A stretch of DNA of 64,000 nt from Leucoraja erinacea (lineage: Eukaryota), in assembly GCF_028641065.1 (NCBI RefSeq), contig NC_073406.1, positions 5,456,001-5,520,000 of the forward strand, in the 5' to 3' direction. Shown here piece after piece: positions 1 to 64,000 of this stretch. The stretch's first letter is position 1. Every line of letters starts with the position of its first letter. The notes beneath the pieces are model-generated. The model was given only the letters and a program-made list of their open reading frames with translations, made no database searches and was not told the origin of the DNA. The position numbers and the translations under genes are program-made.

Positions 1-333
1 AAATTAAGCTATTTTCCCTCGTTCAGATAACTGGCAAAGTCATTGACCTCATACAGTAACTCCGTTTCTCTTTCTACAGATGTGGAGTTTGAGCATTTTA
101 AGTTTTTGTTTCCAATTTACAGAATTTGCATTTTGCTTTTTGGTCTTCAAAGTCCTGTGACTGTTGTGCCACTCGGCTTGGTCAACAACAATTATTTTGT
201 TAAATGGCTGCCTAATAAGATCAGTTCGACCTATAATTTGACATAGCCAAATACATCACCATCAGCACGAATTAATTAGAGACAATATATCACACCAATG
301 GACCCATTATGGAATCATGAGATTTGACATTAC

Positions 334-3300
334 CTTATGCTCATCATCAATTAGGAGCAGAACTTTAGCATAATCTTGGTCAACAATTGGAAGCAGCAAA
401 GACTGAAGAATAGGGCGGGTCAAAACTGGTGGATTGATTTGACTCCGTTTTCCGAAGATTGGATTGAAGACATGAAGAGAGCTCAGTCCGGTTTCCTGAT
501 TAAAGAGTGGGAAAAGAAAATGGGAAAAGGGATAACATTTGAATCAATCTTAATACGGAATATGTAATGTTTTAAATAAAATCCTGTGAACAAAATTAAG
601 AACAGCGTAAATAGTAGTGACTGGTTCAGGAACGTAATTTAGACAAATGCAAAAGTGGCTATTTACGCCACATTTTACACAAGTATTACTGGCTGTCTGC
701 AAAGCAGTCTGAACATTTCGACAAGGTGAAGGGGTTATCAGATTCAGTCATTTCCTTGTTTCTGCCAAATATAAACCCATACTATCCTTGTAACCATTAC
801 TGACAAAGCAGTTCATAAGTGATAGGAGCAGAATGAGGCCATTCAGCCCATTCTGCCATGCAATCATGGCTGATCTATTTCTCTCTCTCAACCCCATTCT
901 CCTGCCTTATCCCCCAAACCCCTGACACCCGTACTAATCAAAGTTGTGATCATTTCCACATTACACCCATATTCCCCTTCCTTCTCCCAAACCACTTCTT
1001 TGAGTAGATGTTTCAGACAAAAATATTTCAGAGGCTTACTACCATATGTTTAAATTCAAACTTATCTAGCCATTGGCCCATAATACTTTACATATTTTCT
1101 GAGCTATTATATTGTTTTTACCATCTGCGTTCATTTTTTCCTCCTCTTTCAACCCCCTGCATATCCTTCACTTCACGTTTCCTCTGGACCAAGGATCTAG
1201 ATGTGAACATCACCCACGGACAATGAACTTAACCTTCCACTTTCAGATCTGGCTGAACCCCAAGGTATTCATGGGCCCATTTCCAAAACTAATCACTCTT
1301 CAGAGAACAAAGAATACACTTCTTCACCACAACACATCCTCCTCTGCCTTCTCCATCCTCTCTTCCAAAGATGAAGGAGCTAAAGAACAATGTATAATGA
1401 ATGTTTTCATGTGTTGACTGACTCCATGTGCCTGTGATACTGCCACAGGCAAGATTTTAATTATACCTTTGCCTCCTTTGCCTCAACGTACTTGCACACG
1501 TGACAATAAATGTGCCTTGATGCCACAAGATTTGGTGCCATCCCTTTCACTTCAGCTCCCTTTGCCAATTTACTTTTTCTTTAGTCCAACAGGCCAGGTT
1601 TTCCTGGCTCTGCATGACATTTTGGACTGTATTTTAGCTCTTTTACCCAGTAGGCCCATCAACGGCATTTTAAACCAACCAAATTACTTATCACATAACA
1701 TTTCTTTCATTTGCTGACATTTTAGATTTTCTCGGAACTCTCCTCAAATCCTTGTCAAATCTTGCAACCACTCTTCCAAAAAAAAACTATGCTAGATCCA
1801 TCTATCCTACATCTCCAACATTTGGATGGCTATTTGAATATTGATTCAGAGTCCCTTGCTTAGATGCACAGAGTCTCTTGCCCTGCGTAGGTGAATCGAG
1901 GACCAGAGGACATAGGTTTAAGGTGAAGCGGAAAAAATTTAATAGGAATCTGAGGGGTGATTTTTTCACACAAAGGGTGGTTGGTGTATGGAACAAGCTG
2001 CCAGAGGCGGTAGTTGAGGCAGGGACTATCCCAACATTTAAGAATCAGTTAGACAGGTACATGGATAAGACAGGGCTGGAAGGATATGGACCAAACGTGC
2101 AGGCAGGTGAGACTAATGTAGCTGGGTGTGGGCAAGTTGGGCCGAAGGGCCCGTTTCCACTGTATCACTGTATAACTCTATGAATGACCAAGGCATAGAG
2201 GGGTATGCAATTAATGCAGGCAAGCAGAATTAGGATAGATAGGCATGATAGCCGGCATAGACACAGTTGGTCAAAGATCCTAGAATACAGAACATAGAAC
2301 AGCACAGCGCAGGAACAGGCCCTTCAGCCTACACTGTCAGTACACAACATGATGCCAAATTAAACTAATCTACTCTCCCTCCATATGATCCACATCTATC
2401 CATTCCCCACATATCCATGTGCTTCTTTAAAAGCCTGCTAAATGCCCCAATCATGTCTGCCTCTACCACCACCCATGGCAGAGTATTTCCCCTCAAAGAG
2501 CAAAATCCCGTACCAAGTCAAATAATAAATTCTGTAAACACTCTCATTGCCTAAACTGAGACACTGCAAAGTGGGCACACAAGACATGAAACCATTGAAC
2601 TTGAATAATGATTAAAACTTACTCAGTGAAAATGCTCCACTAATGTTGGAGGACACAGCTTATATTCTCACCTTGTCCTTAATGATTAGGGTGCATTGTG
2701 GTGGGTGAGGGAAATGAGCTGTCGTTCGCTGCACTGCCAGTTTGAAAGAGGAGCCTGGTTTCACATTCTCTAAATATTGCTTCCACAAAATGGTTCCCGT
2801 GCTGCTGTCAATTCCAAAGAGCTGAAATTTTTTTTTAAAAGGATGTCAGAAAAAACCCATTCAATTCAGCATGTAAAATGACAATGAAGACAACATCTAA
2901 ATGTCTGGAAACATTTATACTGCCCATAAATACTATGGGCAGCACATAGTCGCAGTTGGTAGAGCTGTTTTCTCATAGCACCAGTGACCCAGGTTCGATC
3001 CTAACCTTGGGTGTTGTCCGAGTAGAATTTGCACATTCCACCTGTGACCACAAAGGTTCATTTGGATGTTCAGGTTTCCTCCCAACATCCCAAAGACATG
3101 TGGGTTGATAGGTCGCTGTTAATTGCCCCGAGTGTGCAGGAATCTAGGGTGGACTCGAAACTGGGATCACTTTGAAATAATGTTAATGGGTGATCAATGA
3201 TCAGCTTGGACTTGTGAATTAAATGAATCCATTTCCAAAGCCAACCACTGGTGTCAAAAACTTAAATCAAAGCATTTCTTCTATTAACAGGCACTTGATA

Positions 3301-6300
3301 TACCAGAATGAGGAATAAAAGGAGAGCTGATATTGTTATACGCCTTGATAATGAAAAGTGCAAGAAATTATCAAAACAATTTAAAACTCTCATCTATTAA
3401 TAGATCTTCTGTCCTTTCTCGCGCACTTTATATATTCTTGCAGTGTGTTTTGAACTGATGGCGCTCTCACTGGACCTTCTTTGGCAACCGAAAAATATAC
3501 CTACCGGTTGCCAACCTTGCCTCATCTCCAGGTTAAAGTAATACCAGCTAATGGCGTGATTTATCATCAAAGGTGGCACTGGGTAATCAATGAGAAAATA
3601 AGACAGTGACATACTAGTCCCGGTGTCACCACACCTGACAAATTGTGGTAAGAATGGTTTTAACTATTATGAGACTGTTCTGTTCTGGTCTCCACGCCTA
3701 AACAAAAGATACAAAATCAGCACATATAAAATAATCCGGAATAGAATAAATGAAGGGCAAAATCAGATCAGTTTTTGCAAAGGTAGACAAAATTGCTGGA
3801 GAAACTCAGCGGGTGCGGCAGCATCTATGGAACGAAGGAAATAGGCAACGTTTCGGCCCGAAACATTACCTATTTCCTTCGCTCAATAGATGCTGCCGCA
3901 CCCGCTGAGTTTCTCTAGCAATTTTGTCTACCTTCGATTCTCCAGCATCTGCAGTTCCTTCTTGATCAGTTTTTCAAAGTGAACGGACAAACGATCAAAT
4001 ACAGCTCAAGAACAGGTGAATGAAATAGATTACTTTGGTGCATTACACTAATTTTAAGTAATTTTGTGCCAAGATGCAGAATTCTGCAAATATCATTTTC
4101 TACTGTACAATTGAAACAAAATTTAATAAAAGCACCAGGAATGTTGCATGGATTTAACACTCGGTATGTGTTCTCCTCGTGATCTACGGATGCACGGTAC
4201 AGCAGGTGGTCCACGAGCCAACTTTCACTATTTTAAGCACTATTTTTAACCAACTCAATGAGGGGCTGCAGGTCACCAGCTTATGCAGAAACCCGGCCAA
4301 GCAGAAGACAACTTGCTATGAATCGTTTACCTTTCCACATGCTGTTACCATCACCATCATCTTCTGCAGGTTAAACTCATCCCGGGCCAGGTTTTCGATC
4401 GTTATTTCATTCTTGGAATGATTACGAGGTTTGCGTGCATTGTAAAACATTTTGAGGAGGTGGTAGCTCCATGCTTGTAGCAGAATCAGCTGCGAGGACA
4501 GCCGCTTCATAAACATTCCCATCGGACCATCTGTCAGAATAGATACACAATCAGAAATGGTACGAGAACAGAAAACTGTTTCATATACACAAAGTGCAGG
4601 AACATTGGTTTTCTATCTGTGACTAACCTCTTAGCAGTTTTGGGCATTTAGATTCAATCTGTACATTTGTGTGGACCTCTCTCCCTGATGTTCAATAGAT
4701 TCCTGTATGCATTTTTTGACATTGTAATCAAATAGATTCAGCCCTTCAAGCCAGTTCCCACAAACCAGCATTTGCAGTTCCTTGTGTCCCCATATTCAGC
4801 ATGATCAGAGCTGATCATCCAATTTCAACACACTATTTTCTGCATTCTCGCCTCTAATCCCCCAATCCCTTTAGCCCCAAGAACCATATCCAACTCCTTC
4901 TTGAATATATTAATTGATTCGCAGGTTCACAACTCTCTGGGTAAGACAATTTTCCTCATTTCTGTCCACCCTTTTCCCTTGGACTATGATGCCTGGTCGA
5001 AGACACCTCAGTCCTGCATCTGGTCTGTCCAGTTAATATTTGAATTCTACAAGTCCCCTCCCATTCTCGTACATTGGAGCAAATACAAGACTAATCAACC
5101 CAATCTCTCTTCACAGTCATGCTGTTTCAGAATGGTTTAAGCGTGAAAATCTGTCCTCAAAGAGGGACATACAAGGAGCAGTCTCACCAAGGCCACATAC
5201 AATTAACAGTAGGATATCCCTGTTCCTGTACCCACATCTTCTCATCATGAAGTCCATCACACTAGTTTCCTTCTTAACAACCTGCTGCATCTACATGTCT
5301 TCAGTGTCCAGTTCAAAAGGACACTCTAGTCTCATTACATCTCTCCCTTTTCTAATCATTGTGGTCCAGATAAACTGTTTTTTGCCAGCATAGTGGATAA
5401 TTTCATACTTATCCACCTATCCTTGCCACCTAGCCTGTTTGCACATTTTGCACACTAATTGATTGTGCGGGATCTAAGTAAAAAGCTTTCCAAAAACTCC
5501 AAATATCCATGCATCACAGCCTGGTTTGCAAACAGCTCCATTCAAGACCACAAGACCGAGAGCTGTGGATGTCGCCCAGACCATCACGCAAAGCAATCGC
5601 TCTTCCATTTACTTCATCTACACTTCACGCTGCCTCGGCAAGGCTGCCAGCATAATCAAGGAATACTCTCACCCTGGTCATTCCCTCTTCACCCCTCTCC
5701 CATGAGGCAGTTTGAAAACTCATACCTCCAGATTGAGGGACAGTTTCTTCCTAGCTGTTATAAGGCAACTGACTGAATGGTCCTCTGATCAGCTGGAGTG
5801 GGATCCTGACCACCCGTCTACCTTATTGGAGACTTTTGAACTATTTTAAAATCAGATTTACACAAAATGTACCTTTAATTTGTGCACGGAGACGGCTTGA
5901 CTGTAATCACATAGTCTTTTGTTTCACTGGATGGCACACAAACAAAAGCTTTTCACTGTACCTCAGTACATGTGACATTAATAAACTAAACACGGGTTCT
6001 CCCACCTTTATTCTGCTAGTTAGTTGCATTCTCTCGGGCAGGTTAAATACCAGAGATGCAAATCCTTGAATTTCACCGTTTACGGAAGAGGGATCTTGCA
6101 GATCAGTTCAGTCCTCGAGCATATGTGAAACCAAAAGAAATCTCCCCCCTTAATGGACATGCAAAAATAGGTTTGCACCTTCCAATAAAAGACAGAACAA
6201 CAAAACTATGCATGAAACATGTTACCTTGCGCAGCTGGCTCCACAGCAGCATTAATAAAGAAAGCAGCATTTCAGTCATGTGTTGAACAAGCAGCGTAAA

Positions 6301-9300
6301 CCACGAGTAGTATTCCCATCCCAATGTTTGCATCACAATTACAAATAAACTTAATGTGAAGGATGTGAATACATTATGATGAAACTTTTGAACAGCTCAA
6401 TTCTAGGCTTTATTCTGCAATGGCTGTATCAGAGATTTTTAACCATGGTGCACCAATGGTTCCAAAGGGAACGCGTCTTGTTGATAAATTTAGAGTGCTA
6501 GTGTTATGCAATATGCACTGGTGCAGTAAATAAGCAGCACCTTCTCATTTGACTCCTATGAAAAACGTTACCGATTTTTGCAATATGAAAAATGCTAATT
6601 AAATTAAAATCAACATCACTGATGACAATCAAGTGCCAAAGTTATAAAATCCGCTCTTGCAGTTCAGAATTCGTTGCCCACCCTCCAGCAGCTTTCACCC
6701 ATTTCTGGAGCAGTTCCAGAAATGACCAGATTTGTTAAACTCCTCGCACTTCCCACTGTCGTATTTTAGCTTGTGATTTGCCAATCCAGTCCCACATTAA
6801 CTACACATTCACTTCCGATTGGCACAAAGCAGCAGGCAAAGCTGACAACACTCTGGAAACAGCCCAGCTTTCTAACACAGCTGCACACCATGTCATACTC
6901 CAGCTTCATAAATCCTCACGGTGCACATTAGTGTTCACAGTGATTAGTGGATGCATAGTTCACAGGATCCTGACCACCTGTCACATACTATTCTCCTTCT
7001 AATGCGTTAAGGAAAGTATCTAATATTATTAGTTACTAAACTGTAGATGAACACTGTCAGCCAGGAGGTGAGTATTAACTAAAGTCAATAACAATTCATC
7101 GGCTCTTCAAAATGGAGGAACCAGATTTTCTCTTCAATCTTAATCAAATGTATGTATGATTTAAGTGTTCCTTACTCTCTCCTTAGGAAGTTAGTAGCAG
7201 TTGAGTTGCTGAGCATTCCACAGTACCTGCTTTCTTTCCAAATTCACCCTCCAGCTCAGCCTGTGTTCCTGTTAGAGGCAAATCCACCATCTCCATGGTA
7301 ACAACTTCTGCTAATGCCTCATCTCGGGTCCAAATAATTCGACCTGTGAAAATAGTGGATGAGAAATGGTAATTTGGTTTTGAGAAGGATGTAGACAGTA
7401 TAGTGTATATATAGTGCCCTAAAATGGGGTGACCGTGTATAAACACTGCTGTAATTGCTACATGGTGAAACCAAAATGTATAAAAACGGCCTTTGTTAAA
7501 ATCTGACACTTTGCAATTTAACCACATGTGATTTTTTTTCTATTACAAATTTCAAATTGTGGAGTACAGAGGCAAATAAATAAATGATGGGTCTTTGTCC
7601 AAAACATTATGGAGGGCACTGTATTTATTCATCAGCCCCCTCCTTTCCTCGACCATTTGACACACCTGGTTGTTGGATGAAGATTAACGCATGATCAAAG
7701 GTCTGCACCAGAGCACGATACCCAACAGAATCATCTTTCTTCAGGAAAGCCTGAATATAGAGCTGAGAGCAAAAGAGGATCATGTGAGATTCCACTCAAG
7801 AAGAAGCAAAGATTCACTGCAGATATACATCATTGAAACAGGAATGTTCCCATTGATCCTATTATATGTATGCAAGAACACCATAGATCTCAACAGTTCT
7901 GCAATTACATATCTGTAGCTGCAGCCTGTGCGTCTTCCTATGTTGTTCTACAAAATGCACAAACTAACTAGGTTCCCCAAGTGATAATTTCAGGGATATG
8001 TTGCAAAGCCGTCATAATTCCACGATTTCCCCCCATGCATCATTTCAGTAAATCATCCACTTTGCCCGGAATTCACAAAACACAAAGCCAGCAACCAAAT
8101 TCTAACGCAGAGCTGCTTGCTTCCTAAGGTCACCCTGTCACCCACCCCCATCTCCCAACAAGTTCCCCAGCCTGCAATCAGGCCAGTCACACACTTACCT
8201 GTTCTGGTTGCCCACTATTTGGATCCAAGTTAAAGTTCATGGCCGTGTCTAACAATCGCCTGCCATAATCTGCAGAGTACAGATTAATACTTAAAGCCTG
8301 TGAAACAAAAGAAAGCTCAGTCCAAAATACAACGTTTCCGTTTATCACCAGACCAAAAATGCCTCCAGTATCAAACCCATGACATGAATGATCACCGTCC
8401 CATGGTAGTCTGTTTGATTATACAGGGAGGGAAGAAGAGAAAGTGAGTTAACTGTATTCCTTATATTGATACAAAGATATCAATATCATTATTTTCAATA
8501 ATAATGATGTAGATATCATCTTTGTATAATATAAGATAATGTACATTATGATATACAATAAAGAAATTGATATTATCTGTAATACTACTCAGTTCTCCAA
8601 ACAGTTCAATGTGAATTGAGGGATAAATATTGACAACGCCACAAGGAAGATATTCTGCCCATTGAATAACATGGGGTGGGGTGGTTTTTTAAAAGTCCCG
8701 ATAAGAAGGCAAGTAGGGCACAGTTTAACATAATTTCTCGAGAACTTGAGCCCTTTTGTTACATTTAGTTCCTGGAACGTATAGCCACACTATTTTACTC
8801 TGCTAATCTGTCGTGATTTAGCATCTTCTTTAATTCTGTGTTCTTTAGGACAGTTTGCCTGGTTGATCTTGTAATAATACTTTCCAGATTGGTTATCAGG
8901 GCAGAACAATGCTTTTTCAGGGATGCTTAACTGGAAAATGTAGAGTAGCATTGTTACAATGGAGAGCAAACTTCCACTAGACTGTCCCAGCAAATACTTC
9001 CAGGGCAACTGCGGGACAGGTTACATGCAAAGTATTAAAAGTGTTAGTTTTGCTTTTGGTTGAAAGAGTTCCTTACTGTTTTGTTCCTAGATGTCATGAC
9101 AGCTGCCACCATCTTGTCACCAGTTGTAGCAAAGGATACGAGCACAACCTGCAATAAGGAACACAATTATGCTTGAAGATAGACACAAATAGCTGGAGTA
9201 ACTATTGCAATTCCTCGTATGTTGCAAAACATACTTGGCGAATAAAGTGTGATTCTGATTCTGAACTCAGCGTGTCAGACAGCATCCCTGGAGAAACGGA

Positions 9301-12300
9301 ATAGGTGACGTTTCGGGTTGAGATCCCATGTCAGACTTTGAAAGAACCTTAATAACATTCCATTTTGATCCAAAAAGTGGGAAACAACGCAAGATCATAT
9401 GAATAAGTCTAAAGACACTTGTGCCCAAATACCCAACCCATGACAAAATCACACCACAAAACTCTCAGTTATCAAAGATCAACAATTTACATCACATCAC
9501 GGCTGTAAAAGTAGCAACAAGTGGTTTACCTTCCAAAAAGGCTCTACAACATCTGTGTAACTCATCAGGATAATGATGGAATACTCAACCACCCCATTCA
9601 ATGGAGGCAGACACAACGTTCATAACATCAATATATTATTCAGAAGTGACAAAGGCCAGACAACTTGACGTTTCCGATACACACTCCCCTAGCCCTCCAA
9701 TCACCAGCGGCATCAATGCTGGACACGCTCTAAAGCCGTGTTGTAGCATTTCCCCAAAATCACTTTGACATCACCCACCACTTTGAGCAGCAGTGCGACA
9801 TCATCGCCTGCAAGGTGTGTATCATCCTGACAGAAATGCATTGCTGTTGCCAATGTCATTACTGGAACCCCTTCCCAACCAGCAATTACGGAAGCAATGT
9901 CACCGTCAGGTCAAAAATTATTCATAAAGAACCATCACAAGCGTTTTCAAAGGGGAAACCAGAGTAAAGTAATAAATGTCAGTGTCTCTGAATAAAACAC
10001 TCATGTATATTAAAGTAAATTCAGGTAATATTCACACTATTGAATTTTCACCTGCAAAATCCTCAAATGGATACTTCAAGTTTCATGGAATGGGTTCCAT
10101 TTGCAGTGAAATATTTAAACCTTGAATGATCCAACAAAGATAAACACCTCGCCCTGGTAGATACGGGCAGCTGAACAACTAAGATAGAAACCATCTACAA
10201 TGAGCCAAGTCCAAGCTAATAACCACATTTCCTATCCAGGGTAGTGCTTCACATTCAAAAGAATGACCCCCCAAAAAATTAGATGCAAAATAGATCCCAC
10301 TCAATAATAATTTCCAAGCACTGGGGGTTACAGTAGAGGCATCATTTGGTCATATATATGTAGACGTATTATTTGATCATTCTCACCTGTGTAAAGTCAC
10401 GTAGCAGGCTGACTGTGCCATCATGCAGCTGTAATAATGCATAGTGGGTGTCCGACAACTGAAGGATGAATTGAGCAGCTGATGCCACCAGTGGTGACGA
10501 CTGTGTTGTTATAATCCTTTCCTCAAACTCCTCATCTAGTTCCAGCTCCAGAGACTACAGGAAGGGTAGGAGGAAAAAGAATAAGCAAAGATCAATTCAG
10601 AGCAAAACTCAGTCATCTTTTTGCAACCTTATACCGGCATTAATTATATTTAAAAGATTTATCCTGCAATCATTAGCATCTTCTGCAGCAAAATAAATAC
10701 AGGCGATCCCCGCATTATAGCTCTTCGGGTTCAGAAGTTCACCCTTACAAATCACTCCTGAAAACTTTGACATATAGAATATAATTTGCCCTTACAGAAT
10801 TTTAGTTGAGAAAAAGTAAATGAATAAACACAATTTTAAATTTTCAATTTGCATATCTTGACGCATGCATCAATGACAGTTTAATGTTTACGGAATATTA
10901 CAATATTGACGTTTTTTGCAAGGAACACAACACACCCTCTCCCCATAACACAGGCGCCACCTATAATAAGGCAAAGTAGCTGAACTTCACATAACTAACC
11001 TGCACCGATACAGAAAAACATTGCTACGTCTTCTGTGGAGGAAATGGATCTGGATCTGGATGTAGTACGCTGAAAAGCTCTAGGCAGAGCATCACTCAAC
11101 ACTGGACAATTTCATACTGGACAATTTTTACATTTTATCAAGCCAATTAACCTACAAACCTGTACGTCTTTGGAGTGTGGGAGGAAACCGAAGGTCTCAA
11201 GAGAAAACCCCACATAGATCACAGGGAAACTCCATACAGACAGCACTTGTAGTTGGGATCGAACCTGGGTCTCTGGCATTGCATTTTGCTGCAAGGCAGC
11301 AACTCTACTGCTGCGCCAACGTGAATGGACAGCTGACATTTTGGCTCGGGAGCCTTCTTCAGATTTAGAGTAGACTTGCCCACAAACAAGTCTGTTCTAC
11401 ATTACCATGAATCACCTTCAAGTTCCTAGCAACATCAATAAAAGGTCGATGTTAAAATGCCCATCTTCAAAAACAATCACAAACATGAAAGGGTGTAAAA
11501 TATATCCAAGGGATTATAATTAAAAAGATAACCAATACTTGCTGTACTCAAGGAGGTAGTAGTGATTAGGGAATTTCTGAATGATTATTAAAGTACTTTA
11601 TATCTCCTTCTGGCACATGAGGAATAATGAGTGCTCACCTGTATATCAACCTGCACCGGCTCTTGTTCAGATTGCAAAGGCAAGATCCAGAGTGAATCAG
11701 AGTCTGTGCACACCAGGTTTCCAGCCCCAACGATTCCACAAAGGTGACGCAAATGTCGAATCCAAGGAGTTAATATATTCAGCTGACAAGAGAAAACGCA
11801 AATTTGTCAACAGAAAGCAAACACCATTCGTGGTTTATTTGGAAAGGTCAATCATAATCTCCAAATTTGATGCACACAAGTATCTGATGTTAAGTAATGT
11901 CCCAAATACAATGCAGCACCCATACCCTCGACATCCATTAAACCCTGCACCAGGGTAATTAAAACTGGACAAAACCCATAAAAAAAGAGGTGATTGATAA
12001 CTGGTTTAATAAATTGTATTGTTGCCTTAATCAGTGACTGAATCAAGAGTTTAAATGTCATATGCACCAACAATGGAACAATACAATTATTATTAGTGTT
12101 TGCTTTCCCCTCATGGAGACAAATAGACTGAGGGGTGAGAAGGATAGTGCACAAATAATTATATTTAATGTCCTAGCAAACACCAGGTTCAATTAGAAGT
12201 GAATCACAGATCTTGGATTAACTCGTGTTAGTACTACAGAAAGCATAATCAGCATTCGCTCAACCTGCGCCATTACATTTATGTTTGTTCAGACCATACC

Positions 12301-15300
12301 CTTTTCATCCTCACCAGTTTTCTTCAATTCAAAACAAATGATCACATTCTATTACACTGAACTCTGATTTCCAAACCTGCTCACACCTGCTGAATGATCC
12401 TTCCATCGTTAATGTCGTACTGAATTACAGCAAGACGAGAGTCCACGGCCATGCCCGCCACGTACACAGTAGCACCTCCGTCCGAGTAAAGCAGCTCATA
12501 ATGGACCACATCGCTGAGGGGTAAAGTAGAGATACTGGTAAACTCACACAAAGGGACCGTGGTGTCCCACTGTCCTTCACCGCACAATTAAATAACTAAA
12601 TGATCCTCCTATCTTCAACTATACACCCAATTTTAATGCAAGATGCAGTTACTACATAACTATAAATCATCATAATCGTTTAATGCTTGCAAGTGTAGAT
12701 GCTTGGAATGAGCACGGCAGCTATCATGTTGAACATTGCCTGTGAGCATTGAAGCATTTACACATGCCTCCCTCCTGTATAGACTGTGGCTACACTTACC
12801 AAGGAGCTCAGATTCAAGGGATAACAAACAAAACAGAAAAACTGGAGCAGAAGCACTAAAATAAAGCAATTTACATCACTGACTTGAAATAAACCACGAG
12901 ATTAGAGAGTGTAGACTCCGTGAGACATGTCACTTGGAATATCTGCAGACAGATCTTTAACTGCAACTCATCTCATAGTCAGCTGGGGCTCATTCTCACT
13001 TCCAAGTCAGAAGGTTCCACATACAGAACACAAGATGCTGAAGTAACCCAACAGTTAAGCAGCATCTCTGGAGAACATGGATAGGCAATGTTTCGGGTTC
13101 AATGTATATTTGCAGCTTCAGAGACTTTTGGCACAAAGATTTAGACTCGCACTCAGCACAATCCTGGAGAAGTGCTATACGACTGGAGATTTCAGATGGT
13201 GCATTAAATCAAGACCACACTTTGCTTTCTCAAATGGACATAATTTTAAAAAAGAACAATGGAATTATTCCTTTAGTTTTGGCTAATCTCTTTCATTCAA
13301 TTAATATTTTTGATCACCAACATATTGTTGCTGCAGTAGGAACTTTCAATAAATTCCCACATTACAGAAGTGAAAACATTTCGAAAATAGAGACACAGGG
13401 AACTGCAGTGCTGGATTAACTCAGCCAGTCAGATAGCATCCATGGAGGAAATGGACAGACAATGTTTTGGATTGGGAGCCCTCTTTCAATACCTCAAAAA
13501 TACTTCACCTAACCAGGAAAGATGGGAATTACTTTGAAATATCCTCAGAGAGACACAAAAGGTCCTATATAAATGCAAGTCTTCATTTTCAAAAATCAGG
13601 GTAGAAATCAAAAACTGATCATTGCATTCACTCAACTTCTTTTCAATAATAAACTTCACTCCATGAGCTCCCACGTATTATCCCATCCCTATTAACATCA
13701 ATTGTAAAACACACAATCAGAAAATCACAAAGAATTCTATATGTAATCCCCATACCTCTCTGGTAGAGTTTCAATCCATTTTTGATGTCCATTTGAGAGA
13801 TAATGGAGAGAAATGAATGTTTTCTTCACAATGGCAATGAATCTGACTCCTTCCTCAGAGCCAATGAGGGAACCAGTGTGAAAACTGAAACAATATTTTT
13901 GATTAAATCAGACAAGTTGCAATGACCATGCCCTCAAACCTTCTTCAACAAAACAACCAAGTATCTTAAGATTAAAACCACATGCAATAAAGGATAAACA
14001 GAAATATCAGATTTCAACCACAGATCAATTAGAAGCAACTAGTTCTTAGGTTTTTCTTAATTATTTTCAAAAAAATAGTTTTATGTTGTCATTGTGTTTC
14101 TATTATGTTTTGAATCAAGAGGACTTTGAAATGTCCTCAGAAGGTCATGAATTGCACCTTAGCATGTCATTCACTCAATCTGTTTCTAATAATAAACACT
14201 TCCTTCATCGTCATTGCCATTGTTGCTCAGAAGGCCAACAGAACAATCCCGATTTTTATTTTACACCTTCAAAGTCCAAAAATAATTAATGGTTAATATT
14301 GGGAAAAATTAATATTCCTCTAATACAAAACATATTGACTCAGTATGTATTATTAGTTCAGGTGACCATTTGCCTGCATGGGTGATGAGCAGACTATTTT
14401 CAAGGGGCATCGTTGCATGATTTGCTCTTCCCCAATTTTACAGAAGAAACTTGGAAACTCATTGTTTATTCTTCTTAACATGACATTACCACTTTCCAGG
14501 AACACGCCACACACTAAATTACCATAATCCCACAAGGTGCAAATGCTAGTGACAACCTTTAACAGAAATGTTGTACAGAGGGTTCCACGTGCACAGCTCA
14601 CTGAAAATAGCAACACAAGCAGATAAAGTGGCAACGGTACGAGGCATAAAGTATAAAAGTCAGGAAGTCATGTTGCAGCTTGACAGTAATTCGATTAGAC
14701 TGCATTTGGAGTACTGTGTGCAGTTCTAATTGTCCCATTACGGGCGAATGCGGAGGCTTTGGAGATGGTGCAAAAAAGGTTTATCAGGATGCTGCCTTGA
14801 GTAGACAGAATTAGCTACAAGGTGTGGTTGGACAAACTTGGATTGTTTTCTCTGAACCACGAGAAGCTAAGGGGAGACCTCACAAATGTTCATTAAATTC
14901 TGAGCGATATAGTCAGAGCCTTTTTCCCAGGGTGGAAATGTCAGATACTCGAGGGGATAGGGAGTAAGTTTAATGGAGATGCACGGGGCAATTTTGTTTT
15001 TACGCACCCCGGTCGGTGGATATCTGGGACGCGAGCCAGAGGTGATGATGAAACCATATAATGTAGTGGTATTGAAAAGGCTTTTAAATAGACGCAGGGA
15101 ATGGAGGAATGTGGATCATGTGCAAGGAGAAGGGATTAGTCCGAGCAGGTGTCAAGTTTGACACAGACATCATACACCAAAAGGGCCTATTCCTGATATA
15201 TTATTCTGTGCTGCATGTTAAAAACTCAAAAATGCAAATTAATTGCTTCAGGTGAATCACCCCAGAGATTTTATTTCCATAATTCTCCATAATATCATTG

Positions 15301-17753
15301 GCTATCAATCCTATCGAGACATGATGTTCTCACCTGCCAGCTTCCAGCAGAAATTCCCAGTTCAAACCGCCAATGTTCGTATCCCATGAGCGTAACATTC
15401 GCCCTCCTCCTGACACGGCCAATGCATCTGTGAAAAAGTGCAAGAACTTGCTCAGAATTCTTTAAAACCTTTCTTAAATATTTAAATTAAGGTTTAAATT
15501 AGTTAACATAATCCAGCAAACAAATGAATCCATTGTATGTTCGGCACAGACATTGTGGATCAAAGGGCCTTTTCATGTGCTATACGGTTCCATGTAACCC
15601 TGACAATGTAGTTTAAATAATTTTCAAATTATTCCTTCTGCCATTTTGTGTTTCATTTCCCACTGTGCTATCTTCCACAATCCAGTTATCAATAGCATCA
15701 TATGATAGCATCTAGGGTTAATCCCACAAAATTAAAATTCAGTACTCTGGAAATGTCAAGATTGAACTCCACCAAAATTACATTCCATGGAAGTATTTCA
15801 ATCTGGTAATCAGATTGCGGAATAAATCGGTGATTTTACAACAGAATGAAATAATCTCACAAAATAAGTATAGATTGTCTGAAACTGGAACCAGTGAAGC
15901 CTCATTGGGACTTGACAAATGCTTAGAGGAAAAAAAAAATGGATGATGTTCACTCACCCTGCCCATAAAATAACAATAGATCCACATCCCCCTCGGGACC
16001 TTCTTTATCCACCTGACGCCAGACTGCAAAACAAAAATTTAAAAACAAGGCTGGAAAAGGTGACAGTTTACAATCTAGAAGAAAAGATGGCTGACAATCA
16101 AGTTAATGATTGCAATATCGGCTCCAAATCAAACTCACGGATCTCCCCAGTCCTCAAGTTGAAAGAAGCGATCACATTTTTCTCTGTTACAACCACAAGC
16201 TTCTTTGAGCTCTGCGTAGGTGTATCAAAATATGCAAACCGGGGTTTCCCAACATATTGACGTCTCCTTAAAGAATTAAAACAGAAACAATACAGAAATT
16301 TAATGGTGATAAAGTACTGCTCAGGGACTTCATAAAGTAATAATAGGAACGTAGACATTAAGTCAATATGCCATTTGCCCCATTGTGCCAGTATTGGTCT
16401 TTGGAAGAGCAATCCTTTTCATACTATTTCTAAATTTTCTAACTCCTAATCAAAAATTGCTATGCCTCTCGCACCAATCTGGAAGGCTATACATTTCAGG
16501 CCATCACGACACACTGTGTAAGTAAAACACTAAGCTATTGCATTTTCACTGGGAACTATAGCTCCTTGAGCAAAACACAAAGTGCTGTAAGATCTGTCAG
16601 GTAGCATCTACTGTACAGGTTATTAATTTAATACGTTTTTGTTTGTTATACAGGGTATGTTATATATATGTATTGTATTTACAGGCATGTTAAGCTGTTG
16701 CCAGAAAGAATGTCACTGGTCTGTCGTCAGTACGTATGGCAATTAAACACTCGTGATTCCTTGCCTACTTTCTCATCTCTCTGTTCCAAAAGACCGTTCA
16801 AAATTGTGCACAGGAGACATAAGGAACTGCAGATGGTGGAATATTGAGTAAACCTCAAAGCGCTGGAGAAACTCAGCGAGTACGGCAGCATCTGGGGAGG
16901 GAATGCATTGGCGACAGGATCCTTCTTCAGATTGAAAGTCGGTCCCGTCGCCTGTCCATCCATGCTCACTTCATGGAGCTACTTCGCTCCACAGTCAAGA
17001 GTCAGTTTAATTGTCATTTGTACCGACAACGGAACAATGACATTCTTAATGTGCAGGATGGAACTGCAGATGCTGGTTTACACCGAAGACGGACACAAAA
17101 TGCCGGAGTAATTCAGCGCGACAGACAGCATCTATGAAGAGGAGAAATGGGCGACGTTTCATGACCCGAACATCACCCATTCCTTCTCTCCAGGCGTGCT
17201 TCCTGTCGCGTTGAGTTACTCCAGCATTTGTATCTACCTTCAATGACATTCTTACTTGCAGCAGTTTAACAGGCACGTAGACACATGAGAAGGGGATGCT
17301 TCGTCAGCGGGAACCTCCTTCAGACTGAAGCGACCTGTCGACTGTCAATTTCCTCCACAGATGCTGTCCGGACCGCTGAGTTCTTCCAGCACTTTAGTGT
17401 ATTACAAAATTGTACAATGGAATCCGTGTCACCGCGCATTCGACTCTCTGAAACGTTTCAAGCCTTTATTGCGGACTTGTGTCGAGGCTGAGTTGGTGTT
17501 GACTTCCAGTTAATCGGTGCGGACCAGCAGAGCCGCCCTGACCGGGTTCCCACAGCACCGGCTCCCGCCGCACCGGCCACTCGCAGCCTCGCCTCCCGAT
17601 TACTGCCAACTCCCTGCCTCCCCGCCAGCCCCGGAGCGGCGAGTGTCTCCTCTCAGCGACTCACCAGTCGAACTTCCCGACCTGATCTTCATAAATCGCC
17701 GCTGAAAACTCGAAGAGAGAGAGAAGGAACCAAACGCTACAGAAAACCACCAT
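334..17753 (-). CDS. EMC1: ER membrane protein complex subunit 1, coding exons 1-16 (gene continues beyond left edge)
   Basis: Minus-strand exons with GT-AG boundaries and consistent phase: 17665-17753, 16139-16266, 15958-16023, 15334-15427, 13756-13884, 12387-12513, 11639-11782, 10387-10554, 9077-9148, 8799-8858 (tentative), 8199-8297, 7666-7762, 7227-7343, 4331-4530, 2672-2821, 334-495. Translation gives a signal peptide plus [94 protein letters not shown] and [25 protein letters not shown], all matching recalled vertebrate EMC1. Confidence 0.96.
1855..2185 (+). mobile_element. CR1-type LINE 3' end
   Basis: [35 protein letters not shown] is the typical CR1 ORF2 C-terminus. Tail gggccgaagggcccgtttcc. 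Confidence 0.85.
3780..3965. mobile_element. Fold-back (inverted) Penelope pseudo-LTR pair
   Basis: Near-perfect inverted arms of ~77 bp (3780-3856 and 3858-3934), centred on tttcggcccgaaa. Confidence 0.85.
7410..7623. mobile_element. Tc1/mariner terminal fragment in an EMC1 intron
   Basis: Ends in cattatggagggcactg|ta, the reverse complement of a TA-CAGTG Tc1-type terminus. Confidence 0.55.
14640..15205 (+). mobile_element. CR1-type LINE 3' fragment, degraded
   Basis: ttggagtactgtgtgcagttct (LEYCVQFW-like) and ctaaggggagacct (LRGDL) motifs, followed by the CR1 tail. Confidence 0.75.
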
Positions 17754-17764
17754 CACTGCTCGGT

Positions 17765-17970
17765 CCTCCAGTATCCCGGCATGCACGGGAGCCCGGGACC
17801 TCCAGTGTCCCGGCATGCACGGGAGCCCGGGACCTCCAGTATCCCGGCATGCACGGGAGCCCGGGACCTCCAGTATCCCGGCATGCACGGGAGCCCGGGA
17901 CCTCCAGCACCCCGGCATGCACGGGAGCCCGGGACCTCCAGTATCCCGGCATGCACGGGAGCCCGGGACC
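17765..17970. repeat. 34-bp minisatellite, 6 copies
   Basis: Unit cctccagtatcccggcatgcacgggagcccggga starting at 17765, 17799, 17833, 17867, 17901 and 17935. Confidence 0.97.
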
Positions 17971-18132
17971 AGAGGCGGACACCGATCGACGTTGAAATCA
18001 AATCCGTCTAAAACATTTAACACTTTGTTTGTAGATTTTAAATTTAGATGGAATAATAATAAACGACGCGTTGCATCAAAGTCTAACTCAACAGTTTCGT
18101 CGTAAATGTTGGAGAGGATCTAAGATAGAGGA

Positions 18133-18297
18133 GGAGTAGGGGCGGTGGTGGCCACACGGGGCGCTGACGGCGGAGTAGGGGCGGTGGTGGCCACACGGGG
18201 CGCTGACGGCGGAGTAGGGGCGGTGGTGGCCACACGGGGCGCTGACGGCGGAGTAGGGGCGGTGGTGGCCACACGGGGCGCTGACGGCGGAGTAGGC
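18133..18297. repeat. 39-bp minisatellite, ~4.2 copies, each with a GC box
   Basis: Unit ggagtaggggcggtggtggccacacggggcgctgacggc at 18133, 18172, 18211 and 18250, with a partial copy at 18289. Confidence 0.97.
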
Positions 18298-18451
18298 GGC
18301 GGCGGACACACGTGAGGAGGCCGACAGACAGACAGACAGACCCAGACCGGGCCGGTCGTGGTCAACACAACACAACACAACACAGCCGGTTACAGCTCCA
18401 GCCTCCACAGGCGCATTCCACACCAGCAGCAGCAGCGCCGCCGTCATCATC

Positions 18452-21400
18452 ATGCCGCGATCCCGGCGGGACAAGCGGGGTAAGAGCGCGGCCCAGACAC
18501 CACCGATGCCGGACTCGTGAGCGGAGTGTTGGGGGAACTGTGAGCACAGATGCAGTGGCGCAGCGGGTAGAGACCAAAGATCCTATAGCGGATCCTATAG
18601 TGCTCTAGGATCTTTGCCTGAGACCCCGCAGGGTTCGATCCCGACCTCGGCTGCTGTCTTGTCTGTGTGTGGAGTTAGCACTGGGTTTCCTTCAGGTGTT
18701 CCGGTTTCCTCCAACATCCCAAAGTTTCGGCCCGAAACCTTTTTCTATTTGTTTAAGAGGGAACTGCAGATGCTGGAGAATCGAAGGTTACACAAATAAG
18801 CTGGAGAAACTCAGCGGGTGCAGCAGCATCTATGGAGCGAAGGAAATAGGCAACGTTTCGGCCCGAAACGTTGCCTTCTTCAGACTGGGAGGAGGGTTTC
18901 TGCAGTCGCTGAGTTTCTCCAGCTTATTTGTGTAACCTTTTTCTATTTCCTTCGCTCCATAGATGCTGCTGCACCCGCCGAGTTTCTCCAGCTTTTTTTG
19001 TGTACCTTCCCAAAGATGTACGTGGTTTGTAGGTTAACTAGGCTAATCCATTTCTCGAATGGATGAGAAACTAATGTGCTTAAGAAGGAACTGCAGATGC
19101 TGGAGAAACTCAGCGGGTGCAGCAGCATCTATGGAGCGAAGGAAATGGGCAACATTTCGGGCCGAAACCCTTCTTCAAACTAATGTGAACTGGTTGATCG
19201 ATGGTCGGCGTGGGCATAAGGTTTACATGCCGTATCTCTAACTAAATGATATATCAGGACGACCCAACGATCTGAAGAATAATTTTACAAAATAAGAAAG
19301 ATTCAACCAAAATTAAATCTGATTTTTATTTGGTCTCTGTTGGTGATCGTCGTTGTTTTTTGAATATCTTTCATGTATTTGTTCTATGTACCTTCAATGT
19401 TTCTCTTTTCCATGACTCGCAGTCTGAAGAAGGGCCTTGACCCAAATGTCACCCTTTTCTCCCAAGATACTGCCCGACCCACCAGCTTTTTGTGTCTCTC
19501 TTCTATTTGGTCTCTAAGTCTGTTGATTAAATCGCTGTATTAACTCAATACTTTTTTATTTCTCCAGTTTCTTTGACCAAAACAACTAAGAAACGATTAC
19601 AGGTCAAACAGAGCTTAATCGAGGAGGTGAGTCTACAATCAATAGGGACCAATCAGACCGCTCCTATTATATTTTCTGTTTTTATCCTCGTGGCCACATA
19701 CTAGGTTCCTGGGCGTCTCTCCTGTGGAAATGGCTCTCCACCCGCTTCTCATTCTTGCCCTCACTGCTTACAGAAACAAATTCAGCCAGCATATTTTGTC
19801 GTTGGTTGAAACTAGTTTAAAAATATGTGAATACAATGATGTCGAATAGTTCCCACAACAGTTGATCTTAAAGTAAATTAACAACTATGTACATGATGTA
19901 TCCTTTTAAAATATACACTAAAGAAAATATACTAAATGTTTTCCTCTTTCCCCATCCCCAGCTCTGAACCTCCTTGTCATTCTTCAACACCCTGACTCCA
20001 TCTCCATGTATTTATTGCAGCCCTAAAAACCTCATAAATCAAGCAGCCCCCCCCCCCCCCCCCCACTCAATTGCATCATAGCAAAAACACGTAAATACAA
20101 TTTTTGGAATTGTAAGGTGCTGTTGTTTAAGATTCATTATTATTTCTTCAACATTTCAGATAAAATCTCCAAAAAGCTGCCAACATACCTGTAGTTTGTT
20201 TTCCTTGTTACTGACACTTGTTTGCAATTTTTTTTTAAAGTTACGAAAATGTGTGGACATGTACACAAACCTCTTTGTCTTTTCTGTTGAGAACATGAGA
20301 AATAACAAACTGAAGGATATGCGATGTGCCTGGAAACACAGCCGGTGAGATCCTATAGTTTTTTTTTCCTTAATGATACTGGATGATTAATTAAGTCGCT
20401 TAGCATGGGAACCATGTGTTGGTTAGCTCATTTGTCATGTAGAGAATGAGTTAAATTAAACTATTCAGTCCCCGTGGGCATATTCTGCCATTCAGTTCCA
20501 TCATAGCTGATCTGTGTCGACAACACACCAAATTTAGGGACTATACTTGCATGTTTGGTTTTTCATCCAATTGTAACCAGAGAATCATCAAAATGTTCCT
20601 GAGCATGTACAATTTTCTTTTTGTGCTTTCCTGGGATTGATGTTTGACTCCCATGCCCAAATCTTATCTGCATCCTGTTCCTTAGCAATATCGTCAAATG
20701 CATGATGATTTTCTACATGTATGCTGGTGACCCTCAACTCCACACACGCTTGACCCTTTTGTCTAATTTCTTGCATGACATCCAGTAGTTGATGAGAATA
20801 AAGGCCATCTTCCATGTTGCATCATTCATGTAATTCTGAGCTGTTTCTTCATGCCCATTTTCAACTTTCATTGCTTACCCAGTTTGATACTCTACGAGGC
20901 TATATTAAAGCCTGTTTAAATTAGATTAATTCCATTTATTTACCTTCTATAACATGTTAGATTATTAAGTTGGTTAATCAATCTGTTTTCTAAATCTCTA
21001 TGCCCCTTCTTAATTCCTAGATCACTATCAAAACTCGAATGTAATTAACTCTTACATCGTATGTCTTCATGTTTCCCCACAATTAATTTTATTTGCCGTA
21101 ACTTTCTCTTTCCATCTATTTTAAGCCACTAAAATGATTGTCGACAAACTTGCATGTAGTGGCTTCCTACTTCAATTTTTATGTTGAGAAACCAAGTGCC
21201 CAATACAGTCAGTTCCCTGAGGCCTTCCATCTCCTAGGTTTAGGTTTACTATTATCATGTGTAATGAGGTTCATGAAAAGCTTTGCATTGCATGCTAATC
21301 AATTCTCTATAACTATGCTGGAGTTTACCTGTCAATTCTGTGATCATACTAATGTGATTTAGTTTAGTTTAAGGATACAGTGCGGAAACCGACCCTTTCG

Positions 21401-23837
21401 TCCCACTGACCAGCGATCCCCACACATTAACCCTGGGGACAATTTACACTTATACCAAGCCAATTAATGTACAAACCTGAGAGATACAAAAAGCTGGAGT
21501 AACTCAGCGGGACATTATGTATTTGGATTGTGGGAGGAAACCAAAGTTCTCGGAGAAAACCCACGCGGTCACGGGGATAATGTACAAACTCTGTATAGAC
21601 AGTGCCAGTAGTTGGGATCGAACCCGAATCTCTGGCGCTGTAAGGCAGCAAGTCTACCTCTGCACCTCTGTAATCTATGTTTCTATAAGCTCTCTTTTAT
21701 GCCCCTATGTAAAAGATTTCAAGATATTTTCTGTTGTACTTGTGCAGGTTCTTCTTGGGTAAAAATAAAGTGATGGTGGTGGCTCTGGGAAAAGGATCAG
21801 CAGATGAATATAAGGATGGTTTACACAAGGTGAGCTCTTGGCAACTGCCCGTGTACTGAATTGTTCAATGTATTTTGGCAGTACAATGGGTAAAGCTTTG
21901 AGGTTGATGGGGTTTATTTTTGTCATTTGTCACCCTAAAACTTTGCCTTTGTTTCTCTATGACCTGTTGTATGTTTGGAGCAGCGTTTCTCAAACTTTTT
22001 ACCCTTGCGGAACCCTTGAAATAATTTTGATGTCTCGGGGAAACCCCAACATAAAAATTATTATCTATCTTTATTAATCTCTTTCTCTTTCATAGTTCAT
22101 AAGGCAAACATAATATCTTTTTCTGATAACTGGTTTAAGCAAAAAATAACTTGCATTTTTCTCAAGCTTATTGACAATGGGGAAAAAATAAAATCATACT
22201 GCTTGTTCAAAACTGAAGCTAATAAAGGCAAACAGAAGAACTAACCTTGGACGAGAGAGGGAGAGAGAAAACAAAACACAAACTTTTTATAAACTAACAA
22301 AAGCATACATAAATAAACTTGATCAACTAACAAAAATAAACAAACATACTTAAATAAATGTTTTAAATTCATATTATGGGTAAAAATTACTAAATAACGT
22401 GGGCGAATGAGGGACTGTGCCTGCACGCCACAGACAGGACTAATGGAGACCATGCTTGCGCCTGTACTTGAGTGAGTCACTTGATAATACACAAATCCGT
22501 CACGTACAGCCCCTGACCACTAATGGCCGTTTCACACTGGCGCCGTATAGACATTGCAAATTATGCCGTACGTGTATAATAAAATTACAAATATGAAATT
22601 AAACACAAAAATGACTCAAAGATGCATTTACATATGATTAAAGGTAGACAAAATGCCGGAGTAACGCAGCGAGCGAGGCAGCATCTATGAGTAGGAATGG
22701 GCGACGTTTCGGGTCGAGACCGTTCTGCAGACTGATGTCGGGAGGGGGTGGCAAAAAAATAATATTTCTCTCGGAGCACCTAGCGACCTCTCGCGGAACC
22801 CTAGCGTTCCGGGGAACCCTGGTTGAGAAACGTTGGTTTGGAGCATCAGCAATATTTGACATTGTTTCAAAAATGATCTTCCCTTTGTAGGTCAGTGCAC
22901 AGCTAGAAGGTGAAGTTGGTCTCCTGTTCACTGATCGCACAAAGGCAGAGGTGATTGAGTAAGTTTCTTGATTTTCTTACTTTCTTTGACATACAATGTG
23001 CTTGTGTTCTTTTATCATGCCTCTGCCAACGCGCTTTCCACATCTTGATCGACAGGTGGTTTGCTCAGTACTCGGAATCTGATTTTGCACGGTCTGGGAA
23101 CAAAGCTACGATGGCCATTACACTTGACGCTGGGCCACTACCACAATTCACTCACTCCATGGAGCCACAATTACGGAAACTTGGTTTACCGACCACGCTG
23201 AAGAAAGGTGCAGAAATGATAACAATTGCCCCTTTGCCAAGTATTTGATGAAGTTGATTATTTGATTAAAGATGTCAATTCATGTGATTGTCTTCTAGGT
23301 GTCGTGACATTGTTGAGTGATTATGACGTATGTAAAGAAGGTGCCTCACTGACACCCGAGCAAACACGCCTACTGGTTAGTACTATTATTTCAAATTTTG
23401 GCTTTTAATTTGTGGAATTACCACACCAGAAGGCTGAAAACCATGAATGAGGTGAACCCGAGGGATTTTTAATTTAGTTTTTAGTTTAATTGAGGGTGGG
23501 GTCTTTCACAAATCTGTCTACAATAATCTCATTCGGTTATAGTATTCACCAAAACACCAGCACTTCTGCACCCACCCATTAAGATAACACACCAATATGT
23601 AGAAAAATGTGTCTTCCAAGTACAGAACATTTCTAAATGTTGAGCAACATTTGAGCAACCAAACACTAAATAATACTGGAATTAGGAAGTTTAAGACTTT
23701 TGTACTATTTGGTTGTCTTCTAGAAACTCCTTGGTATTGAGATGGCCACATTCAAAGTGACAATAAACTGCCTGTGGAATTCCAAGACTGGTGAATTTGA
23801 ACAACTTGCCGTGAGTGATAATGGAAAAAGCAAATAA
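18452..23837 (+). CDS. MRTO4: mRNA turnover protein 4 homolog (ribosome maturation factor), complete, 8 exons
   Basis: Exons 18452-18479, 19568-19626, 20241-20344, 21748-21829, 22891-22958, 23056-23207, 23299-23375, 23724-23837 (TAA). Translation [18 protein letters not shown]...[14 protein letters not shown]...[11 protein letters not shown]...[14 protein letters not shown]...[21 protein letters not shown] matches MRTO4. It is head-to-head with EMC1, as in mammals. Confidence 0.97.
18718..19180. mobile_element. Cluster of nested/inverted Penelope pseudo-LTR copies inside a V-SINE in MRTO4 intron 1
   Basis: Repeated gctggagaaactcagcgggtgcagcagcatctatggagcgaaggaaat and its reverse complement. 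The SINE head is at ~18553-18720 and the SINE tail resumes at ~19010. Confidence 0.75.
21981..22835. mobile_element. Non-autonomous hAT (Charlie-like) DNA transposon in MRTO4 intron 4
   Basis: TIRs CAGCGTTTCTCAA ... TTGAGAAACGTTG, with a perfect 8-bp TSD GTTTGGAG at 21973-21980 and 22836-22843. Confidence 0.9.
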
Positions 23838-25981
23838 GTGGCAGAGATGGATGACTAGCAGGGAATTCAAAGGTTTTGTCCTATGCTTGACCTGTTAAAG
23901 TGACTGAACAATGCTATACACGAGAGAAGAATTTGTGGAAACCAACATAATTGCAACTTTTCTAATAAAAATGTTGAAACATAACAGACTTTTGGTTGAA
24001 TCTCACCAAGTGAAGCAATAATGGTGAATTGACTTTTGTACTGGCATCTGGGTAATTTAACAATGAAACATGTCATTGATTATATAAAGATAATCTCTTC
24101 AATGCATTTGAGGATTTTGCACCCAATGGATGCTTCTGAAATATAGTCAGTTGTAAGAAGCAACTAATGTGGACAACAATATACTATGGTCAGAAAGCAA
24201 AATGGGAAGACTTGTCCTTGAGTGATCTATCAATGTCCTTGTAATAATGAGCCAGATAGGACCTCCAAAGGTACAATGTTCCATCTATAACAATTGAGTT
24301 CCACTTTTCAACAAAATGCCAGTCACATTTGTGCTCCAATCCTGAATGTGTGCTATATATGAATGAGTCATAACAGCCTTAATATCAATTTTCAACTATG
24401 TACGTATGACCAATCACTATCATTAGAAGTTTTTAAATCCACATGCAATGCCAGGTAGCATTTGTACACTTTACTCCACAACTGAAGGGGTTATAGTGAT
24501 ACTGTACATTCAGGAAAGCAGGTGCACAGTTGACCTGTGTAAGGATTCACAGTGGCAGTGATAAACGTGCCATCTCACAGTCAGTGTCCAGGGTTAAATC
24601 CTGACCTTGTGTTGTGTCTACAGAGTTTGTACGTTCTCCCTTTGACAATGCCCGTTTTCTCCAGGTGCCCCGGTTTACTCCCACACTCCAAAGACATGCA
24701 GTTTTGTAGGTTAATTGGCTTCTGGAAATTATCTCTAGTGTGTAGGAGTGAAATAGTGTACCAGTGATCGTTGGTTGGCGTGAGCCAAAGGGCCTGTTTC
24801 CAAGCTATATCTGTAAAGTCTAAATCTCAAAGGGGTGAACTATAGATTTGAACAAACTGCGCAAAATAATATCACTACTTTCTGTGTATTGATCCGGTTT
24901 GAGTGAATCATCCTAGTAGGAATGAGAAAACAACTGATATCAAATGCAAAAAGGAATCAATTGTTTTTATTCAAGCAAACAAAGCAAATATAATGTGTTG
25001 CCAACAAGGCTGGGATTCTACGTGATTTTAGATTACAGATCCCATCCAGCCAATCCTTATTCTGTCATTTTTCAAAGCAGCTCAGCAACATCCAAGGGTC
25101 AAGACACTTGAACATAACCCACTGCTATCAGGCTCCTTAAACTACACTCAGCTCATGGAATGTATTCCCTTTACCAGGTTATACTTGACTTTTTTAATTC
25201 CTATTTCAATTCGTGGTCCATGTTAACTGACATGGCATCCACCTGCCATGTCTCAACATTCGCTCAGTCAACTGAGCCCTTGGCTGGAGGTGGAGCATGT
25301 GACCTGACCCACCTCAGCTTGATTGATGGTGAATTTTCCTTTGGCAATGATTCTCAACTATCCCCATTTTAGGGGCAAGAGTTCAAACCAAGGCAAAAAC
25401 TATTGGTGAGAAAATTACAATTTCCAAGCTGCCAGCTGGGAACTGAAATGTCACAAAAACTATTAAGGTCACTGTCTTAATTTAAATTGCCCCAGAAATC
25501 TGGTAAACGAAGATATGAGCATATAATGTGTACAACATCTCTTCCCACTCACCACCCCAATCCACGTTGATCTAGATTGAACCAGAGACCCCATTGTTTT
25601 CCGGTGTCTCCCTCAACCAAAGACATCTTGTTACTCGGGAATTGCAGTGTGCTGACAGGCTTGGCTGGGCTGGATTACTGATCAACAGAATCGCCTGGCA
25701 ATGCAAAGGCTGGGCAGCTCCATCTCCCAGCACTAAGGGGCATCATCAGTGAGTGGAAGGTGGCTGGCTCAGTAAATGGCAGGCTACTCCACTGATCCAG
25801 CCACCTTCCAAATTAAAACAAATGTAAGTACTCCTGTAGGTAGACACAAATTGCTGGAGTAACTCAGAGGGTGAGGCAGCAGCTATGGAGAGAAGGAATG
25901 GGTGACATTTCGGGTTGAGACGCTTCTTCAGACTGATGTCGGGGGTGGGGAGGGGGAAAGATAGAAAGTAGGCATAAATAT

Positions 25982-26096
25982 GTAGTGCAGTCTCACTACC
26001 TTACTTATGAAGCAAGAAAACTATAGAGCACAAATCAAAGCCACTGTTATATTGCAAAGACAATATAGATCCTACTTCTTGATGAAGAACCAGAGA
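25982..26096 (+). pseudogene. IQ-motif fragment, ASPM-like, fused in frame to the TLK2 fragment
   Basis: VVQSHY... followed by [20 protein letters not shown], matching the [IL]QxxYR IQ-repeat pattern typical of ASPM. The segment is short, so the source gene is tentative. Confidence 0.5.
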
Positions 26097-26626
26097 TGTG
26101 ACTTAAGAAGACAAATAGATGAACAACAGAAAAGGCTTAAACGATGCAAAGCATGGTTATATAAATGTATGACAATGAGTAAAAAGCTGCTAATAGAAAA
26201 GTCTAAACAAGAGCGCTTGTCGGTCGAGACAAAAATATGCAGGACCAATTGCGACTAGGACACTTCTCTACAGTCCAGCATGGAGCCTCCTTCACTGAGC
26301 AATGAACAGATGGTTATGCATCTCAGAATCTTGTTAAACAACAAGAGCGGATAAATACGCAGCGCGAGGAAATTGTGCGACAGAGGAAGCTGCTAGCAAA
26401 ACAAAAACCTGCAGCCATGTGTCAGATGCCACCTACAAATAATGAACAGAAACAGGAAAACAAAGCATATGAAGCAGAAAATGAAATGTGAACTTTAGCA
26501 GAATATCAGGAACAGGAAGAAATCTTCAAATTAAGATAAGGACATTTAAAAAGGGAAGAGGCAGAGATACGGGCAGAGCTAGAGCGATTAGAAAGAGTTT
26601 GCAATTTACACATAAGGGAACGGAAA
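26097..26626 (+). pseudogene. TLK2: Processed (intronless) fragment of tousled-like kinase 2, coiled-coil region
   Basis: Translates to [135 protein letters not shown]. It has one frameshift (~26222), three stops and no introns. Confidence 0.92.
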
Positions 26627-26898
26627 ATTATAACACATAAAGCAAGGGGTAATGTATTTGGTTTAAGGAAGATGGGTGGAACGAAAAAATTATGTGCTAA
26701 GTTTAGGTATGATTATTACAGCTATGAGGATGTATTGTAAGATTACTTCAATAATACAATTTTGCAACAGTGTATTAATCAATTATATTTCAGGTAAAGA
26801 GTATATACCGTGAAGGTGAAATTGAGCTACCTGCCACCAAGTTAAAAGGGGAGGAGTGCTATGTATGAAATAGAAATTGTGTTACCTGCCTCCAAGTT

Positions 26899-27067
26899 AA
26901 AGGGGGTGGAGTGTTATGTGTGAAATATAATTAACATATTTGATGTCTTGCATAATGATACGCATGCGCAGGAGACTCTAGGTGGCGTTCAGAATAAAGA
27001 AGCTTGTTAGTTAACTACCATGTCCGAGTTTTATTTAAAGTCTGTTACCAGCACCAAATACACAACA
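26899..27067 (+). mobile_element. Polypurine tract plus short (~156 bp) 3' LTR of a Gypsy-like/non-autonomous LTR element
   Basis: PPT aaagggggtggag (26899-26911) is followed immediately by TGTTATGTG (26912), AATAAA (26993-26998) and CACAACA (ends 27067). The termini are TG...CA with an imperfect inverted repeat. Penelope sequence resumes right after. Confidence 0.7.
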
Positions 27068-28263
27068 AGGGGATAGAATCTTGACAGGAGGTAGGGTGGG
27101 AAGAAGTGTAGTCAAGATACCTATGGGAGTCAGTAGGTTTGTAGTTGATGTCGGTCAATAGTCTGCTACCTGCTTAGGAGACGGTGAGATCTAGAAACGG
27201 TAGGGAGATGTCGGAAATGGTCCAGGTGAATTTGAGTGCCGGGTGGAAATTAGTGGCAAAGTGGATGATCAGTCAGATTATGGGTCTCGACCCGAAATGT
27301 CACCCATTCCTTCACTCCATAGATGCTGCCTCACCCGCTGAGTTTTCCAGCTTTTTGTGTACCTTTGATTTTTCCAGCATCTGCAGTTCTTTCGTAAACA
27401 AGTGGATGAAGTCAGTGAGTTCTGCATGGGTGCAGAGGTAGCACCAATGCAGTCGTCAATGGAGCGGAGGTAGAGTTTGGGGATAGGGCCAGTGTATGCC
27501 TGGAACAAGGATTGTTCGACGTACCCTACAAAGAGGCAGGCGTAGCTGGGCCCATGCGAGTGCCCATAGCTACGCCTTGGATTTGGAGGAAATGGGAAGA
27601 ATCAAAGAAGAAGTTGTTATGGGTAAGGACCTGCTCTGCTAGGTGGAGGATAGTATTGGTAGATGGAAATTGGCTGGTTCTGGGGTTGAGGACTTTATAA
27701 CAAAGGGCTTTAAGACCCGTCTGGTGGGGGATGGAGGTGTAGAGCGACTGGACATCCATAGTGAAGATGAGGGAGTGGGGGCCTGGAAAACAGAAGTCAT
27801 TGAGGAAACAAGGAGCGTGTGAGGTGTCTTGGACATAGGTGGGGTGGGGGGAGGGGGAATAGGTTGGAGTCGAGGTATGTGGAAATTAGTTTGGTGGGAC
27901 ATGAACAAGCAGTAACAACGGATCTGCCCGGACAGTTCTATTTGTGGATTTTGTGGAGAAAATAAAATCGAGCCATGCGGGGCTGGGGAACAATGAGATT
28001 GGAGGCTTTACCTGAGGCCAACCCCAGGGAGCCGGAAGTGATGAAATCAGTGATGGTGCTTGAGATTAAGGCCTGGTTCTTGTCTGTGGGGACAAGGTCC
28101 AAGGATAAGTAGAAGGAAATGTGTGAGAGTTGCATGGTCTCAGTCAGGAGGTCAGCGCTCCTCTTAGAGGTCAGAGTCCTCAGGCCTCAGTTCGGTAGAG
28201 GCCAGTTACTCCTGTAACTGTCAGCATTTAGATTGGAAGATTCAGCCCAATTTTTAGTCTGAT

Positions 28264-34896
<6,633 letters not shown>

Positions 34897-35125
34897 GAGG
34901 CGGTGAAGGAGCTCCGGCCGACGAGCAGCCCTGCTGTGTGACAGAGCGGCCGTCAACAAGGTGGAATGGGCGGGAACCGTCCCCCTGCCCGAGGGCGCTT
35001 GTCAATGCCGCGCCCATCGACATCCACAGGCCAAAGATTATAGCTCCTCTGGGATCTTTGATCCAGGCTGCTCAGTGCTGGAGTAACTCAGCGGGACAGG
35101 CAGCATCTCTGGAGAGAAGGAACGG

Positions 35126-35155
35126 GTGATGTTTCGGGTCGAGACCCTTCTTCAG
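35126..35155 (-). ncRNA. Minimal hammerhead ribozyme core in Penelope pseudo-LTR
   Basis: The minus strand reads CUGAAGA-A-GGGUC(UC)GACCC-GAAA-CAUCAC. Confidence 0.5.
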
Positions 35156-35926
35156 TGCACCAACACTAGGCTGCCAGTAAAACAAAAGGGTGACCATTCC
35201 CAGAATTGAAAAAAAAATAGGATGAGGACTGCATGGAGATGCTCGAATCTTGAGCAAAATACGAAGTGCTGGAGGAACTCAGTGGGCCAGGCAGCATCTG
35301 TGGAGCGAATAGACAGTCAACGTTTCGTGCAGGAGACACAAGGAAATGCAGATGCTGGTTTACAAAAAAAGATACCAAGCGCCAGAATAACTTACCAGAC
35401 CAGGCAGCATCTCTGGAGAACATGGATCGGTGACATTTCCGGGTCTCGACCCGGAATATCACCCATCCATGTCCACCATAGATATTACCCGACTCTCAGT
35501 TACTACAGCACTTGGTCTTGTTTTGTATCAGGATGCTTTTTCAGACTGAAAAGTCAGCTGAACGTTCTCTCGCCTACTGGTTAGTACTTCTGTTTCAAAT
35601 TTTGGCTTTTAATTTGTGGAATTACCACACCAGAAGGCTGAAAACCATGAATGAGGTGAACCCGAGGGATTTTTAATTTAGTTTTTAGTTTAATTGAGGG
35701 TGGGGTCTTTCACAAATCTTTCAACAATAATCTAATTCGGCTATAGTATTCACCAAAACACCAACACTTCTGCACCTACCCATTAAGATAACACACCAAT
35801 ATGTAGAAAAAATTGTCTACCAAGTACGGCGCATTTCTGAATGTTGCGCATCCAAACATTAAATAATACTGAAATTAGGAAGTTTTCAAGACTTGTACTA
35901 TTTCAAATAGTATTTGGTTGTCTTCG

Positions 35927-36029
35927 AAAGTGACAATGAACTGTCTGTGGAACCATGATTGGTGAATTTGAACAACTTGCTGTGACTGATGATGGAAAAA
36001 GCAAAGAAGTGGCAGAGATGGATTACTAG
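35927..36029 (+). pseudogene. Duplicated remnant of MRTO4 last exon, splice acceptor deleted
   Basis: Paralogous to 23754-23858. Compare ggttgtcttc|gaaagtgaca here with ggttgtcttctagaaactcc...ttcaaagtgaca in the intact gene. About 32 bp including the AG are missing. Confidence 0.88.
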
Positions 36030-38184
36030 CAGGGAATTCAAGAGTTGCGTCCTATACGTGACCTGTTAAATTCTGTACATGAGAGTAGAATTTGTGGAAA
36101 CCAACTTCAGTGCAAATTTTCTGATAAAAATGTTGAAACATAACACATTTGGTTGAATCTCACCAAGTGAAGCAATAATGGTGAATTGACTTTTGTACTG
36201 GCATCTGGGTAATTTAACAATGGAACACATCAATGATTATAGAAAGATTATAGAAAGATAATCTCTTCAATGCATTTGAGGACTTTGCACCCAATGGATG
36301 CTTCTGAAATGTAATCACAGTTGAAAGCAGCAACTAACGTGGAGAACAATACAATATGGTCAGAAAGTCAAGTCAAGAGAGTTTATTGTCAGTTTAAAGC
36401 AAAATGTGGAGACTTGTCCTTGAGCGATCTTTCAATGTCATTGCAGCAATGAATCAGATAGGACCTCCAAAAGGTACATGTTCCAACTATAACGATTAAG
36501 TTCCATTTTGCAACCAAATGCCAGTCACAGTTGTGCTCCAATCCTGAATGTGTGCTATATATGAATGAGTCACAACGGCCTTATTATAAATCAATTTTTA
36601 CTATGCGTATGACCAGTCACTATCATTAGAAGTTTCTACCTGCAAATGCCAGGTAGCAATTGTACACTTTACTCCACAACTGAAGGGGTTATAGTGATAC
36701 TGTACAGTCACGAATATTAGGTGCACAGTTGACCTGTGTAAGGATTCACAGTGGTAGTGGTAAACGTGCCACCTCACAGAGTCAGTGTTCAGAGTTCAAT
36801 CCTGACCTTGTGTTGTCTCTACAGAGTTTGTACGTTCTCCCTTTGACAGTGCCTGTTTTCTCCAGGTGCCCCGGTTTACTCCCACACTCCAAAGACTTGC
36901 AAGTTTGTAGGTTAATTGGCTTCTGTAAATTATCTCTAGTGTGTACGATAGAACTAATGTACGGGTGATCGTTGGTTGGCGTGAGTGTTTCCACGCTATA
37001 TCTGTGAAGACTAAATCTCATAGGGGTGAACTATAGATTTGAACAAACTAAAATAATATCACCAATTTCTGTGCATTTATCCAGTTTGATTAAATCTTCT
37101 TGGTAGGAATGAGAAAACAGTGATATCAAATGCACAAAGTGAATCAATTGTTTTTATTCAAGCAAACAAAGCAAATATAATGTGTTGCCAACTATTTTGA
37201 TTCTACATGTATTAAATGTTCTATTCAGGGGTACACCATCAGCTATATGCTGTAGTAATTAAGTTGTTTCACTCGTGTTACTAGAATTTTTGTCCCAGGC
37301 TGGGATTCTACGTAATTTTAGATTACAGATCCCAGCCAGCCAATCCTTATTCTGTCATTTTTCAAAGCAGCTCAGCAACATCCAAGGGTCAAGACACTTG
37401 AACACAACCCACTGCTATCAGGCTCCTTAAACTACACTCAGCTCATGGAATGTATTCCCTTTACCATGTTATACTTGACTTTTTTAATTCCTATTTCAAT
37501 TAGTGGTCCATGTTAACTGACATGGCATCCACCTGCCATGTCTCAACATTCGCTCAGTCAACTGAGCCCTTGGCTGGAGGTGGAGTATGTGACCTGACCC
37601 ACCTCAGCTTGATTGATGGTGTATTTTCCTCTGGCAATGATTCTCAACTATCCCCATTTGGTGGCAAGAGTTCAGACCAAGGCAAAAACTATTGGTGAGA
37701 AAATTACAATTTCCAAGCTGTCAGCTGGGAACTGAAATGTCACTAAAAATATTAAGGTCACTGTCTTTATTTAAATTGCTTGCCTCAGAATTTTGGTAAA
37801 CTACGATATGAGCATATAAAGTTCACAATATCTCTTCCCACTCTCCACCCCAATCCACGTTGATCTTGATTGAACCAGAGACCCCATTGGTTTCCTGTGT
37901 CTCCCTCAACCAGAGGCATCTTGTTACTTGGGAGTTGCAGTGTGCTGACAAGGCTTGGCTGGGCTGGGCTGGGCTGTATTACTGATCATCAGAATCGCCT
38001 GGCAATGCAAAGGCTGGGCAGCTCCATCTCCCAGGACTAAGGGGAGTCATCAGTGAGTGGAAGGTGGCTGGTAAATGACAGGCCACGCCACTGATCCAGC
38101 CACCTTCCAAATGAAAACAATTGTAAGTACTCCTGTAACTGTCAGCATTTAGATTGGAAGATTAAGCCCAATTTTTCGACTGAT

Positions 38185-44359
<6,175 letters not shown>

Positions 44360-44969
44360 GGTGGAATGGGCGGGAACCGTCCCCCCGCGCTGACATTTAT
44401 CCAACCCCCGCTCTCGACGCAGTTGTCATCAAAGATCATAATCATAGAGCTCTATGATCTTTGCTTGTCATTGCCTCGTTCCTCTTACAGACATCCAGGC
44501 TGCCCAGTGCAAGCAATTCCTGCAATGTTTTTTTCAATGACATACACAAAATGCTGGAGTAACTCAGCGGGACAGGCAGCATCTCTGGAGAGAAGGAATG
44601 GGTGACGTTTCAGGTGGACACCCTTCTTCAGTGCACCTGCACCTGCAATACTAGGCTGTCACTGTCAGTAAGACAAAAGGGTGAACATTCCCAGAACAAA
44701 AACAATTGGATCGGGACCGCAGATGCTCGAATCTTGAGCAAAATACAAAGTGCTGGAGGAACTAAGTGGGTCAGGCAGCATCTGTGGAGTGAATGGATAG
44801 TCAACGATTCGTGCAGGAGACACAAGGAACTGCAGATGCTGGCTTACAGAAAAAGATACAAGCGCCAGAATAACTCACCAGACCAGGCAGCACCTCTGGA
44901 GAACATGGATTGGTGACATTTCCAGGTCCCGACCCAGAATATCTGAAGAAGGGTTTCAGCCCAGAATGT

Positions 44970-44998
44970 CTGAAGAAGGGTTTCGGCCCGAAACGTTG
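44970..44998 (+). ncRNA. Minimal hammerhead ribozyme core in Penelope pseudo-LTR
   Basis: CUGAAGA-A-GGGU(UUCG)GCCC-GAAA-CGUU: both conserved hammerhead boxes, stem II with a UUCG loop, and a palindromic ACGU stem III. Confidence 0.6.
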
Positions 44999-45479
44999 CC
45001 TATTTCCTTCGCTCCATGGATGCTGCTGCACCCGCTGAGTTTCTCCAGCTTTTTTGTGTACCTCAGAATATCACCTATCCATGTTCACCATAGATGCTGT
45101 GAATGCTGCCTGACTCTCAGTTACTGCAGCACTTTGTGTCTTAGACAATGGACAACAGGTGCAGGAGTAGGCCATTCGGCACTTGGAGCCAGCATCGCCG
45201 AGAGTACCCATAGTCAGGATCGAACCTGGGTCTCTGACCCTGTAAGGCAGCAACCGCTGAACCACCCCCTGCTTTTTCATCCTGAAAATTCAGCTGAACA
45301 TTCACCCCACAAATACCGTCTATGAGTTCTTCCAGCACTTTATATTTTTCTTAAAAATTATTTCATGGGGTTCATGTCACCGTGCATTCGAAATTCAATC
45401 AAAACACAGTGCTGGAGGAGCTCAGTGGGTCAGGTCAGCAATTAAAATAATTATTTCACAAAGAAGGGCAAAGAGCAAA

Positions 45480-46620
45480 TTAAAATGTAATCTACAAATT
45501 TGGGAATGCTAACTTCAATGGACTGGGCAAGGGTAAAGTCGAAATAAGATTACTGTTTCACTAGCAAATGGAACAATTTGAATTTTTTTAAAGATACATT
45601 AATCTAACATCGACAAAAAAAGGTTGAACCAAAGCCAGAAATGCCTGGTTAATGAAGGATAAACACAAACTGATGGAACAAATACAAGACTTATATGCTG
45701 CATGTCACCTGAACAATAAAATGAATATAGGAAAATGTGTGGGGTAGGTAAAGAGGAAAACAAGACAAATTAGATTAGAATGACTGTTAAAGGAAACCAT
45801 AAACTATCACCGGGTTAACACAGGGGTATAGTGGATTAAGGACCAAGCTGACAACAGGATAGAGATCAAAGTTAGAATATTGTAGGAAGGAGCTGCAGAT
45901 GCTGATTTAAACCGAAGATAGACACAAAAAGCTGGAGTAACTCAGCGGGTCAGACAACATCTCTGAAGAAAAGATTAGATGCGTTTTTCAGACCCTCCTT
46001 CAGACTGAGTGTCAGGGAAAGGAAAACAAGAGATATAGACGGTGATATAAAAAGACATCAGTCTTTAGCAAGGAAAATAAATTTTTATAAGGAAAATAAA
46101 CACTGCCAATACCTCAGTCCAAACGAAAGTGGTCGACTTGTCATAATCGTCTAATTAATCCAAGATACAAAGATTTTGCTAGAGAACTGGTGAGTGTCAA
46201 ATATGTCACTCTTGTTCAAAGACAGTACATGGCAACCACAGACCAGTTGATTGAAATGGTGAGGAGGCTTCTAAATAAAATTAGGGGGGAAAATGCAGCT
46301 TTGGAGAGACTTGTGTTAATAGAAGACAGTCAGGACCGAAGGATTAATGTCAAACATGACTGATTGGTTTGATAATTATTAGAGTTTATGAAAGGAAATG
46401 CAGAAGATGTCACCAGATGCATTTTGGGAGATATTTGACAAAAGACTCAAACAAAAGGCTAATTATTAATAGAACTAAAATTCATAGTTTAAAGGATATG
46501 AATGAAAATTGACTCAGACAGAAAGCAGCGAGTTGAGCTAAACTGTTGCAACTCAGGGCCAATTAAGTTAAATAATGGTATTCCTTAGTGATCAGTATTT
46601 TGACCTTCAAAACATTTAAC
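45480..46620 (+). mobile_element. Old degraded CR1-type LINE fragment
   Basis: Degenerate RT-region remnants (gtcactcttgttcaaag, cagtcagga, gcattttgggagatatttgaca, ggtattccttagtgatcagtattttgacc). Confidence 0.5.
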
Positions 46621-47310
46621 AAGATGTATGCAAGATTAAGGATTTGTCACGTTTTGATTGGCAAATTAAAAAACTCCCTTTAACTACTTTATTTCTTTCA
46701 CAATTTTTATTTTATTTTAAAGTGTGTTAAAAAAGTCTCTAAAATTCTATAAAACATTTCCCCACACAGTGTATTCCAACTATGATTGGCAAATGGAACA
46801 ACTGTTGTTCTTTGTTCCCTAGAACCAGTCTGTTCCCTCTCCTTAAAGCACACAAACAGGCTTGATTATTTCTTCAAAATAAGCTGACAGATATCTCCTG
46901 GAGCAACTCCACAGCTTTTAAATTGTAACTTGCACATATTTCACATTAGTGCACAGTACATTCCTGGACAGTGTACCAAGCAAACCTTTAAAAGTAACTA
47001 GACCAAGGGGAACCCGTTAGGTCCCGTCCCCTCAACGCGCCTTGGCGCGGGCACGGCGTCACACACACTAACCACCCCCCACACACACACACTAACCACC
47101 ACCCCCACCCCCCCCCCCACACGCACACAAACACAGACACTAACCACCCCCCTTGATATATTAACATTATTCATTCGCTCCTTTTACCCCATCCCCGCCC
47201 CATCCACTCACGCATAGCCCCCAACTCGCAAGTGTGTCTGGAGAGGGAGTGGGGGTAGAGGGAGAGGGAGAGCAGAGAGAGCAGAGAGAGCAGAGAAGGA
47301 GACCGAGACC

Positions 47311-47397
47311 GACAGAGGCAGACAGGGGCAGACAGAGGCAGACAGAGGCAGACAGAGGCAGACAGAGGCAGACAGGGGCAGACAGGGGCAGACACAG
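47311..47397. repeat. (GACAGAGGCA)n decamer repeat
   Basis: About 8 tandem gacag(a/g)ggca units. Confidence 0.9.
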
Positions 47398-47670
47398 ATT
47401 TTAACCCTGGCTCAAATACAACCATCAATGTGCAACAATTTCTCCTCATCCTTAATGTAGACAGCACAGTTCATGGTCAAACAACAAGCTATTATTACAA
47501 CAAAATAATGTTAAAACTCAACCACAGATTCCAATTCATGACATGGTTCCACATAATGCTTCACATTTCATACATTTTCAAAGTTCTTTCCTGTGCGACA
47601 AAACAGTTCATTGATGAAGCACATCCAGTGCCTTTGGATGTCTATTCAACTTGGTCTTATAAGCATTTAG

Positions 47671-49878
47671 TCAGGATATTTTCTGAGCTCTTTCTTCAAC
47701 ATACAATTGCATCTGTAAGGCAAACAAAAGCACAAATCAGGTGCATGTACCATTGTGAAGATTTAGTATAATGATATAACATTGAAACAGGCCCTTTGGT
47801 GCACTTAGTCTGTGCCGACCAGCGATCCCCTGTACAGTAGTTCTATCCTACACAATAGGGGCAATTTACAGAAACCAATGAGCCAACAAACCTGCACCTA
47901 TTTGGAATGTGGGAGAAGCCGGAGCACAAGGAAAAAACCCACGCGGTCACAGGGAGAACGTCAAAACTCTCTGGCGCTGTGAGGCCACAACTCCACCACT
48001 GCGCAAATGTGCCGCTTGGTTGTACAGTGTCTTGTAGAAATGCAGACTAAAACAGTGATTAATATTTCAGGTGTTACATAATTTTATTTTTAAAAAGACA
48101 TGAGGCTGCAGTAGGTTAATTCTACAGCCTTGCAAAAGTCAATTAGATCAGAAAGTTAATAAAACAAAATAAATAACCTAATTGTGACATTTTCCAGATT
48201 TGGAATCCATTTTCCACTTGCGACTACAATTGCCAAAAAATGACTACTTTACCATAAAAATTGTTCTATTAACATGTGAAAAATGTACAGTCCTTAAAAT
48301 GCACAAAAGTTACTGTCAAATCAACTACAAGTGCAACACAAGATACATCTTTAAAAATAGAAGTGTTACCTTCAAGATATCTGATGTCATGGTTTTCAGC
48401 GGGATTAGCCTTGGCTCCCGCATATTCACTTCTTGTTCATCTGCATGAATCCAAGGGAAGTCCTGCGCAAGAATTAAACTCATCAATAAGAAGCAAGTGG
48501 CAGAAAGACACCACTCTTACTTCCCACATATTGTTCTCTTGCTGTCTATTTTCAAATTGGCCCAAGGAGGTCAGCCACCTTTAATTGTCTACTACAGGGT
48601 AGACAAAAATGCTGGAGACCACACCTGGAGTATTGCGTGCAGTTTTGGTCTCCAAATCTGAGGAAGGACATTATTGCCATAGAGGGAGTGCAGAGAAGGT
48701 TCACCAGACTGATTCCTGGGATGTCAGGACTGTCTTATGAAGAAAGACTGGATAGACTTGGTTTATACTCTCTAGAATCTAGGAGATTGAGAGGGGATCT
48801 TATAGAAACCAAAATGTAGATGCAGGAAGATTGTTCCCGAGGGGGAAGTAGACAAGGGGTCACAGCTTAAGGATGGAGGAGATGAGGAGAACTTTTTTCA
48901 CACAGAGAGTGGTGATCTGGAACTCTCTGCCACAGGAATCAACAAATGATTTATCTCTGTCTGTCAGAGTCAATGCTCGAAGGGGATCAGAGGGTGTCAA
49001 GGTATACTGAGTATCAGCCATGATCACCCAGGCTAAAGGGCCACCTGGCCTACTCCTGCACCTACTATGTTTCTGATCAGAAAGTGATTGATCTGGAATC
49101 AACAAATGGTTTACTCATCAATGCTTTAATTTTTATTGCCCCCTACACCTTCCAACGTGCTTAATGTTGACCAAAACTCATCATTTAATTTTTTTGCCGT
49201 TCTTTTTACCAAAAATATTTTTAGGTGGTGAACAATACACTGTACAAACATTTTTGAAAGAGAAGAGCATTCATTACTGAGGAAAGGAGATTCATCGATA
49301 AATCTAAGCAGAGAGGTTAAGGTTTGAATTCTAGAGTGTCAGTGACAAATGGATATTTGGAAAATCTCGCTCTTACTGGGTACGCATGCAACATCAAAAA
49401 CACACAGATATCAACATAGTGCATATTCAAGACCAAAGCCATTGTAAAAATGCACCTAAAGAGATTGCTCACCTTTATCACCTGAATCTTCTCCATGTTT
49501 CGAGTGGCAACATCTCTAGTGTGAACCAACACGGTGAAGGTACAGCCTAGAAATAAACAGCAGACATAGGAAGCACTGCTACAATCTAGAAACAGACGTG
49601 CTCTCTCAATTGCATGACTTGCTAATCCTGGCATCGAACAAGTGGACTGAGAATACCCCTGGCCTTTGTTAAATCACCTGAATTTCTGGGGTAGCAGTCA
49701 TGGCGACAATAAAAATAAAAGCTAATAAATTAAAATCAATATGTATGTCCCCTCCTGCTTGCTTTTATTTATTTCAGACATCTAGAATTTGCATATTTAA
49801 ATCCCCCCCCCTCCCCCCATCATCATGACTGGATTGTGCCTCTGAACTCCATCCAGTGTCCTCTAGGGTGGAGTGGTG

Positions 49879-49918
<40 letters not shown>

Positions 49919-52900
49919 GTTATTTATGAGCGCCTTTCAAGAGTCTCAAGGACACCTTACAAAACTTTACACAGGAATAAGTCACTGAGCTCATTTTGGA
50001 AATGTGGGGATGTGGTAATCAAGGATGCACTTATCCCCGAACAGAACTATTATCTAACAACCAGTATCACTTAACCTGCCAAGAGTGTTACACTGTACTA
50101 ACAACAGTTCAAGAAATTCTTAACTGCAGTAGCATAACAAAGCAGTGAACACAATACCATTAGATAACAATGATATAAATAAAATAATGCAAAAAGACCC
50201 TAGGTTCTAGTGCAACCAAAGGGAGCCGTTGTTCACAGTGGAAGCTAGGTTGTGTGTGTTCAAGAGCCTGATGGTTGTTGGGAAGGTATTCTTGAACCTG
50301 GTTGTCTATTAAATGCCTTGGAACTAAATACTGCTTAATCTAAACAACATTTCCAATTAGATTTGTCAGATGGATCCTCTTGAGAAAACCATATTGACTT
50401 TGCCTATGAATTTCCAAATATCTGCAGCAAGTTTCCTAATAATGAGATACAACAATTTCACAACAAATGATGTCAGGTTAACTGGTCTATAGTTTGCCAT
50501 TTCCTCTTTTTTCTTTGCTTCTTGAATAGTGTTATCGTTGCCAACTTCCAATCCGCTGTGACCTGACCATGAAAGGTATTAACAAATGAAAATTGCCCAA
50601 AGGCAAAAGGTTAGATAATAAAAACATGTAAATCCTACTGACGTATTGTTCAGCAATCACTCCCATGAATTGACAATTAAGTCAAGAGTTATTTTTAATT
50701 GCCATATGTACCAGCAATGGAACAATTAAATTCTTACATGCAGCAGCTGAATGGGCCTGTCGTCAAAAGGGCCTCTAGCAAATTTACAATAGATTCATAA
50801 ACATCGAAAAAATAACCAGCCAAGCAGTTGCAAATTCACTCTTCACTTCCAGTTTCAATTTTATTACACATTCTGGAAAGCAATATGTGCCCAAAAAAAA
50901 ACACGCTGCAACAAAATTAAATGCCTTCAGGCGACAAGGGAAAAAATACAAATTAAACACAAGAGCAGAAACCATCCCACTCGCACGTTATATTTCATCC
51001 AGTCCGTTTTTCTACCAATCTAGCTTGCTATAAAAGTGAAGTAAAATAAAAGCATTCCTAATCAAAAATTGACCTGGAGGGTTGGTGTCCAGAATTGCAT
51101 CACAGACACTAATCTTCAGAATCGAAGCTCGAAGGAGTTGCTCAACGCGGGACAGCAGCGAGTCAGAACTACAAAACAACAAAAAGATTTAACTCACACT
51201 GAGAAATCCAAACAAAAACAACGTTTGAGCATGCAAATGTAATTCCGTATTTTCCCTTTTAAACCACTTCCTCTAAAAGCACAAGCTCTTCACGAGTTAT
51301 GCACAGCAGATATTTGTGTCAGTATGAAACTCAATTGCATTTGCGGGATGCTTATTTATTCAGTCATGGGAATTGGACATCACTGGCAATGCCTGTATTT
51401 ATTATTCATCTCTAATTGCCCCTGAAATTAGGAGGTAGGCGAGTCTCGCATGGAAGGGCCACAATAAACTACTTATACCGGAATCTTGAGCAAAACACAA
51501 AAGTGCTGGAAAAACTCAGCAGGTCAGGCTAAATCTCTGGAGGGAATGGACAGACAATGTTTCGAGTCAGGACCTTTCTTCAGACTCGGAACCGTAAACC
51601 AAAATTGCCTGCTTTTTCTCTCCAGAGATCTTCCAACACTTTGTGTGTCATATAGAGGATCAGAATATAACGGTAGAGAGCTCTTTCCACAATTGCATAT
51701 GGCACTAGTTTTCAAGCCTCAAATGCCAAAAACGAACACTACACCATTCCCATCCTCTCCATAAAATGCAACTGCAGACTCAAATCATGGTATTACATGC
51801 ATATTGCCCAAGATACTCTACGAGGGAGATTGTTATATTACCCTAAACTGCAGTTTATCAAATTTCTCCAAAGTAAAATCTACAACGGGCAGCACGGTGG
51901 CGCAGAGGTAGAGTTGCTGCCTTATAGCATTAACAGTGCCAGAGACCCAGGTTCGATCCTGACTACAGATGCTGTCTGTACGGAGGTTGCACTTCTCCCC
52001 ATGACCGCGTTGGTTTTCTCCGAGATCTTCCATTTCCTCCCACACTCCAATGTAGTACAGATTTGTAGGTTAATTGGCATGGTATAAATGTATATTATCC
52101 CTAGTGTGTGCAGGTAGTGTTTTTGTGCGTGGATCACTGGTGGGACCAAAGGGCCCGTTTCCATGTTGTATCTCTAAAACTAAAGAAAACTAAAACATGT
52201 CTGACACAGATACAGAAATATATTGCACAGAAATATTGTGCAATTCTTCACAAATCTTGTGATACAAGCCACATTATGCTTATGACACAACTCCAATCAC
52301 ATTACGTTCTGGCTCTAGTGTTGACAATTGAACCATTTCACTGTGATCTAATTGTTTAGTCCCAATGGATTTGTTGATTGGATTGAGGTAGAAGCATGTT
52401 AATGGTTGTGATACATAAAATCTGATCAACATCCGAACCAAACAATTATAGAGAATGTTCTATTTATAACATAAATGACTCAGCATATGGGGAGCAGCAT
52501 CTTGATATACTGCAACAAAGTTCAGATTGGAAATAATAGTTCAGTCGCATCGAGGTACCAGAATAGAGAAATTCTCTCACCTGACGGACAGCAAAGGGGG
52601 CTGCGATATCTCAAAGACAAAGCGCTCCACAGGATGATGTTCTTTATCCAGGATCACCACCACTACCCGATCCACCTCATTCTAGAAACAAGGAAATGGG
52701 TCACAAGCCACATTCCAAAAGATGCTCATTTCAACCAGGCAATGATCTGTGTATTTTTTTTTAAATACACAGATCAGGGGAGGGGACAAGAACACTCCTA
52801 CAAACTTCACTTTTTTCCCATTCCCGAATAAAGATGTGAATGGTGGATCTCGCCGAATTTTTGCTCACCACACAAGGTTGCTTCCAGCCAGTGGTAAATC

Positions 52901-55295
52901 AAGTATTTTAACGAAAGAAATGAAAATCTTACAGCATGAATACAGTCCCTTCAGCCCAACTTGTCCATGCCAATGAAGATGCCCCATCAAACGTAGTCCT
53001 ATTTATCCACATTTGGCCCATATCCCTCTAAAACTTTCCTCTCCAGATACGTCCAAATGTCTTTCAAATTTTTGTTATAGTACCTGCCTCAACTACTTCG
53101 CTGGTTCCATCTACATACCATCTGTCCTCTGTGCGATAAAGAACAATAGATACCCGGACCCAGATAATTAGAACTTGGGAGGTGGCTGGCATTTCCAATG
53201 GCATTGTTTTTTTAATTTATAGAGCAATTTGCAGGTTTAGGTGAAATAAGTTGGATTTGCCATAGTGTACATGTTCATAGTGCACAACAGAGAGAAAACG
53301 GATTGATGAAGTGTAATAGCAGGGTGCTTCGTTAAATGTGTGACTCGGTTTTTCATCACATTAAAATGTTATTGTAATAGCAGCCTTAACAAGGGTGGCA
53401 CAGTGGAGCAGTGGGTGGAGCCACAGCGTCAGGTTTGAACCTGACCTCGGTTGCTGTCAGTGCAGTTTGTACATTCTCTCTGTAAACGCATGGGTTACCG
53501 CTGGGTGCTCTGGTTTCCTCCCACATCCCAAAAATGTACATGCGGTAGGTTAATTGGATTCTGGAAATTGTCCCTTGTGCGCAGGATGCAAAAGTGGGAT
53601 AGTATGGAATGAGTGTGTGGGTGATTAATGGTCGACCTGGACAGTGTGTCAAAAGGCTATTTCCATGCTGTATCTCTAAACTAAATCATGTGACTAGTGT
53701 CTTCTTGGAGGTGAAAACAGTGAGCCATTCAGCACAAGGCTCAATCTTTGTCTCGTTCTTTTATTTTTTGAAGAATCTTAAATACATGAAATGGACAGAA
53801 ACAAGAAAAGAAAATTGTACTGCCGCACAAATGAAAAGTGAGCGATACATTCAAGCACTGACTAGCATCCCAGAGATATCCCGTGCACGTCTTAGTATCT
53901 GCCTTGTATAAGTAGAGATGCACCAGGTGAAGAGGAGTAGAAACTAGAATTCATACAAACAGTTCCACATTATGACAAAAGCAGGCAGTTACATTTTTCC
54001 TCACCTTCTCGATCAAAGGCTTGATACAGTGCAGCGTGTCCTGGATGTACTGATTAAGCTCCGGGTGACACGACATCTACACAACCACAACATTGAAAGG
54101 TTGAAATGGAGACATAAAGAACTGCAGATGCTGGAATATTCAGCAAAACAGAAAGTGCTGGAGGAACTCAGTGGATCAGGCAGCATCTGTGGAGGGAAGG
54201 GACATATGACGTTTTTAAATATTCCAACGGAATTAGGTTTCTCCCCTTCTCTTTTTTATGAAAACGTCATCAGTGCATTCCCTCCACAGATGTTGGCTTG
54301 CTGAGTTCCTAGGGCACTTTAAGTTTTACTCAACGGGTAAATAAAGTTTATTTCAGCAAAATAATGCAATTAACAGTTTTCAAAAGCACAACATTTCTAA
54401 GTAACAGCTTCAGAAGCTGAACAAACTATAGAGTCATACAGTGTGGAAACAGACCCTTCCGCCCAAATTGCCCATGCTGACCAACATGCCCCACCACCAA
54501 CATGGCCCATATCCTCCTAAACATATGTTATCCATGTATGTCCAAATATTTTTTAAATGAATGTTGTTATCATACCTGTCTCAACCACCTGCTCTGGCAG
54601 TTCATCCATATACCTATCGTCCTTTGTGTAATAAAAAGTTGCCCCTCAGGTTCCTATAAATCTCCACCCCCCCCCCCCCCCCCTCCTCATCTTAAATCTT
54701 TTGGTTCTTGCTTCACCTATTCTGGATAAAAGACAGTGTATTTACCCTACATATTCCTCTCATGATCTTATACACTTCTATAAGATCACCCCTCATCCTC
54801 CCATGCACCAAGGAATTTAATTTTCTCACCTGAACAGGTACATTGTACTTCTTCCTCTTCTGAAAGATTCCAATTGGGTACACCTCCCTCACGTACAAAA
54901 TCAAATGAATGGCCACTTCTAGAAACTCACAGAGTACGTCTGCAACCACTGAAAGAAAAAGAAAAGAACGGCATGTTGGATAGAAAATCATTGAGATACA
55001 GTCGCTAGTGTACATATGGGGAAAGGCAGGAAAGAAAACTGGATGATGCAAATTTTGAACCCTGAGGTCTCATCAACTGTTGGCAGGGGAGGGAAACATA
55101 GTCAGTATTTTCACTTTTAAACATCCACATGTTTAAGCACCCCACCCCCCCCCCCCACATATACACAAACTTGCAGAGATAATAGAAAACTAAAAACAAT
55201 TGAAAAGAAAACAAAGTACTATCAACTGCCCTGATTAAATTATCAAATATTGCACCTTGTCCAAAATTGAGGTCCTGTCGTGTTAGAGTGGCCAT
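47671..55295 (-). CDS. MAD2L2: Mitotic spindle assembly checkpoint protein MAD2B / REV7, complete, 8 coding exons
   Basis: Exons 55256-55295, 54830-54948, 54005-54076, 52581-52681, 51074-51168, 49473-49546, 48370-48462, 47671-47712. Translation [70 protein letters not shown]...[10 protein letters not shown]...[26 protein letters not shown]. Confidence 0.97.
48620..49070 (+). mobile_element. CR1-type LINE 3' fragment
   Basis: [63 protein letters not shown]. Confidence 0.88.
49881..49916. repeat. (TAA)n microsatellite
   Basis: About 12 tandem TAA units. Confidence 0.95.
51887..52185 (+). mobile_element. tRNA-derived V-SINE (HE1-like), representative full copy
   Basis: A-box tggcgcagaggtaga, B-box ggttcgatcc, a V-domain-like centre and a CR1-like tail. 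Related copies at approximately 2938-3240(+), 11100-11320(-), 21360-21665(-), 24548-24825(+), 29990-30190(-), 32790-33090(+), 36748-37015(+), 40870-41170(-), 47790-48015(-) and 53393-53685(+). Confidence 0.8.
54425..54815 (-). mobile_element. CR1-type LINE 3' end abutting a MAD2L2 splice donor
   Basis: [15 protein letters not shown] on the minus strand, followed by the CR1 tail. Confidence 0.8.
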
Positions 55296-56389
55296 CTTCA
55301 CAAATACCTAGAGAACAATATTATAAGCAATCAGTAGGGTAATATTTAACAAAATGTTCCATTTCCAACAGAGAGCCACTTGGATTACATAGCACCTTTA
55401 ACATAACAAACACCCAAGGAACCTCAAAGAAGTAATTATCGCAAACAAATGTTAAGGCAGGTCACAAAACTGTTCCTACTGTTGGAGGAACTCGCCAGAT
55501 GTAGCTTGACTCACCGAGTTCATCCAGCAGCTTGTTTTTGCTCACGACTGTAGCATCTGCAGTCTCTTGATTCTGCAGAACCATTCACTTCGACTAAGCA
55601 TTCAAGGAAAATCATAAAAAAGGAAAAAGGAGTGAAAGCTAATTTCATTAGAATGGTCCCAACCTAAATTGTCGCCTGCCCATTCCCTCCACAGATATTG
55701 CCCGATCCAGCACTTTGTGTTTTGCTGAAGATAATCAGTCACATTCCCTTTCAGGGAATATTGGCAAACATTGAGCACTTGTCTGCACTTGTCTGTTGTT
55801 AATGCTGGGTTACTGTTAGGGCCTCTCCAATCCCCAAGTGTACAGATTGATTAATCTGGCGTCAGTCTGGAGTGTTTAATTGTCATGTGTACCAACAACA
55901 GAACAATGAAATTCTTACTTGCATTGGAATAACAGGCCTATAAACACTATACTCATATATAAAATATAATAAACAAAAACCCCCAATAAATCTATAACTT
56001 CAATACTCGGGTAAAGGAGCCCGAGCCTGAATAGTTCATTGTAGAAACAAGGGACTGCAGATGCTCGTTTACAAAAACAGACATGTAACTCAGCAGTACG
56101 TGGAGAGACAGCGTTTCTGTATCTTGACGTACAGATTCAGATTCAGATTCAATTTTAATTGTCATTGTCAGTGTACAGTACAGAGACAACGAAATGCATT
56201 GTACACGTACAAACACCATCACTGGTACATCACCAAGCTTAGACTCGGTCTTGGCCCTGAAACGTCGCCTATGATGATGATCCCCAGAGATGCTGCCAGA
56301 CCCACTCCAGCACGTTTGTCTTTTTTTTGTCCATAGTTCAGTTTGTGTTTTGCAGTTCAAGGGCATAGGGGTCAGTGATGTGAAATTCG

Positions 56390-56740
56390 CCTCCCCTGTC
56401 CCACAGCGCTGATCGCCGCGGTGTTTACCCCGCCTGTCGGCTCGTGTCAGTCACCCGGCCTCGCCCATGGCCAACCGAAGCCGCGGCCGGCGCAACCCCC
56501 TCGCATCCCTCGTCAAGGCCTCGACTCACTGACTGACTGACCGCCCACTCTCCGGCCTCACCTCCTGACTGACTGACCGCCCACTCTCCGGCCTCACCTC
56601 CTGCACACACCAGCAACCGCGCCGCCCGGGCTACGCAATGCGGAGTGACGTCATGGGCATGCGTGCAAGCGGCAGCTCCACTAGCCCCGCCCTGTCTGGC
56701 AGACCCCGCCCCCAGACCCAGTAGTCCCGCCCAGTTCCCT
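56390..56740 (-). promoter_or_regulatory. CpG island, probable MAD2L2 promoter and non-coding first exon
   Basis: GC-rich block with a perfect CRE TGACGTCA (56646-56653), an NRF1-like gcatgcgtgc and several ccccgccc boxes. Candidate minus-strand donors include GTGAGT (56529-56524). The first coding exon has an acceptor just upstream of its ATG (exon starts at 55307), so an upstream exon is required. Confidence 0.75.
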
Positions 56741-56839
56741 CCACTCAAGATAGACACAGTCGTTCCAAGTCAAGTCACATTTATTTATATAGCACATTTA
56801 AAAAACAACTCTCGTTGGCCAAAGTGCTTTACATTTGTT

Positions 56840-57365
56840 AGGTGCGACAGAGGTTCACCTGCATCTCCTCCAACCTCATCTATTGCATCCGCTGCTCTAG
56901 ATGTAAGCTGATCTACATCGGTGAGACCAAGTGCAGGCTTGGCGATCGCTTCGCCCAACACCTCCGCTCAGTCAGCATTAACCAACCTGATCTCCCTGTG
57001 GCTCATCACTTCAACTCCCCCTCCCATTCCGAATCCAACCTTTCTGTCCTGGGCCTCCTCCATGGCCAGAGTGAACACCACCGTAAATTGGAGGAGCAGC
57101 ACCTCATATTCCGCTTGGGCAGTTTGCACCCTAGCGGCATGAACATTGACTTCTCCAATTACTGGTAGCTCTTGCTGTCTCCTCCCCTTCTCAGCTCTTC
57201 CTCAGCCCTCTGGCTCCTCCTCTTCCTTTCTCCTTTCTTCTCCCCGCTCCCTCTCCCCCCACCCTACATCAGTCTGAAGAAGGGTTTCGGCCCGAAATAT
57301 TGCCTTTTTCCTTCGCCCCATAGATGCTGCCGCACCCGTTGAGTTTCTGCAGCACTTTTTTCTGC
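56840..57365 (+). mobile_element. Penelope-like element fragment (GIY-YIG + pseudo-LTR)
   Basis: RQRFTCISSNLIYCIRCSRCKLIYIGETKCRLGDRFAQHL...LEEQHLIFRLGSLHPSGMNIDF, then ctgaagaagggtttcggcccgaaa at 57274. Confidence 0.88.
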
Positions 57366-57669
57366 CATAGACACACAAAATGCTGGAGTAACACAGCGGG
57401 TCAGGCAGCATCTCTGGAGAGAATGAACGGGCGATGTTAGACGGTCGACTGAGACTTCAGACTGAGTTCCCCAGCATTTTATATCGGTGTAAACCAGCAT
57501 CTGCACTCTCCCTGCCCTCACGCGCCGGATCCACTCTCAGATGCGTTGGCCAATTTCTAAACCAACCCCTGTACCAAAGATCCCATAGCGATCTTTGCCC
57601 TGTACTGTAAGAACTGTCAAGTAACAAGAGAGTCAAGTGTGTAATTGTCATTTGTACCAGCAATGAAAC

Positions 57670-58350
57670 AATGAAATATGAGGCGTTGTTCCTCCAATTT
57701 GCACTGGGCCTCAGTCTGACAATGGAGGAGGCACAGGACAGAAAGGTCAAATTGGGAATGGGAGGGGGAGTTAAAGTGCTGAGCAACCGGGAGATCGGGT
57801 AGGTTAAGGCAGACTGAGCAGTGTTCAGCGAAACAATCGTCGAGCCTGCGCTTGGTCTCGCTGATGTACAGAAGTTGACACCTAGAACAGTGGATACAGT
57901 AGATGAGGTTGGAAGAGGTGCAAGTAAACCCCTGTCTCACCTGAAAAGACTGTCAGGGTCCTTGGATGGAGTCTAGGGGGGAGGGAAAGGAACAGGTGTT
58001 GCATATCCTGCGGTTGCAGGGGAAAGTGCCTGGGGAGGGGCTTGTTTGGGTGGGAAGAGACGGGTTGACCAGGGAGTTGCAGAGGGAATGGTCTCAGAAA
58101 GGGGTGGAGATGGGAAGATGTGGCCTGTAGTGGGATCCTGTTGGAGGTCGCAAAAGTGTTGGAGGATTACATGCTGTATGCGACTGCTGATGGGGTGGAA
58201 GGTGAGGACAAGGGGGACTATGTCATTGTTGGGAATGGGGGGAGGGGGAGCAAGAGCAGAGCTGCGGGATATCGAGGAGAGCCTAGTGAGAGCCTCATCT
58301 ATAATGGAAGAGGGGAACCCCCATTTCCTAAAGAATGAGGACATCTCTGA
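57670..58350 (-). mobile_element. Penelope-like element fragment (linker + GIY-YIG)
   Basis: IVPLVLTFHP linker and SNLIYCIHCSRCQLLYISETKRRL, homologous to 39943-40536. Confidence 0.85.
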
Positions 58351-58429
58351 TTTTGCTGAAGAGTAGTTAGTGGTGTTAGTAGTTAGTTCATATATGAAAC
58401 TTTAGTTGATGTTTACAGTGTTTAATAGC

Positions 58430-59300
58430 CTGATGATTGTTGGGAAGAAACTGTTCCTGAATCTGGTCATCACAGTTTTTAGACTTATCTACCTTCTTTC
58501 CTATGGCAATAGTAAAATAAGAGCATGGCGATGATGTGGGTCCTTGATGATGCTGACTGCATTTTTAAGACACCCCCTCCTGTGGATCCGCTACAGTGTC
58601 CACCAGTTTTTGTAATCTCCTTCATTCCTGGGCAATTGAGTCGCCGAACCAGGCTGTGATGCAGCAAGTCAGCATAACTCTCTACCATATACCTGTTGAA
58701 GTTCAAGAGAGTAAAGAAGTAGAGACGTTGATGGGATTTCTTTATGGTCACATCAAAGTGCTGGGTGCAGAAAAGATCTTCAGAGATATACACACCCAGG
58801 AACTTGAAATTGTCAGTAAAATCTGGTTTTACTGATATTGAGGGCAAGTTGTTGTTGCACTATTCAATCAGAAGATCGATCTCCCTCCTATACCCTGACT
58901 CATTGCTCTCTGTAATTCCTCCAACAATGGGGGTGTTGTTGGCAAATTTAAAGATGGAGTTGGAACTGTGTCCGCTAGTCATGGATATAGAGTGAATAGA
59001 GCAGTGGTCTGAACACAGGGTCTATGGGTGCCCCTGAGCTGATGCTCATCAAGGAGGGACTGTTCTTGCCAATTGCTGATTAGGTTCTGCTGATGAGGCA
59101 GTCGAGGATCCAGTTGCAAAGGGATGCACCGAGACACAGTTTCTTGTGCTTGGTAACAAGTTTGAATGGGATGTTGGTGTTGAACGCCAAGTTGTAGTTT
59201 ATGAACAACAGCCTGATGTATGTGTTTTTATTGTCCAAGCAGTCCCATGCAGAGTGGAAAGCCAGAAAGATCGCATCCCCATTGATCTATTGTGATGGTT
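58430..59300 (-). mobile_element. Rex1/Babar-like LINE 3' fragment
   Basis: FKFLGVYISEDL...IKKSHQRLYF on the minus strand, with RT remnants at ~59020-59230. Confidence 0.65.
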
Positions 59301-60739
59301 GGCAATTTGTAGAACAGGGGAGCAAATGGAAGAATTTTATAATGTTAACGTTTTTATTTGTGAAGGATACTGAAAGGCATAAGGTTCTCATTTTGTAAGT
59401 TCAAAAAGGAATTCAGAAACATGTTCTTTACCAAACTGGTTGGAATGAAACCCCCCTTGAGCAAGCTGATGTGCTTTATACAGATGAATTTCAGAGGAAG
59501 CTTGACTGTTAAAAGCATAACTGAATAGAAGTGTATACTGATAGAGTAAATTGAAATGTGATAGAATGGGGACTTTCTAAACCCTATTGCTCAGTACAGA
59601 TAAATTAAGTCCGATGGCCTGTTTTAGAGCAGGATAGTCACAGTGATTACTTTTAGTAGTAAAAAACAAAATTAAAACTCCCAGTCTGCATTCCCTCCCT
59701 CTCCGATGCCACTTAAGTGCCCAGACACTTAAATGTTCAGGGAAAAGTGCTGTCCAGCCAGTGACTTCTGCGTTGCTTTCGTTTATTTGTTCTCTATTAT
59801 TATTTGCCACCCATAAAATAAAGCAGGTATCTCCATCATCAGCTAGCAGGTAAGTTTAATTTAATCACATTTTCTTGTCGTTTATTTCGGTTTAAATAAC
59901 CTCCGTTTTTTCCTACCAAGCAATTTTCCTATAATCGCATTTACCTGCTTAGTTTGAATTTTAGGAATGTGCTTCTCTGTCGAGCACTCCAGATAACCAA
60001 GTTCCACCGCTGTTGAACGCTTCAACAGCCAAAGCCTATATTGCATTTGTCCACTCGCATTATGGTCATATATGTGTGTCAGGCCCATTCAGATTAATTG
60101 TTTCAGTTTGTAGAAGGGTTCCGACCCGAAACGTCACCCGTCTTTTTTTCTCCAGAGAGGCTGCCTGAGCCGCTCAGCTACTCTAGCACTTGTGTCTATC
60201 TTCGGTATAAACCAGCATCTGCAGTTCCTTCCTACACCTGTTTATGAATCATGGGTCTACAGTACAACTGCTGTGACTGTACGTCCTCGTTTATATTCGT
60301 TTTCCCGAATGAAACCATTAATCTTTGAGATCTCTTTTACCAGTTAGCATTTATTCTGAATCGGGTACCTAGTCTCTAAAATCTCTTTGTTCATCGGTCC
60401 TCATTCCTTCTTTAAATTTGTCTCCCACGTTTAGGCGCTACCTCTGTGCGATGCGTCTCAGCTAGTTGGTCCATTCTCATCTAACGGCTGATGTATAATG
60501 TCAGCCGCTTCCAACTTCTCTCCGAAGATATTTCTTGGTTTTATTTTTCTATTTCCAAAATATTTTAGACATCTGAGTTGATTCACCGTTACCTGGGCGA
60601 CCACATAACGGTTCTACGTGCCCCGACCAGTTTCTCATCCAAAACACCAGGATCCCTTCAACTGCAGTGTCTCACGTGTTAACCAACCCCTTCATCTCTC
60701 TCCATTCACCTTCACAGCAAGGTTCAGACAGCGAACCTC

Positions 60740-61030
60740 TTGCTTGGACATGATCTCCGCGCCTCTGTTCGTATCTTCATTTGTGTTTATCTTGTTGCAT
60801 TTCTTCCTTCCTTCAGTTTGTGCCCGCCCCTGTCTATCGCTGACATCATCGTCGGGAGCGCGCCCGCGGAGCGCGCATCTTCATTCCTCTCCCAGCCTCT
60901 GAGATACTGGATCTTCGCTTCTATCGGGTTGCCGGAGCGGCCGCTCTCCGCGTCCCGTTTCCGGGTAATAGGCAGGTAGGCAAATGTTTCGGCCAGCCAC
61001 TGGTATATCTAGTCCCGAACGACGCGTATT
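60740..61030 (+). promoter_or_regulatory. CpG-rich block, probable DRAXIN promoter / 5' non-coding exon
   Basis: Local CpG enrichment and a candidate donor cag|gtagg at 60975/60976. The DRAXIN ATG exon begins with an acceptor, so an upstream exon is needed. Confidence 0.5.
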
Positions 61031-63239
61031 TATGTTATACGGATCGAAGATTGTGGCACCTGCAACTCAACTGTCAATGGGTATTTGACGATTTTCAGAA
61101 TGTTTTGTAAAGGCTACACAAAAGCAACGTGTTTGTGTGTGTGTGTGTGTTCCTCTGTCTATCAGAGTATGTCTATCAGTGAGTATACGCCTGTCAGTGT
61201 ATGTAACCAATCACGAAGGTGGTGGATTTATGTATAAATTGTTTCCTTCCAAACTAAAAAAAATGAGTCAAAGGTGTGTTTGGATGGCAAGCATTGAACA
61301 TGAAAACTACCTTGTTAAATGGATGCATTTGATCGCCGGTAGTTTGTTTGCATCGAGAATGGTTCTCTTAAGTGCGAGGAGTTGTGTGGGGGCAGAAGTT
61401 CGTACGTTGCATGAACCCTTGATATTGGTATTGTGCGTGCGCCAGACGACAGGACTCCGGCAAAGCTTTGAACATTTGTCCAGACGCGGGAGAGATACCA
61501 AGGGCAGCGTAATTGGGAACGCCGCTTTGTGCAGCTTGAGCAAAAATAGCACAAAGTGTTGGAGGAACTCAGCGGGCAAGGCAGCATCTGTGGAGGGAGT
61601 GGATAAACAACGGTTCAGGTCGGGACCCTTCTGCAGATTGATTGGGGTAGGAAAGAGGAAGCTTTGTGAATCTGACACCGAGCCCATTCATGATTGTTTG
61701 TGGGCTAGTTTAAGGCAGAAAGAAGCTCAGTCGCCGATGGTGGAGATGATGATGGAGAGCTAGAATTTTCAGACAGCGGGTTGTTGTGTGGGGTACAATA
61801 GAAGATGCTGTAAACATAATCCTGGAGCTGGAAGTGATGTTTGGTCCTGGAGCAGATGGGAGGTGAGGGAGATTCCCCCGAGAGCAGCTGATAATTAATA
61901 TTAACCCTGGTGGAATACCAGTTACAAAATTGAGATGTTAAGTACAAATACATTTCAGAAAATGGCTCTCCTTTCCGACTACTATTTTTCTCGGCAATTT
62001 TAATAGCTACTGCTTAATTTTGATTTCAAAACGATCGTGTGGTGTTGTATTGTGATTGTGTGTCATGGTTTGTAAAGCCTAATCTTGTGGTTCATCAATC
62101 ACATTGATCTTTTCCTCTAAATTCCCCCCACCCCCTTCCACAGTTCCACAGTTCCATCCATACATGCATTAGCTCAGTGCCATATGTCCCATAGTAGGAT
62201 CACTACCGACATAAACCCTACCCTCGTCTAATGCACAGCAGCTACTTGTGCATCTGGTTGGAAGCACTCAATGTTATCCAGGACAAGATGTCAATGAGTT
62301 CTCTCTCCCTAAATCTCAGTGTAGAAATATTTGTAAACAAGAGTGAAACTTTCTTTATATGATCCCATATGGTATGTAGAAATGCACGTCTGATTCTCCT
62401 CTACTCATTGCGGACATTGGACATTGTATCTGCAACTTGTGCTACAATGCTGAGAACTGCAGGATATTCTGCACTGGGTATGCTCCCTTCATTGATCTTT
62501 TCACTGCACTTGATTTTGGTTTTATTGTATTTATGTATAAATGTATAATGGAAAGCATTCTAAACAGAGCTTTTCACCGTACCTCAACGCACATGACAAT
62601 AATAAACCTAATGGTTGATAATTATTTTGGGAGGAAATCACTCCAATTATGTTGCGATGGGGGGATGCCCTTTGATGTGCGCATTGTAAGAGCTGAGCTC
62701 TGGATTTAGTTGGTCAGTTTGTCTCCTTTTTTCCCTTGAAGGCACCATCTGTTACAGGGGAATGGGTCCAGTGGGTATTATTGCATTAGACCAGAGTTAA
62801 ATTTCCCCCCACTTTGTTACCTAGGGACATGAAGATAAATTGAACTGCTCCCATAATCATTCTAATTATATCAGCTGGAACTAACAAGCATTTGAATTCC
62901 AAACCCCTACCAGCAGCTGAGTTATAATACAGAGTCTTTAGCATCTAAGCCATTGGAGATGTTTGCACTGTCTTTACACACTCTGAAGCTGAAAAGTGGT
63001 AAGCGTGATTAATCTGTGCCTAAATGGTGTGCAAACCATGCACCATAGGAAGTATACTGTAGACACAAGGATTTGCAGTGACTGATTGACAAAAAAAAAG
63101 ACACAAGGAACAGAAGTAACTCAGCGGATTATTTCTGGAGAACATGGATAGGCGACATTTTGGAAGAGAGGTGGGTCGGGACAAATCCTGGCAAGTGATA
63201 GATGGATACAGGTGAGGGGGGTTTAGAAAGCAAACTGTC

Positions 63240-63730
63240 CAGTTGCATTTGGGAACAGTTCTCCCCAAGAGCATAAGAAATTACAGAGCAGTGGATGTAG
63301 CCCAGTCCATCATACAGACTAGACTCCCCACTGTCGACTCCATCTACCCTTCACACTGCCTTAGAAGAGCAGCCAACATAATCAAAGACTTGTCCCAAAC
63401 CGGTCATTCCTTCTTCTCCCTGCTTCCATCTGGCAGAAGGTACAGGAGCTTGAAAGCATGCTCCAACAGATTAGGAACAGCTTCTTCCCCTCTGTTATCA
63501 GGGTTCTGAAAGGTCCTTTAATAAGCTAGGGTTCACCTCTACTGCATTGTGGAGATAGGTCTATGGAACTGGTGCGCTACAATGCTGAGAACCATATACT
63601 GCACTCTGTATCTTCCCCTTAGCTCTATCGATTGTACTTGAGTTTGACAATTGTATTTATGCATATTATCTGATATGATTGGATAGCATGCAAAACAAAG
63701 CTTTTCACTGTACCTTGACAATAATAAACC
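63240..63730 (+). mobile_element. Rex1/Babar-like LINE 3' end (related copy at ~5510-5990)
   Basis: CLRRAANIIKDLSQTGHSFFSLLPSGRRYRSLK and tail caaaacaaagcttttcactgtacc...aataaac. Confidence 0.7.
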
Positions 63731-63824
63731 TAAATCTATATCTAACCACCTGATCAGCAGTTGAAATCAATATCATTGGTTCACCTCGTATGTTTTTTTT
63801 CTTCAGTTCAATCATAAAAAGGAA

Positions 63825-64000
63825 ATGGCACGGTGGTACCTCATGCCTCCTTTCCTCTTCATCCTGGCGTTTGATGCTCTGAGTCAGGTTTGTGCTCTGG
63901 AAGCTGACAACAGAGATAAGAAGAGCATACAGCAACCATCTGACAGCAGCAACAATCTGAAGAAACATGACTCCTGGCCAGACCAGCCCAGACCAGGGCG
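63825..64000 (+). CDS. DRAXIN: Draxin (secreted axon guidance protein), start of first coding exon, truncated by window edge
   Basis: Polypyrimidine acceptor ttttttttcttcag ends at 63806 and ATG is at 63825. The frame is open to the window end: MARWYLMPPFLFILAFDALSQVCALEADNRDKKSIQQPSDSSNNLKKHDSWPDQPRPG. This is a signal peptide plus an NN..L....WP.QPR.G segment resembling recalled chicken draxin. DRAXIN is the divergent neighbour of MAD2L2 in other vertebrates. Confidence 0.8.
   Translation, partial: MARWYLMPPFLFILAFDALSQVCALEADNRDKKSIQQPSDSSNNLKKHDSWPDQPRPG

What the first reader, a model, noticed from the sequence alone, without database searches (positions are those of the whole stretch)
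25982..27067. Chimeric host-mRNA cassette (ASPM-like IQ + spliced TLK2) packaged in front of a PPT and short LTR
Seen: a ~530-bp intronless stretch translates to the TLK2 coiled-coil region ([35 protein letters not shown]). It is joined in frame to an IQ-motif fragment ([17 protein letters not shown]). There is no poly(A) tail. Instead it is followed by ~270 bp of AT-rich spacer, a polypurine tract and a 156-bp TG...CA LTR containing AATAAA. Known: this part of vertebrate TLK2 spans several exons, and LTR elements can capture cellular mRNAs by template switching. Inference: this is the 3' half of a non-autonomous LTR element that captured pieces of two unrelated proliferation/germline mRNAs. 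It may be a member of an undescribed gene-carrying retroelement family in elasmobranchs. The 5' LTR appears deleted here.
Basis: partly seen in the sequence, partly recalled or inferred. Interest (0 to 1): 0.85.

Follow-up and report, generated by a model that had tools for sequence, protein, structure and literature searches.

The report
Skate retroelement keeps stolen ASPM-TLK2 fusion
This is a broken copy of a jumping gene, found at 175 or more places in a likely skate genome, whose copying enzymes were replaced by pieces of two host cell-division genes; the mutation pattern among the copies suggests that the source copies kept the fused protein under selection, likely because it helped them spread.

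Summary
Observation and main interpretation confirmed. The stretch is the 3' 1.09 kb of a ~4-kb non-autonomous Ty3/Gypsy (Mag-like) element with at least 175 copies. Full copies have paired LTRs, a tRNA-Ser primer site and 5-bp target duplications. Pol was replaced by ~1 kb of the large ASPM IQ exon plus five spliced TLK2 exons, at microhomology junctions. Broken pol-bearing parents share the LTR and 3' UTR. The window copy is dead: one frameshift, three stops, 5' 3.2 kb deleted.

New here: Gag, ASPM and TLK2 are fused in one frame, with natural ORFs up to 559 aa. On shared branches the cargo shows frame-specific purifying selection (N/S 1.58 vs 2.59 on tips, p=0.0015), no ASPM stops and spared IQ core residues. 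The distal TLK2 part decays freely, and Gag shows no missense constraint. Sense poly(A) reads exist in one run under another organism label.

Capture by LTR elements is known (Tan 2016; maize Bs1). This copy number with a constrained Gag-cargo fusion was not found in my searches. The scan noted the same cassette before in another genome (e1-9005996).

The parts
25829..25838 (.). Left 10-bp target duplication (TACTCCTGTA) of the Penelope-like host insertion
   Evidence: Repeated at 28207-28216; a single copy at the empty site 38128-38137 in the local segmental duplicate
25839..25974 (.). Terminal-repeat end of the Penelope-like element (family name recalled from motifs; no Pfam or Rfam hit)
   Evidence: Many look-alikes in the window and loci; negative
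25975..25981 (.). Deletion junction with ~6-nt filler; ~0.87 kb of the host element and ~3.2 kb of the LTR element (5' LTR, PBS, leader, gag, most of ASPM) are missing
   Evidence: Intact host copies L114 and L063 span 880-898 bp here; window start equals position 3180 of full copy L031
25982..26103 (+). 3' end of the captured ASPM large-exon piece (last IQ motif)
   Evidence: 91% to G000:C10:56976870-56976993
26097..26103 (+). ASPM/TLK2 switch point, TGTG microhomology, in frame at a shared Cys codon
   Evidence: Host and element sequences side by side
26097..26637 (+). Five spliced TLK2 exons (coiled-coil region, skate TLK2 aa ~194-376; no kinase domain); 1-nt deletion ~26211, 3-nt deletion ~26454, stops at 26303, 26489, 26537
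26638..26843 (+). 3' UTR of the parent Gypsy element, joined near the parent's pol stop codon
   Evidence: 73-83% to pol-bearing parents and their deletion derivatives
26818..26927 (+). 55-bp tandem duplication holding PPT 26844-26856 and PPT 26899-26911
   Evidence: same duplication in several other copies
26912..27067 (+). 3' LTR, 156 bp, TG..CA, AATAAA at 26993-26998
   Evidence: Paired in full copies; 77-84% to parent LTRs L182 and L183
27068..28206 (-). Remainder of the Penelope-like element (RT fragments); the 3' LTR abuts it directly
   Evidence: 80% to other copies; RT-like motifs, assignment recalled

Best explanation
The stretch is the dead 3' end of a multicopy non-autonomous Gypsy element whose pol was replaced, likely by template switching, with ASPM and spliced TLK2 mRNA pieces fused in frame to gag, and whose source copies likely translated this fusion and were selected to keep it. 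Shown: the anatomy, copy number, spliced junctions, parent element, in-frame fusion, and a frame-specific deficit of stops, frameshifts and amino-acid changes on shared branches. Inferred: reverse transcriptase switched from the parent RNA (end of gag) to ASPM mRNA, then to TLK2 mRNA, then back to the parent 3' UTR. The product kept LTRs, PBS and PPT and was mobilised in trans by the pol-bearing parent through a long series of source copies. Least certain step: the Gag-N/linker/IQ-array protein would act mainly on its own RNA. Translation nearly to the 3' end would protect the RNA from nonsense-mediated decay, and the IQ rod would need calmodulin binding to stay soluble while Gag-N co-assembles with helper particles. 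Copies that lost the frame or IQ core residues would then spread less.
For: Capture and mobilisation: 175 exon-junction matches. 43 LTR pairs among 92 copies examined; 23 of 35 non-tandem pairs have a 5-bp TSD with 0-1 mismatch. The PBS is complementary to a genomic tRNA-Ser(GCT). Parents with gag(2 CCHC)-PR-RT-RH-IN and the same LTR and 3' UTR. Microhomology CCA(A/G)CAG and TGTG, both in frame. Frame: natural ORFs from the gag ATG of 559, 484, 469 and 402 aa. A later TLK2-piece insertion is exactly +72 nt in 43 of 65 copies measured. Selection, 82 of 92 copies in the tree: ASPM plus first 290 nt of TLK2, internal N/S 123/78 vs tips 1909/737, p=0.0015; the five other frames p=0.07-0.49. ASPM stops 0 of 156 vs 90 of 2252, p=0.004; 10 of 10 internal indels in the distal TLK2 part are frameshifts, against 1 of 3 in the core. 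IQ core residues take 3 of 78 shared vs 184 of 1562 private missense changes, p=0.028 (0.003-0.028 over four clade cut-offs). The signal holds for alleles absent from the oldest copies (p=0.019). Sense-strand poly(A) reads cover gag and the 3' end in run X12.
Against: Gag N-terminus shows no missense constraint (ratio 1.10 and 1.29, p>=0.68; only 31-40 internal changes), which fits poorly with a structural role for Gag-N. Constraint is moderate (omega-like ~0.6). It is not significant in the unique ASPM half alone (N/S p=0.33) or outside the IQ core (p=0.16). Shared missense changes are no milder by BLOSUM62 (p=0.76). Only 29 of 60 gag-ASPM linkers are in frame. One 1-nt insertion at the linker/ASPM border is shared by 15 copies, 6 of the 14 measurable ones being in frame overall. 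Copies recombine (mosaic pattern), so branch events are not fully independent. Several tests were run without correction. No sampled copy has an ORF through the whole TLK2 part. No protein evidence; the RNA comes from one run under another organism label.
Confidence: 0.62

Rival explanations
1. Passive cargo: capture and trans-mobilisation as described, but the cargo is only spacer RNA. The open frame is kept at most for RNA stability, and the amino-acid signal is an artefact of recombination, mutation context or re-capture of host mRNA.
For: No missense constraint in gag; weak signal in sub-regions; mosaic copies; the youngest clades tolerate stops and frameshifts in TLK2 from codon ~90 on.
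Against: The signal is specific to the host frame and survives conditioning on mutation type. No blocks of reversion to the host state in derived clades. Derived clades have the younger LTR pairs (rho 0.34, p=0.029). IQ core residues are spared.
Confidence: 0.2
2. Host domestication: one or a few source loci encode a Gag-IQ fusion useful to the fish, evolve under host selection, and shed copies as a by-product.
For: A ladder-like tree is what a long-lived source locus gives. Host selection needs no action in cis. One sequence variant dominates the RNA reads (48 of 50 reads share an insertion).
Against: At least two young clades with different LTRs and linkers spread in the same period. No fully open copy among the 92 examined of at least 175. 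No annotated fusion protein among 7,515 candidates.
Confidence: 0.12
3. Anti-silencing effector: the TLK2 coiled-coil piece pairs with host TLK1/2 and weakens TLK-ASF1-dependent silencing of repeats, helping the family in trans.
For: TLK2 CC1 is needed for dimerisation (PMC6023931, passages and section 6 read). TLK loss de-represses some ERVs in human cells (PMC7408502, passages read). The proximal TLK2 part has the lowest omega-like value (0.43), and its first ~17 codons were duplicated in frame twice.
Against: By recalled boundaries only the distal part of CC1 is captured. An effect in trans would not favour the encoding copy. The distal TLK2 part decays. Binding was not tested.
Confidence: 0.06

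Closest known systems
LTR-mediated retrocopies of metazoans (Tan et al. 2016, PMC5131818; abstract and passages read)
   Same: Partial mRNAs replace internal ORFs between LTRs; microsimilarity at switch points; no poly(A); chimeras of two genes; secondary retroposition; sense, often in-frame cargo.
   Different: In the passages read those cases are young, and no family of this size is described. Here at least 175 copies form a long ladder of subfamilies, with constraint measured on the replicating branches and the cargo fused to gag.
Maize Bs1 (as described in PMC5131818; primary papers not read)
   Same: LTR element carrying pieces of several spliced host genes, all copies with the same switch points, encoding a chimeric protein.
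   Different: One to five copies, plant, three donors with one out of frame. Here a vertebrate, two donors both in frame, and over 30 times more copies.
Mag-lineage Ty3/Gypsy elements (PMC3286476 and PMC2577118, passages read)
   Same: Short LTRs, tRNA-Ser PBS, 5-bp TSD, two CCHC arrays, repeats in the 5' UTR, pol order PR-RT-RH-IN in the parent.
   Different: The cargo family lacks pol and the middle of gag. No RT tree against named Mag elements was possible.
Replication-defective acutely transforming retroviruses with Gag-onc fusions, e.g. E26 gag-myb-ets (recalled; one search gave only a search listing)
   Same: Helper-dependent genome in which gag is fused in frame to pieces of two host genes.
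   Different: No env, not infectious, germline retrotransposon; no kinase domain; no evidence of transformation.

Membership tests
LTR-mediated retrocopy / non-autonomous LTR element | Intron loss against the parental gene | tested here: met
   Four GT-AG introns absent; the ASPM piece lies within one exon and is uninformative
LTR-mediated retrocopy / non-autonomous LTR element | Cargo replaces internal ORFs between two LTRs, with PBS, PPT and TSD | tested here: met
   the window copy itself keeps only the PPT and 3' LTR
LTR-mediated retrocopy / non-autonomous LTR element | Microsimilarity at switch points, no poly(A) | tested here: met
   6 of 7 nt at gag/ASPM, 4 nt at ASPM/TLK2, loose similarity at TLK2/3' UTR; no chance simulation was run
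LTR-mediated retrocopy / non-autonomous LTR element | An autonomous partner with the same cis signals | tested here: met
   L182 and L183 (5.8-5.9 kb, LTR pairs 87% and 99%); every parent seen is broken
Ty3/Gypsy | pol order PR-RT-RH-IN and RT closest to Ty3 | tested here: met
   best PDB hits are Ty3 RT, E 4e-46
Mag lineage | Two CCHC arrays in NC | tested here: met
   feature from PMC2577118
Mag lineage | PBS for tRNA-Ser or -Leu, 5-bp TSD, short LTR | tested here: met
   features from PMC3286476
Mag lineage | RT phylogeny grouping with Mag | not testable with these tools
   No named Mag RT sequences on hand
Functional retrogene / Gag-cargo fusion | Purifying selection in the cargo frame | tested here: met
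   moderate, and absent in gag
Functional retrogene / Gag-cargo fusion | Transcript spanning the fusion | tested here: inconclusive
   Sense reads along gag, cargo and 3' UTR in X12; short reads show no single transcript
Functional retrogene / Gag-cargo fusion | Protein made and active | not testable with these tools
   No proteomic data; no annotated fusion found
Penelope-like element (host of the window copy) | PLE RT, GIY-YIG nuclease, hammerhead repeats | tested here: inconclusive
   RT-like motifs by eye; Pfam and Rfam gave nothing; the nuclease region would fall in the deletion

The most novel reading that the evidence does not exclude
A germline retrotransposon built a new selfish gene from two host genes: a Gag-ASPM(IQ)-TLK2(coiled-coil) fusion that binds calmodulin and actively helps its own RNA get packaged or reach dividing germ cells. 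It would be the retrotransposon counterpart of a two-oncogene Gag fusion, kept by selection through many rounds of copying in skates.
Probability: 0.3. Interest if true: 0.87.

Novelty: new variant of a known kind. Interest (0 to 1): 0.64.

Why it matters
Whether host fragments carried by transposons are passengers or are used by the element is an open question that usually cannot be tested, because such elements have few copies. Here 175 or more dated copies, the donor genes and the parent element lie in one genome. Shared versus private changes can be contrasted directly, and they point to amino-acid-level constraint on a captured calmodulin-binding array. The family also leaves hundreds of TLK2 and ASPM look-alikes that can confuse annotation and read mapping in skates.

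Tried and rejected
Single-copy pseudogene or poly(A)-type retrocopy: rejected. TLK1 as donor: rejected, 74-77% vs 88-93%. PBS pattern (215 hits) as a copy count: rejected, because 16 of 20 sampled sites were a different element's LTR. First-look candidate numbers (768, 1091) are not copy numbers. My first frequency-based selection test was biased by recurrent transitions and was replaced by the tree-based test with mutation-type expectations. The first linker/TSD scan used anchors that were too strict and was redone. L193/L194 looked like TLK2-only intermediates, but the short stretch before TLK2 reads like the ASPM end in another frame (by eye), so they are taken as recombinants with the parent; the order of the two captures is not resolved. 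Gag missense test and BLOSUM test: negative. Pfam gave nothing for the window's IQ piece. No annotated fusion protein of 307-979 aa; no RNA holder listed; low-share runs X1-X3 are not used as evidence. Earlier-finding look-ups by sequence and place were blank. No structure or complex was predicted: IQ-calmodulin and coiled-coil pairs would pass by likeness. Supplements of the papers were not read; Tan et al.'s supplementary tables could list higher-copy cases.

Full report
1. Observation. Against host genes fetched from G000, 25982-26103 is 91% identical to the large IQ exon of ASPM. 26097-26637 matches five consecutive TLK2 exons at 88-93%, with four GT-AG introns of 3149, 1470, 1089 and 1287 bp missing. 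The host exons translate identically to a skate TLK2 record, so the genome is likely a skate's. The ASPM/TLK2 junction is in frame at a TGTG microhomology. This copy then has a 1-nt deletion and three stops.

2. Local setting. The copy lies in a Penelope-like insertion (25839-28206, 10-bp TSD; family name recalled, Pfam and Rfam blank). A nearby segmental duplicate shows the empty site. The 3' LTR abuts the host's RT region. On the left, ~0.87 kb of the host element and ~3.2 kb of the LTR element are gone together, so a later deletion removed the 5' part.

3. The family. A TLK2 exon-junction pattern has 175 matches and the ASPM/TLK2 junction pattern has 163 (some copies carry two), with 0 in the reversed controls. 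I examined 92 copies. They were picked from the best hits, not at random, a few for their long open frames. Full copies are mostly about 3.6-4.7 kb: LTR, PBS, GC-rich repetitive leader, gag N-terminus, linker, ~1 kb ASPM with 11 IQ motifs, TLK2, 3' UTR, PPT, LTR. 43 copies gave LTR pairs (87-100%, median 95%). 8 of these are tandem; of the other 35, 15 have exact 5-bp TSDs and 23 have at most one mismatch. The PBS complements a genomic tRNA-Ser(GCT). At an assumed 1e-9 substitutions per site per year, activity would span roughly the last 50-60 million years; the rate is my assumption. DNA runs under three organism labels hold the family at 88% likeness or more; one label may be the genome's own species.

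4. The parent. Searching with the zinc knuckles kept in the oldest cargo copies found elements with full gag (two CCHC), protease, RT, RNase H and integrase, and the same LTR, leader and 3' UTR. All are broken; L183 has LTRs 99% alike. The RT is closest to Ty3, and the features match the Mag lineage as described in PMC3286476 and PMC2577118. Cargo starts at the end of NC at a 7-nt microhomology and ends near the parent's pol stop. Later subfamilies also lost NC.

5. One frame. Gag, ASPM and TLK2 join in frame. Natural ORFs from the gag ATG reach 559 aa (L110), 484 aa (L089, into TLK2), 469 and 402 aa. A secondary TLK2 piece inside ASPM is +72 nt in 43 of 65 copies measured. A later duplication is also a multiple of three in 3 of the 6 copies that show it. 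29 of 60 linkers are in frame.

6. Selection. A tree of 82 copies (10 dropped for fewer than 800 aligned sites, the window's among them), rooted on the host genes, is ladder-like. Deeper clades have younger LTR pairs (rho 0.34, p=0.029). I excluded host-CpG transitions and changes fixed in 90% or more of copies. For ASPM plus the first 290 nt of TLK2, changes shared by clades of four or more copies have N/S 1.58 against 2.59 on tips (p=0.0015); the five other frames do not differ. Conditioned on mutation type, the ratio is 0.57 against 0.91. ASPM has 0 stops in 156 shared changes. The only shared non-CpG stop allele is at TLK2 codon 90, just before the region where 10 of 10 shared indels shift the frame. 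IQ core positions take 3 of 103 shared vs 181 of 1548 private missense changes (p=0.003), or 3 of 78 vs 184 of 1562 counting each allele once (p=0.028). Controls for host re-capture hold. Against: gag shows no missense constraint, though no shared stop or frameshift either. Sub-regions alone are weak, the BLOSUM test is negative, copies recombine, and several tests were run.

7. Expression. In poly(A) run X12 (organism D, about 6% read, 7.3 million records), 346 reads lay on L110:4350-6400 and 394 on L089:1617-3852. They are strongly biased to the element's sense strand at the 3' end (e.g. 55.7 vs 0.04) and over gag (about 6-11 vs 0-3), and mixed over parts of ASPM. This shows that some copies are transcribed there; it does not show one full transcript or a protein.

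8. Mechanism. Shown: structure, donors, parent, amplification, in-frame fusion, frame-specific constraint. Inferred: template switching in helper particles and mobilisation in trans, as modelled in PMC5131818. Least certain: why source copies kept the protein. My best reading is action in cis: translation protects the RNA, and a calmodulin-bound IQ rod stays soluble while Gag-N joins helper particles. Passive cargo, host domestication and TLK interference are the rivals.

9. Literature. PMC5131818: abstract and passages. PMC2577118, PMC3286476, PMC7408502, PMC6431247: passages. PMC6023931: passages and section 6. Searches found no report of an ASPM/TLK2-carrying element or of gene-carrying LTR elements in cartilaginous fish; subscription papers, Repbase and supplements were not seen. 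The scan's note e1-9005996 reports the same cassette nested in a Penelope element in another genome. I confirmed its reading on this genome only; whether that insertion is orthologous was not testable.

10. Verdict. Real, and a known kind of event. It is a new variant through its scale and the evidence that the replicating lineage kept a Gag-host-host fusion under selection. The window copy itself is a dead fragment. Interest 0.64.

Noticed in passing
L131-L150 (e.g. L145:11-1273, L148:145-1440, L149): A young (about 88-99% alike) 1.3-kb unit with inverted ends and 5-bp TSDs contains the PPT repeats, LTR, PBS and leader of the Mag-like family. In L149 and L146 a BEL/Pao-type ORF follows it (DUF1759 in L149), so it is likely a BEL/Pao LTR that swallowed another element's LTR junction. 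16 of 20 sampled PBS sites.
   Followed up: partly
window ~23367-34988 vs ~35571-44388: Local segmental duplication of about 10 kb (84-93%); the second copy has the empty site of the Penelope-like insertion.
   Followed up: partly
L027, L039, L040, L081, L095, L098, L108, L118: 8 of 43 paired copies have a PPT in front of the 5' LTR, i.e. tandem integration or tandem templates.
   Followed up: no
G000:C10 ~56973837-56977124: The host ASPM large exon holds four ~657-bp internal repeats and a frame break that may be an assembly error; such errors may inflate private frameshifts in the copies.
   Followed up: partly
L085, L100, L109, L110 linkers: A 21-nt (seven-residue, QKDKGQV-like) repeat expanded between gag and ASPM; in-frame linkers run from 129 to 528 nt, with no stop in 21 of 29.
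   Followed up: partly
L195-L198: Other non-autonomous derivatives of the same parent, deleted from protease to the integrase end, without host cargo.
   Followed up: no
window 22955-23408 (+): Two ORF pieces read like exons of a conserved host gene (recalled likeness to ribosome factor MRT4) near the start of the duplicated segment.
   Followed up: no
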